Source of the DNA: Ranitomeya imitator
Taxonomy: Eukaryota
DNA: 64,000 nucleotides
Direction: 5' to 3'
NCBI RefSeq assembly: GCF_032444005.1
Contig: NC_091291.1
Coordinates: 4,216,001 to 4,280,000 of the forward strand
The translations under genes were made by a program, and so were the position numbers. This document shows positions 1-64,000 of this stretch, in pieces (position 1 is the first letter of the stretch; each line of letters opens with the position of its first letter). The notes beneath the pieces are model-generated. The model ran no database searches. It had not been told where the DNA came from and worked only from the letters and a program-made list of their open reading frames with translations.

Positions 1-3000
1 ATGATAACAGCCTCAGTGCCCCAACACATCCACAGTGCCCCATAATAACAGCCTCAGTGCCCCAACATATCCATAGTGCCCCATAATAACAGCCTCAGTG
101 CCCCCAACATATCCACAGTGCCCCATAATAACAGCCTCAGTGCCCCAACATATCCACAGTGCCCCCATAATTTCAGCCTCAGTGCCCCAACATATCCACA
201 GTGCCCCATAATAACAGCCTCAGTGCCCCAACATATCCACAGTGCCCCCATGATAACAGCCTCAGTGCCCCAACATATCCACAGTGCCCCATAATAACAG
301 CCTCAGTGCCCCCAACATATCCACAGTGCCCCATAACAGCCTCAGTGCCCCAACATATCCACAGTGCCCCATAATAACAGCCTCAGTGCCCCCATAATAA
401 CAGCCTCAGAGCCCCCAACATATCCACAGTGCCCCCATAATAACAGCCTCAGTGCCCCCAACATATCCACAGTGCCCCCATAATAACAGCCTCAGTGCCC
501 CCAACATATCCACAGTGCCCCCATAATAACAGCCTCAGTGCCCCCAACATATCCACAGTGCCCCATAATAACAGCCTCAGTGTCCCCAACATATCCACAG
601 TGCCCCCATAATAACAGCCTCAGTGCCCCCATAATAACAGCCTCAGTGCCCCCATAATAACAGCCTCAGTGCCCCCAACATATCCGCAGTGCCCCCATAA
701 CAGCCTCAGTGCCCCCAACATATCCACAGTGCCCCATAATAACAGCCTCAGTGCCCCCAACATATCCACAGTGCCCCCATAATAACAGCCTCAGTGCCCC
801 CAACATATCCACAGTGCCCCCATAATAACAGCCTCAGTGCCCCCATAATAACAGCCTCAGTGCCCCCATAATAACAGCCTCAGTGCCCCCAACATATCCG
901 CAGTGCCCCCATAATAACAGCCTCAGTGCCCCCAACATATCCACAGTGCCCCCATAATAACAGCCTCAGTGCCCCCAACATATCCACAGTGCCCCATAAC
1001 AGCCTCAGTGCCCCCAACATATCCACAGTGCCCCATAATAACAGCCTCAGTGCCCCCAACATATCCACAGTGCCCCCATAATAACAGCCTCAGTGCCCCA
1101 ACATATCCACAGTGCCCCCATAATAACAGCCTCAGTGCCCCAACATATCCACAGTGCCCCCATGATAACAGCCTCAGTGCCCCCAACATATCCACAGTGC
1201 CCCCATAATAACAGCCTCAGTGCCCCCAACATATCCACAGTGCCCCATAATAACAGCCTCAGAGCCCCCAACATATCCACAGTGCCCCATAATAACAGCC
1301 TCAGTGCCCCCAAGATATCCACAGTGCCCCATATTAACAGCCTCAGTGCCTCCAACATATCCACAGTGCCCCCATAATAACAGCCTCAGTGCCCCCAAGA
1401 TATCCACAGTGCCCCATAATAACAGCCTCAGTGCCCCCAACATATCCACAGTGCCCCATAATAACAGCCACAGTGCCCCCAAGATATCCACAGTGCCCCA
1501 TATTAACAGCCTCAGTGCCCCCAACATATCCACAGTGCCCCATAATAACAGCCTCAGAGCCCCAACATATCCACAGTGCCCCATAATAACAGCCTCAGTG
1601 CCCCCAACATATCCACAGTGCCCCATAATAACAGCCTCAGTGCCCCCAAGATATCCACAGTGCCCCCATAATAACAGCCTCAGTGCCCCAACATATCCAC
1701 AGTGCCCCCATGATAACAGCCTCAGTGCCCCCAACATATCCACAGTGCCCCATAATAACAGCCTCAGTGCCCCCAACATATCCACAGTGCCCCATAATAA
1801 CAGCCTCAGTGCCCCCAACATATCCACAGTGCCCCATAATAACAGCCTGAGTGCCCGCAACATATCCATAGTGCCCCCATAATAACAGCCTCAGTGCACC
1901 CAACATATCCACAGTGCCCCCATAATAACAGCCTCAGTGCCCCCAACATATCCATAGTGCCCCCATAATAACAGCCTCAGTGCACCCAACATATCCACAG
2001 TGCCCCCATAACAGCCTCAGTGCCCCCAACATATCCACAGTGCCCCCATAATAACAGCCTCAGTGCCCCAACATATCCACAGTGCCCCATAATAACAGCC
2101 TCAGTGCCCCCAACATATCCACAGTGCCCCATAATAACAGCCTCAGTGCCCTCAACATATCCACAGTGCCCCATAACAGCCTCAGTGCCCCCAACATATC
2201 CACAGTGCCCCATAATAACAGCCTCAGTGCCCCCAACATATCCACAGTGCCCCATAATAACAGCCTCAGTGCCCCCAAAATATCCACAGTGCCCCCATAA
2301 TAACAGCCTCAGTGCCCCCAACATATCCACAGTGCCCCCATAATAACAGCCTCAGTGCCCCCAACATATCCACAGTGCCCCCATAATAACAGCCTCAGTG
2401 CCCCCAACATATCCACAGTGCCCCATAATAACAGCCTCAGAGCCCCCAACATATCCACAGTGCCCCATAATAACAGCCTCAGTGCCCCCAACATATCCAC
2501 AGTGCCCCATAATAACAGCCTCAGTGCCCCCAACATATCCACAGTGCCCCATAATAACAGCCTCAGTGCCCCCAACATATCCACAGTGCCCCATAATAAC
2601 AGCCTCAGTGCCCCAAACATATCCACAGTGCCCCATAATAACAGCCTGAGTGCCCGCAACATATCCATAGTGCCCCCATAATAACAGCCTCAGTGCACCC
2701 AACATATCCACAGTGCCCCCATAATAACAGCCTCAGTGCCCCCAACATATCCACAGTGCCCCCATAACAGCCTCAGTGCCCCCAACATATCCACAGTGCC
2801 CCATAATAACAGCTACAGTGCCCAAACATATCCACAGTGCCCCCATAACAGCCTCAGTGCCCCCAACATATCCACAGTGCCCCCATAATAACAGCCACAG
2901 TGCCCCAACATATCCACAGTGCCCCATAATAACAGCCTCAGTGCCCCCAACATATCCACAGTGCCCCATAATAACAGCCTCAGTGCCCCCAACATATCCA

Positions 3001-4592
3001 CAGTGCCCCATAATAACAGCCTCAGTGCCCCCAACATATCCACAGTGCCCCATAATAACAGCCTCACTGCCCCCAACATATCCACAGTGCCCCCATAATA
3101 ACAGCCTCAGTGCACCAACATATCCACAGTGCCCCCATAATAACAGCCTCAGTGCCCCCAATATATCCACAGTGCCCCCATAATAACAGCCTCAGTGCCC
3201 CCAACATATCCACAGTGCCCCCATAATAACAGCCTCAGTGCCCCCAACATATCCACAGTGCCCCCATAATAACAGCCTCAGTGCCCCCAACATATCCACA
3301 GTGCCCCATAATAACAGCCTCAGTGCCCGCAACATATCCATAGTGCCCCCATAATAACAGCCTCAGTGCACCAACATATCCACAGTGCCCCATAATAACA
3401 GCCTCAGTGCCCCCAACATATCCACAGTGCCCCATAATAACAGCCTCAGTGCCCCCAACATATCCACAGTGCCCCCATAATAACAGCCTCAGTGCCCCCA
3501 ACATATCCACAGTGCCCCCATAATAACAGCCTCAGTGCCCCAACATATCCACAGTGCCCCCATGATAACAGCCTCAGTGCCCCCAACATATCCACAGTGC
3601 CCCCATAATAACAGCCTCAGTGCCCCCAACATATCCACAGTGCCCCCATAATAACAGCCTCAGTGCCCCAACATATCCACAGTGCCCCCATAATAACAGC
3701 CTCAGTGCCCCCAACATATCCAGTGCCCAATAATAACAGCCTCAGTGCCCCAAACATATCCACAGTGCCCCCATAATAACAGCCTCAGTGCGCCCAACAT
3801 ATCCACAGTGCCCCCATAATAACAGCCCCAGTGCCCCCAACATATCCACAGTGCCCCCATAATAACAGCCTCAGTGCGCCCAACATATCCACAGTGCCCC
3901 CATAATAACAGCCCCAGTGCCCCCAACATATCCACAGTGCCCCATAATAACAGCCTCAGTGCACCAACATATCCACAGTGCCCCCATAATAACAGCCTCA
4001 GTGCCCCCAACATATCCACAGTGCCCCATAATAACAGCCTCAGTGCCCCCAACATATCCACAGTGCCCCATAACAGCCTCAGTGCCCCCAAAATATCCAC
4101 AGTGCCCCCATAATAACAGCCTCACTGCCCCAACATATCCACAGTGCCCCCATAATAACAGCCTCACTGCCCTCAACATGCCCACAGTGCCCCATAATAA
4201 CAGCCTCAGTGCCCCCAACATATCCACAGTGCCCCATAATAACAGCCTCAGTGCCCCAACATATCCACAGTGCCCCCATAATAACAGCCTCAGTGCCCCA
4301 ACATATCCACAGTGTCCCATAATAACAGCCTCAGTGCCCCAACATATCCACAGTGCCCCCATGATAACAGCCTCAGTGCCCCAACATATCCACAGTGCCC
4401 CATAATAACAGCCTCACTGCCCCCATGTCCACAGTGCCCCCATAATAACAGCCTCAGTGCCCCAACATATCCACAGTGCCCCCATAATAACAGCCTCACT
4501 GCCCCTAACATATCCACAGTGCCCCATAATAACAGCCTCAGTGTCCCCAACATATCCACAGTGCCCCATAATAACAGCCTCAGTGCCCCCAA
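1..4592. repeat. 42-43 bp minisatellite (CCCCATAATAACAGCCTCAGTGCCCCCAACATATCCACAGTGC) with a 22-bp sub-repeat; runs off the left edge
   Basis: About 100 tandem copies read directly; explains all repetitive ORFs between 54 and 4782. Confidence 0.97.
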
Positions 4593-4607
4593 CATCATCC
4601 TTAGTTA

Positions 4608-5045
4608 CATAGTTTCCTCTTTTGTTATGTATAACACCATCCCTTATTACGTACCTTCCTCTCTAGTTATATATGATGCCCCCCCTCATTATATAGCTTC
4701 CTCTGCTGTTATGCACAATGCTGTCTCTTACAGTGTATTCTTGTTATTTTTGTTATTCCCAGCACCCTCTTTTATTACATAGTCCCCTCACTTCTTAGAT
4801 ATTAAATTACGGCTGATGGAGGAGCCAGTGAACAGACTACCAGTCCATCAGCCCCTCCATTACAAAGAAGCTTTCTCATGCTCCATCACCCGTCATTACA
4901 TTATACAGCTAACAAGACAGGACGGTATGTAATAAAAAACAGGGCTCTATATAATCCAATATGTAAGGGATGGTGCTGTACACAATAAGGGAGGGCACTG
5001 TGTAATAAGGGATGGCAATATACATAATAAAGGAGACTATGTAAT
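4608..5045. mobile_element. Degenerate fold-back/MITE-like element with an internal 10-bp hairpin
   Basis: CATAGTTTCCTCTTTTGTTATGTATAACACCATCCCT (from about 4608) is an imperfect inverse of AGGGATGGCAATATACATAATAAAGGAGACTATG (about 5007-5040); GGCTGATGGA...TCCATCAGCC hairpin at about 4811-4853. Confidence 0.4.
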
Positions 5046-5055
5046 ATATACATGT

Positions 5056-5135
5056 ACAGTCGTGGTCAAAAGTATTCACACCCCTGCAATTCTGTCAGAT
5101 AATACTCAGTTTCTTCCTGAAATGATTGTGTGAAG
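5056..5135 (+). mobile_element. Left-end fragment of a Tc1-like transposon
   Basis: TA-CAGTCGTGGTCAAAAGTATTCACACCCC resembles Tc1 TIR starts (CAGT..AAAAGTATT); no partner end found. Confidence 0.4.
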
Positions 5136-5210
5136 TAACACAATAAAGGAACATTTTGATTGAACTTGTTTGGGTCACTGCGTACGGTGCTACTGCTGCC
5201 TCACAATATA

Positions 5211-6625
5211 CACTGCTCAAAAAAATAAAGGGAACACAAACAGCAGAATATAACTCCAAGTAAATCAAACTTCTGTGAAATCAAACTGTCCACTTAGGAA
5301 GCCACACTGATTGACAATCAATTATTGGCAATTATCAAGACCCCCTCAATAAAGGAGTGGTTCTGCAGGTGGGGACCACAGACCTCATCTCAGCACCAAT
5401 GCTTTCTGGCTGATGTTTTGGTCACTTTTGAATGTTGGTTGTGCTTTCACACTCGTGGTAGCATGAGACGGACGCTACAACCCACACAAGTGGCTCAGAT
5501 AGTGCAGCTCATCCAGGATGGCACATCAATGCGAGCTGTGGCAAGAAGGTTTGCTGTGTCTGTCAGCGTAGTGTCCAGAGGCTGGAGGCGCTACCAGGAG
5601 ACAGGCCAGTACACCAGGAGACGTGGAGGGGGTCGTAGGAGGGCAACAACCCAGCAGCAGGACCGCTACCTCAGCCTATGTGCAAGGAGGAGCACTGTCA
5701 GAGCCCTGCAAAATGACCTCCAGCAGGCCACAAATGTGTCTGTGCAAACGGTTAGAAACCGACTCCATGAGGATGGTCTGAGTGCCCGACGTCCACAGAT
5801 GGGGGTTGTGCTCACAGCCCAACACCGTGCAGGACGCTTGGCATTTGCCACAGAACACCAGGATTGGTAAATTCACCACTGGCGCCCTGTGCTCTTCACA
5901 GATGAAAGCAGGTTCACACTGAGCACATGTGACAAACGTGACAGAGTCTGGAGACGCCGTGGAGAGCGAGTTAGTAATGGTGTGGGGTGGCATTTCTTTG
6001 GGGGCCGCACAGCCCTCCATGCGCTCGCCAGAGGCAGCCTGACTGTCATTAGGTACCGAGATGAGATCCTCAGACCCCTTGTGAGACCATATGCTGGTGC
6101 GGTTGGCCCTGGGTTCCTCCTAATGCAGGACAATGCCAGACCTCATGTGGCTGGAGTGTGTCAGCAGTTCCTGCAAGATGAAGGCATTGAAGCTATGGAC
6201 TGGCCGCCCGTTCCCCACACCTGAATCCGATGGAGCACATCTGGGACCTCATGTCTCGCTCCATCCACCGTCACATTGCACCACAGACTGTCCAGGAGTT
6301 GGCGGATGCTTTAGTCCAGGTCTGGGAGGAGATCCCTCAGGAGACCATCCGCCGCCTCATCAGGAGCATGCCCAGGCGTTGTAGGGAGGTCATACAGGCA
6401 CGTGGAGGCCACACACACTACTGAGCATCATTTCCTTGTCTTGAGGCATTTCCACTGAAGTTGGATCAGCCTGTAACTTCATTTTCCACTTTGATTTTGA
6501 GCATCATTAGGTTTTATTGTTCTCAACACATTCCACTATGTAATGAATATTTACACCTGGAATATTTCATTCAGTGATATTCAGGATGTGGGATTTTAGT
6601 GTTCCCTTTATTTTTTTGAGCAGTG
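5211..6625 (+). mobile_element. Tc1/mariner DNA transposon, near full length, inactive
   Basis: TIRs CACTGCTCAAAAAAATAAAGGGAACAC (5211) and GTGTTCCCTTTATTTTTTTGAGCAGTG (ends 6625); TA on the left, TG on the right; transposase remnant inside. Confidence 0.93.
5463..6424 (+). pseudogene. Tc1 transposase pseudogene (HTH plus DD34E)
   Basis: [23 protein letters not shown]; catalytic motifs LFTDESRF, QDNARPH and EHIWD; premature TAA at 5868-5870 and frameshifts split it over three ORFs. Confidence 0.9.
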
Positions 6626-6629
6626 TGTG

Positions 6630-6722
6630 TAAAGGGGAAATGGCACAGCAGACTTCCAAAAAAGTGATGTTTATTGCCCAAACGGCGTGGCGACGTTTCG
6701 GATACAATCCTTTGTGAAGCAA
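6630..6722 (-). mobile_element. Penelope-like pLTR fragment with a degenerate hammerhead core
   Basis: Minus strand reads CTTCACAAA-GGAT-TGT-ATCC-GAAACGTC followed by AATAAACATCACTTTTTTGG; stem II and GAAAC-GUC intact, CUGANGA decayed. Confidence 0.5.
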
Positions 6723-6954
6723 TGAATATTATCAAAGTGCAGGTACATATGGGTGCTCAATTCAGTACATCAATTAGTTACAAAATATTAAAAAGTATAT
6801 AATGTATACAGAAAATATACAAAGTGCTCAGTGCGAAGTGACCATTCATAAAATATCATTATTACAATGACATAGCTCAGATATTGTGCACAATACAAGG
6901 AAATAGCAGAAATAAAGGAGGGGCCCAGACACATCTCCTGCACAGGGGCCCCAA

Positions 6955-9900
6955 GCTCGATCAGATGATTGTCTGCAGCGGTGACTGTAGGATGGGTCTG
7001 TTACCGCTGTGTCCACCCCTGGATCAGATGATTGTCTGCAGCGGTGACTGTAGGATGGGTCTGGTACCGCTGTGTCCGCCCCTGGATCAGATGATTGTCT
7101 GCAACGGTGACTGTAGGATGGGTCTGCTCTGTTACCGCTGTGTCCACCCCTGGATCAGATGATTGTCTGCAGCGGTGACTGTAGGATGGGTCTGTTACCG
7201 CTGTGTCCACCCCTGGATCAGATGATTGTCTGCAGCGGTGACTGTAGGATGGGCCTGGTCTGTTTACCGCTGTGTCCGCCCCTGGATCAGATGATTGTCT
7301 GCGGCGGTGACTGTAGGATGGGTCAGGTACCGTGTCCGACCCTGGATCAGATGATTGTCTGCAGCGGTGGCTGTGGGATGGGTCTGGTCTGTTACCGCTG
7401 TGTCCGCCCCTGGATTAGATGATTGTCTGCAGCGGTGACTGTAGGATGGGTCTGGTCTGTTACCGCTGTGTCCGCCCCTGGATCAGATGATTGTCTGCAG
7501 CGGTGACTGTAGGATGGGTCAGGTACCACTGTGTCCGCCCCTGGATCAGATGATTGTCTGCAGCAGTGGCTGTGGGATGGGTCTGGTCTGTTACCGCTGT
7601 GTCCGCCCCTGGATTAGATGATTGTCTGCAGCGGTGACTGTAGGATGAGTCTGGTCTGTTACCGCTGTGTCCGCCCCTGGATCAGATGATTGTCTGCAGC
7701 GGTGACTGTAGGATGAGTCTGGTCTGTTACCGCTGTGTCCACCCCTGGATCAGATGATTGTCTGCAGCGGTGACTGTAGGATGGCTCTGTGTTTCTGCAC
7801 CTGGATCAGATGATTGTCTGCAGCGGTGACTGTAGGATGGTTCCGTGTTTCTGCACCTGGATCAGATGATTGTCTGCAGCGGTGACTGTAGGATGGGTCT
7901 GGTCTGTTTCCGCCCCTGGATCAGATGATTGTCTGCAGCGGTGACTGTAGGATGGGTCTGGTCTGTTACCGCTGTGTCCGCCCCTGGATCAGATGATTGT
8001 CTGCAGCGGTGACTGTAGGATGGGTCTGGTCTGTTATCGCTGTGTCTGCCCCTGGATCAGATGATTGTCTGCAGCGGTGACTGTAGGATGGGTCTGGTCT
8101 GTTATCGCTGTGTCTGCCCCTGGATCAGATGATTGTCTGCAGCGGTGACTGTAGGATGGGTCTGGTCTGTTATCGCTGTGTCTGCCCCTGGATCAGATGA
8201 TTGTCTGCAGCGGTGACTGTAGGATGACTCTGGTCTGTTACAGCTGTGTCCGCCCCTGGATCAGATGATTGTCTGCAGCCGTGACTGTAGGATGGCTCTG
8301 GTCTGTTACCGCTGTGTCCACCCCTGGATCAAATGATTGTCTGTAGCGGTGACTGTAGGATGGCTCTGTGTTTCTGCACCTGGATCAGATGATTGTCTGC
8401 AGCGGTGACTGTAGGATGGCTCTGTTTCTGCACCTGGATCAGATGATTGTCTGCAGCGGTAACTGTAGGATGGGTCTGGTCTGTTTCCGCCCCTGGATCA
8501 GATGATTGTCTGCAGCGGTGACTGTAGGATGGGTCTGGTCTGTTACCGCTGTGTCCGCCCCTGGATCAGATGATTGTCTGCAGCGGTGACTGTAGGATGG
8601 GTCTGGTCTGGTCTGTTATCGCTGTGTCTGCCCCTGGATCAGATGATTGTCTGCAGCGGTGACTGTAGGATGGGTCTGGTCTGTTACCGCTGTGTCCGCC
8701 CCTGGATCAGATGATTGTCTGCAGCGGTGACTGTAGGATGACTCTGGTCTGTTACAGCTGTGTCTGCCCCTGGATCAGATGATTGTCTGCAGCGGTGACT
8801 GTAGGATGGCTCTGGTCTGTTATCGCTGTGTCTGCCCCTGGATCAGATGATTGTCTGCAGCGGTGACTGTAGGATGGGTCTGGTCTGTTATCGCTGTGTC
8901 TGCCCCTGGATCAGATGATTGTCTGCAGCGGTGACTGTAGGATGACTCTGGTCTGTTACAGCTGTGTAAGCCCCTGGATCAGATGATTGTCTGCAGCGGT
9001 GACTGTAGGATGGCTCTGGTCTGTGTCCACCCCTGGATCAGATGATTGTCTGCAGCGGTGACTGTAGGATGGGTCTGGTCTGTTACCGCTGTGTCCGCCC
9101 CTGGATTAGATGATTGTCTGCAGCGGTGACTGTAGGATGAGTCTGGTCTGTTACCGCTGTGTCCGCCCCTGGATCAGATGATTGTCTGCAGCGGTGACTG
9201 TAGGATGGCTCTGTGTTTCTGCACCTGGATCAGATGATGGTCTGCAGCGGTGACTGTAGGATGGCTCTGTGTTTCTGCACCTGGATCAGATGATTGTCTG
9301 CAGCGGTGACTGTAGGATGGGTCTGGTCTGTTACCGCTGTGTCCGCCCCTGGATCAGATGATTGTCTGCAGCGGTGACTGTAGGATGGGTCTGGTCTGGT
9401 CTGTTATCGCTGTGTCTGCCCCTGGATCAGATGATTGTCTGCAGCGGTGACTGTAGGATGACTCTGGTCTGTTACAGCTGTGTCTGCCCCTGGATCAGAT
9501 GATTGTCTGCAGCGGTGACTGTAGGATGAGTCTGGTCTGTTACCGCTGTGTAAGCCCCTGGATCAGATGATTGTCTGCAGCGGTGACTGTAGGATGGCTC
9601 TGGTCTGTGTCCACCCCTGGATCAGATGATTGTCTGCAGCGGTGACTGTAGGATGGCTCTGGTCTGTGTCCACCCCTGGATCAGATGATTGTCTGCAGCG
9701 GTGACTGTAGGATGGGTCTGGTCTGGTCTGTTATCGCTGTGTCTGCCCCTGGATCAGATGATTGTCTGCAGCGGTGACTGTAGGATGGCTCTGTGTTTCT
9801 GCACCTGGATCAGATGATGGTCTGCAGCGGTGACTGTAGGATGGCTCTGTGTTTCTGCACCTGGATCAGATGATTGTCTGCAGCGGTGACTGTAGGATGG

Positions 9901-10643
9901 GTCTGGTCTGTTACCGCTGTGTCCGCCCCTGGATCAGATGATTGTCTGCAGCGGTGACTGTAGGATGGGTCTGGTCTGGTCTGTTATCGCTGTGTCTGCC
10001 CCTGGATCAGATGATTGTCTGCAGCGGTGACTGTAGGATGACTCTGGTCTGTTACAGCTGTGTCTGCCCCTGGATCAGATGATTGTCTGCAGCGGTGACT
10101 GTAGGATGAGTCTGGTCTGTTACCGCTGTGTAAGCCCCTGGATCAGATGATTGTCTGCAGCGGTGACTGTAGGATGGCTCTGGTCTGTGTCCACCCCTGG
10201 ATCAGATGATTGTCTGCAGCGGTGACTGTAGGATGGCTCTGGTCTGTGTCCACCCCTGGATCAGATGATTGTCTGCAGCGGTGACTGTAGGATGGCTCTG
10301 GTCTGTGTCCACCCCTGGATCAGATGATTGTCTGCAGCGGTGACTGTAGGATGGGTCTGGTCTGGTCTGTTATCGCTGTGTCTGCCCCTGGATCAGATGA
10401 TTGTCTGCAGCGGTGACTGTAGGATGAGTCTGGTCTGTTACAGCTGTGTAAGCCCCTGGATCAGATGATTGTCTGCAGCGGTGACTGTAGGATGAGTCTG
10501 GTCTGTTACCGCTGTGTAAGCCCCTGGATCAGATGATTGTCTGCAGCGGTGACTGTAGGATGGCTCTGGTCTGTGTCCACCCCTGGATCAGATGATTGTC
10601 TGCAGCGGTGACTGTAGGATGGCTCTGTGTTTCTGCACCTGGA
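6955..10643. repeat. About 68-bp minisatellite (CCTGGATCAGATGATTGTCTGCAGCGGTGACTGTAGGATGGGTCTGGTCTGTTACCGCTGTGTCCGCC) with shorter variants
   Basis: Period 68 measured at 7921/7989; constant 40-bp core with a variable tail; 580-bp higher-order duplication (variant CAGATGATGG at 9231 and 9811). Confidence 0.96.
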
Positions 10644-10739
10644 TACCATCATGTATCGCAGCAGTGATCGGAGAATCCCAGGAAACACAATCAGCACAAA
10701 CCTTCATAAACCGCCCAGATAAATGGTGGAAAATCACGG

Positions 10740-11179
10740 CTTGGTGGGACCGCTGCAGAAAGCAATAACCGGAGCCATCACCGGAGCCGGGACCCCGGCC
10801 GCCCATCACCGGAGCCATCACCGGAGCCGCCTGCAGGTGTCGGGGTCAGCCGTGGACAGAGCGGCGCTGACTGACAGCACAAGGGAGAAAAATAGACTTT
10901 GCTGCTCTTAACAACCAATCAGAGCTCAGCTTTTGAACTGCCCCGGTAACATGACACCTGCATTGTGATTGGACACTTCTCAGCTCTACCGCTGGGGTGT
11001 ACCAATATGGCGTCGGGCCGGTTTCCAGAGCTAGGTGACGAAGGAGGTGTGGTTGTCTGTCACGTGTTATACGCCGGGGCGGGTGCCCGTGTAATGACAA
11101 GGGTGCGCGCGATCACGTTTGGCGCGTGCGCTGTAAAGCCCGGCGCTTGGCCTGGTTTCCGGTGGCGGCTGAGCGGAAG
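10740..11179. promoter_or_regulatory. CpG-rich housekeeping promoter of SZRD1, possibly bidirectional
   Basis: CCAAT at about 10914 (+), ATTGG at about 10967 (-) and CCAAT at about 11002; YY1-like AATATGGCG about 11004; E-box GTCACGTG about 11060; GC box GGGGCGGG about 11075. Confidence 0.65.
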
Positions 11180-11230
11180 ATGGAAGAAGATGAGGTCGCG
11201 GAGAGCTGGGAGGAAGCGGCCGACAGCGGG
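11180..11230 (+). CDS. SZRD1: SUZ RNA-binding domain protein 1, exon 1 (MEEDEVAESWEEAADSG)
   Basis: Recognisable SZRD1 N-terminus; GTGAGC donor; the four exons (51+50+255+103 nt) splice to a 152-aa ORF. Confidence 0.95.
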
Positions 11231-11425
11231 GTGAGCGGGGAGCGGGCAGAGGGGTGCGCGGAGCTGTGTGACGGGAGGAGGCGGGCCTGGTGCCGCGGGT
11301 GGAGCCTGAGCATCAGTGGCTGTGCGGAGCGGCCCCTCCGGTGTGACTGTGTGCTGCCCGGAGCCGGGTGTGACAGCCCCAATGTCACCGGGAGGCTCAG
11401 CCCACAGGGGACAGAACGGGGACAG

Positions 11426-14400
11426 CTCCTCCTCCTCCCTGTGGCGGTGTCTGTGGTGGTCGCGCTCCTCCTCCCTGTGGCGGTGTCTGTGGCAGTCGCG
11501 CTCCTCCTCCCTGTGGCGGTGTCTGTGGCGGTCGCGCTCCTCCTCCCTGTGGCGGTGTCTGTGGTGGTCGTGCTCCTCCTCCCTCCCTGTGGCGGTGTCT
11601 GTGGTGGTCGTGCTCCTCCTCCTCCCTCCCTGTGGCGGTGTCTGTGGTGGTCGTGCTCCTCCTCCCTCCCTGTGGCGGTGTCTGTGGTGGTGGTCGTGCT
11701 CCTCCTCCCTCCCTGTGGCGGTGTCTGTGGTTGTCGTGCTCCTCCTCCTCCCTCCCTGTGGCGGTGTCTGTGGTGGTCGTGCTCCTCCTCCTCCCTCCCT
11801 GTGGCGGTGTCTGTGGTGGTCGTGCTCCTCCTCCTCCCTCCCTGTGGCGGTGTCTGTGGTGGTCGTGCTCCTCCTCCCTCCCTGTGGCGGTGTCTGTGGT
11901 GGTCGTGCTCCTCCTCCCTCCCTGTGGCGGTGTCTGTGGTGGTCGTGCTCCTCCTCCCTCCCTGTGGCGGTGTCTGTGGTGGTCGTGCTCCTCCTCCTCC
12001 CTCCCTGTGGCGGTGTCTGTGGTGGTCGTGCTCCTCCTCCCTCCCTGTGGCGGTGTCTGTGGTGGTCGTGCTCCTCCTCCCTCCCTGTGGCGGTGTCTAT
12101 GGTGGTCGTGCTCCTCCCTCCCTGTGGCGGTGTCTGTGGTGGTCGTGCTCCTCCTCCCTCCCTGTGGCGGTGTCTGTGGTGGTCGTGCTCCTCCTCCCTC
12201 CCTGTGGCGTTGTCAGTGGTGGTCGTGCTCCTCCTCCCTTCCTGTGGCGGTGTCTGTGGTGGTCGTCCTTCTCCTCCCTCCCTGTGGCGGTGTCTGTGGT
12301 GGTCGTGCTCCTCCTCCCTCCCTGTGGCGGTGTCTGTGGTGGTCGTGCTCCTCCTCCTCCCTCCCTGTGGCGGTGTCTGTGGTGGTCGTGCTCCTCCTCC
12401 CTCCCTGTGGCGGTGTCTGTGGTGGTCGTGCTCCTCCTCCTCCCTCCCTGTGGCGGTGTCTGTGGTGGTCGTGCTCCTCCTCCTCCCTCCCTGTGGCGGT
12501 GTCTGTGGTGGTCGTACTCCTCCTCCTCCCTGTGACGGTGTCTGTGGTGGTCGTGCTCCTCCTCCCTCCCTGTGGCGGTGTCTGTGGTGGTCGTGCTCCT
12601 CTTCCCTCCCTGTGGCGGTGTCTGTGGTGGTCGTGCTCCTCTTCCCTGTGGCGGTGTCTGTGGTGGTCGTGCTCCTCCTCCCTCCCTGTGGCGGTGTCAT
12701 GGTGGTCGTGCTCCTCCCTCCCTGTGGCGGTGTCTGTGGTGGTCGTGCTCCTCCTCCCTCCCTGTGGCGGTGTCTGTGGTGGTCGTGCTCCTCCTCCCTC
12801 CCTGTGGCGTTGTCAGTGGTGGTCGTGCTCCTCCTCCCTGTGGCGGTGTCTGTGGTGGTGGTCGTGCTCCTCCTCCCTCCCTGTGGCGGTGTCTGTGGTG
12901 GTCGTGCTCCTCCTCCCTCCCTGTGGCGGTGTCTGTGGTGGTCGTGCTCCTCCTCCTCCCTCCCTGTGGCGGTGTCTGTGGTGGTCGTGCTCCTCCTCCT
13001 CCCTCCCTGTGGCGGTGTCTGTGGTGGTCGTGCTCCTCCTCCTCCCTCCCTGTGGCGGTGTCTGTGGTGGTCGTGCTCCTCTTCCCTGTGGCGGTGTCTG
13101 TGGTGGTCGTGCTCCTCCTCCTCCCTGTGGCGGTCATGCTCCTCCTCCCTCCCTGTGGCGGTGTCTGTGGTGGTCGTGCTCCTCCTCCCTCCCTGTGGCG
13201 GTGTCTGTGGTGGTCGTGCTCCTCCTCCTCCCTGTGACGGTGTCTGCGGTGGTCGCGCTCCTCCTCCCTGTGGCGGTGTCTGTGGTGGTCGTGCTCTTCC
13301 TCCCTGTGGCGGTGTCTGTGGTGGTCGTGCTCCTCCTCCCTGTGGCGGTGTCTGTGGTGGTCGCGCTCCTCCTCCCTGTGGCGGTGTCTGTGGTGGTCGC
13401 GCTCCTCCTCCATGTGGCGGTGTCTGTGGTGGTCGCGCTCCTCCTCCCTCTCTGTGGCGGTGTCTGTGGTGGTCGCGCTCCTCCTCTCTCCCTGTGGCGG
13501 TGTCTGTGGTGGTCGCGCTCCTCCTCCCTGTGGTGGTCGCGCTCCTCCTCCCTGTGGCGGTGTCTGTGGTGGTCGCGCTCCTCCTCCCTGTGGCGGTGTC
13601 TGTGGTGGTCGCGCTCCTCCTCCCTGTGGCGGTGTCTGTGGTGGTCGCGCTCCTCCTCCCTGTGGCGGTGTCTGGTGGTCGCGCTCCTCCTCCCTGTGGC
13701 GGTGTCTGTGGTGGTCGCGCTCCTCCTCCCTCTCTGTGGCGGTGTCTGTGGTGGTCGCGCTCCTCCTCCCTGTGGCGGTGTCTGTGGTGGTCGTGCTCCT
13801 CCTCGCTCCCTGTGACGGTGTCTGTGGTGGTCGTGCTCCTCCTCCCTCCCTGTGGCGGTGTCTGTGGTGGTCGTGCTCCTCCTCCCTCCCTGTGGCGGTG
13901 TCTGTGGTGGTCGTGCTCCTCCTCCCTCCCTGTGGCGGTGTCTGTGGTGGTCGTGCTCCTCCTCCTCCCTGTGGCGGTGTCTGTGGTGGTCGTGCTCCTC
14001 CTCCCTCCCTGTGGCGGTGTCTGTGGTGGTCGTGCTCCTCCTCCCTCCCTGTCGCGGTGTCTGTGGTGGTCGTGCTCCTCCTCCCTCCCTGTGGCGGTGT
14101 CTGTGGTGGTCGTGCTCCTCCTCCCTCCCTGTGGCGGTGTCTGTGGTGGTCGTGCTCCTCCTCCCTCCCTGTGGCGGTGTCTGTGGTGGTCGTGCTCCTC
14201 CTCCCTCCCTGTGGCGGTGTCTGTGGTGGTCGTGCTCCTCCTCCCTCCCTGTGGCGGTGTCTGTGGTGGTCGTGCTCCTCCTCCCTCCCTGTGGCGGTGT
14301 CTGTGGTGGTCGTGCTCCTCCTCCCTCCCTGTGGCGGTGTCTGTGGTGGTCGTGCTCCTCCTCCCTCCCTGTGGCGGTGTCTGTGGTGGTCGTGCTCCTC

Positions 14401-17400
14401 CTCCCTCCCTGTGGCGGTGTCTGTGGTGGTCGTGCTCCTCCTCCCTCCCTGTGGCGGTGTCTGTGGTGGTCGTGCTCCTCCTCCCTCCCTGTGGCGGTGT
14501 CTGTGGTGGTCGTGCTCCTCCTCCTCCCTGTGGCGGTGTCTGTGGTGGTCGTGCTCCTCCTCCCTGTGGCGGTGTCTGTGGTGGTGGTCGTGCTCCTCCT
14601 CCCTCCCTGTGGCGGTGTCTGTGGTGGTCGCGCTCCTCCTCCCTCCCTGTGGCGGTGTCTGTGGTGGTCGTGCTCCTCCTCCCTCCCTGTGGCGGTGTCT
14701 GTGGTGGTCGTGCTCCTCCTCCTCCCTCCCTGTGGCGGTGTCTGTGGTGGTCGTGCTCCTCCTCCTCCCTCCCTGTGGCGGTGTCTGTGGTGGTCGTGCT
14801 CCTCCTCCTCCCTCCCTGTGGCGGTGTCTGTGGTGGTCGTGCTCCTCCTCCTCCCTCCCTGTGGCGGTGTCTGTGGTGGTCGTGCTCCTCCTCCCTGTGG
14901 CGGTGTCTGTGGTGGTCGTGCTCCTCCTCCTCCCTGTGGCGGTCGTGCTCCTCCTCCCTCCCTGTGGCGGTGTCTGTGGTGGTCGTGCTCCTCCTCCCTC
15001 CTTGTGGCGGTGTCTGTGGTGGTCGTGCTCCTCCTCCTCCCTCCCTGTGGCGGTGTCTGTGGTGGTCGTGCTCCTCCTCCTCCCTCCCTGTGGTGGTCGT
15101 GCTCCTCCTCCTCCCTCCCTGTGGCGGTGTCTGTGGTGGTCGTGCTCCTCCTCCTCCCTGTGGCGGTGTCTGTGGTGGTGGTCGTGCTCCTCCTCCCTCC
15201 CTGTGGCGGTGTCTGTGGTGGTCGTGCTCCTCCTCCCTCCCTGTGGCGGTGTCTGTGGTGGTCGTGCTCCTCCTCCCTCCCTGTGGCGGTGTCTGTGGTG
15301 GTCGTGCTCCTCCTCCCTCCCTGTGGCGGTGTCTGTGGTGGTCGTGCTTCTCCTCCCTGTGGCGGTGTCTGTGGTGGTCGTGCTCCTCCTCCTCCCTGTG
15401 GCGGTGTCTGTGGTGGTCGTGCTCCTCCTCCCTGTGGCGGTCGTGCTCCTCCTCCCTGTGGCGGTCGTGCTCCTCCTCCCTGTGGCGGTGTCTGTGGTGG
15501 TGGTCGTGCTCCTCCTCCCTCCCTGTGGCGGTGTCTGTGGTGGTCGCGCTCCTCCTCCCTCCCTGTGGCGGTGTCTGTGGTGGTCGTGCTCCTCCTCCCT
15601 CCCTGTGGCGGTGTCTGTGGTGGTCGTGCTCCTCCTCCTCCCTCCCTGTGGCGGTGTCTGTGGTGGTCGTGCTCCTCCTCCCTGTGGCTGTGTCTGTAGT
15701 GGTCGTGCTCCTCCTCCTCCCTGTGGCGGTGTCTGTGGCGGTCGTGCTCCTCCTCCCTCCCTGTGGTGGTCGTGCTCCTCCTCCCTCCCTGTGTCTGTGG
15801 TGGTCGTGCTCCTCCTCCCTCCCTGTGGCGGTGTCTGTGGTGGTCGTGCTCCTCCTCCCTCCCTGTGGCGGTGTCTGTGGTGGTCGTGCTCCTCCTCCCT
15901 CCCTGTGGCGGTGTCTGTGGCGGTCGTGCTCCTCCTCCCTCCCTGTGGCGGTGTCTGTGGCGGTCGTGCTCCTCCTCCCTCCCTGTGGCGGTGTCTGTGG
16001 TGGTCGTGCTCCTCCTCCCTCCCTGTGGCGGTGTCTGTGGCGGTCGTGCTCCTCCTCCCTCCCTGTGGCGGTCGTGCTCCTCCTCCCTCCCTGTGGCGGT
16101 GTCTGTGGTGGTCGTGCTCCTCCTCCCTCCCTGTGGCGGTCGTGCTCATCCTCCCTCCCTGTGGCGGTCGTGCTCCTCCTCCCTCCCTGTGGCGGTCGTG
16201 CTCCTCCTCCCTCCCTGTGGCGGTCGTGCTCCTCCTCCCTCCCTGTGGCGGTCGTGCTCCTCCTCCCTCCCTGTGGCGGTCGTGCTCCTCCTCCCTCCCT
16301 GTGGCGGTCGTGCTCCTCCTCCCTCCCTGTGGCGGTCGTGCTCCTCCTCCCTCCCTGTGGCGGTCGTGCTCCTCCTCCCTCCCTGTGGCGGTCGTGCTCC
16401 TCCTCCCTCCCTGTGGCGGTCGTGCTCCTCCTCCCTCCCTGTGGCGGTCGTGCTCCTCCTCCCTCCCTGTGGCGGTCGTGCTCCTCCTCCCTCCCTGTGG
16501 CGGTCGTGCTCCTCCTCCCTCCCTGTGGCGGTCGTGCTCCTCCTCCCTCCCTGTGGCGGTCGTGCTCCTCCTCCCTCCCTGTGGCGGTCGTGCTCCTCCT
16601 CCCTCCCTGTGGCGGTCGTGCTCCTCCTCCCTCCCTGTGGCGGTCGTGCTCCTCCTCCCTCCCTGTGGCGGTCGTGCTCCTCCTCCCTCCCTGTGGCGGT
16701 CGTGCTCCTCCTCCCTCCCTGTGGCGGTCGTGCTCCTCCTCCCTCCCTGTGGCGGTCGTGCTCCTCCTCCCTCCCTGTGGCGGTCGTGCTCCTCCTCCCT
16801 CCCTGTGGCGGTCGTGCTCCTCCTCCCTCCCTGTGGCGGTCGTGCTCCTCCTCCCTCCCTGTGGCGGTCGTGCTCCTCCTCCCTCCCTGTGGCGGTCGTG
16901 CTCCTCCTCCCTCCCTGTGGCGGTCGTGCTCCTCCTCCCTCCCTGTGGCGGTCGTGCTCCTCCTCCCTCCCTGTGGCGGTCGTGCTCCTCCTCCCTCCCT
17001 GTGGCGGTCGTGCTCCTCCTCCCTCCCTGTGGCGGTCGTGCTCCTCCTCCCTCCCTGTGGCGGTCGTGCTCCTCCTCCCTCCCTGTGGCGGTCGTGCTCC
17101 TCCTCCCTCCCTGTGGCGGTCGTGCTCCTCCTCCCTCCCTGTGGCGGTCGTGCTCCTCCTCCCTCCCTGTGGCGGTCGTGCTCCTCCTCCCTCCCTGTGG
17201 CGGTCGTGCTCCTCCTCCCTCCCTGTGGCGGTCGTGCTCCTCCTCCCTCCCTGTGGCGGTCGTGCTCCTCCTCCCTCCCTGTGGCGGTCGTGCTCCTCCT
17301 CCCTCCCTGTGGCGGTCGTGCTCCTCCTCCCTCCCTGTGGCGGTCGTGCTCCTCCTCCCTCCCTGTGGCGGTCGTGCTCCTCCTCCCTCCCTGTGGCGGT

Positions 17401-17615
17401 CGTGCTCCTCCTCCCTCCCTGTGGCGGTCGTGCTCCTCCTCCCTCCCTGTGGCGGTCGTGCTCCTCCTCCCTCCCTGTGGCGGTCGTGCTCCTCCTCCCT
17501 CCCTGTGGCGGTCGTGCTCCTCCTCCCTCCCTGTGGCGGTGCTTGCGGTGGTCGTGCCGGGCACCCCTCCTCCTCCCTCCCTGCGGCGGTGGTCGTGCGC
17601 CCCCTCCTCCTCCCT
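11426..17615. repeat. A-poor G/C/T minisatellite in SZRD1 intron 1: variable about 25-43 bp units, then a homogeneous 28-bp block (CTCCCTGTGGCGGTCGTGCTCCTCCTCC, about 16145-17539)
   Basis: Read directly; the near absence of A on + prevents stop codons, hence the 1400-2200 aa pseudo-ORFs. Confidence 0.97.
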
Positions 17616-17846
17616 CTAGCAATCCCTGGGGTTGCGGTGGGTGCGGGTTTTGCCCTTGTCGCCCGGTTTGGGGCGTGCAGGTATCGGGAGATGGCGGCTA
17701 TTAATAGCGGCTGCGGATATTTATACCTCCACACGTCGCACTGAAGTCCTGCGCTGCAGCGTAGTCATGTGACCGGACACCCTGCGCTGCCCCGTCTGTA
17801 ACACCTCGAGGTGCTCGTCAGTCAATGCTGGGAGTTGTAGTCTAGC

Positions 17847-17949
17847 TTAACCCCTTCCTGACATGTATGCGTGCAGTGCCGGCTGTATAGCTGTAGATTA
17901 ACCTCTTAGATGCCACAACCATTTGTGACTGCAACATTTCAAGGGTTAA
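17847..17949. mobile_element. Short TTAA-flanked MITE-like remnant (piggyBac/Kolobok-type ends)
   Basis: TTAACCCCTT ... AAGGGTTAA. Confidence 0.35.
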
Positions 17950-18184
17950 CTACTACGGGGGGCTCTGAGGTTCCTATAGGTCGTCGTACTGGCCGTGGAC
18001 CCTCTGCGAGCCCCTGTGGTCGCAGGTACCTGAGTGGCTATAATGCTGGGCAGAAACTCGCTACAGACGGACGGATCTCCCTGCGCTGATCCTGGGCGTT
18101 AAGAAACCTGCGAGGAAAGTCAGACGTGCGACACTGGTACACTGAAACGCAGACTCAGCTCACTGCAGCATTTATCTTTTCCAG

Positions 18185-18234
18185 GAAATAGATCGACGGT
18201 TAGAGAAGAAGCTGCGGATAACAGAGAGGGAGAG
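18185..18234 (+). CDS. SZRD1: SZRD1 exon 2 (EIDRRLEKKLRITERE)
   Basis: TTTTCCAG acceptor, GTAAGA donor, 50 nt, phase-consistent. Confidence 0.95.
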
Positions 18235-18257
18235 GTAAGAGGCGAGCGTGAGCGGTG

Positions 18258-20690
18258 TACAGTGACTGCAGAATAGCGAGTGCAGCTCTGGGGTATAATA
18301 CAGGATGTAACTCAGGATCAGTAATGTAATGTATGTACACAGTGACTGCACCAGCAGAATAGTGAGTGCAGCTCTGGAGTATAATACAGGAGGTAACTCA
18401 GGATCAGTAATGTAATGTATGTACACAGTGACTGCACCAGCAGAATAGTGAGTGCAGCTCTGGAGTATAATACAGGATGTAACTCAGGATCAGTAATGTA
18501 ATGTATGTACACAGTGACTGCACCGGCAGAATAGTGAGTGCAGCTCTGGAGTATAATACAGGAGGTAACTCAGGATCAGTATTGTAATGTATGTACACAG
18601 TGACTGCACCAGCAGAATAGTGAGTGCAGCTCTGGAGTATAATACAGGATGTAACTCAGGATCAGTATTGTAATGTATGTACACAGTGACTGCACCAGCA
18701 GAATAGTGAGTGCAGCTCTGGAGTATAATACAGGAGGTAACTCAGGATCAGTAATGTAATGTATGTACACAGTGACTGCACCAGGAGAATAGTGAGTACA
18801 GCTCTGGAGGATAATACAGGATGTAACTCAGGATCAGTAATGTAATGTATGTACACAGTGACTGCACCGGCAGAATAGAGAGTGCAGCTCTGTGGTATAA
18901 TACAGGAGGTAACTCAGGATCAGTAATGTAATGTATGTACACAGTGACTGCACCAGCAGAATAGTGAGTGCAGCTCTGGAGTATAATACAGGATGTAACT
19001 CAGGATCAGTAATGTAATGTATGTACACAGTGACTGCACCGGCAGAATAGTGAGTGCAGCTCTGGAGTATAATACAGGAGGTAACTCAGGATCAGTATTG
19101 TAATGTATGTACACAGTGACTGCACCAGCAGAATAGTGAGTGCAGCTCTGGAGTATAATACAGGATGTAACTCAGGATCAGTATTGTAATGTATGTACAC
19201 AGTGACTGCACCAGCAGAATAGTGAGTGCAGCTCTGGAGTATAATACAGGAGGTAACTCAGGATCAGTAATGTAATGTATGTACACAGTGACTGCACCAG
19301 GAGAATAGTGAGTACAGCTCTGGAGGATAATACAGGAGGTAACTCAGGATCAGTAATGTAATGTATGTACACAGTGACTGCACCGGCAGAATAGAGAGTG
19401 CAGCTCTGGGGTATAATACAGGAGGTAACTCAGGATCAGTAATGTAATGTATGTACACAGTGACTGCACCAGCAGAATAGTGAGTGCAGCTCTGGGGTAT
19501 AATACAGGATGTAACTCAGGATCAGTAATGTAATGTATGTACACAGTGACTGCACCAGCAGAATAGTGAGTGCAGCTCTGGGGTATAATATAGGATGTAA
19601 CTCAGGATCAGTAATGTATGTACACAGTGACTGCACCAGCAGAATAGTGAGTGCAGCTCTGGGGTATAATACAGGAGGTAACTCAGGATCAGTAATGTAA
19701 TGTATGTACACAGTGACTGCACCAGCAGAATAGTGAGTGCAGCTCTGGGGTATAATACAGGATGTAACTCAGGATCAGTAATGTAATGTATGTACACAGT
19801 GACTGCACCAGCAGAATAGTGAGTGCAGCTCTGGGTTATAATACAGGATGTAACTCAGGATCAGTAATGTATGTACACAGTGACTGCACCAGCAGAATAG
19901 TGAGTGCAGCTCTGGGTTATAATACAGGATGTAACTCAGGATCAGTAATGTAATGTATGTACACAGTGACTGCACCAGCAGAATAGAGAGTGCAGCTCTG
20001 GGGTATAATACAGGAGGTAACTCAGGATCAGTAATGTATGTACACAGTGACTGCACCAGCAGAATAGAGTGCAGCTCTGGGGTATAATACAGGAGGTAAC
20101 TCAGGATCAGTAATGTATGTACACAGTGACTGCACCAGCAGAATAGAGTGCAGCTCTGGGGTATAATACAGGAGGTAACTCAGGGTCAGTAATGTAATGT
20201 ATGTACACAGTGACTGCACCAACAGAATAGTGAGTGCAGCTCTGGGTTATAATACAGGATGTAACTCAGGATCAGTAATGTAATGTATGTACACAGTGAC
20301 TGCACCAGCAGAATAGTGAGTGCAGCTCTGGGTTATAATACAGGATGTAACTCAGGATCAGTAATGTAATGTATGTACACAGTGACTGCACCAGCAGAAT
20401 AGTGAGTGCAGCTCTGGAGTATAATACAGGAGGTAACTCAGGATCAGTAATGTAATGTATGTACACAGTGACTGCAGAATAGAGAGTGCAGCTCTGGGGT
20501 ATAATACAGGATGTAACTCAGGATCAGTAATGTAATGTATGTACACAGTGACTGCACCAGCAGAATAGTGAGTGCAGCTCTGGAGTATAATACAGGATGT
20601 AACTCAGGATCAGTAATGTAATGTATGTACACAGTGACTGCACCAGCAGAATAGTGAGTGCAGCTCTGGAGTATGATCCGGGATGTAACG
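18258..20690. repeat. 86-bp satellite in SZRD1 intron 2 (CAGTAATGTAATGTATGTACACAGTGACTGCACCAGCAGAATAGTGAGTGCAGCTCTGGAGTATAATACAGGATGTAACTCAGGAT)
   Basis: ORF starts step by exactly 86; identical translations recur at 516 bp (6x86 higher-order repeat). Confidence 0.97.
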
Positions 20691-20876
20691 TATTGGGATC
20701 AGTCTTGCACACACTATTGGTCCTCTGACCGCTCCTCCTGGCAGCCAGTTGGGTCAGGCTTACAGTGAAGTGCTGCGTTCTCCTCCAGCCTCGCTCGGTG
20801 TTGTGCTGTCGGTCGGGGGGTGCTAGTCCTTTATTTGGAGACTTTCCGGGTCTTTATATTCTCGTTCTTTTTTCAG

Positions 20877-21131
20877 CAGGAAATCCAAGTCTCCTCCCAA
20901 AGCTCCGGTGGTCATTCAGGACGATTCTCTCCCGGCGGGTCCTCCCCCGCAGATCAGGATCCTGAAGAGGCCTACAAGCAACGGATTGTCGAGTAACCCC
21001 CATGCCAGCAGCCGGCCGGCCGTCCCTTTGAAGTCGTTGGCTCAGAGGGAGGCGGAGTACGCAGAGGCCAGGAAACGTATCCTCGGCTGCGCCAGTCCGG
21101 AGGAGGAGCCGGAGAAGCCAGTAGTGGAGCG
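20877..21131 (+). CDS. SZRD1: SZRD1 exon 3 (SUZ domain: PQIRILKRP...[19 protein letters not shown])
   Basis: SUZ motif; tandem CAGCAG acceptor (exon start 20877 or 20880); GTGAGT donor. Confidence 0.96.
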
Positions 21132-21307
21132 GTGAGTGGTCCCGAGGCAGCGCTGCCACCATTAGTGGTCTGCGGACCTGGCCGCGCATTGGATGGCTCT
21201 TGGGGTCCCTGCGGACGGTCGGCTTCTTGGGCCGCCCCTGCGTTGGATGTGACTCCTCACTGATGGCATTATGGACGCCGGGCTGACCTTCACCCTTTGT
21301 CTTTCAG

Positions 21308-21410
21308 GCCTGTGCGGATCAACCAGTCGGAGGACAGCAGACCTTCTAATGACGTGATCCGGCAGCCGCTGGGTCCGGACGGTTCACAGGGTTTCAAACA
21401 GCGCAGATAG
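21308..21410 (+). CDS. SZRD1: SZRD1 exon 4 (SUZ-C: [18 protein letters not shown]-stop)
   Basis: SUZ-C motif RQPxGPDGSxGF; TAG at 21408-21410. Confidence 0.96.
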
Positions 21411-23297
21411 ATGTACCTGAAGAATGCCGCCATGGGCCCCACCGGCCCGTCACACCAATGGACACGAGCAGAGGGAGTCGCCTCATTTACTTGCACTTTG
21501 ATGACCTTTTGCTCCGCCCACTGTGACCTTAAACCCCGTGCACTGTGACCCCCTTTCCGCCACCCCTGTAGCTCCGACCACTGTGACCGGCACATCGCCA
21601 CGCGCTGCCCTAGGTCTTATCACAAGGGCTAAGCGTGTGCGTGTGCAGTAGATGGGTGGGCAGGGAGCGGGCAGAGTTGGGGGCGCCCTGTGCCTGCAAC
21701 TGCCACTTCTCTGGAAGTTACCGCCAGCAATAACGTTGTGTCCGTCATGTCTGTGGGGGGCGCTTGTGTCCTCTCCCCTCGTCATGAGTTTCCTTTGAGT
21801 GCATGTCTGCCTCCTCGCTGCTGAGGACGTTGTCGGCGGGGACCGGGGCCCCGCTCCTCAGGTGTCGTGTGCATGAGCCAGTTTTAATTCCGAGATGATT
21901 TTAGCAGAGGGAATGGAGCGGTGGCATCCAGTGCTGAGGACCGCAGGGTCCGCCTGGTGCCGCGAGGGGTTAACGCCTGTGCTGTCCCCGGAGCACAAGA
22001 TGTAGAAGAGAGTGGGATTTTTATTTTTTTGCACGGTTTGGGGCTGTATCCCCCGTAGTGACGACGCGGTGGATGGTATGGAAGGCAGCAGTGGGGTCTT
22101 TTTTTGATAGTTTTTGGACGTCGTCTTGGTTTTTGTGCACTGAACTGGAGTTAACAATCCAGATCCGCTCCACTTTAAGAGCTGACGTGTCTTTATCTGT
22201 CCGATGAGCGGGGCCGCCATGTTGTACAGAGGACTCTGAATGCTCCAGGTGGAGGGATGACACATTCACGTGCACGGACCGTGCGGCTTCCGGCTCGCTG
22301 CGCTCTCTTGCTGGTTTGTGTATATATATATTTTTTTTCATTTTGTAATAATCATGGGTTTCATGTCAAATTATCCGAGAAAGTTCAGGTTCCTGCGATG
22401 CCAAAATGCCTGTTGGCGGCTGCGTGCCTGCAGGCGCGATGGAGGAGCCTTATATAAGAGGAAGCTACGGCATTCCCCATAGACCGTGATCACGGCCTCA
22501 TCGGGTGCCCTCCGTGGGTTAATAATGGTGCGGCTCAGGACGTGGGCCTCCGCGTGGGCCGGGTCTGCGGTCAGTACACTTTCCTGGTGTGTGAATGTTG
22601 TAGTCGCTCTTTTATATAAGTCAGAGATTTGTAACGATGAATTTCACTGCAGGAGAGACGTCGGCCTTAATAAAGAATGTAAAAAGTCTCCATCCTCGGG
22701 AGCGTCTCTACTGCGCCGGGGCTTCAGCCATGTCCGGTCTTCTCCTCCGCTCACATCCAGAGCTGCGGTCATTCTGCTGCTTCCAGGTATTTCATGGTCT
22801 CCATCTACCACTTGTGCTGAGCTGACAGCTGCGCAGATCCAGGCAGACTGGACGGGGGCTGCTCTGGATGTGACTGGAGTCCAGGACACGATGGGATCCG
22901 TGTAGAGCGGGGTCCTGACACAGGGAGGTTGGGTTCTGCTGCAGTTGATGGAGGTTGTCCAGGACAGGAAGGAATATTTGCTGTTCTTCCAGCGCCTCCT
23001 CTGTCCATGTGTGGTATTGCAGACCACCTGATGCTCCCGCTCAGACATGGTGCAGTTTATCGATATATACTTCCTGGACAACTCCTCTAATAGACCCTAG
23101 GGTCCCGCTGTGTGTAGTCATGTACCCGCCTTGGGGTGAGTACGGCCCCTGACTGACCCGAATCTTCAGTATTAGTGTTGTCAGCTGTCCTGGGGAGGGG
23201 CATTAATCGTGTGTTCAGTCCTGAACTTCCCGTGTTTCTGGAGGGGCAGTGCCGCTCCCGGTTTACAAAATCCGGAAGATTAATATCACTCTTTCTA

Positions 23298-23303
23298 AAT
23301 AAA
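23298..23303 (+). terminator. Putative SZRD1 polyadenylation signal AATAAA
   Basis: AATAAA followed by GU-rich GTGTTGTGTG; implies a 3' UTR of about 1.9 kb. Confidence 0.6.
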
Positions 23304-23383
23304 CGAGTGTTGTGTGATTTCCACTACTGTCCTCTGCCTATTGTTACTGACTGGGGGAGGGGCGCCCGCCGGGTGCTCTTGCC

Positions 23384-24800
23384 TGCCTGCTCCCGGGTCC
23401 TCTTGCCTGCCTCCTCACCTGGTGCTCTTGCCCGTCCTCCTCGCCTGGTGCTCTTGCCCGTCCTCCTCGCCTGGTGCTCTTGCCCGTCCTCCTCGCCTGG
23501 TGCTCTTGCCCGTCCTCCTCGCCTGGTGCTCTTGCCCGTCCTCCTCGCCTGGTGCTCTTGCCTGTCCTCCTCGCCTGGTGCTCTTGTCCGTCCTCCTCGC
23601 CTGGTGCTCTTGCCCTCCGGGTGCTTTTGCCTGCATCCTTGCCTGGTGCTCTTGCCTGCCTCCTCTCCTGGTGCTCTTGCCCGTCCTCCTCGCCTGGTGC
23701 TCTTGCCCGTCCTCCTCGCCTGGTGCTCTTGCCCGTCCTCCTCGCCTGGTGCTCTTGCCCGTCCTCCTCGCCTGGTGCTCTTGCCCGTCCTCCTCGCCTG
23801 GTGCTCTTGCCCGTCCTCCTCGCCTGGTGCTCTTGCCCGTCCTCCTCGCCTGGTGCTCTTGCCCGTCCTCCTCGCCTGGTGCTCTTGCCCGTCCTCCTCG
23901 CCTGGTGCTCTTGCCCGTCCTCCTCGCCTGGTGCTCTTGCCCGTCCTCCTCGCCTGGTGCTCTTGCCCGTCCTCCTCGCCTGGTGCTCTTGCCCGTCCTC
24001 CTCGCCTGGTGCTCTTGCCCGTCCTCCTCGCCTGGTGCTCTTGCCCGTCCTCCTCGCCTGGTGCTCTTGCCCGTCCTCCTCGCCTGGTGCTCTTGCCCGT
24101 CCTCCTCGCCTGGTGCTCTTGCCCGTCCTCCTCGCCTGGTGCTCTTGCCCGTCCTCCTCGCCTGGTGCTCTTGCCCGTCCTCCTCGCCTGGTGCTCTTGC
24201 CCGTCCTCCTCGCCTGGTGCTCTTGCCCGTCCTCCTCGCCTGGTGCTCTTGCCCGTCCTCCTCGCCTGGTGCTCTTGCCCGTCCTCCTCGCCTGGTGCTC
24301 TTGCCCGTCCTCCTCGCCTGGTGCTCTTGCCCGTCCTCCTCGCCTGGTGCTCTTGCCCGTCCTCCTCGCCTGGTGCTCTTGCCCGTCCTCCTCGCCTGGT
24401 GCTCTTGCCCGTCCTCCTCGCCTGGTGCTCTTGCCCGTCCTCCTCGCCTGGTGCTCTTGCCCGTCCTCCTCGCCTGGTGCTCTTGCCCGTCCTCCTCGCC
24501 TGGTGCTCTTGCCCGTCCTCCTCGCCTGGTGCTCTTGCCCGTCCTCCTCGCCTGGTGCTCTTGCCCGTCCTCCTCGCCTGGTGCTCTTGCCCGTCCTCCT
24601 CGCCTGGTGCTCTTGCCCGTCCTCCTCGCCTGGTGCTCTTGCCCGTCCTCCTCGCCTGGTGCTCTTGCCCGTCCTCCTCGCCTGGTGCTCTTGCCCGTCC
24701 TCCTCGCCTGGTGCTCTTGCCCGTCCTCCTCGCCTGGTGCTCTTGCCCGCCTCCTCGCCTGGTGCTCTTGCCCGCCTCCTCGCCTCGTGCTCTTGCCCGC
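23384..24800. repeat. 26-bp A-free minisatellite (GCCCGTCCTCCTCGCCTGGTGCTCTT)
   Basis: About 50 copies, most apparently identical; period 26 measured at 24001/24027. Confidence 0.97.
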
Positions 24801-25696
24801 CGGGCCATCAGGTGCTCTTGGCTGTCTGCTGCCCATTGCACCATGTACACTCTGGAGTTGAGCTGGACCTTGTCTCATCCCTAAGACCTGTGTCGGGGGC
24901 AGAGACCACAAGATCGGACCCCATGTCCTTTTCTTTGCTCCCTGGCAGATATTGCACTAATTCTTTGATATGAAACGATCTGATGTTGCTCTGATTCATC
25001 GCCCGTCCTTTGCGCTAGCGGCTCTGCTCTTCTGATTGTGATGAGACCTGGAGGTGATGATTGCCAGGAGGAGCTTCCTTGTTCCCATTGATCCACTGTG
25101 GGCTGAGTCGCCATGTGATTGATCCGGCCCCCACGGGCCGATGATGTGGGCCAGGCGGTGTGCACACAGCTTGGTGGGTGCTGTGGATTTCCCCTTCATA
25201 TCTGCGGTCAGAGATTCCACGTTGTATCCCAGGAGCCGCAATGTGGAGAACAAGAAAATGTGCTGCCAAGGATCTGCGTAGAAATCCCCAAGCTGCAGCG
25301 CCACGTCCACCATCCTCTGCCGATCTCCCCAGTGGATTTTCCTGTCCTGTGTGATTGGAACGGTGAGTGTAAGGTCTTATGATTTCTGTAGGAGCCGCCT
25401 GCGTGGGATGGTGTGGTCCTATGTGTCGCCCTGGTGGATCTATTCTTCGTGTTGTGTGCGGCCATGGGATGATGTGCTGATGTTTTGGCACACATACAGA
25501 TGCTGCGGTTTTGGTGGCGGGAACACCGCTGTCTCCAAGCCTCGGAGATGAGCAGCGCAGGCCGAGAAACCTGTAATAAAACTGCGACCCCCCCCTAACT
25601 GGTGATGGTGCAACGCCCCGACGATCCCTCCTCATCTGGAGTCCAGACTTTCCTCCATAGCGGATACAAGTAATGATGTAAAACACGAACCCTGGC

Positions 25697-26676
25697 AGCG
25701 AAACATCCTCATCTACAGCAGAGGAACAGCGAGCGGCTGGTGGGACCGGGGCGGTGAAACATCCTCATCTACTGGAGCAGCAAGCGGCTGGAGGGACCGG
25801 GGCGGCGTAACATCCTCATCTACAGCAGAGGAACAGCGAGCGGCTGGAGGGACCGGGGCGGCGAAACATCCTCATCTACAGCAGAGGAACAGCGAGCGGC
25901 TGGTGGGACCGGGGCGGTGAAACATCCTCATCTACTGGAGCAGCAAGTGGCTGGAGGGACCGGGGCGGCGTAACATCCTCATCTACAGCAGAGGAACAGC
26001 GAGCGGCTGGAGGGACCGGGGCGGCGAAACATCCTCATCTACAGCAGAGGAACAGCGAGCGGCTGGTGGGACCGGGGCGGCGAAACATCCTCATCTACTG
26101 GAGCGGCTGGAGGGACCGGGGCGGCGAAACATCCTCATCTACAGCAGAGGAACAGCGAGCGGCTGGTGGGACCGGGGCGGTGAAACATCCTCATCTACAG
26201 CAGAGGAACAGCGAGCGGCTGGTGGGACCGGGGCGGCGAAACATCCTCATCTACTGGAGCGGCTGGAGGGACCGGGGCGGCGAAACATCCTCATCTACAG
26301 CAGAGGAACAGCGAGCGGCTGGTGGGACCGGGGCGGTGAAACATCCTCATCTACAGCAGAGGAACAGCGAGCGGCTGGTGGGACCGGGGCGGCGAAACAT
26401 CCTCATCTACTGGAGCGGCTGGAGGGACCGGGGCGGCGAAACATCCTCATCTACAGCAGAGGAACAGCGAGCGGCTGGTGGGACCAGGGCGGTGAAACAT
26501 CCTCATCTACTGGAGCAGCAAGCGGCTGGAGGGACCGGGGCGGCGTAACATCCTCATCTACAGCAGAGGAACAGCGAGCGGCTGGAGGGACCGGGCGGCG
26601 AAACATCCTCATCTACAGCAGAGGAACAGCGAGCGGCTGGTGGGACCGGGGCGACGAAACATCCTCATCTACAGGA
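25697..26676. repeat. About 46-56 bp minisatellite (GAAACATCCTCATCTACAGCAGAGGAACAGCGAGCGGCTGGAGGGACCGGGGCGGC)
   Basis: About 18 tandem copies with length variants. Confidence 0.93.
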
Positions 26677-26689
26677 GCAGCACGTCCAC

Positions 26690-29616
26690 GCTGAACTTTC
26701 CTCCCACCTTTCGCTAACTTGCTCTTTGACAATCTACAATCTGGTTTCCGCCTCTATCACTCAACTGAGACAGCCATGACCAAAATTACTAACAACCTAC
26801 TTACCGCCAAAGCTAATGGACAATTCTCTGTACTCCTCCTCCTAGACCCGTCCTCTGCTTTCCACACAGTTGACCACTGCCTCCTACTACAGATCCTCTC
26901 TTCCTTTGGCATCAAAGACCTCGCCCTATCCTGGATCTCCTCGTACCTTTCCATCCACACATTCAGCGTCTCCCACGCTACCTCCTCATCCCACCCTCTC
27001 TGTTGGAGTCCCCCAAGGCTCTGTTCTAGGACCCCTACTCTTCTCAATCTATACACTTGGCCTGGGACAACTCATAACGTCCCATGGATTCCAGTACCAC
27101 CTTTATGCTGATGACACTCAGATCTACCTCTCTGGCCAAGACGTCACCGCTCTGTCCAGAATCCTGGAGAGTCTATCAGCCATATCCTCCTCCTTCTCCT
27201 CTCGCTTCCTCAAACTCAATGTGGACAAATCTGAACTCATCATCTTTCCTCTATCTCATAGATCTTCCTTACCTGACCTGTCTATCACTATTAATGACAT
27301 CATGCTTTTCCCCCGTACCGGAAGTCCGCTGCCTCGGAGTAACCCTTGACTCTGCCCTGTCATTCAAACCGCACATCCAAGCTCTTTCCACCTCCTGTCG
27401 CCTCCAGCTCAAAAATATCTCCAGAATCCGTCCTTTCCTCAACCGTCAATCTACTAAAATGCTTGTGCATGCCCTCATCATCTCCCGCCTCGACTACTGC
27501 AACATCCTCCTCTGCGGCCTCCCTGCTAACACCCTTGCACCTCTCCAGTCCATCCTTAACTCTGCTGCCCGACTAATTCATCTCTCTCCTCGCTACTCCT
27601 CCGCTTCCCCCCTCTGCAAATCTCTTCACTGGCTCCCAATCCCTCAGCGTATCCAGTTCACACTACTAATACTGACCTACAAAGCCATCCACAACCTGTC
27701 TCCTCCATATATCTCTGAACCAATCTCCCGATATCTTCCCTCACGTGATCTCCGGTCCTCCCAAGACCTCCTTCTCTCCTCCACACTTATCCGCTCCTCA
27801 CCCAACCGCCACCAAGACTTCTCCCGAATATTCCCCATCCTCCGGAATTCTCTACCCCAACACGTCCGACTATCAACCACATTCGGATCCTTCAGACGGA
27901 ACCTGAAAACCCAACTCTTCAGGAAAGCCTACAGCCTGCACTGACCCCGCTGCTGCCTCATCACTATCGAAGCTACCGCCTCACCGACACCGGAGCTACC
28001 GCCTCACCGACACCGGAGCTACCGCCTCACCGACACCGGAGCTACCGCCTCACCGACACCGGAGCTACCGCCTCACCGACACCGGAGCTACCGCCTCACC
28101 GACACCGGAGCTACCGCCTCACCGACACCGGAGCTACCGCCTCACCGACACCGGAGCTACCGCCTCACCGACACCGGAGCTACCGCCTCACCGACACCGG
28201 AGCTACCGCCTCACCGACACCGGAGCTACCGCCTCACCGACACCGGAGCTACCGCCTCACCACTACCGGAGCTACCGCCTCACCACTACCGGAGCTACCG
28301 CCTCACCAACACCGGAGCTACCGCCTCACCAACACCGGAGCTACCGCCTACCGCCTCACCACTACTGGAGCTACCGCCTCACCGACACCGGAGCTACCGC
28401 CTCACCGACACCGGAGCTACCGCCTCATCACTACCGGAGCTACCGCCTCACCAACGCCGGAGCTACCGCCTCACCAACACCGGAGCTACCGCCTCACCAA
28501 CACCGGAGCTACCGCCTACCGCCTCACCACTACTGGAGCTACCGCCTCACCGACACCGGAGCTACCGCCTCACCACTACCGGAGCTACCGCCTCACCAAC
28601 ACCGGAGCTACCGCCTCACCAACACCGGAGCTACCGCCTACCGCCTCACCACTACTGGAGCTACCGCCTCACCGACACCGGAGCTACCGCCTCACCGACG
28701 CCGGAGCTACCGCCTCACCGACACCGGAGCTACCGCCTCACCGACACCGGAGCTACCGCCTCACCGACACCGGAGCTACCGCCTCATCACTACCGGAGCT
28801 ACCGCCTCACCAACGCCGGAGCTACCGCCTCACCAACACCGGAGCTACCGCCTCACCAACACCGGAGCTACCGCCTCACCAACACCGGAGCTACCGCCTA
28901 CCGCCTCACCACTACTGGAGCTACCGCCTCACCGACACCGGAGCTACCGCCTCACCAACACCGGAGCTACCGCCTACCGCCTCACCACTACCGGAGCTAC
29001 CGCCTCACCGACACCGGAGCTACCGCCTCACCAACACCGGAGCTACCGCCTACCGCCTCACCACTACTGGAGCTACCGCCTCACCGACACCGGAGCTACT
29101 GCCTCACCGACGCCGGAGCTACCGCCTCACCGACACCGGAGCTACCGCCTCCTCACTACCGGAGCTACCGCCTCACCAACGCCGGAGCTACCGCCTCACC
29201 AACACCGGAGCTACCGCCTACCGCCTCACCACTACTGGAGCTACCGCCTCACCGACACCGGAGCTACCGCCTCACCACCGCCGGAGCTACCGCCTCACCA
29301 CCGCCGGAGCTACCGCCTCACCACCGCCGGAGCTACCGCCTCACCACCGCCGGAGCTACCGCCTCACCACCGCCGGAGCTACCGCCTCACCACCGCCGGA
29401 GCTACCGCCTCACCACCGCCGGAGCTACCGCCTCACCACCGCCGGAGCTCCTACAACCTACTGTCTCCTTCCCCACCGTCCTGTAGAATGTAAGCCCCCC
29501 AGGGCCGGGTCCTCGCCCCTCCGTATCAGTCCTTTACTGTAAGTGATATCTGTAATTTGTATGTGACCCCTTCTCATGTTTAGACCATGGATTCAATGGT
29601 GCTATAGAAATAATAA
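26690..29616 (+). mobile_element. 5'-truncated L2-clade LINE: frameshifted RT remnant (about 26720-27943) plus a 3' UTR containing a minisatellite
   Basis: Motifs [55 protein letters not shown] typical of L2; 3' end GTAGAATGTAAGCCC...GGTGCTATAGAAATAATAA. Confidence 0.88.
27955..29452. repeat. 23-bp minisatellite (GGAGCTACCGCCTCACCGACACC) inside the L2 3' UTR
   Basis: About 63 copies; period 23 measured at 28021/28044. Confidence 0.96.
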
Positions 29617-30597
29617 CACTGGCCAACGTAATTTTTCCGGCAAAAGTTTTTAAAACCTATTTCAAGTCAGTTTTGGCTGCTGATTACGAATGTGAGCTCC
29701 GTTTTTGGCCATCACGTCAGGATTACGGGATATTTTCAGTTTTTGATGAAAATGACTCCTAATGTTTTATGATAAAAACACATGATTTTCGGTACTACAT
29801 TGTATATTTTTAATCAAGGAATAACAAAGATTACAAAGTCCATGTGCAGCAAATCACATATCCTTACAGAATTAAACTACAGAATATAAACACATCTATA
29901 TGGCGCACAGATGAATGAGACATGGCCGTTATGTGAACTTTCTTTTCTCGGCTGATCGGTGATGTTCGGCTTCTGTCGTCTCTCATCACCAGCAATAGTC
30001 GCCATCATACGTGGGTCCCACCGGCCCTGATACCGTTCTTCCATTGGTTTAATGTCCTGATGAAATCGCTCCTTGTTCCTCGCTCACATCCCCTCTCATA
30101 CGTGTTCTTATTTCAGGTCCATATATAGTTACTGCATCCTCCACGGTGATTGAGAGCTCTGACCACTGCTTCATCCATCCAAGATTATGTGTAATGGAGG
30201 AAAGACAATGTCCGTCCTATAGAGGATGATGGAGGACATTCTTATCGCTCTGCCGCTGAGGCCGTGCAGTGTTCGCCCAACGCTCTGCTGTAGCTCTACT
30301 GTCCCAGCAGCCCAAAAAACAAGGTGTCATCATAACAAATGGGAATTCTGCAAGTTCAAAGGAAAGATATTCTCACATTTATCGGGAGACGACATGAAAA
30401 CTATATTTCCCTTAGTGAACCGTATAAACCAGCACTTTTCATACACTACTTATATTTATCATGGAATTCATGAAAATGGGCGATATACCTATAGCGATAG
30501 AGAAATTATAAGATCAGATTTGAAGTCAGCGCCCTCAGATTAGTCTAAAACTGTTCCTAAAGTCCATGCCAGAATTTTTTTTTTTTGTAGACCAGTG
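29617..30597 (-). mobile_element. Internally deleted DNA transposon with a transposase C-terminal remnant; family not assigned
   Basis: Imperfect TIRs CACTGGCC.../...GACCAGTG-TA; minus strand about 29980-30095 encodes (frameshifted) GDVSEEQGERFHQDIKPMEERYQGRWDPRMMADYCW. Confidence 0.65.
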
Positions 30598-30599
30598 TA

Positions 30600-30806
30600 A
30601 TAATCTACAGCAGAGAAACAATGTGACAGGAAGTGTTGTCATAGGGCCGCGGCTCCAGTCACAGCTGACAGGACCATGCGCAGTGCAGCGGCCGCTGGGG
30701 TTTCCCTGCAGTACCGGGGGCGCCCGCCTGGAGGTGCCAGGCTGCTGTGACGACGCTCTGCCTCCCCCAGTGATCATAGAGCTGGCGGAAGTCCGGGTGT
30801 AGTAAG
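30600..30806 (+). promoter_or_regulatory. NECAP2 CpG-rich promoter and 5' UTR
   Basis: ETS sites CAGGAAGT (about 30627) and CGGAAGT (30786); YY1 motif AAGATGGCGG overlapping the start codon. Confidence 0.6.
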
Positions 30807-30898
30807 ATGGCGGACGGCGATTACGAGTCGGTGTTGTGTGTGAAGCCGGAAGTTCACGTTTACCGGATTCCTCCCCGATCGTCCAACCGGGGATACAG
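30807..30898 (+). CDS. NECAP2: Adaptin ear-binding coat-associated protein 2, exon 1
   Basis: [31 protein letters not shown]; GTGAGT donor; eight exons total 759 nt = 252 aa plus stop. Confidence 0.95.
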
Positions 30899-30964
30899 GT
30901 GAGTGCGGGGCGGGGACTCCGGGAAGGAGCCGCTGTTCTCGGGTAACCCGTGTCCTCTCCACAG

Positions 30965-31065
30965 AGCGGCGGAATGGCAGCTGGACCAACCGGCCTGGAG
31001 CGGCCGCCTCCGCATCACCGCCAGGGGGAAGATGGCGTACATCAAGCTGGAGGACCGGAGCTCCG
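30965..31065 (+). CDS. NECAP2: NECAP2 exon 2
   Basis: [34 protein letters not shown] (PHear domain). Confidence 0.95.
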
Positions 31066-31074
31066 GTGAGGAGG

Positions 31075-33997
31075 GGGAGACTGGGGAGCGTGATAATGGA
31101 GAGAGGAGCGTGAGAGGGTGACCGTGAGGGGAGAGGAGCGTAATAATGTGACCGTGAGGGGAAAGGAGCGTAATAATGTGACCGTGAGGGGAGAGGAGCG
31201 TAATAATGTGACCGTGAGGGGAAAGGAGCGTAATAATGTGACCGTGAGGGGAGAGGAGCGTAATAATGTGACCGTGAGGGGAGAGGAGCGTAATAATGTG
31301 ACCGTGAGGGGAGAGGAGCGTAATAATGTGACCGTGAGGGGAGAGGAGCGTAATAATGTGACCGTGAGGGGAGAGGAGCGTAATAATGTGACGGTGAGGG
31401 GAGAGGAGTGTAATAATGCGACCGTGAGGGGAGAGGAGCGTAATAATGTGACGGTGAAGGGAGAGGAGTGTAATAATGTGACGGTGAAGGGAGAGGAGCG
31501 TAATAATGTGACGGTTGAGGGAGAGGAGCGTAAGAACGTGACGGTGAGGGGAGAGGAGCGTAAGAACGCGACGGTGAGGGGAGAGGAGCGTAATAATGTG
31601 ACGGTGAGGGGAGAGAAGCGTGAGAACGTGACGGTGAGGGGAGAGGAGCGTAATAATGTGAGTGAGGGGAGAGGAGCGTAATAATGTGAGTGAGGGGAGA
31701 GGAGCGTAATAAAGTGACGGTGAGGGGAGAGGAGCGTAATAATGTGACGGTGAGGGGAGAGGAGCGTAATAATGTGACCGTGAGGGGAAAGGAGCGTAAT
31801 AATGTGACCGTGAGGGGAGAGGAGCGTAATAATGTGACGGTGAGGGGAGAGGAGCGTAATAATGTGACCGTGAGGGGAGAGGAGCGTAATAATGTGACCG
31901 TGAGGGGAGAGGAGCGTAATAATGTGACCGTGAGGGGAGAGGAGCGTAATAATGTGACGGTGAGGGGAGAGGAGTGTAATAATGCGACCGTGAGGGGAGA
32001 GGAGCGTAATAATGTGACGGTGAAGGGAGAGGAGTGTAATAATGTGACGGTGAAGGGAGAGGAGCGTAATAATGTGACGGTTGAGGGAGAGGAGCGTAAG
32101 AACGTGACGGTGAGGGGAGAGGAGCGTAAGAACGCGACGGTGAGGGGAGAGGAGCGTAATAATGTGACGGTGAGGGGAGAGAAGCGTGAGAACGTGACGG
32201 TGAGGGGAGAGGAGCGTAATAATGTGAGTGAGGGGAGAGGAGCGTAATAATGTGAGTGAGGGGAGAGGAGCGTAATAAAGTGACGGTGAGGGGAGAGGAG
32301 CGTAATAATGTGACGGTGAGGGGAGAGGAGCGTAAGAACGTGACGGTGAGGGGAGAGGAGCGTAAGAACGTGACGGTGAAGGGAGAGGAGCGTAAGAACG
32401 TGACGGTGAGGGGAGAGGAGCGTAAGAACGCGACGGTGAGGGGAGAGGAGCGTAAGAACGCGACGGTGAGGGGAGAGGAGCGTAAGAACGTGACGGTGAG
32501 GGGAGAGGAGCGTAAGAACGTGACGGTGAGGGGAGAGGAGCGTAAGAACGTGACGGTGAGGGGAGAGGAGCGTAAGAACGTGACGGTGAGGGGAGAGGAG
32601 CGTAAGAACGTGACGGTGAGGGGAGAGGAGCGTAAGAACGTGACGGTGAGGGGAGAGGAGCGTAAGAACGTGACGGTGAGGGGAGAGGAGCGTAAGAACG
32701 TGACGGTGAGGGGAGAGGAGCGTAAGAACGTGACGGTGAGGGGAGAGGAGTGTAAGAACGCGACGGTGAGGGGAGAGGAGCGTAAGAGCGTGACGGTGAG
32801 GGGAGAGGAGTGTAAGAATGCGACGCTAATGGGAGAGGAGCGTAATTGAACAACGGCGACAGGAGAGGAGTGTAAGAATGCGACGGTGAGGGGAGAGGAG
32901 TGTAAGAGCGTGATGCTGGGAGAGGAGCGTAAAAGCGTGACGGTTAAGGGAGAGGAGTGTAGTAACACGACGCTGAGGGGAGAGGAGCGTAATAAAACGA
33001 CGCCGAGGGGAGAGGAGTGTAATAACACGACGCTAAGGGGAGAGGAGCGTAATAGAACAACAGTGAGGGGAGAGGAGTGTAATAACACGACGCTAAAGGG
33101 AGAGGAGCTTAATAGAACGACGGTGAGGGGAAAGGAGTTTAATAACGCGACGCTGAGGGGAGGAGCGTAATAGCACGACGGCGAGGGGAGAGGAGCGTGA
33201 TAGCACAATGGCGAGGGGAGAGGAGCGTAATAGCACGACGGGGAGGCGAGAGGAGCGTAATAGCACGATGGCGAGGGAGGAGCGTAATAGCACGACGGCG
33301 AGGGGAGAGGAGCGTGATAGCACGACGGGGAGGCGAGAGGAGCGTAATAGCACGATGGCGAGGGGAGAGAAGCGTAATAGCACGACGGGGAGAGGAGTGT
33401 AAGAGCGCGACGCTGAGGGGAGGAGCGTAATAGCACGACAGCGAGGGGAGAGAAGCGTAATAGCACGACGGCGAGGGGAGAGAAGCGTAATAGCACGACG
33501 GCGAGGGGAGAGAAGCGTAATAGCACGACGGGGAGAGGAGTGTAAGAGCGCGACGCTGAGGGGAGGAGCGTAATAGCACGACAGCGAGGGGAGAGAAGCG
33601 TAATAGCACGACGGCGAGGGGAGAGAAGCGTAATAGCACGACGGCGAGGGGAGAGAAGCGTAATAGCACGACGGCGAGGGGAGAGGAGCGTAATAGCACG
33701 GCGGTGAGGGGAGAGGAGCGTAATAGCACGACGGCGAGGGGAGAGGAGCGTAATAGCACGGCGGTGAGGGGAGAGGAGCGTAATAGCACGACGGCGAGGG
33801 GAGAGAAGCGTAATAGCACGGCGGTGAGGGGAGAGAAGCGTAATAGCACGACGGCGAGGGGAGAGGAGCGTAATAGCATGGCGGTGAGGGGAGAGGAGCG
33901 TAAGAACGCGACAGTGAGGGGAGAGGAGTGTAAGAGCGCGACGGTCGGGAGAGGAGCATAATAGCATGACGCTGAGGGGAGAGGAGTGTAAGAGCGT
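31075..33997. repeat. About 30-bp purine-rich minisatellite in NECAP2 intron 2 (GAGGGGAGAGGAGCGTAATAATGTGACCGT)
   Basis: About 100 copies; 566-bp internal duplication (marker at 31621/32187); unit sequence changes progressively along the array. Confidence 0.97.
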
Positions 33998-34383
33998 GAT
34001 ATATACTTGTGGCAGTAATGTCTCATCAGTCTGAACTCCCTGTAGTTCGAGGCGACGTCTCTTTGCTCTGTTTCTCCCGGGAGTTGAGGTTGTGGCCGCT
34101 GTTTGCGGTTTGCACTGACCGTACAGACGGCGGCTCAGATCCTCGATGTGTCGGCTGCAGATGCCCGATGTCATCTGTAGTGTTAGGTGGTTACAGCTGC
34201 AGCTCTGCGCCTTGTATGAACCCTTCCCCCTCTGTGAGCCGTGCCGTCTCTCTGTGTGCCGCGCCGTCTCTCTGTGTGCCGCGCCGTCTCTCTGTGAGCC
34301 GTGCCGTCTCTCTGTGTGCCGCGCCGTCTCTCTGTGTGCCGCGCTGGCTCTCTGCCATGTTGGTCACCCGCCTCTCTCCACAG

Positions 34384-34488
34384 GGGAGCTCTTCGCTCAG
34401 GCGTCGGTGGAGCAGTTTCCAGGAATCGCTGTGGAAAATGTTGTTGATTCAAGTCGTTATTTTGTGATTTGCATTGAGGACGGGACTG
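34384..34488 (+). CDS. NECAP2: NECAP2 exon 3
   Basis: [34 protein letters not shown]. Confidence 0.95.
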
Positions 34489-34572
34489 GTGAGTGGCCGC
34501 GGGGTGCCCATAGAGATGTGCCCATAGGGATGTGCCCCCCACCTGTGTGTCCAACCTGTTCTTCTCCTGCAG

Positions 34573-34654
34573 GCCGGCGGGCTTTCATCGGGGTGGGATT
34601 TGCTGACCGCGGAGATGCCTTTGACTTCAATGTTGCTCTGCAGGATCACTTCAA
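34573..34654 (+). CDS. NECAP2: NECAP2 exon 4
   Basis: [27 protein letters not shown]; GTAAGT donor. Confidence 0.95.
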
Positions 34655-34714
34655 GTAAGTCCCTCCGAGGAGGTGCCTGTCTGTCTACTGTGTAAATGTC
34701 TCTATATGTCATGA

Positions 34715-35570
34715 TTTCCGGGCCGCCTGTTACTGTCGTGGCTGCTAATGTTTGGGCCGCCTGTGGCGGTCGCGGCTGATAATTTCTGGGCCGCCTGTGA
34801 CTGTCGCGGCTGATGATTTCCAGGCCGCCTGTGACGGTCGTGGCTGCTGATTTCTGGGCCGCCTGTGACGGTTGCGGCTGCTGATTTCCGGGCCGCCTGT
34901 GGCGGTCGTGGCTGCTGATTTCCGGGTCGCCTGTGGCGGTCGTGGCTGCTGATTTCTGGGCCGCCTGTGGCGGTCGCGGCTGCTGATTTCCGGGCCGCCT
35001 GTGGCGGTCGCGGCTGCTGATTTCTGGGCCGCCTGTGGCGGTCGCGGCTGCTGATTTCTGGGCCGCCTGTGACGGTCGTGGCTGCTGATTTCCGGGCCGC
35101 CTGTGGCGGTCGTGGCTGCTGATTTCCGGGTCGCCTGTGGCGGTCGTGGCTGCTGATTTCTGGGCCGCCTGTGGCGGTCGCGGCTGCTGATTTTCGGGCC
35201 GCCTGTGGCGGTCGCGGCTGCTGATTTCTGGGCCGCCTGTGGCGGTCGCGGCTGCTGATTTCTGGGCCGCCTGTGACGGTCGCGGCTGCTGATTTCCGGG
35301 CCGCCTGTTGCGGTCGTGGCTGCTGATTTCCGGGTCGCCTGTGGCGGTCGTGGCTGCTGATTTCTGGGCCGCCTGTGGCGGTCGCGGCTGCTGATTTCCG
35401 GGCCGCCTGTGGCGGTCGCGGCTGCTGATTTCTGGGCCGCCTGTGGCGGTCGCGGCTGCTGATTTCTGGGCCGCCTGTGACGGTCGTGGCTGCTGATTTC
35501 CGGGCCGCCTGTGGCGGTCGCGGCTGATGATTTTCGGGCCGCCTGCGGCGGTCGCGGCTGATGATTTCCG
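34715..35570. repeat. 34-bp minisatellite in NECAP2 intron 4 (GCTGATTTCTGGGCCGCCTGTGGCGGTCGCGGCT)
   Basis: About 24 copies; minus-strand ORF period 34 aa = 3x34 bp. Confidence 0.95.
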
Positions 35571-35615
35571 GTTATCTCAGTTTTGTGACTCCTGTCTCCA
35601 TCTTTCCGCCTCCAG

Positions 35616-35724
35616 GTGGGTGAAGCAACAGTCAGAATTTGCAAAACAAGCTCAGAACCCGAATCCGGGACCGAAACTGGACCTCGGCTTCAAGGAGGGA
35701 CAGACGATCAAGATCAACATAGCT
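35616..35724 (+). CDS. NECAP2: NECAP2 exon 5
   Basis: [36 protein letters not shown] (KEGQTI motif). Confidence 0.95.
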
Positions 35725-36542
35725 GTAGGTGGAGGGCGGTCACACCCGCCGGGACCGTACTTCTCTGGTGACGGGCCAGGATTGTCTTGTGTGTGTGGTT
35801 GGAGTCCGGCGAGCTGTGGGCTCTGCTACTTGTATCAGTAGTGTAACAGGAGAATAAAATCGCAAAAGGCATAAAATATCAAAGCAGCAGAAATAATCGG
35901 GGTGTCTCCGATGAATGTAAAGGGGTCTCCCAAGAATCTGGCGAGAGACATTTCTATAGTTTTGACTTGTCATCATTAAATGGAACAATCTTCCCCTTTT
36001 CTTGTGGTTTCTAGGTTACATCTTTGTCCTAAACCTTTGTGTGGTTATTGTTCCTGCAGTCATCAGGGGAAGCTTGTGGCTCCTCTGCCGCTATCCGGAC
36101 AGTTAGACTTATTCTATTGAATTGTGGTGTCTTTTCCTTAATCTCCGGGTGATTAATATGAAGCGTGTGAAACCTTCCCTGGAAACCAATAATCCCAATA
36201 GCTGTATATTGGGGGCTCTGTCGGCCGTGCCCAGAGGGGCAATATTTAGCGACACCTGTTTATCCAGTATTTGACTACCATCACTGCCTGATATACATTT
36301 TGGGCCAGTTGTCCATATTGTGTAATCAGGGCATGGGTGGTCCGGTGAGGACGCCTGTAATGGGATGATTCTCGGGGAGACCCCCCGCTTTTATCTGCTG
36401 CTTTGATATTTTATTCCTTTTGAGATAAAGTTTTTAATGAACCATTACAAGTTATATTTTATTTCTGCTGCTGCTATGTCTGATTCTTTGGTGGGCACCT
36501 GGCTATGGATTCTTCTGCAGCATGTACCCCCTCTCCCCTCAG

Positions 36543-36681
36543 AACATGAAGAAAAAAGATGGCGCCCCTACTGCTGCTAAACCGCGACCACTGAGCTCCG
36601 GACCCAGCCTGCTGCCCCCACCGCCCGGCACCAGGACCACCTCTCAGCAGAGCGCCCCCCAGCCGACCGCAGCCTCAGCAG
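36543..36681 (+). CDS. NECAP2: NECAP2 exon 6
   Basis: NMKKKDGAPTAAKPRPLSSGPSLLPPPPG... Confidence 0.9.
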
Positions 36682-36765
36682 GTAGGGTATGATTACTGGT
36701 GCACCCCCAGGATTCCTGTGTAGAGACGAGCGGCGCCCTGACCCCTCTGATCTCTCCTGATCCAG

Positions 36766-36853
36766 GGCTGCTCTTGGATATCGGAAGCTTTTCCTCCAGC
36801 GCGGAACCAGCGGCTTCTACAGACGCGTGGGGCGACTTCACGAAGGCTGCGGG
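36766..36853 (+). CDS. NECAP2: NECAP2 exon 7
   Basis: LLLDIGSFSSSAEPAASTDAWGDFTKAAG (WGDF motif); alternative in-frame acceptor at 36823. Confidence 0.8.
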
Positions 36854-36941
36854 GTGAGTTGGGGTCATAGCAGATTCTCCTTGCCCTGGGCGGGGGTCTC
36901 GTTCAGGTGTTACACCATCTCTCCTGCATTGCTCTTCACAG

Positions 36942-36984
36942 TTCAGCCTCTGGACAGCCGAGCTCCGGGTGGGTGCAGTTCTGA
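36942..36984 (+). CDS. NECAP2: NECAP2 exon 8
   Basis: SASGQPSSGWVQF-stop; C-terminal WxxF AP-2 alpha-ear motif. Confidence 0.93.
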
Positions 36985-37764
36985 TGGTCCCGACCTCTGT
37001 GCCCCGCGGGGTTTCTATCTGATGGACCAGAGCAGCACTGGACACTCTTGGATCTGGCGGACAATGATGGTGGTTCTGTTGTTGCTCCTTTGACGGCGTC
37101 TGATGAAGGTTTCCTGTTCTCGTCTTGGGTTGGGGGTCTCCCATACAGACCTACGTTCTTCTGCTGCTGGGATCAGCTTCTTCAGAACCTCACGGACCTT
37201 TCTGGTGGATTGCGGTGGGCCGATCTATTACAGGACGTCTGAAGCCTCCTGGAAATCCTCAGGAGCCCTGAAAACTGTTTACTGAAAATGGCGCCACTAA
37301 ATGGTCGCCGACTAAACCGGTCACCAAAGATCTAATCCCAAAACGTGACCTCACATGAGGCGGCCAGTCTGCCATTCTGCATCAGGGAAAGCTGGGTGCC
37401 CCCAATATTATTTCCAAGACCCCTTAGCCTTTTCTGCAGGTATGGAGGCTTTTCCACAATCCTGAGGATCGGCTGCCGCTTTCTGTCCCTGCGGCCGGGT
37501 CTAGACTTGTGCTCCCCCACCTAAGTGCCTTATGGTGGCGCCCCCATGGGGGGTCCTAACCTGAGTAAGTGTAGCTTGGGGTCTTCAGCCTTCCCCTCCG
37601 CCTCCATGTTTATATATTTTCTTGTCAGATTTTTGGTGCAATTAAAATTTCTAAAGATTTTAAATGATTTTATACAAGAAGCCGAATGTGAAGAGGAAAA
37701 CGAGCGAGAGATGCTGGGGGTCCGGCCGAGCACGGGCTCCGTACACAGTCACGGGGTATCCTAC

Positions 37765-39190
37765 ACTCCAGTCACCTCCAGAGCTGCAGTCACCACGTCT
37801 GTACTCCAGTCACCACGTCTTGTTTTCATTCACAGCCAGCGCTGCAGTCACTTTGTCTCATATTCCAGTCACCTCCGGAGCTGCAGTCACCTTATGTCTC
37901 ATACTCCAGTCACCTCCGGAGCTGCAGTCACCTTATGTCTCATACTCCAGTCACTTCCGGAGCTGCAGTCACCTTATGTCTCCTACTCCAGTCGCCTCCG
38001 GAGCTGCAGTCACCTTATGTCTCCTACTCCAGTCGCCTCCGGAGCTGCAGTCACCTTATGTCTCATACTCCAGTCGCCTCCAGAGTTGCAGTCACCTTAT
38101 GTCTCCTACTCCAGTCGCCTCCGGAGCTGCAGTCACCTTATGACTCATACTCCAGTCGCCTTTGGAGCTGCAGTCACCTTATGTCTCATACTTCATTCAC
38201 CTCCGGAGCTGCAGTCACCTTATGTCTCATACTTCATTCGCCTCCGGAGCTGCAGTCACCTTATGTCTCATACTCCAGTCGCCTCCAGAGTTGTAGTCAC
38301 CTTATGACTCATACTCCAGTCGCCTTTGGAGCTGCAGTCACCTTATGTCTCATACTTCATTCACCTCCGGAGCTGCAGTCACCTTATGTCTCATACTTCA
38401 TTCGCCTCCGGAGCTGCAGTCACCTTATGTCTCATACTCCAGTCGCCTCCAGAGTTGTAGTCACCTTATGTCTCCTACTCCAGTCGCCTCCGGAGCTGCA
38501 GTCACCTTATGACTCATACTCCAGTCGCCTTTGGAGCTGCAGTCACCTTATGTCTCATACTTCATTCGCCTCCGGAGCTGCAGTCACCTTATGTCTCATA
38601 CTCCAGTCACCTCCGGAGCTGCAGTCACCTTATGTCTCATACTTCATTCGCCTCCGGAGCTGCAGTCACCTTATGTCTCATACTCCAGTCGCCTCCAGAG
38701 TTGTAGTCACCTTATGTCTCCTACTCCAGTCGCCTCCGGAGCTGCAGTCACCTTATGACTCATACTCCAGTCGCCTTTGGAGCTGCAGTCACCTTATGTC
38801 TCATACTTCATTCGCCTCCGGAGCTGCAGTCACCTTATGTCTCATACTCCAGTCACCTCCGGAGCTGCAGTCACCTTATGTCTCATACTTCATTCGCCTC
38901 CGGAGCTGCAGTCACCTTATGTCTCATACTCCAGTCGCCTCCAGAGTTGCAGTCACCTTATGTCTCCTACTCCAGTCGCCTCCGGAGCTGCAGTCACCTT
39001 ATGACTCATACTCCAGTCGCCTTTGGAGCTGCAGTCACCTTATGTCTCATACTTCATTCACCTCCGGAGCTTCAGTCACCTTATGTCTCATACTTCATTC
39101 GCCTCCGGAGCTGCAGTCACCTTATGTTTCATACCCCACTCACAGCCACAGTTGCAGTCACTTTACGTCTCATACTCTAGTCACAGCCAG
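37765..39190. repeat. 41-bp minisatellite (TACTCCAGTCGCCTCCGGAGCTGCAGTCACCTTATGTCTCA) with a 246-bp higher-order repeat, probably within the NECAP2 3' UTR
   Basis: ORF starts recur at +246 (38509/38755; 38531/38777/39023). Confidence 0.95.
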
Positions 39191-39630
39191 AGCTGCAGGC
39201 ATCATTCCATAGTTTTCCGTGCTGCCCCCCGGTGGTGACTGTGTGAACCCTGTAGGACAAGGTGCAGCACACGATCCATCCCCCACAATGCAGGCCAGCC
39301 AGTGTGAGCTCATTATCAGGAGTGATTGTGATGAGTGCAGCTCTGGATGTGACTGCGGCATATGTGCAGTGCACATGATGTCACTCGAGAAGTAATGAAA
39401 CCTTTCCAGAGTGACTTTGCTGCAGCTTTACCTGTGATTGGAGCTGAGGAGCGCGGCTGCAGAGCTGACAATCTGCTCCGTTCTGGAACATTCCCGTCTG
39501 GGCCATTATTTCTTTGACCAATCGGCCTCTTTTCTGTTTTCGGCTTTTACTAATAACCGCGTGATTTTCTGGTTTTTGGGCTTTTTGTGTTTTAATATTT
39601 GTAAAATTCTTTGAAGATTTCTAACAGTGG

Positions 39631-39636
39631 AATAAA
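39631..39636 (+). terminator. Putative NECAP2 distal polyadenylation signal AATAAA
   Basis: Preceded by a U-rich tract; first AATAAA noticed after the stop codon. Confidence 0.55.
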
Positions 39637-39746
39637 GATTTATTTCAGTAACTAGAAGTCTCATTGTCGTTCTCCGATCACCGCCATCTTGGTTCTGCAG
39701 GGTGACGCCATTACTGCGCCCACATCTACAGGTTTCCTTTTACCGC

Positions 39747-41101
39747 TGTCACGGATCCCACCAATCTGTCACAGTTCACGGGCAGGATGCCTTTATCATC
39801 CCCACGGCTGACACCAATTTGTCACGAACCGGGGTTGTTTGCCCCTGGTTCTTTCTGTAGGGGATTTATCTATATCCCAGTTCCGGTTTGGAACTTGCAG
39901 CTCTCCAGCACCCCCCCCCCCCCCCTTACCCTCAGGTCAGTCAGGGTACTGCACCTGGGATAATTAGTCGCCAGAAAGGCTGCCTGCTATGTACTGGCTA
40001 CTGGGCACGCTGCAGCGAGGCGATATAACTACTTCCGCACAGGCGGGAACGATAATATCAACGCCGCCGGTCGCTGCAAAGACGCCCGATTGCACAGGAC
40101 AAAGTATGCTGCCACCAGCTCCGATTTCCTAAGGATTAACGGATCCGGAGCCAACCAAAATCAGTAGTGTAGTTCACCTCAGAGGACACGACAGTTCGTT
40201 ATAGAACAAGGAGAGACAAGCTAGTAAATTATATATTTTACTCCAAAAAAAGGTAGGCAGTATTTACAAAGTATAAAAAGCTATTATAATGAAGACAAAT
40301 CATGTGTACAATACAATTACAAATATAAAAAGGATTAAAATTGAAAAAAAAAAAACTTACATAGCGTTCAGATCATTTCATATCATCATGGCTGGGTGTG
40401 TGCTGAGGATGAGGAGGGGCCACATCTAGATGCATGTCACACATCTGTATAGCAACTAGCCCCCGGACAAAAAGACTCTGCAAGAATAGTGTCTCACTAA
40501 CTTATTCCCTAGCCTAAAACCAAAGCCCTTCCCCTGTGGTGACATCACTTAGAGACTGACACCTCCCCTTTACTTAGAATATGAAAACTTTTTACGCATG
40601 TCTCGCTGTATAAACCTCGTATAAGAAAGACACGATGATCAGAGTGTGCCCCACATCATGGAGATTTTTTTTTAAGTGTACACACGGAGTAATTACCTGC
40701 GGAGAAATTCACGCTTTGCACTCGTGTTTAGCTGCTAGTGTTTTCAGTGAGTGATAGATCTATCGATGGACATCCGGAATATATAATCCTTATATCCCTA
40801 GCCCGGATCGGTGTCGCTATAGATAACCTTAAAAGAACAAAGAATCTCATGGTGGCTACACCAGTTTCAACTAGTACCATGTGGGAGGGTGAATGAGTAG
40901 TTTTAGGGAAACTGGTCTGCCTGAGCATAGAATCATAAAAATTCTTCAGGAAGGGGTGAAATGAGGGGTTCTGAATTACACACAAGCAGCAGGCAGAGTG
41001 AGAAGCGGGGGGTTGGAATGGCCCACAGTGTGTCTGCCCTTGGATGTAGCAGAGCTCAGTGTGCGCGATAATACACAATCAAATACCTCATGTTCCTGAC
41101 A
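39747..41101. mobile_element. Solo LTR-like element, related to and inverted relative to 42415-43878
   Basis: TGTCACG...CCTGACA ends; flanks ACCGC/ACCGT (5-bp TSD with 1 mismatch); 39945-40080 is a diverged reverse complement of 43430-43565. Confidence 0.65.
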
Positions 41102-41454
41102 ACCGTCATTTCGATTTTTTTGTACGGTATCATTTCTGTACCACACGACTAGCTGCTGTATAATGAAGGGGCGCGTGGGGTTCGTACACTGTCAGGATCG
41201 AGAAGTGAGCGAACAGGCACCGCTCCAGTACGAGGGCCGTGGATACGCCGGGTACAGATGTGCAGGATCCTGGGTGACGTGGATACAAGTACATTGGCAG
41301 TGCCCTCACGAGGTATGTGCCATCTCCCAGGGTGTGTGCCACCCTATGTGACCATGTGAGTTGTCACCTGCCCCCATCGCATAATCCTGTGAGTCGGCCT
41401 GTGCTCCCCCCCCCTGCGTACCCTTGTTAGGCAATGCCACCAACTGGCATGCTG

Positions 41455-42396
41455 TGCCCCTATTGTGAGTTGGACCCTCTGGGTAGGTGAAGGCCGTGCT
41501 CCCATTGTGAGTCGGACCCTCTGGGTAGGTGAAGGCTGTGCTACCATTGTGAGTCGGACCCTCTGGGTAGGTGCGGGCTGTGCCCCCATTGTGAGTCGGA
41601 CCCTCTGGGTAGGTGCGGGCCGTGCCCCCATTGTGAGTCGGACCCTCTGGGTAGGTGCGGGCCGTGCCCCCATTGTGAGTCGGACCCTCTGGGTAGGTGC
41701 GGGCCGTGCCCCCATTGTGAGTCGGACCCTCTGGGTAGGTGCGGGCCGTGCCCCCATTGTGAGTCGGACCCTCTGGGTAGGTGCGGGCCGTGCCCCCATT
41801 GTGAGTCGGACCCTCTGGGTAGGTGCGGGCCGTGCCCCCATTGTGAGTCGGACCCTCTGGGTAGGTGCGGGCCGTGCCCCCATTGTGAGTCGGACCCTCT
41901 GGGTAGGTGCGGGCCGTGCCCCCATTGTGAGTCGGACCCTCTGGGTAGGTGCGGGCCGTGCCCCCATTGTGAGTCGGACCCTCTGGGTAGGTGCGGGCCG
42001 TGCCCCCATTGTGAGTCGGACCCTCTGGGTAGGTGCGGGCCGTGCCCCCATTGTGAGTCGGACCCTCTGGGTAGGTGCGGGCCGTGCCCCCATTGTGAGT
42101 CGGACCCTCTGGGTAGGTGCGGGCCGTGCCCCCATTGTGAGTCGGACCCTCTGGGTAGGTGCGGGCCGTGCCCCCATTGTGAGTCGGACCCTCTGGGTAG
42201 GTGCGGGCCGTGCCCCCATTGTGAGTCGGACCCTCTGGGTAGGTGCGGGCCGTGCCCCCATTGTGAGTCGGACCCTCTGGGTAGGTGCGGGCCGTGCCCC
42301 CATTGTGAGTCGGACCCTCTGGGTAGGTGCGGGCCGTGCCCCCATTGTGAGTCGGACCCTCTGGGTAGGTGCGGGCCGTGCCCCCATTGTGAGTCG
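41455..42396. repeat. 42-bp minisatellite (GTGAGTCGGACCCTCTGGGTAGGTGCGGGCCGTGCCCCCATT); one more unit at 44495-44535
   Basis: About 22 copies; 14-aa ORF periodicity. Confidence 0.96.
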
Positions 42397-42414
42397 TATA
42401 CAATATAAAGTGAC

Positions 42415-43878
42415 TGTCACGATATGGTATGAAATATCATGAGTAGTTCTCTTGCTAGCCTGCATGGGCTAAGCCCCCTTCGTGGAGTAACAGTTTGTAG
42501 CTGCAAATTCCTGGCTTTCCTTCTCTGAGAGTATGGGGGAAGAGAGGTTTTATTGCCGCATGGAATTTACAACTGGCATTTCCTGTGTAAGCTCTTGTTC
42601 AGCTATAAGGGAAGTAGAAACTTCAAGAATCCATGAAAGATTCTTTGTTTAGTTTTTGTTAGATGTTAGGCAAACGATTTAAGCTAGGAACATGAAAATA
42701 TATATTCGTAGTCTCACTCGGTGTATCTACACATCCCATGAAACTCGGGCTTCTAACTCCATCTGGTAAAGAAGTAGGGTTTTATCTGGAAAAATGTATC
42801 CCAGATAGGACATATTTGATCTCATTAGAATGCTCACGTTAATCCGAGATGAATTATGAGTATGTTAGGACTCTGACATGTTTTGTAGTGAAGTTATAGA
42901 AATCTGAGGAAATAGTTTAAAGTTTACTCAGAATGTAGAGAGAGGAGGGTCTGGATAAGCCAGCCCTTCTGTGATGTCAAAGCCTTAAGGTATTAAGTTT
43001 GTGGCAGGAGCCCCAGCTGACTCTCTTCTGCTGATTTCTCCTTCTGGACTGCTTGTCTTCTGAAGCCAGCAGCACGTCCAAATGAGCTGGGACATATGGA
43101 AAAACTCCACTAGCCTGGATGCCTGTCATGCTTTAAACATGTGAGTGTTGCTTTTCTCATTTATTCCCTTTATGTTATAATTACCCATGTACATATTTGC
43201 AATTGTCTCATTTGTAACTTCTTTATAAAATATTTTTGATAAAGCACTGCCTAATTAATTTTTTATGGGATATAATATTATATATTAGTCCGTTCTCCTG
43301 CTCTAACCTTACCCTGTCTTCTGAAGGGAAATACGCTACTGTTACTGTTGTGTTGGGTTAGCTTCGGACCTGTTTAATCGAAGCTGGTGGCAGCGAGAAG
43401 TGTGCAGACTTTTGGGTTATGTTGTAGCGGCTGCGGCGTTAATAATTATTGTTCCTGCCTGAGTGGGAGTAGTTATCGCGTCGCTGCAGCGTGCCCAATA
43501 GCCAGTACATAGCAGGCAGCCTTTCTGGCGACTAATTACCCAGGGTGCAGTACCTAATCTGACCTGAGAGTAAGGGGGCGCCAGAGAGCTGCAAGTGTTA
43601 AGTGGAACTGTAAGCGGGATATACATAAATCCCTGCAGTTTGTGGTATATTGAAAGCAGTGGGATACCTAGAATAAGCCCCTGCTGTAAACTAAGAGGTC
43701 AATAGCCTTGTGTGTGGTTTTTCATCACATCGTGGAGTGGAGGGATAACTAAGATAAGCCCCCCTGCACATGTGATAGCCGTCTGTTGGCCTAAAGTCAC
43801 CTCAATCCGTGACGTAGGGGTGACTGTCACGGTGTGACTCCTGACCCATTGGTGGCAGCGGTCAGGGGAATCGTGACA
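42415..43878. mobile_element. Solo LTR (1464 bp)
   Basis: TGTCACGA...TCGTGACA termini with a perfect 5-bp TSD GTGAC (42410-42414 / 43879-43883). Confidence 0.8.
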
Positions 43879-43941
43879 GTGACTAGCACACTCCAGGGTG
43901 TTGTGATGCAAAAAAGTGGGGATTTATTACATACAGTAAAT

Positions 43942-43980
43942 CACAAACGTTTCGGTCGATACTGGACCTTCATCAGTGTG
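43942..43980 (-). ncRNA. Minimal type I hammerhead ribozyme (mirror copy)
   Basis: Exact reverse complement of 44302-44340. Confidence 0.75.
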
Positions 43981-44301
43981 CTAGGTATAATTGTATACTT
44001 GTATGGCCCCAAAACAATAGAATACTCGGATTTGCATCAACTGACGGTGAGTCAGAATAATAGGTGGCGCTGAGGCTTAAGAGCTGTCAGTACGCCGGGA
44101 CACTAGGGATAAATGCGGTATCCACCGCTAATAGAGAGTGTCACACTATTAGCGGTGGATACCGCATTTATCCCTAGTGTCCCGGCGTACTGACAGCTCT
44201 TTTAAGCCTCAGCGCCACCTATTATTCTGACTCACCGTCAGTTGATGCAAATCCGAGTATTCTATTGTTTTGGGGCCATACAAGTATACAATTATACCTA
44301 G

Positions 44302-44340
44302 CACACTGATGAAGGTCCAGTATCGACCGAAACGTTTGTG
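44302..44340 (+). ncRNA. Minimal type I hammerhead ribozyme (Penelope type)
   Basis: CACA-CUGAUGA-A-GGUC-CAGUAUC-GACC-GAAA-CGUU-UGUG: stem I CACA/UGUG, stem II GGUC/GACC, loopless palindromic stem III, GUU cleavage triplet. Confidence 0.75.
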
Positions 44341-44822
44341 ATTTACTGTATGTAATAAATCCCCACTTTTTTGCATCACAACACCCTGGAGTGTGCTAGT
44401 CACTTTATATTGTATATGTTCAGGTTTGGGCACCTATGACTGTGCACCTCCCCTATTTAGGCTGTGCTTAGCATCTTCTATATCACAGTATCTTCCCATT
44501 GTGAGTCGGACCCTCTGGGTAGGTGCGGGCTGTGATGGAGACGGTGAGGGGTTTTGTGCAGGAGCAGAGTCACCTGAATTCCGGCCGTTCTCCCGTGACA
44601 ACCCCTCCACCCTGACAACCTCACAGGTTGTGTTTACCAGCCACACACACGCTAATAAGCTTTGGATTAGCGCCGCTGCCTTTCTCCGGCTTCCTACCTG
44701 GTAACCAGGGCGCAGAACAAAAGCCCTTTACATTGATTGATTGTGTGCGGGGCGGAGACGGCGGCCACCAAGGAAAGTGACCCGAGAGGACAGAAGCCAC
44801 CGAGCAGCAGTGAGGACGGCTG

Positions 44823-46785
44823 CAGCCCCGCACACAGGTGAGCCCGCCGCTCCCAGGGGCCCCCGCACACAGGTGAGCCCGCCGCTCCCAGGGGCCCCGC
44901 ACATAGGTGAGCCCACCGCTCCCAGGGGCCCCCGCACACAGGTGAGCCCGCCGCTCCCAGGGGCCCCCGCACACAGGTGAGCCCGCCGCTCCCAGGGGCC
45001 CCCGCACACAGGTGAGCCCGCCGCTCCCAGGGGCCCCCGCACACAGGTGAGCCCGCCGCTCCCAGGGGCCCCCGCACACAGGTGAGCCCGCCGCTCCCAG
45101 GGGCCCCCGCACACAGGTGAGCCCGCCGCTCCCAGGGGCCCCCGCACACAGGTGAGCCTGCCGCTTCAAGGGGTCCCCGCACACAGGTGAACCCGCTGCT
45201 CCCAGGGGCCCCCGCACACAGGTGAGCCTGCCGCTTCAAGGGGTCCCCGCACACAGGTGAACCCGCTGCTCCCAGGGGCCCCCGCACACAGGTGAGCCCG
45301 CCGCTCCCAGGGGCCCCCGCACACAGGTGAGCCCGCCGCTCCCAGGGGCCCCCGCACACAGGTGAGCCCACCGCTCCAAGGGGTCCCCGCACACAGGTGA
45401 ACCCGCTGCTCCCAGGGGCCCCCGCACACAGGTGAGCCCGCCGCTCCCAGGGGCCCCGCACACAGGTGAGCCCGCCGCTCCCAGGGGCTCCCACACACAG
45501 GTGAGCCCGCCGCTCCTAGGGGCCCCGCACACAGGTGAGCCCGCCGCTCCCAGGGGCCCCCGCACACAGGTGAGCCCGCCGCTCCCAGGGGCCCCCGCAC
45601 ACAGGTGAGCCCGCCGCTCCCAGGGGCCCCCGCACACAGGTGAGCCCGCCGCTCCCAGGGGCCCCCGCACACAGGTGAGCCCGCCGCTCCCAGGGGCCCC
45701 CGCACACAGGTGAGCCCGCCGCTCCCAGGGGCCCCCGCACACAGGTGAGCCCGCCGCTCCCAGGGGCCCCCGCACACAGGTGAGCCCGCCGCTCCCAGGG
45801 GCCCCCGCACACAGGTGAGCCCGCCGCTCCAAGGGGTCCCCGCACACAGGTGAACCCGCCGCTCCCAGGGGCCCCCGCACACAGGTGAGCCCGCCGCTCC
45901 CAGGGGCCCCGCACACAGGTGAGCCCGCCGCTCCCAGGGGCCCCCACACACAGGTGAGCCCGCCGCTCCCAGGGGCCCCGCACACAGGTGAGCCCGCCGC
46001 TCCCAGGGGCCCCGCACACAGCTGAGCCCGCCGCTCCCAGGGGCCCCCGCACACAGGTGAGCCCGCCGCTCCCAGGGGCCCCGCACACAGGTGAGCCCGC
46101 CGATCCCAGGGGCCCCCACACAGGTGAGCCCGCCGCTCCCAGGGGCCCCGCACACAGGTGAGCCCGCCGCTCCCAGGGGCCCCGCACACAGCTGAGCCCG
46201 CCGCTCCCAGGAGCCCCCGCACACAGCTGAGCCCGCCGCTCCCAGGAGCCCCCGCACACAGGTGAGCCCGCCGCTCCCAGGGGCCCCGCACACAGGTGAG
46301 CCCGCCGATCCCAGGGGCCCCCACACAGGTGAGCCCGCCGCTCCCAGGGGCCCCGCACACAGGTGAGCCCGCCGCTCCCAGGGGCCCCGCACACAGCTGA
46401 GCCCGCCGCTCCCAGGAGCCCCCGCACACAGGTGAGCCCGCCGCTCCCAGGGGCCCCGCACACAGCTGAGCCCGCCGCTCCCAGGGGCCCCCGCACACAG
46501 GTGAGCCCGCCGCTCCCAGGGGCCCCCGCACACAGGTGAGCCCGTTGCTCCCAGGGGCCCCGCACACAGATGAGCCCGTTGCTCCCAGGGGCCCCGCACA
46601 CAGATGAACCCTCCGCTCCCATGGGCCCCGCACACAGGTGAACCCGCCGCTCCCATGGGCCCCGCACACAGGTGAACCCGCCGCTCCCAGAGGCCCCGCA
46701 CACAGGTGAACCCGCCGCTCCCAGGGGCCCCGCAATACAGGTGAGCCCACCGCTCCCAGGGGCCCCGCACACAGGTGAGTCCGCC
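44823..46785. repeat. 34-35 bp GC-rich minisatellite (CCGCACACAGGTGAGCCCGCCGCTCCCAGGGGCCC)
   Basis: About 56 copies; period 35 measured at 45003/45038. Confidence 0.96.
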
Positions 46786-46986
46786 GTGCACACAGACGCT
46801 TCCAAAGTAAATCCCTGCCATTGGCTACTGAGCCGAGAGTTTGGGCGAGTGATGGAGCAATCGGGGGAGCCTCCATTACTGGGGCCGCGCTTCATGTATC
46901 TGTTAAAGGTGGACAAACTGTTGATGCAGCCGCAGGAGGACCCCGAGATCAGGGGCCACGTCCAGCACCAGGCTGCACACGGCACT

Positions 46987-47231
46987 ATGAAGAGAAAAGG
47001 TTACTCCAGCATAGGAAAATATAAAACTTCATCTTTAATGGAAAAATTTCATAAAAACAGGCACAATGCGGACAACAGATCCCAGAGAGCGGCCGACACG
47101 TTTCGGCACTCTGGTCATCATGGCGGAACGCTATGGGATCTGTTGTCCACATTGTGCCGGTTTTTATGAAATTTTTCCATTAAAGATGAAGTTTTATATT
47201 TTCCTACGTTGGAGTAACCTTTTCTCTTCAT
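46987..47231 (-). mobile_element. Fold-back element: 98-bp inverted arms around a 49-nt loop holding a degenerate hammerhead
   Basis: Arms 46987-47084 and 47134-47231 (about 4 mismatches); minus-strand loop GCC-ATGATGA-CCAGAGTGCC-GAAACGTGTC-GGC. Confidence 0.7.
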
Positions 47232-47274
47232 TCTTTGGAACTTGCGCTTTGGCGTCTCCGTGCGTGGAAAGAGA

Positions 47275-47893
47275 CTGCACATGGTGGGCCGATGTCTCCT
47301 GCGCCCCATTCCTTTCTTATACCCACTGCACATGGTGGGCCGACGTCTCCAGCGCTCCATTCCTTTCTTATACGCACAGCACATGGTGGGCCGATGTCTC
47401 CTGCGCCCCATTTCTTTCTTATACGCACAGCACATGGTGGGCCGATGTCTCCTGCGCCCCATTTCTTTCTTATACCCACTGCACATGGTGGGCCGACGTC
47501 TCCAGCGCTCCATTCCTTTCTTATACGCACAGCACATGGTGGGCCGACGTCTCCCGTGCCCCATTCCTTTCTTATACGCACAGCACATGGTGGGCCGACG
47601 TCTCCAGCGCTCCATTCCTTTCTTATACGCACAGCACATGGTGGGCCGACGTCTCCCGCGCTCCATTCCTTTCTTATACACACAGCACATGGTGGGCCGA
47701 CATCTCCCACGCCCCATTCCTTTCTTTTATGCACAGCACATGGTGGGCCGACGTCTCCCGCGCCCCATTCCTTTCTTATACACACAGCACATGGTGGGCC
47801 GACGTCTCCTGCGCCCCATTCCTTTCTTATACCCACAGCACATGGTGGGCCGACGTCTCCTGCGCCCCATTCCTTTCTTATACACACAGCACA
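47275..47893. repeat. 51-bp minisatellite, left part (CACATGGTGGGCCGACGTCTCCCGCGCCCCATTCCTTTCTTATACGCACAG)
   Basis: About 12 copies; same array resumes at 57179 after the CR1 insertion. Confidence 0.96.
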
Positions 47894-47898
47894 GCACA

Positions 47899-50800
47899 GC
47901 TTCGAAAGCATCACCAAACCAGGGATTCAAGCTTCAGGAGGCTAATTTGCATATTCCAGGTGCCTTCTGGGAGAAGCGAAGTCTCCCTAAGCTAGAAGAT
48001 CGTTGGGTACAGCCGGGACCAGCTGCTTCGAAAGCATCACCAAACCAGGGATTCAAGCTTCAGGAGGCTAATTTGCATATTCCAGGTGCCTTCTGGGAGA
48101 AGCGAAGTCTCCCTAAGCTAGAAGATCGTTGGGTACAGCCGGGACCAGCTGCTTCGAAAGCATCACCAAACCAGGGATTCAAGCTTCAGGAGGCTAATTT
48201 GCATATTCCAGGTGCCTTCTGGGAGAAGCGAAGTCTCCCTAAGCTAGAAGATCGTTGGGTACAGCCGGGACCAGCTGCTTCGAAAGCATCACCAAACCAG
48301 GGATTCAAGCTTCAGGAGGCTAATTTGCATATTCCAGGTGCCTTCTGGGAGAAGCGAAGTCTCCCTAAGCTAGAAGATCGTTGGGTACAGCCGGGACCAG
48401 CTGCTTCGAAAGCATCACCAAACCAGGGATTCAAGCTTCAGGAGGCTAATTTGCATATTCCAGGTGCCTTCTGGGAGAAGCGAAGTCTCCCTAAGCTAGA
48501 AGATCGTTGGGTACAGCCGGGACCAGCTGCTTCGAAAGCATCACCAAACCAGGGATTCAAGCTTCAGGAGGCTAATTTGCATATTCCAGGTGCCTTCTGG
48601 GAGAAGCGAAGTCTCCCTAAGCTAGAAGATCGTTGGGTACAGCCGGGACCAGCTGCTTCGAAAGCATCACCAAACCAGGGATTCAAGCTTCAGGAGGCTA
48701 ATTTGCATATTCCAGGTGCCTTCTGGGAGAAGCGAAGTCTCCCTAAGCTAGAAGATCGTTGGGTACAGCCGGGACCAGCTGCTTCGAAAGCATCACCAAA
48801 CCAGGGATTCAAGCTTCAGGAGGCTAATTTGCATATTCCAGGTGCCTTCTGGGAGAAGCGAAGTCTCCCTAAGCTAGAAGATCGTTGGGTACAGCCGGGA
48901 CCAGCTGCTTCGAAAGCATCACCAAACCAGGGATTCAAGCTTCAGGAGGCTAATTTGCATATTCCAGGTGCCTTCTGGGAGAAGCGAAGTCTCCCTAAGC
49001 TAGAAGATCGTTGGGTACAGCCGGGACCAGCTGCTTCGAAAGCATCACCAAACCAGGGATTCAAGCTTCAGGAGGCTAATTTGCATATTCCAGGTGCCTT
49101 CTGGGAGAAGCGAAGTCTCCCTAAGCTAGAAGATCGTTGGGTACAGCCGGGACCAGCTGCTTCGAAAGCATCACCAAACCAGGGATTCAAGCTTCAGGAG
49201 GCTAATTTGCATATTCCAGGTGCCTTCTGGGAGAAGCGAAGTCTCCCTAAGCTAGAAGATCGTTGGGTACAGCCGGGACCAGCTGCTTCGAAAGCATCAC
49301 CAAACCAGGGATTCAAGCTTCAGGAGGCTAATTTGCATATTCCAGGTGCCTTCTGGGAGAAGCGAAGTCTCCCTAAGCTAGAAGATCGTTGGGTACAGCC
49401 GGGACCAGCTGCTTCGAAAGCATCACCAAACCAGGGATTCAAGCTTCAGGAGGCTAATTTGCATATTCCAGGTGCCTTCTGGGAGAAGCGAAGTCTCCCT
49501 AAGCTAGAAGATCGTTGGGTACAGCCGGGACCAGCTGCTTCGAAAGCATCACCAAACCAGGGATTCAAGCTTCAGGAGGCTAATTTGCATATTCCAGGTG
49601 CCTTCTGGGAGAAGCGAAGTCTCCCTAAGCTAGAAGATCGTTGGGTACAGCCGGGACCAGCTGCTTCGAAAGCATCACCAAACCAGGGATTCAAGCTTCA
49701 GGAGGCTAATTTGCATATTCCAGGTGCCTTCTGGGAGAAGCGAAGTCTCCCTAAGCTAGAAGATCGTTGGGTACAGCCGGGACCAGCTGCTTCGAAAGCA
49801 TCACCAAACCAGGGATTCAAGCTTCAGGAGGCTAATTTGCATATTCCAGGTGCCTTCTGGGAGAAGCGAAGTCTCCCTAAGCTAGAAGATCGTTGGGTAC
49901 AGCCGGGACCAGCTGCTTCGAAAGCATCACCAAACCAGGGATTCAAGCTTCAGGAGGCTAATTTGCATATTCCAGGTGCCTTCTGGGAGAAGCGAAGTCT
50001 CCCTAAGCTAGAAGATCGTTGGGTACAGCCGGGACCAGCTGCTTCGAAAGCATCACCAAACCAGGGATTCAAGCTTCAGGAGGCTAATTTGCATATTCCA
50101 GGTGCCTTCTGGGAGAAGCGAAGTCTCCCTAAGCTAGAAGATCGTTGGGTACAGCCGGGACCAGCTGCTTCGAAAGCATCACCAAACCAGGGATTCAAGC
50201 TTCAGGAGGCTAATTTGCATATTCCAGGTGCCTTCTGGGAGAAGCGAAGTCTCCCTAAGCTAGAAGATCGTTGGGTACAGCCGGGACCAGCTGCTTCGAA
50301 AGCATCACCAAACCAGGGATTCAAGCTTCAGGAGGCTAATTTGCATATTCCAGGTGCCTTCTGGGAGAAGCGAAGTCTCCCTAAGCTAGAAGATCGTTGG
50401 GTACAGCCGGGACCAGCTGCTTCGAAAGCATCACCAAACCAGGGATTCAAGCTTCAGGAGGCTAATTTGCATATTCCAGGTGCCTTCTGGGAGAAGCGAA
50501 GTCTCCCTAAGCTAGAAGATCGTTGGGTACAGCCGGGACCAGCTGCTTCGAAAGCATCACCAAACCAGGGATTCAAGCTTCAGGAGGCTAATTTGCATAT
50601 TCCAGGTGCCTTCTGGGAGAAGCGAAGTCTCCCTAAGCTAGAAGATCGTTGGGTACAGCCGGGACCAGCTGCTTCGAAAGCATCACCAAACCAGGGATTC
50701 AAGCTTCAGGAGGCTAATTTGCATATTCCAGGTGCCTTCTGGGAGAAGCGAAGTCTCCCTAAGCTAGAAGATCGTTGGGTACAGCCGGGACCAGCTGCTT

Positions 50801-53086
50801 CGAAAGCATCACCAAACCAGGGATTCAAGCTTCAGGAGGCTAATTTGCATATTCCAGGTGCCTTCTGGGAGAAGCGAAGTCTCCCTAAGCTAGAAGATCG
50901 TTGGGTACAGCCGGGACCAGCTGCTTCGAAAGCATCACCAAACCAGGGATTCAAGCTTCAGGAGGCTAATTTGCATATTCCAGGTGCCTTCTGGGAGAAG
51001 CGAAGTCTCCCTAAGCTAGAAGATCGTTGGGTACAGCCGGGACCAGCTGCTTCGAAAGCATCACCAAACCAGGGATTCAAGCTTCAGGAGGCTAATTTGC
51101 ATATTCCAGGTGCCTTCTGGGAGAAGCGAAGTCTCCCTAAGCTAGAAGATCGTTGGGTACAGCCGGGACCAGCTGCTTCGAAAGCATCACCAAACCAGGG
51201 ATTCAAGCTTCAGGAGGCTAATTTGCATATTCCAGGTGCCTTCTGGGAGAAGCGAAGTCTCCCTAAGCTAGAAGATCGTTGGGTACAGCCGGGACCAGCT
51301 GCTTCGAAAGCATCACCAAACCAGGGATTCAAGCTTCAGGAGGCTAATTTGCATATTCCAGGTGCCTTCTGGGAGAAGCGAAGTCTCCCTAAGCTAGAAG
51401 ATCGTTGGGTACAGCCGGGACCAGCTGCTTCGAAAGCATCACCAAACCAGGGATTCAAGCTTCAGGAGGCTAATTTGCATATTCCAGGTGCCTTCTGGGA
51501 GAAGCGAAGTCTCCCTAAGCTAGAAGATCGTTGGGTACAGCCGGGACCAGCTGCTTCGAAAGCATCACCAAACCAGGGATTCAAGCTTCAGGAGGCTAAT
51601 TTGCATATTCCAGGTGCCTTCTGGGAGAAGCGAAGTCTCCCTAAGCTAGAAGATCGTTGGGTACAGCCGGGACCAGCTGCTTCGAAAGCATCACCAAACC
51701 AGGGATTCAAGCTTCAGGAGGCTAATTTGCATATTCCAGGTGCCTTCTGGGAGAAGCGAAGTCTCCCTAAGCTAGAAGATCGTTGGGTACAGCCGGGACC
51801 AGCTGCTTCGAAAGCATCACCAAACCAGGGATTCAAGCTTCAGGAGGCTAATTTGCATATTCCAGGTGCCTTCTGGGAGAAGCGAAGTCTCCCTAAGCTA
51901 GAAGATCGTTGGGTACAGCCGGGACCAGCTGCTTCGAAAGCATCACCAAACCAGGGATTCAAGCTTCAGGAGGCTAATTTGCATATTCCAGGTGCCTTCT
52001 GGGAGAAGCGAAGTCTCCCTAAGCTAGAAGATCGTTGGGTACAGCCGGGACCAGCTGCTTCGAAAGCATCACCAAACCAGGGATTCAAGCTTCAGGAGGC
52101 TAATTTGCATATTCCAGGTGCCTTCTGGGAGAAGCGAAGTCTCCCTAAGCTAGAAGATCGTTGGGTACAGCCGGGACCAGCTGCTTCGAAAGCATCACCA
52201 AACCAGGGATTCAAGCTTCAGGAGGCTAATTTGCATATTCCAGGTGCCTTCTGGGAGAAGCGAAGTCTCCCTAAGCTAGAAGATCGTTGGGTACAGCCGG
52301 GACCAGCTGCTTCGAAAGCATCACCAAACCAGGGATTCAAGCTTCAGGAGGCTAATTTGCATATTCCAGGTGCCTTCTGGGAGAAGCGAAGTCTCCCTAA
52401 GCTAGAAGATCGTTGGGTACAGCCGGGACCAGCTGCTTCGAAAGCATCACCAAACCAGGGATTCAAGCTTCAGGAGGCTAATTTGCATATTCCAGGTGCC
52501 TTCTGGGAGAAGCGAAGTCTCCCTAAGCTAGAAGATCGTTGGGTACAGCCGGGACCAGCTGCTTCGAAAGCATCACCAAACCAGGGATTCAAGCTTCAGG
52601 AGGCTAATTTGCATATTCCAGGTGCCTTCTGGGAGAAGCGAAGTCTCCCTAAGCTAGAAGATCGTTGGGTACAGCCGGGACCAGCTGCTTCGAAAGCATC
52701 ACCAAACCAGGGATTCAAGCTTCAGGAGGCTAATTTGCATATTCCAGGTGCCTTCTGGGAGAAGCGAAGTCTCCCTAAGCTAGAAGATCGTTGGGTACAG
52801 CCGGGACCAGCTGCTTCGAAAGCATCACCAAACCAGGGATTCAAGCTTCAGGAGGCTAATTTGCATATTCCAGGTGCCTTCTGGGAGAAGCGAAGTCTCC
52901 CTAAGCTAGAAGATCGTTGGGTACAGCCGGGACCAGCTGCTTCGAAAGCATCACCAAACCAGGGATTCAAGCTTCAGGAGGCTAATTTGCATATTCCAGG
53001 TGCCTTCTGGGAGAAGCGAAGTCTCCCTAAGCTAGAAGATCGTTGGGTACAGCCGGGACCAGCTGCTTCGAAAGCATCACCAAACC
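47899..53086 (+). repeat. 41 apparently identical 126-bp monomers plus a 22-bp partial copy
   Basis: GCTTCGAAAG starts at 47899 and 53065; 5166/126 = 41; all 42-aa translations in the ORF track are identical. Confidence 0.97.
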
Positions 53087-53201
53087 GCGCGCCTTACGGC
53101 GCGCGAATTTTTGCCTGTAGGACATTATTGCAAGAGAGCTTGGCTGAGTAGATTACACAAGAAGGAAAACACACAGCAAGTCAGCAGGATCTAGGAGCAA
53201 C

Positions 53202-54155
53202 ATGGCAGATGTGACAACCTACATGGTGAGCTGCAGCATGTGCTACATGTTCACAGATCGACCAGAAGAAGAATCCAATTTCACCTGTCAGAAGTGTAGA
53301 CTAGTGGCCCTTTTAGAAGAAAAGGTGCGGGGTCTGGAAGAAAGAATAGCAACTTTGAAACTCATCAAAGAGAATGAAGACTTTCTAGACAGAACAGAAG
53401 CATCTCTACTGGTCACAGAAGGTGCAAAAAGTGTCAGAGAACCTCCAAAAGCAGATGAGTGGAAGCATGTGACCAAAAGAAGCAAGAAGACCATGGAGAA
53501 ATCACCAACCACACAACTGAAGAACCGATATCAAATCTTTGTAGAGGATGAAGATGGCACACCTAAGAATGAAGCAATACCAGCAAGCAAAAAAGAAAAG
53601 GGCACACAGCAACAAGTGACAGCAAAAAGTACAGCCAAGAAGCAACGAAGAGTGGTGGTGGTGGGAGACTCACTACTGAGAGGCACCGAAGCAGCCATCT
53701 GCAGACCGGACATAACTGCAAGAGAAGTATGCTGCCTTCCAGGTGCGATGATCAAGGATGTGACCGATAGGATACCAAAGCTCTTCAGCTCCAAGGACGT
53801 CCACCCATTTCTTCTGATACATGTTGGCACCAATGACACGGCAAGGAAGGACCTACCGACAATCTGCAAGGACTTTGAAGAGTTGGGGAAGAAAGTAAAG
53901 GAACTGGATGCACAGGTAGTTTTTTCTTCTATCCTTCCAGTAGACGGGCATGGCACCAGGAGATGGAACAGGATCCTTGATGCAAACAACTGGCTAAGAC
54001 GATGGTGCAGACAACAAGGATTTGGATTCCTGGACCACGGTGTGAATTACTGGTATGATGGACTCCTCGCCAGAGACGGACTACACCTCAACAAACCTGG
54101 GAAACACACATTCGCCAGAAGACTCGCTACACTCATCAGGAGGGCGTTAAACTAG
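53202..54155 (+). CDS. CR1 ORF1p: zinc finger/leucine zipper plus SGNH esterase
   Basis: CxxC...CxxC, heptad LLEEKVRGLEERIATL, esterase blocks VVGDSLLRG, HVGTND and DGLHLN; Kozak AACATGG. Confidence 0.93.
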   Translation: MADVTTYMVSCSMCYMFTDRPEEESNFTCQKCRLVALLEEKVRGLEERIATLKLIKENEDFLDRTEASLLVTEGAKSVREPPKADEWKHVTKRSKKTMEKSPTTQLKNRYQIFVEDEDGTPKNEAIPASKKEKGTQQQVTAKSTAKKQRRVVVVGDSLLRGTEAAICRPDITAREVCCLPGAMIKDVTDRIPKLFSSKDVHPFLLIHVGTNDTARKDLPTICKDFEELGKKVKELDAQVVFSSILPVDGHGTRRWNRILDANNWLRRWCRQQGFGFLDHGVNYWYDGLLARDGLHLNKPGKHTFARRLATLIRRALN

Positions 54156-54292
54156 AAGAAGAGGGGACGGGAAGAAAAACATTAGACTCGAACAAAGACG
54201 ACCCAGGAAAACATACTCAGAAGGGAGGTAAGAACATTTCTAAAACAATCCACAGTGAGGAGATTGGAACAAAACAAAATCCTCTAAACTGC

Positions 54293-57073
54293 ATGCTCGC
54301 AAACGCCAGAAGCCTGACAAACAAGATGGAAGAACTAGAAGCAGAAATATCTACAGGTAACTTTGACATAGTGGGAATAACCGAGACATGGTTAGATGAA
54401 AGCTATGACTGGGCAGTTAACTTACAGGGTTACAGTCTGTTTAGAAAGGATCGTAAAAATAGGAGAGGAGGAGGGGTTTGTCTCTATGTAAAGTCTTGTC
54501 TAAAGTCCACTTTAAGGGAGGATATTAGCGAAGGGAATGAGGATGTCGAGTCCATATGGGTTGAAATTCATGGAGGGAAAAATGGTAACAAAATTCTCAT
54601 TGGGGTCTGTTACAAACCCCCAAATATAACAGAAAGCATGGAAAGTCTACTTCTAAAGCAGATAGATGAAGCTGCAACCCATAATGAGGTCCTGGTTATG
54701 GGGGACTTTAACTACCCGGATATTAACTGGGAAACAGAAACCTGTGAAACCCATAAAGGCAACAGGTTTCTGCTAATAACCAAGAAAAATTATCTTTCAC
54801 AATTGGTGCAGAATCCAACCAGAGGAGCAGCACTTTTAGACCTAATACTATCTAATAGACCTGACAGAATAACAAATCTGCAGGTGGTTGGGCATTTAGG
54901 AAATAGCGACCACAATATTGTGCAGTTTCACCTGTCTTTCACTAGGGGGACTTGTCAGGGAGTCACAAAAACATTGAACTTTAGGAAGGCAAAGTTTGAA
55001 CAGCTTAGAGATGCCCTTAATCTGGTAGACTGGGACAATATCCTCAGAAATGAGAATACAGATAATAAATGGGAAATGTTTAAGAACATCCTAAATAGGC
55101 AGTGTAAGCGGTTTATACCTTGTGGGAATAAAAGGACTAGAAATAGGAAAAACCCAATGTGGCTAAACAAAGAAGTAAGACAGGCAATTAACAGTAAAAA
55201 GAAAGCATTTGCACTACTAAAGCAGGATGGCACCATTGAAGCTCTAAAAAACTATAGGGAGAAAAATACTTTATCTAAAAAACTAATTAAAGCTGCCAAA
55301 AAGGAAACAGAGAAGCACATTGCTAAGGAGAGTAAAACTAATCCCAAACTGTTCTTCAACTATATCAATAGTAAAAGAATAAAAACTGAAAATGTAGGCC
55401 CCTTAAAAAATAGTGAGGAAAGAATGGTTGTAGATGACGAGGAAAAAGCTAACATATTAAACACCTTCTTCTCCACGGTATTCACGGTGGAAAATGAAAT
55501 GCTAGGTGAAATCCCAAGAAACAATGAAAACCCTATATTAAGGGTCACCAATCTAACCCAAGAAGAGGTGCGAAACCGGCTAAATAAGATTAAAATAGAT
55601 AAATCTCCGGGTCCGGATGGCATACACCCACGAGTACTAAGAGAACTAAGTAATGTAATAGATAAACCATTATTTCTTATTTTTAGTGACTCTATAGCGA
55701 CAGGGTCTGTTCCGCAGGACTGGCGCATAGCAAATGTGGTGCCAATATTCAAAAAGGGCTCTAAAAGTGAACCTGGAAATTATAGGCCAGTAAGTCTAAC
55801 CTCTATTGTTGGTAAAATATTTGAAGGGTTTCTGAGGGATGTTATTCTGGATTATCTCAATGAGAATAACTGTTTAACTCCATATCAGCATGGGTTTATG
55901 AGAAATCGCTCCTGTCAAACCAATCTAATCAGTTTTTATGAAGAGGTAAGCTATAGACTGGACCACGGTGAGTCATTGGACGTGGTATATCTCGATTTTT
56001 CCAAAGCGTTTGATACCGTGCCGCACAAGAGGTTGGTACACAAAATGAGAATGCTTGGTCTGGGGGAAAATGTGTGTAAATGGGTTAGTAACTGGCTTAG
56101 TGATAGAAAGCAGAGGGTGGTTATAAATGGTATAGTCTCTAACTGGGTCGCTGTGACCAGTGGGGTACCGCAGGGGTCAGTATTGGGACCTGTTCTCTTC
56201 AACATATTCATTAATGATCTGGTAGAAGGTTTACACAGTAAAATATCGATATTTGCAGATGATACAAAACTATGTAAAGCAGTTAATACAAGAGAAGATA
56301 GTATTCTGCTACAGATGGATCTGGATAAGTTGGAAACTTGGGCTGAAAGGTGGCAGATGAGGTTTAACAATGATAAATGTAAGGTTATACACATGGGAAG
56401 AGGGAATCAATATCACCATTACACACTGAACGGGAAACCACTGGGTAAATCTGACAGGGAGAAGGACTTGGGGATCCTAGTTAATGATAAACTTACCTGG
56501 AGCAGCCAGTGCCAGGCAGCAGCTGCCAAGGCAAACAGGATCATGGGGTGCATTAAAAGAGGTCTGGATACACATGATGAGAGCATTATACTGCCTCTGT
56601 ACAAATCCCTAGTTAGACCGCACATGGAGTACTGTGTCCAGTTTTGGGCACCGGTGCTCAGGAAGGATATAATGGAACTAGAGAGAGTACAAAGGAGGGC
56701 AACAAAATTAATAAAGGGGATGGGAGAACTACAATACCCAGATAGATTAGCGAAATTAGGATTATTTAGTCTAGAAAAAAGACGACTGAGGGGCGATCTA
56801 ATAACCATGTATAAGTATATAAGGGGACAATACAAATATCTCGCTGAGGATCTGTTTATACCAAGGAAGGTGACGGGCACAAGGGGGCATTCTTTGCGTC
56901 TGGAGGAGAGAAGGTTTTTCCACCAACATAGAAGAGGATTCTTTACTGTTAGGGCAGTGAGAATCTGGAATTGCTTGCCTGAGGAGGTGGTGATGGCGAA
57001 CTCAGTCGAGGGGTTCAAGAGAGGCCTGGATGTCTTCCTGGAGCAGAACAATATTGTATCATACAATTATTAG
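54293..57073 (+). CDS. CR1 ORF2p: APE endonuclease plus reverse transcriptase, uninterrupted
   Basis: ANARSL, GITETW, GDFNYPDINW, SDHN (APE); [39 protein letters not shown] (RT). Confidence 0.97.
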   Translation: MLANARSLTNKMEELEAEISTGNFDIVGITETWLDESYDWAVNLQGYSLFRKDRKNRRGGGVCLYVKSCLKSTLREDISEGNEDVESIWVEIHGGKNGNKILIGVCYKPPNITESMESLLLKQIDEAATHNEVLVMGDFNYPDINWETETCETHKGNRFLLITKKNYLSQLVQNPTRGAALLDLILSNRPDRITNLQVVGHLGNSDHNIVQFHLSFTRGTCQGVTKTLNFRKAKFEQLRDALNLVDWDNILRNENTDNKWEMFKNILNRQCKRFIPCGNKRTRNRKNPMWLNKEVRQAINSKKKAFALLKQDGTIEALKNYREKNTLSKKLIKAAKKETEKHIAKESKTNPKLFFNYINSKRIKTENVGPLKNSEERMVVDDEEKANILNTFFSTVFTVENEMLGEIPRNNENPILRVTNLTQEEVRNRLNKIKIDKSPGPDGIHPRVLRELSNVIDKPLFLIFSDSIATGSVPQDWRIANVVPIFKKGSKSEPGNYRPVSLTSIVGKIFEGFLRDVILDYLNENNCLTPYQHGFMRNRSCQTNLISFYEEVSYRLDHGESLDVVYLDFSKAFDTVPHKRLVHKMRMLGLGENVCKWVSNWLSDRKQRVVINGIVSNWVAVTSGVPQGSVLGPVLFNIFINDLVEGLHSKISIFADDTKLCKAVNTREDSILLQMDLDKLETWAERWQMRFNNDKCKVIHMGRGNQYHHYTLNGKPLGKSDREKDLGILVNDKLTWSSQCQAAAAKANRIMGCIKRGLDTHDESIILPLYKSLVRPHMEYCVQFWAPVLRKDIMELERVQRRATKLIKGMGELQYPDRLAKLGLFSLEKRRLRGDLITMYKYIRGQYKYLAEDLFIPRKVTGTRGHSLRLEERRFFHQHRRGFFTVRAVRIWNCLPEEVVMANSVEGFKRGLDVFLEQNNIVSYNY

Positions 57074-57178
57074 GTTCTGTAGAAGGACGTAGATCTGGGT
57101 ATTTATTATGATGGAATATAGGCTGAACTGGATGGACAAATGTCTTTTTTCGGCCTTACTAACTATGTTACTATGTTA

Positions 57179-58709
57179 CACATGGTGGGCCGACGTCTCC
57201 CGCGCTCCATTCCTTTCTTATACACACAGCACATGGTGGGCCGACATCTCCCACGCCCCATTCCTTTCTTATATACACAGCACATGGTGGGCCGATGTCT
57301 TCAGCGCTCCATTCCTTTCTTATACCCACTGCACATGGTGGGCCGATGTCTTCAGCGCTCCATTCCTTTCTTATACCCACTGCACATGGTGGGCCGACGT
57401 CTCCAGCGCCCCATTCCTTTCTTTTATGCACAGCACATGGTGGGCCGACGTCTCCCGCGCCCCATTCCTTTCTTATACCCACTGCACATGGTGGGCCGAT
57501 GTCTCCAGCGCTCCATTCCTTTCTTATACCCACAGCACATGGTGGGCCGACGTCTCCCGCGCCCCATTCTTTTCTTTTATGCACAGCACATGGTGGGCCG
57601 ACGTCTCCCGCGCCCCATTCCTTTCTTATACCTACTGCACATGGTGGGCCGACATCTCCCACGCCCCATTCCTTTCTTATATACACAGCACATGGTGGGC
57701 CGATGTCTCCAGCGCTCCATTCCTTTCTTATACCCACTGCACATGGTGGGCCGACGTCTCCCGCGCCCCATTCCTTTCTTATACCTACTGCACATGGTGG
57801 GCCGACATCTCCCACGCCCCATTCCTTTCTTATATACACAGCACATGGTGGGCCGATGTCTCCAGCGCTCCATTCCTTTCTTATACCCACTGCACATGGT
57901 GGGCCGACGTCTCCAGCGCCCCATTCCTTTCTTTTATGCACAGCACATGGTGGGCCGACGTCTCCCGCGCCCCATTCCTTTCTTATACACACAGCACATG
58001 GTGGGCCGACGTCTCCCGCGCCCCATTCCTTTCTTATACCCACTGCACATGGTGGGCCGATGTCTCCCGCGCCCCATTCCTTTCTTTTATGCACAGCACA
58101 TGGTGGGCCGACGTCTCCCGCGCCCTATTCCTTTCTTATACGCACAGCACATGGTGGGCCGACGTCTTCCGCGCCCCATTCCTTTCTTATACGCACAGCA
58201 CATGGTGGGCCGACGTCTTCCGTGCCCCATTCCTTTCTTATATGCACAGCACATGGTGGGCCGACGTCTCCCACGCCCCATTCCTTTCTTATACCCACTG
58301 CACATGGTGGGCCGACATCTCCCGCGCCCCATTCCTTTCTTATACGCACAGCACATGGTGGGCCGACGTCTTCCGCGCCCCATTCCTTTCTTATACGCAC
58401 AGCACATGGTGGGCCGACGTCTTCCGCGCCCCATTCCTTTCTTATACCCACTGCACATGGTGGGCCGACGTCTCCCGCGCCCCATTCCTTTCTTATACGC
58501 ACAGCACATGATGGGCCGACATCTCCCGCGCCCCATTCCTTTCTTATACCCACTGCACATGGTGGGCCGACATCTCCCGCGCCCCATTCCTTTCTTATAC
58601 GCACAGCACATGGTGGTCCGACGTCTCCAGCGCCCCATTCCTTTCTTATACACACAGCACATGGTGGGCCGACGTCTTCCGCGCCCCATTCCTTTCTTAT
58701 ACACAGCAC
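57179..58709. repeat. 51-bp minisatellite, right part
   Basis: About 30 copies of the same unit as 47275-47893. Confidence 0.96.
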
Positions 58710-59242
58710 TATGAGCTATCGGTAGTGCAGGGCCCCTCTGATGAGTGGCCCCCATGGATGTATCTACTCTGTAACCCCGGGGGGACACTGCCTGGGCTCC
58801 TGGAGGTCGGGGGGCTGATCCTCAGCTCCGGGGGGGCTACCTCTCACCCAGTGGCCACTGCAGACCCCCTGTGGCACAGACGCCCCCAATCTTCCGCTGC
58901 CCCCCGGCTTCACATTGGGATGACATTCCCCTGACCTCCCCTTCTACAGCATAGACCCCATCGCTGCTGGGACTTCTGGTTCGCCGCCGTCTGTGGCGGC
59001 TCTTTCTAAGCAGAGGATTTAGGAAGCTTTTCATTCTGTGCCAGGACAAATAGTAGAAGCGTGGCGGGAGGACGACGTCTCATGAGACCTGGCGATTGCT
59101 GCAGGCTGGAGAGTGCGGGGGAAACCGTCAGCAGGCAGGGGCATCGGGCAGTGGTGGTTCGGGCGCCCCCCATAGAAATGGCCCCTCCACGTCTGATCTG
59201 GAGAAATCAAGTGCATGAGCAGTATGCAAATCAGGCTGGAGG

Positions 59243-59756
59243 TGCACAGGGGGCGGGCACAGCTGGGTGCACAGGGGGCGGGAACCGCTGGGTGCAGAGG
59301 GGGCGGGCACCGCTGGGTGCACAGGGGGCGGGCACCGCTGGGTGCACAGGGGCGGGCACCGCTGGGTGCACAGGGGGCGGGGACTGATGGGTGCACAGGG
59401 GGCGGGCACCGCTGGGTGCACAGGGGGCGGGCACCGCTGGGTGCACAGGGGGCGGGCACCGCTGGGTGCACAGGGGGCGGGCACCGCTGGGTGCACAGGG
59501 GCGGGCACCGCTGGGTGCACAGGGGGCGGGGACCGATGGGTGCACAGGGGGCGGGCACCGCTGGGTGCACAGGGGGCGGGGACCGATGGGTGCACAGGGG
59601 GCGGGCACCGCTGGGTGCACAGGGGGCGGGGACTGATGGGTGCACAGGGGCGGGCACCGCTGGGTGCACAGGGGGCGGGGACTGATGGGTGCACAGGGGG
59701 CGGGCACCGCTGGGTACACAGGGGGCGGGGACTGATGGGTGCACAGGGGGCGGGCT
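59243..59756. repeat. About 25-bp G-rich minisatellite (GGGTGCACAGGGGGCGGGCACCGCT) upstream of CROCC
   Basis: About 20 copies, each with a GGGGCGGG GC box. Confidence 0.93.
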
Positions 59757-59779
59757 GCTGCCATGGTTACGGGTGAGGA

Positions 59780-60334
59780 CGGGCTGTTATCCGGTAAGTG
59801 AGAATCGCGCACAGCGGCCGGTACTTCGGCATCCGATAATCCGGAGCGTCGGACGAGCGCTGCTGCAAGGTCTGAAACACCGAGCAGCGGCCGCCGCCAT
59901 CAGCCGCACCGCAGACTCCTGTGCACGCTGGTCGCGGTGTGTGAACTCGTCCTTACAGGAGGCGGATTTTGTGGTGATTTTGCAGGCGCACACGGTGACG
60001 CTCCCTCCACAGGATCACGGCCGCCTCCTCACAAACCGCGGGAAGAGCGGCCGCCCCGTGTGAATAGCGGGGATCATTGCACACGTGACCCGGGCTGTTA
60101 GCCGTTTCCATGGCTACAGGCGCTCGCTGGTCGCCGCGTCCTCCGGTGGCGCTGGGTCCTAGCTCCCGCCCTCCGCGCTGATGGCTGCAGGCAGTGTGAG
60201 CCGGGGCGGGCGGGCTCTAGGGCCCCGGAGGAGGATGAGGAGGATGAGGAGGAGGATGGGCCGGGGCAGCAGATTGGCCGCTAATCCTCCGGGGCCGCCG
60301 GCAGCGCCGTCCTCAGCCGCGAGTTGTGGCCCCG
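59780..60334 (+). promoter_or_regulatory. CpG island / promoter and 5' UTR of CROCC
   Basis: Dense CpG; CACGTG at about 60082; GGGGCGGG at about 60203; ATTGG at about 60273. Confidence 0.5.
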
Positions 60335-60373
60335 ATGAGCGCAGCGGAGCAGACGCTGGAGGCGGTGATACAG
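60335..60373 (+). CDS. CROCC: Rootletin, coding exon 1 (MSAAEQTLEAVIQ)
   Basis: Resembles the mammalian rootletin N-terminus (ELTLETVIQ); CAG/GTCGGG donor; synteny with NECAP2. Confidence 0.72.
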
Positions 60374-60466
60374 GTCGGGCCGGTAACGGGCGGCTGGGGG
60401 AAGGGCTGTGACCGCCGCAGTCACTCAGCGCCGCCGCCGATCACTCATTCTTCTCTCCCGCTGCAG

Positions 60467-60608
60467 GCGCTCTCCGCCCAGGTGCTCGGATCCCGGGAAC
60501 ACAAGACCCTCACAGTCCGCGGAGACTCTGCAGACCCCCGACCTGCCCGTCTGCCGGCGCGAATCCGAGAGATCGTCACCCGGAACCTGAGCCCCCCGCC
60601 GGACACTG
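60467..60608 (+). CDS. CROCC: Rootletin, coding exon 2 (...LPARIREIVTRNLS...)
   Basis: Matches rootletin LPALIREIVTRNLS as recalled; polypyrimidine-CAG acceptor, GTGAGG donor. Confidence 0.82.
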
Positions 60609-60619
60609 GTGAGGACCCC

Positions 60620-63585
60620 CAGCCCGTGCCCCCTGCCGGAGACCCCCACACCTCCGTACCCCCCAACCCGTGTGCCCTGCCGGAGACCCCCACACCTCCG
60701 TGCCCCCCGCCGGAGACCCCCACACCTCCGTGCCCCCCGCCGGAGACCCCCACACCTCTGTACCCCCCAACCCGTGCCCCCCGCCGGAGACCCCCACACC
60801 TCTGTACCCCCCAACCCGCGTGCCCTGCCGGAGACCCCCACACCTCTGTACCCCCAACCCGTGCCCCCTGCCGGAGACCCCCACACCTCCGTACCCCCCA
60901 ACCCGTGCCCCCCGCCGGAGACCCCCACACCTCCGTACCCCCCAGCCCGTGTGCCCTGCCGGAGACCCCCACACCTCCGTACCCCCCAGCCCGTGCCCCC
61001 TGCCGGAGACCCCCACACCTCTGTACCCCCCAACCCGTGTACCCTGCCGGAGACCCCCACACCTCTGTACCCCCCAGCCCGTGTGCCCTGCCGGAGACCC
61101 CCACACCTCCGTACCCCCCAGCCCGTGCCCCCTGCCGGAGACCCCCACACCTCTGTACCCCCCAACCCGTGTACCCTGCCGGAGACCCCCACACCTCTGT
61201 ACCCCCCAACCCGTGTACCCTGCCGGAGACCCCCACACCTCCGTACCCCCCAGCCCGTGCCCCCTGCCGGAGACCCCCACACCTCTGTACCCCCCAACCC
61301 GTGTACCCTGCCGGAGACCCCCACACCTCTGTACCCCCCAACCCGTGTACCCTGCCGGAGACCCCCACACCTCTGTACCCCCCAACCCGTGTACCCTGCC
61401 GGAGACCCCCACACCTCTGTACCCCCCAACCCGTGTACCCTGCCGGAGACCCCCACACCTCTGTACCCCCCAACCCGTGCCCCCCGCCGGAGACCCCCAC
61501 ACCTCCGTACCCCCCAACCCGTGCCCCCTGCCGGAGACCCCCACACCTCTGTACCCCCCAACCCGTGCCCCCTGCCGGAGACCCCCACACCTCTGTACCC
61601 CCCAACCCGTGTACCCTGCCCGAGACCCCCACACCTCTGTACCCCCCAACCCGTGTACCCTGCCGGAGACCCCCACACCTCTGTACCCCCCAACCCGTGC
61701 CCCCTGCCGGAGACCCCCACACCTCCGTACCCCCCAGCCCGTGTGCCCTGCCGGAGACCCCCACACCTCCGTACCCCCCAGCCCGTGCCCCCTGCCGGAG
61801 ACCCCCACACCTCTGTACCCCCCAACCCGTGTACCCTGCCGGAGACCCCCACACCTCTGTACCCCCCAGCCCGTGTGCCCTGCCGGAGACCCCCACACCT
61901 CCGTACCCCCCAGCCCGTGCCCCCTGCCGGAGACCCCCACACCTCTGTACCCCCCAACCCGTGTACCCTGCCGGAGACCCCCACACCTCTGTACCCCCCA
62001 GCCCGTGTGCCCTGCCGGAGACCCCCACACCTCCGTACCCCCCAGCCCGTGCCCCCTGCCGGAGACCCCCACACCTCTGTACCCCCCAACCCGTGTACCC
62101 TGCCGGAGACCCCCACACCTCTGTACCCCCCAACCCGTGTACCCTGCCGGAGACCCCCACACCTCCGTACCCCCCAGCCCGTGCCCCCTGCCGGAGACCC
62201 CCACACCTCTGTACCCCCCAACCCGTGTACCCTGCCGGAGACCCCCACACCTCTGTACCCCCCAACCCGTGTACCCTGCCGGAGACCCCCACACCTCTGT
62301 ACCCCCCAACCCGTGTACCCTGCCGGAGACCCCCACACCTCTGTACCCCCCAACCCGTGTACCCTGCCGGAGACCCCCACACCTCTGTACCCCCCAACCC
62401 GTGCCCCCCGCCGGAGACCCCCACACCTCCGTACCCCCCAACCCGTGCCCCCTGCCGGAGACCCCCACACCTCTGTACCCCCCAACCCGTGCCCCCTGCC
62501 GGAGACCCCCACACCTCTGTACCCCCCAACCCGTGTACCCTGCCCGAGACCCCCACACCTCTGTACCCCCCAACCCGTGTACCCTGCCGGAGACCCCCAC
62601 ACCTCCGTACCCCCCAGCCCGTGCCCCCTGCCGGAGACCCCCACACCTCTGTACCCCCCAACCCGTGTACCCTGCCGGAGACCCCCACACCTCTGTACCC
62701 CCCAACCCGTGTACCCTGCCGGAGACCCCCACACCTCCGTACCCCCCAGCCCGTGCCCCCTGCCGGAGACCCCCACACCTCTGTACCCCCCAACCCGTGT
62801 ACCCTGCCGGAGACCCCCACACCTCTGTACCCCCCAACCCGTGTACCCTGCCGGAGACCCCCACACCTCTGTACCCCCCAACCCGTGTACCCTGCCGGAG
62901 ACCCCCACACCTCTGTACCCCCCAACCCGTGTACCCTGCCGGAGACCCCCACACCTCTGTACCCCCCAACCCGTGCCCCCCGCCGGAGACCCCCACACCT
63001 CCGTACCCCCCAACCCGTGCCCCCTGCCGGAGACCCCCACACCTCTGTACCCCCCAACCCGTGCCCCCTGCCGGAGACCCCCACACCTCTGTACCCCCCA
63101 ACCCGTGTACCCTGCCCGAGACCCCCACACCTCTGTACCCCCCAACCCGTGTACCCTGCCGGAGACCCCCACACCTCTGTACCCCCCAACCCGTGCCCCC
63201 TGCCGGAGACCCCCACACCTCCGTACCCCCCAACCCGAGCGCCCTGCCGGAGACCCCCACACCTCCGTACCCCCCAACCCGTGCCCCCTGCCGGAGACCC
63301 CCACACCTCTGTACCCCCCAACCCGTGCCCCCCGCCGGAGACCCCCACACCTCTGTACCCCCAGCCCGTGTACCCTGCCGGAGACCCCCACACCTCTGTA
63401 CCCCCCAACCCGTGCCCCCCGCCGGAGACCCCCACACCTCCGTACCCCCCAACCCGTGTACCCTGCCGGAGACCCCCACACCTCTGTACCCCCCAACCCG
63501 TGCCCCCTGCCGGAGACCCCCACACCTCTGTACCCCGCATCCAGTGTACCCTGCCGGAGACCCCCACACCTCTGTACCCCCCCTA
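60620..63585. repeat. 44-bp C-rich minisatellite in CROCC intron 2 (CCGGAGACCCCCACACCTCTGTACCCCCCAACCCGTGTACCCTG)
   Basis: About 67 copies; period 44 measured at 61141/61185. Confidence 0.97.
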
Positions 63586-63594
63586 TCTGTGCGC

Positions 63595-64000
63595 TGGCTC
63601 TGGGGGTGGGGGTCCTGACGCTGGCTCCGAGGGGGGGTCCTGACGCTGGCTCTGTGGGGGGGGGGGCCCTGACGCTGGCTCTGTGGGGGGGCTTTGACGC
63701 TGGCTCTGTGGGGGGGCCCTGACGCTGGCTCTGTGGGGGGCCCTGACGCTGGCTCTGTGGGGGGCCCTGACGCTGGCTCTGTGGGGGGCCCTGACGCTGG
63801 CTCTGTGGGGGGCCCTGACGCTGGCTCTGTGGGGGGGCCCTGACGCTGGCTCTGTGGGGGGCCCCCGACGCTGGCTCTGTGGGGGGCCCCCGACGCTGGC
63901 TGTGGGGGGGGGCCCCGACGCTGGCTGTGTGGGGGGGGGGGGGGGCCGACGCGGCTGTGGGGGGGGGGCCCTGACGCTGGCTGTGGGGGGGGGGGGTCCT
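63595..64000. repeat. About 23-bp G-rich minisatellite (GGGGGCCCTGACGCTGGCTCTGT), runs off the right edge
   Basis: Tandem copies with variable G-run length. Confidence 0.92.

Follow-up and report, generated by a model that had tools for sequence, protein, structure and literature searches.

Monomeric 5′ ends are a textbook peculiarity of rodent L1, and how such monomer arrays arise, how they help the element and how they are refilled against 5′ truncation are open questions. The same questions are raised by a locus of the poison frog Ranitomeya imitator. In the window analysed here, a stretch of 64,000 nucleotides of contig NC_091291.1 (positions 4,216,001 to 4,280,000), a CR1-type LINE is preceded by 5.2 kb of tandem repeats, which a preliminary description had taken for either an L1-style monomer promoter or a satellite carried along by the LINE. 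The question is whether this array belongs to the element and what it would do there. The reading favoured here, which we hold to be reasonably probable, is that the array is a heritable 5′ module of a young CR1-type LINE family of R. imitator or a very close relative, and that its units are snRNA-type Pol II promoter cassettes.

Anatomy of the array and of its insertion site

The array lies on the plus strand at 47899–53086 and consists of 41 identical 126-bp units and a 42nd cut off after 22 nt. Tandem Repeats Finder returned a period of 126, 41.2 copies and 100% matches, and a direct count gave 41 units with 0 mismatches plus the 22-nt partial unit ending at 53086, which bears out the number and the identity of the monomers in the preliminary description. 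That description had extended the array from 47899 to 53201; its start was retained, but the remainder beyond 53086 is a unique leader, or 'tether', of 115 nt (53087–53201, plus strand), placed between the array and the ORF1 ATG at 53202. As had been proposed, the unit array joins the CR1 leader directly at 53087, with no host DNA between them. A hairpin with an 8-bp all-G/C stem and a 4-nt UUAC loop occupies 53086–53105, followed by a T5 run at 53108. A 28-nt core of the unit, containing the octamer described below, occurs 41 times in the window, always within the array.

Each 126-bp unit has 52% G+C and contains 4 CpG, a count that agrees with the earlier one; the CpG observed/expected ratio of the array is nevertheless 0.48, and the array lacks CpG-island status. 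On the plus strand, no ATG occurs in the 5,303 nt preceding the ORF1 start (P ~0.015 over 241 unique nt), while the opposite strand of the array presents 2 ATG per unit. One frame of the array is open because 126 equals 42 × 3, and an open frame is expected in ~57% of random units; the array as a coding repeat was rejected, as it contains no ATG and is out of frame with ORF1. That the unit derives from the leader or body of the element itself, or from an RNA gene, was rejected as well: no similarity of the unit to the leader or the LINE body was detected, the local alignment scores being at shuffle level, and no Rfam match to the unit was obtained, even at E ≤ 1.

The window is densely filled with expanded minisatellites. 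One of these, with a 51-bp unit, is interrupted by the array and the LINE, as determined with the repeat finder and a register check. Its left part (47277–47892) comprises 12 units, the last one complete. Its right part (57179–58709) restarts at CAC|ATGG, CAC being the final three bases of the minisatellite unit. Because the minisatellite resumes in the same register at 57179, array and LINE form one block, of 9,280 bp and with no host DNA within, and the insertion of the CR1 beside a pre-existing 126-bp satellite was rejected, given that one minisatellite in register flanks both. Reading of the 5′ junction revealed six extra bases, AGCACA (47893–47898, plus strand), which repeat the preceding minisatellite bases; the minisatellite unit at this junction measures 57 bp and all others measure 51 bp, or 100/102 where the search anchor is mutated. 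Filler or microhomology at the junction could account for these bases, as could an imperfect target-site duplication or the 5′ transduction of a short stretch. The single 9.3-kb insertion suggested earlier is thus upheld insofar as one in-phase minisatellite was interrupted once, but it is indistinguishable from the arrival of fewer units followed by local expansion.

The CR1-type LINE and its units at other loci

The first reading frame of the LINE, ORF1 (53202–54155, plus strand), is open and encodes 317 aa, the C-terminal part being an esterase domain of the SGNH/GDSL type (Pfam Lipase_GDSL_2). It matched the ORF1 esterase of PDB 4c1b at E 3e-23; because we take 4c1b to come from an L2-clade element, an esterase ORF1 alone cannot separate CR1 from L2. 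The intact ORF2 (54293–57073, plus strand) encodes 926 aa with an apurinic-type endonuclease (APE) and a reverse transcriptase (RT), recognized by Pfam as Exo_endo_phos (5e-16, N-terminal) and RVT_1 (4e-34). Full-length matches to ORF2 stood at 57% for Xenopus tropicalis and 46% for ducks and turtles, and ORF1 found full-length matches among many bird and turtle proteins; to our knowledge, birds have essentially only CR1 among ORF-bearing LINEs. The 3′ UTR (57074–57178, plus strand) ends without poly(A) in two copies of an 8-nt repeat plus one base, ACTATGTT ACTATGTT A (57162–57178), after which the flank begins. Judged by its APE and RT-bearing ORF2, nearest to vertebrate CR1, by its esterase ORF1 and by its tail of 8-nt repeats, the element is a CR1-type LINE. 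The L1 clade was rejected, since ORF1 is of the esterase type and ORF2, which groups with CR1, matched L1 ORF2p weakly (E 1e-12), less than R2.

This CR1 is also represented elsewhere in the genome. ORF1 was identical at 315 of 317 positions to XP_069601356.1, a RefSeq model on another chromosome, and ORF2 at 429 of 431 positions to a RefSeq model likewise on another chromosome; no record identical to the exact ORF1 was found. Such near-identical ORFs, together with many 5′-truncated copies, mark the CR1 family as young, multi-copy and active-looking.

Six gene models of R. imitator, each on a contig of its own other than that of the window, contain the translated unit; these contigs belong to an assembly other than the chromosome-level one, and the comparison was made at the protein level. 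In CAJ0938790.1, five identical units lead into 23 residues that match without exception the translated window positions 53123–53191, within the leader. The six units in CAJ0955383.1 represent a diverged subfamily in partial decay; they differ among themselves and stop after ...ASPN, corresponding to unit nt 21–22, the same unit position at which the window array ends. The translations that tell the two unit subfamilies apart are ASK...QEANL and AWK...EEANL. Moreover, in two gene models that enter the array from unrelated sequence, the array residues begin at unit nt 20–22, in the same phase as the array/leader junction; array starts read from gene models could be gene-prediction artefacts. 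Because two unit subfamilies share the leader junction, the unit appears to have co-evolved with the element, and on the evidence of these gene models it is probably a component of the element family and not a local oddity. The outcome that the preliminary description had named as contrary to its proposal, a stand-alone satellite with other CR1 copies lacking the unit, is not what was observed: units run into the same leader in CAJ0938790.1, and the diverged subfamily ends at the common position. Its second suggestion, a satellite carried along by the LINE, is not supported as a one-off event, given two subfamilies with one leader junction, but an ancestral capture could have taken place.

The protein hits to the unit came from one species only and included no large free-standing 126-bp satellite, a kind of sequence that gene models sample poorly. 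Searches of metagenome contigs and prokaryotic genome contigs for exact occurrences of the unit core gave no matches. These units also concern the annotation of poison frog genomes, in which they enter gene models, as the six R. imitator proteins containing them illustrate.

Promoter-like motifs and the proposed mechanism

Three motifs of vertebrate snRNA promoters were matched in the unit, the Staf and PSE consensus sequences being taken from PMC5493778. In the last full unit, a perfect octamer, ATTTGCAT, lies at 52985–52992 on the plus strand (unit nt 47–54; P ~0.002 per shuffled unit) and recurs every 126 bp back to 47945. Only 3 nt after it, an inverted Staf/SPH-like site occupies 52996–53014 on the minus strand (unit nt 58–76), preserving 15 of 18 specified positions (P 0.033), and a PSE-like site, TCTCCCTAAGCTAGAAGA, is found at 53022–53039 on the plus strand (unit nt 84–101), with 10 of 12 specified positions (P 0.05). 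Taken singly, the matches to Staf and to PSE are weak (P 0.03 and 0.05), and they were tested after an snRNA-type promoter had been proposed. None of 20,000 dinucleotide shuffles equalled the joint match of octamer, Staf 15/18 and PSE 10/12. With 53087, the first base of the leader, as reference, the PSE-like site lies at −65/−48, and the octamer and Staf-like site of the previous unit lie at −228/−221 and −217/−199, respectively; in chicken 7SK, the PSE is placed at −67/−46, the octamer at −222/−215 and Staf at −210/−192 (PMC2235858). The motif spacing would correspond to that of canonical snRNA promoters, in which the PSE is centred near −55, provided that transcription starts at the unit boundary or first leader base.

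Other promoter types were considered for the unit. An L1-like CpG-island/YY1 promoter was rejected, as the CpG observed/expected ratio is low and the best YY1 match in the unit has 3 mismatches in 9 positions. The earlier proposal of an L1-style monomer promoter is consequently borne out in layout, with tandem units, a cut-off last unit, a linker and ORF1, but not in kind, as CpG island and YY1 are absent and the motifs are snRNA-like. Transcription by Pol III of the U6 type is unlikely, considering that the unit contains no TATA box and that the leader carries the T5 run. A 3′ box, the downstream signal for 3′-end formation in snRNA genes, was sought near the 3′ end of the LINE and none was found at ≤1 mismatch, the only two such matches both lying inside ORF2. 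Pol II promoters of the snRNA type normally yield short RNAs, and a product of 4–9 kb would therefore be unusual.

The following scheme is inferred, including any activity of the units as promoters, the polymerase involved, where transcription starts and how the units are kept identical. Each 126-bp unit would be a compact, TATA-less vertebrate snRNA-type Pol II promoter, with the octamer and the Staf/SPH-like site as enhancer and the PSE-like site as core. Together with the enhancer of the preceding unit, it would direct a start at approximately the first base of the next unit, and the last unit would direct it at the first leader base. Because the sequence is snRNA-like (octamer/Staf/PSE), the units would be upstream, not internal, promoters, and since promoters of this type lie upstream of the start, retrotransposition would leave a lone copy behind. 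The RNA of an arrayed element would carry every unit downstream of the start, and daughter copies would therefore keep promoters, by a logic also seen in mouse L1 monomers and in HeT-A. The long ATG-free 5′ region would allow ribosomes to get to ORF1. Each cycle would cost units, through the start unit chosen and through 5′ truncation, and array expansion would have to make up for the loss. Because the 5′ end of the present copy is unit nt 1, which lies 22 nt upstream of the predicted start, this copy must be a 5′-truncated cDNA of a longer RNA or derive from another start site.

The array may also owe part of its length to its surroundings. The LINE might have arrived with few units that grew to 41 on site by unequal sister-chromatid exchange or replication slippage, a course that we consider unlikely but worth keeping in view: 0 differences among 41 units are expected of very recent amplification, the region is almost wholly minisatellite within a window full of such expansions, and the flanks would look alike. 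An RNA-borne array from a homogeneous source, however, accounts equally well for the identity. Units that expanded locally may still be promoters, the difference being the origin of the 5.2 kb. Quite unlikely, in our estimate, is a rebuilding by the CR1 enzyme itself, which, once at the 5′ end of the RNA or while still in the repeats, would re-align on a downstream unit and copy it repeatedly, so that each insertion would turn a short template into a uniform array of its own, of any length. The letter-perfect units and the single phase of the array/leader junction and of two array starts are consistent with such a process, and CR1-type enzymes build 3′ microsatellite tails by slippage, which offers a parallel; yet internal re-priming from the RNA 5′ end is no established reaction. 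The unit-to-unit differences of the older subfamily represent ordinary decay and are neutral on this point. A bolder combination, which we regard as rather doubtful, is that a vertebrate LINE took over the snRNA promoter system, with its octamer/Staf enhancer and SNAPc-type core and with tandem units firing the next, and that RT rebuilds identical arrays at the RNA 5′ end; if true, monomeric LINE promoters would have been invented a second time, independently, and the mechanism of their renewal would be visible.

The remaining explanations deny the array a function or its very size. A host 126-bp repeat could have been gained by 5′ transduction or recombination and have no promoter role, transcription proceeding from the leader or flanking DNA; the unit is indeed dissimilar to leader and LINE body, and a precedent is provided by Tribolium CR1-3_TCa, the 5′ UTR of which includes 1.2 units of the TCAST satellite (PMC3411249). 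This passenger origin is made very unlikely by the leader junction common to two unit subfamilies, by the motifs and their spacing and by a lack of ATG confined to the sense strand, which point to selection on function, and by the protein hits, confined to one species and showing no large free-standing satellite, as far as gene models, which sample such sequences poorly, can tell. Long perfect repeats are classically prone to erroneous collapse or expansion, and assembly or polishing could have produced the number of units or their complete identity; but 5.2 kb fits within one long read, both junctions are clean with flanks in register, and a second assembly holds at least five and at least six consecutive units elsewhere, those of the young subfamily being identical at the protein level, so that we deem an artefact extremely improbable. 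The heritable module of snRNA-type promoter units is accordingly the reading carried into the comparisons below.

Comparison with known systems

No CR1 with a 5′ monomer array was found in open-access full texts, in line with the preliminary description, to which 5′ monomers were not known as a CR1 feature. In Tribolium castaneum, CR1-3_TCa carries the TCAST satellite in its 5′ UTR, where the authors propose a Pol II promoter (PMC3411249). It is likewise a CR1-clade element with satellite-type units in the 5′ UTR, but it has only 1.2 of them, and the 360-bp satellite concerned is a major centromeric one and for the most part free-standing; a long array is absent, and nothing indicates that subfamilies there share a conserved unit/leader junction. 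The snRNA transcription apparatus has been linked to CR1-type retrotransposition or to LINE promoters through SINEU, a group of SINEs whose heads derive from snRNA and whose tails derive from CR1 (PMC4494074), and through the SNAP50-bound Pr77 promoter of trypanosomatid LINEs (PMC8190864). SINEU differ in carrying snRNA coding sequence and not the upstream promoter, and Pr77 in being a single 77-nt internal element of protists.

Vertebrate snRNA promoters (U1/U2/U4, Pol II; U6/7SK, Pol III) combine a DSE, made up of octamer and SPH/Staf, with a PSE; the frog unit likewise has the octamer, in perfect form, with candidate Staf and PSE sites, the former beside the octamer, and it lacks a TATA box. 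The two differ in that the frog cassette, compressed to 126 bp and repeated 41 times, would drive a protein-coding LINE RNA of 4–9 kb, in that no 3′ box was found near the 3′ end of the frog element and in that its Staf and PSE matches are imperfect. If true, this would be the first indication of a vertebrate LINE using an snRNA-type promoter, which would suit an element whose RNA is without a poly(A) tail. In Drosophila HeT-A, described by Danilevskaya et al. in 1997 as 'promoting in tandem', an upstream copy reportedly supplies the promoter for the downstream copy. In both cases a promoter outside the transcript would still be inherited through an upstream copy, but HeT-A involves whole elements in tandem at telomeres, the promoter being part of the preceding element's 3′ end, and the frog array involves small units within one element.

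The frog array, as a putative promoter on a CR1, resembles above all in its layout the repeated promoter units of mouse L1. In mouse and rat L1 (A, Tf and Gf monomers plus tether), tandem 5′ units, the 3′-most one cut off, are likewise followed by a short unique linker before ORF1; the units bear promoters and their number varies between copies (PMC5381506, PMC9022269), with 3–4 units on average in young mouse L1 (PMC9022269). Mouse units measure ~200 bp against 126 bp in the frog CR1, and arrays hold 3–4 against 41 units. Moreover, the frog array belongs to the CR1 clade, has neither CpG island nor YY1 site, and combines snRNA-type motifs with letter-perfect units, the motifs implying an upstream promoter in contrast to the internal promoter of mouse L1. 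If this reading is true, a second, unrelated LINE clade would have reached the same layout with a different promoter chemistry and ten-fold longer uniform arrays, as a convergent solution. It would also provide a cleaner system, with identical units, a fixed junction and predicted starts at unit boundaries, in which the dose dependence and the renewal of monomeric promoters would be testable.

Organization and insertion of the CR1 element

The array of 41 identical 126-bp monomers claimed in the preliminary description was borne out by two approaches. Tandem Repeats Finder delimited it at 47899-53086, with 41.2 copies, 100% matches and no indels, and direct unit-by-unit comparison revealed 41 units with no difference from the first one, plus a partial 42nd, of which the initial 22 nt are present. 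The counts of CpG (4 per unit, as previously described) and of G+C (52% in the array) were also obtained. The array, ending at 53086, was indeed joined without host DNA to the CR1 leader, a unique stretch of 115 nt (53087-53201) placed between the array and ORF1 (53202-54155; open, 317 aa), which encodes a GDSL/SGNH esterase domain. ORF2 (54293-57073; open, 926 aa) carries endonuclease and reverse transcriptase domains, and the 3′ UTR of 105 nt terminates in ACTATGTT ACTATGTT A, without poly(A). A very stable hairpin (53086-53105) coincides with the junction of array and leader; it has an 8-bp stem made of G/C pairs only and a 4-nt loop (CGCGCGCC-UUAC-GGCGCGCG) and is followed by GAATTTTTG, and the start of the leader also includes a T5 run. 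The hairpin might serve to mark the 5′ ends of the shortest transcripts, or to stabilise them.

Protein searches revealed that ORF1 shares 91-99% identity with R. imitator proteins, including 315/317 residues with the RefSeq model XP_069601356.1, also of 317 aa, and has relatives spanning its full length in turtles, lizards, crocodilians and many birds. ORF2 was identical to XP_069607092.1 in 429 of 431 residues; over its full length, its identity was 57% with elements of Xenopus tropicalis and 46% with those of ducks and turtles. These relatives, together with the match of the ORF1 esterase domain to the solved LINE ORF1 esterase 4c1b and the 8-nt repeat tail, place the element by sequence in the CR1 clade. 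Many R. imitator gene models include 5′-truncated pieces of this CR1, as expected for an abundant and recently active LINE. The tail repeat ACTATGTT (57162-57178) also matches the tail within LINE109, a LINE primer published for Dendrobates tinctorius (bioRxiv 10.1101/2023.11.06.565769), and therefore related CR1 families with that tail exist across dendrobatids.

The whole block interrupts a minisatellite with a 51-bp period. The left part of this repeat comprises 12 units, each exactly 51 bp long, the last of which closes at 47892, and on the right the minisatellite restarts at 57179 with CAC|ATGG, the final 3 bases of one unit and the start of the next. Since the minisatellite keeps its register over 9,280 bp and the array adjoins the LINE without host DNA in between, the landing of a CR1 beside an older 126-bp satellite was ruled out. 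The proposal of one insertion into the minisatellite is thus supported as a single in-register interruption, and the junctions are compatible with the 41 units arriving together or otherwise. The target-site duplication was short and ambiguous, either CAC(A) or an imperfect AGCAC. Six extra bases, AGCACA (47893-47898), lie between the last left unit and the array and repeat the adjoining minisatellite bases, whereas on the right (57178-57181) only CAC is retained; they could be 5′-joining filler, an imperfect target duplication, or bases brought from a source copy at the same minisatellite site.

The window (1-64000) consists almost entirely of long minisatellite arrays, many of 1-5 kb, whose periods lie between 20 and 156 bp (among them 42, 68/136, 40, 28, 86, 26/52, 56/156, 23/46, 30, 34, 41, 42, 35, 51, 25, 44), the CR1 lying inside one of them, and represents a subtelomere-like or otherwise expansion-prone region. 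It also harbors a perfect palindrome of 527 bp (43878-44404), with 206-nt arms, nested 56-nt arms, 100% complementarity and an 11-nt centre. Searched against Rfam, this palindrome gave no hammerhead match even at E <= 1; the matches obtained were all to miRNA hairpin models and below threshold, as any long hairpin can yield.

That the 5,166 bp of repeats contain no difference implies a very recent homogenisation of the array. Such uniformity may have been inherited via RNA, the source array being just as uniform, may have arisen by local expansion after insertion, in keeping with the minisatellite composition of the window, or may reflect a reverse transcriptase that copied the unit again and again at the 5′ end of the RNA; a single locus does not discriminate among these three routes. 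An assembly artefact is unlikely, considering that both junctions are clean, that 5.2 kb fits within a single long read and that runs of identical units were found in a second assembly.

Recurrence of the unit and of its junction with the leader

Evidence from other loci was obtained at the protein level, by translating 8 units in the one open frame of the unit and searching them against a protein collection; an exact scan of metagenome and prokaryotic genome contigs with the unit core gave no match. The resulting 42-residue repeat was found in six R. imitator gene models on six different contigs (CAJ0955383.1, CAJ0938790.1, CAJ0956549.1, CAJ0923654.1, CAJ0966992.1 and CAJ0938632.1). Two further models of the CAJ series derive from assembly GCA_958301615.1, distinct from the chromosome-level assembly.

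After five identical repeats, CAJ0938790.1 continues with 23 residues identical to translated 53123-53191, within the CR1 leader. CAJ0955383.1 carried six repeats of a diverged subfamily, some with single changes, with AWK...EEANL in place of ASK...QEANL, which end after ...ASPN, at unit nt 21-22, where the window array passes into the leader. The array-to-leader join thus recurs at another locus, with a junction predating the split of the two unit subfamilies, and the unit itself appears to be an inherited component of the element lineage. The same two observations contradict a local satellite or a one-off transduction, and the other reading of the preliminary description, a satellite carried along by the LINE, is not supported as a one-off event. 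The public gene models are the evidence for the recurrent join and its conservation between subfamilies, and the window locus provides the 41 units and the cleanly bounded insertion.

Unrelated residues come before the array-derived part of both models, whose first residue, Q, is encoded by unit nt 22-24; unless the gene models mislead, their arrays would start at unit nt 20-22. In the six public gene models, the translated CR1 units are joined to domains of PI3K-like, GPCR, bHLH and other types. Entry into the unit occurs at one and the same point, K|SLPKLEDRW, in two models unrelated to each other, which points to a splice acceptor within the unit or, otherwise, to artefacts of annotation.

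A candidate snRNA-type promoter

Motif consensus sequences were taken from PMC5493778 and P values from dinucleotide shuffles. Each unit contains a perfect octamer (nt 47-54; P 0.002), and a 28-mer including it occurred 41 times in the window, only in the array and never on the opposite strand. An inverted Staf/SPH-like site (nt 58-76; 15/18 specified positions, P 0.033) and a PSE-like site (nt 84-101; 10/12, P 0.05) were modest matches, scored once these sites had already been proposed, and none of 20,000 shuffles equalled the unit on all three sites jointly. No TATA box was found in the unit. More telling than the matches is their spacing: counted from the first leader base (53087), the last PSE-like site lies at -65 to -48, and the octamer and Staf-like site of the preceding unit at -228 to -221 and -217 to -199. 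If 53087 is the start, these positions are close to those of the chicken 7SK promoter, with PSE at -67/-46, octamer at -222/-215 and Staf site at -210/-192 (PMC2235858).

Moreover, no sense-strand ATG occurs in the 5,303 nt that begin with the array and end at the start codon of ORF1 (P ~0.015 for the 241 unique bases), against two per unit on the opposite strand, which fits a transcribed and scanned 5′ UTR. A promoter role of the units is thus plausible, and the promoter type is likely to be unlike that of L1. The proposed L1-style 5′ end was supported in structure but not in sequence, since the array, at a CpG observed/expected ratio of 0.48, does not qualify as a CpG island and contains no YY1 site. 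Further weak points of the snRNA-type reading are the absence of a 3′ box near the LINE 3′ end and the short RNAs that such promoters usually yield.

Rephased from nt 23 to nt 22, the unit would constitute a promoter cassette covering positions -126 to -1, with an integer number of such cassettes making up the array directly before the leader, in which case the '22-nt truncated last monomer' would be no truncation. An snRNA-type promoter lies 5′ of its own start, and a single one would go missing on retrotransposition. With tandem cassettes, each would initiate transcription at the head of the next, so that the RNA would carry every downstream cassette. A weak point is that the window copy begins at unit nt 1, with the predicted start 22 nt further downstream; this copy would then be a 5′-truncated version of a longer RNA, or another start would have been used. 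The HeT-A element is known for 'promoting in tandem', and the proposed relay would resemble that scheme. Its outcome, promoters being passed on, would be that of mouse L1 monomers, reached by a different route.

Comparison with known 5′ arrays

No CR1 with a 5′ monomer array was found in full-text searches of open-access papers. The nearest CR1 case found there was Tribolium CR1-3_TCa, whose 5′ UTR has 1.2 TCAST satellite units (PMC3411249), against 41 units here. Tandem 5′ units of L1 are many in mouse and two or three in rat, hyrax, horse, elephant and opossum; none were observed in lizard L1, and frog and fish L1 have short 5′ UTRs, with no tandem duplication mentioned for them (PMC5381506). 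The average in young mouse L1 subfamilies is 3-4 monomers (PMC9022269). Other connections of LINEs with the snRNA apparatus are found in SINEU, with snRNA-derived heads and CR1 tails (PMC4494074), and in the SNAP50-bound Pr77 promoter of trypanosomatids (PMC8190864). The monomeric LINE 5′ end was already known from L1, and what is new here is its clade, CR1, and its set of motifs.
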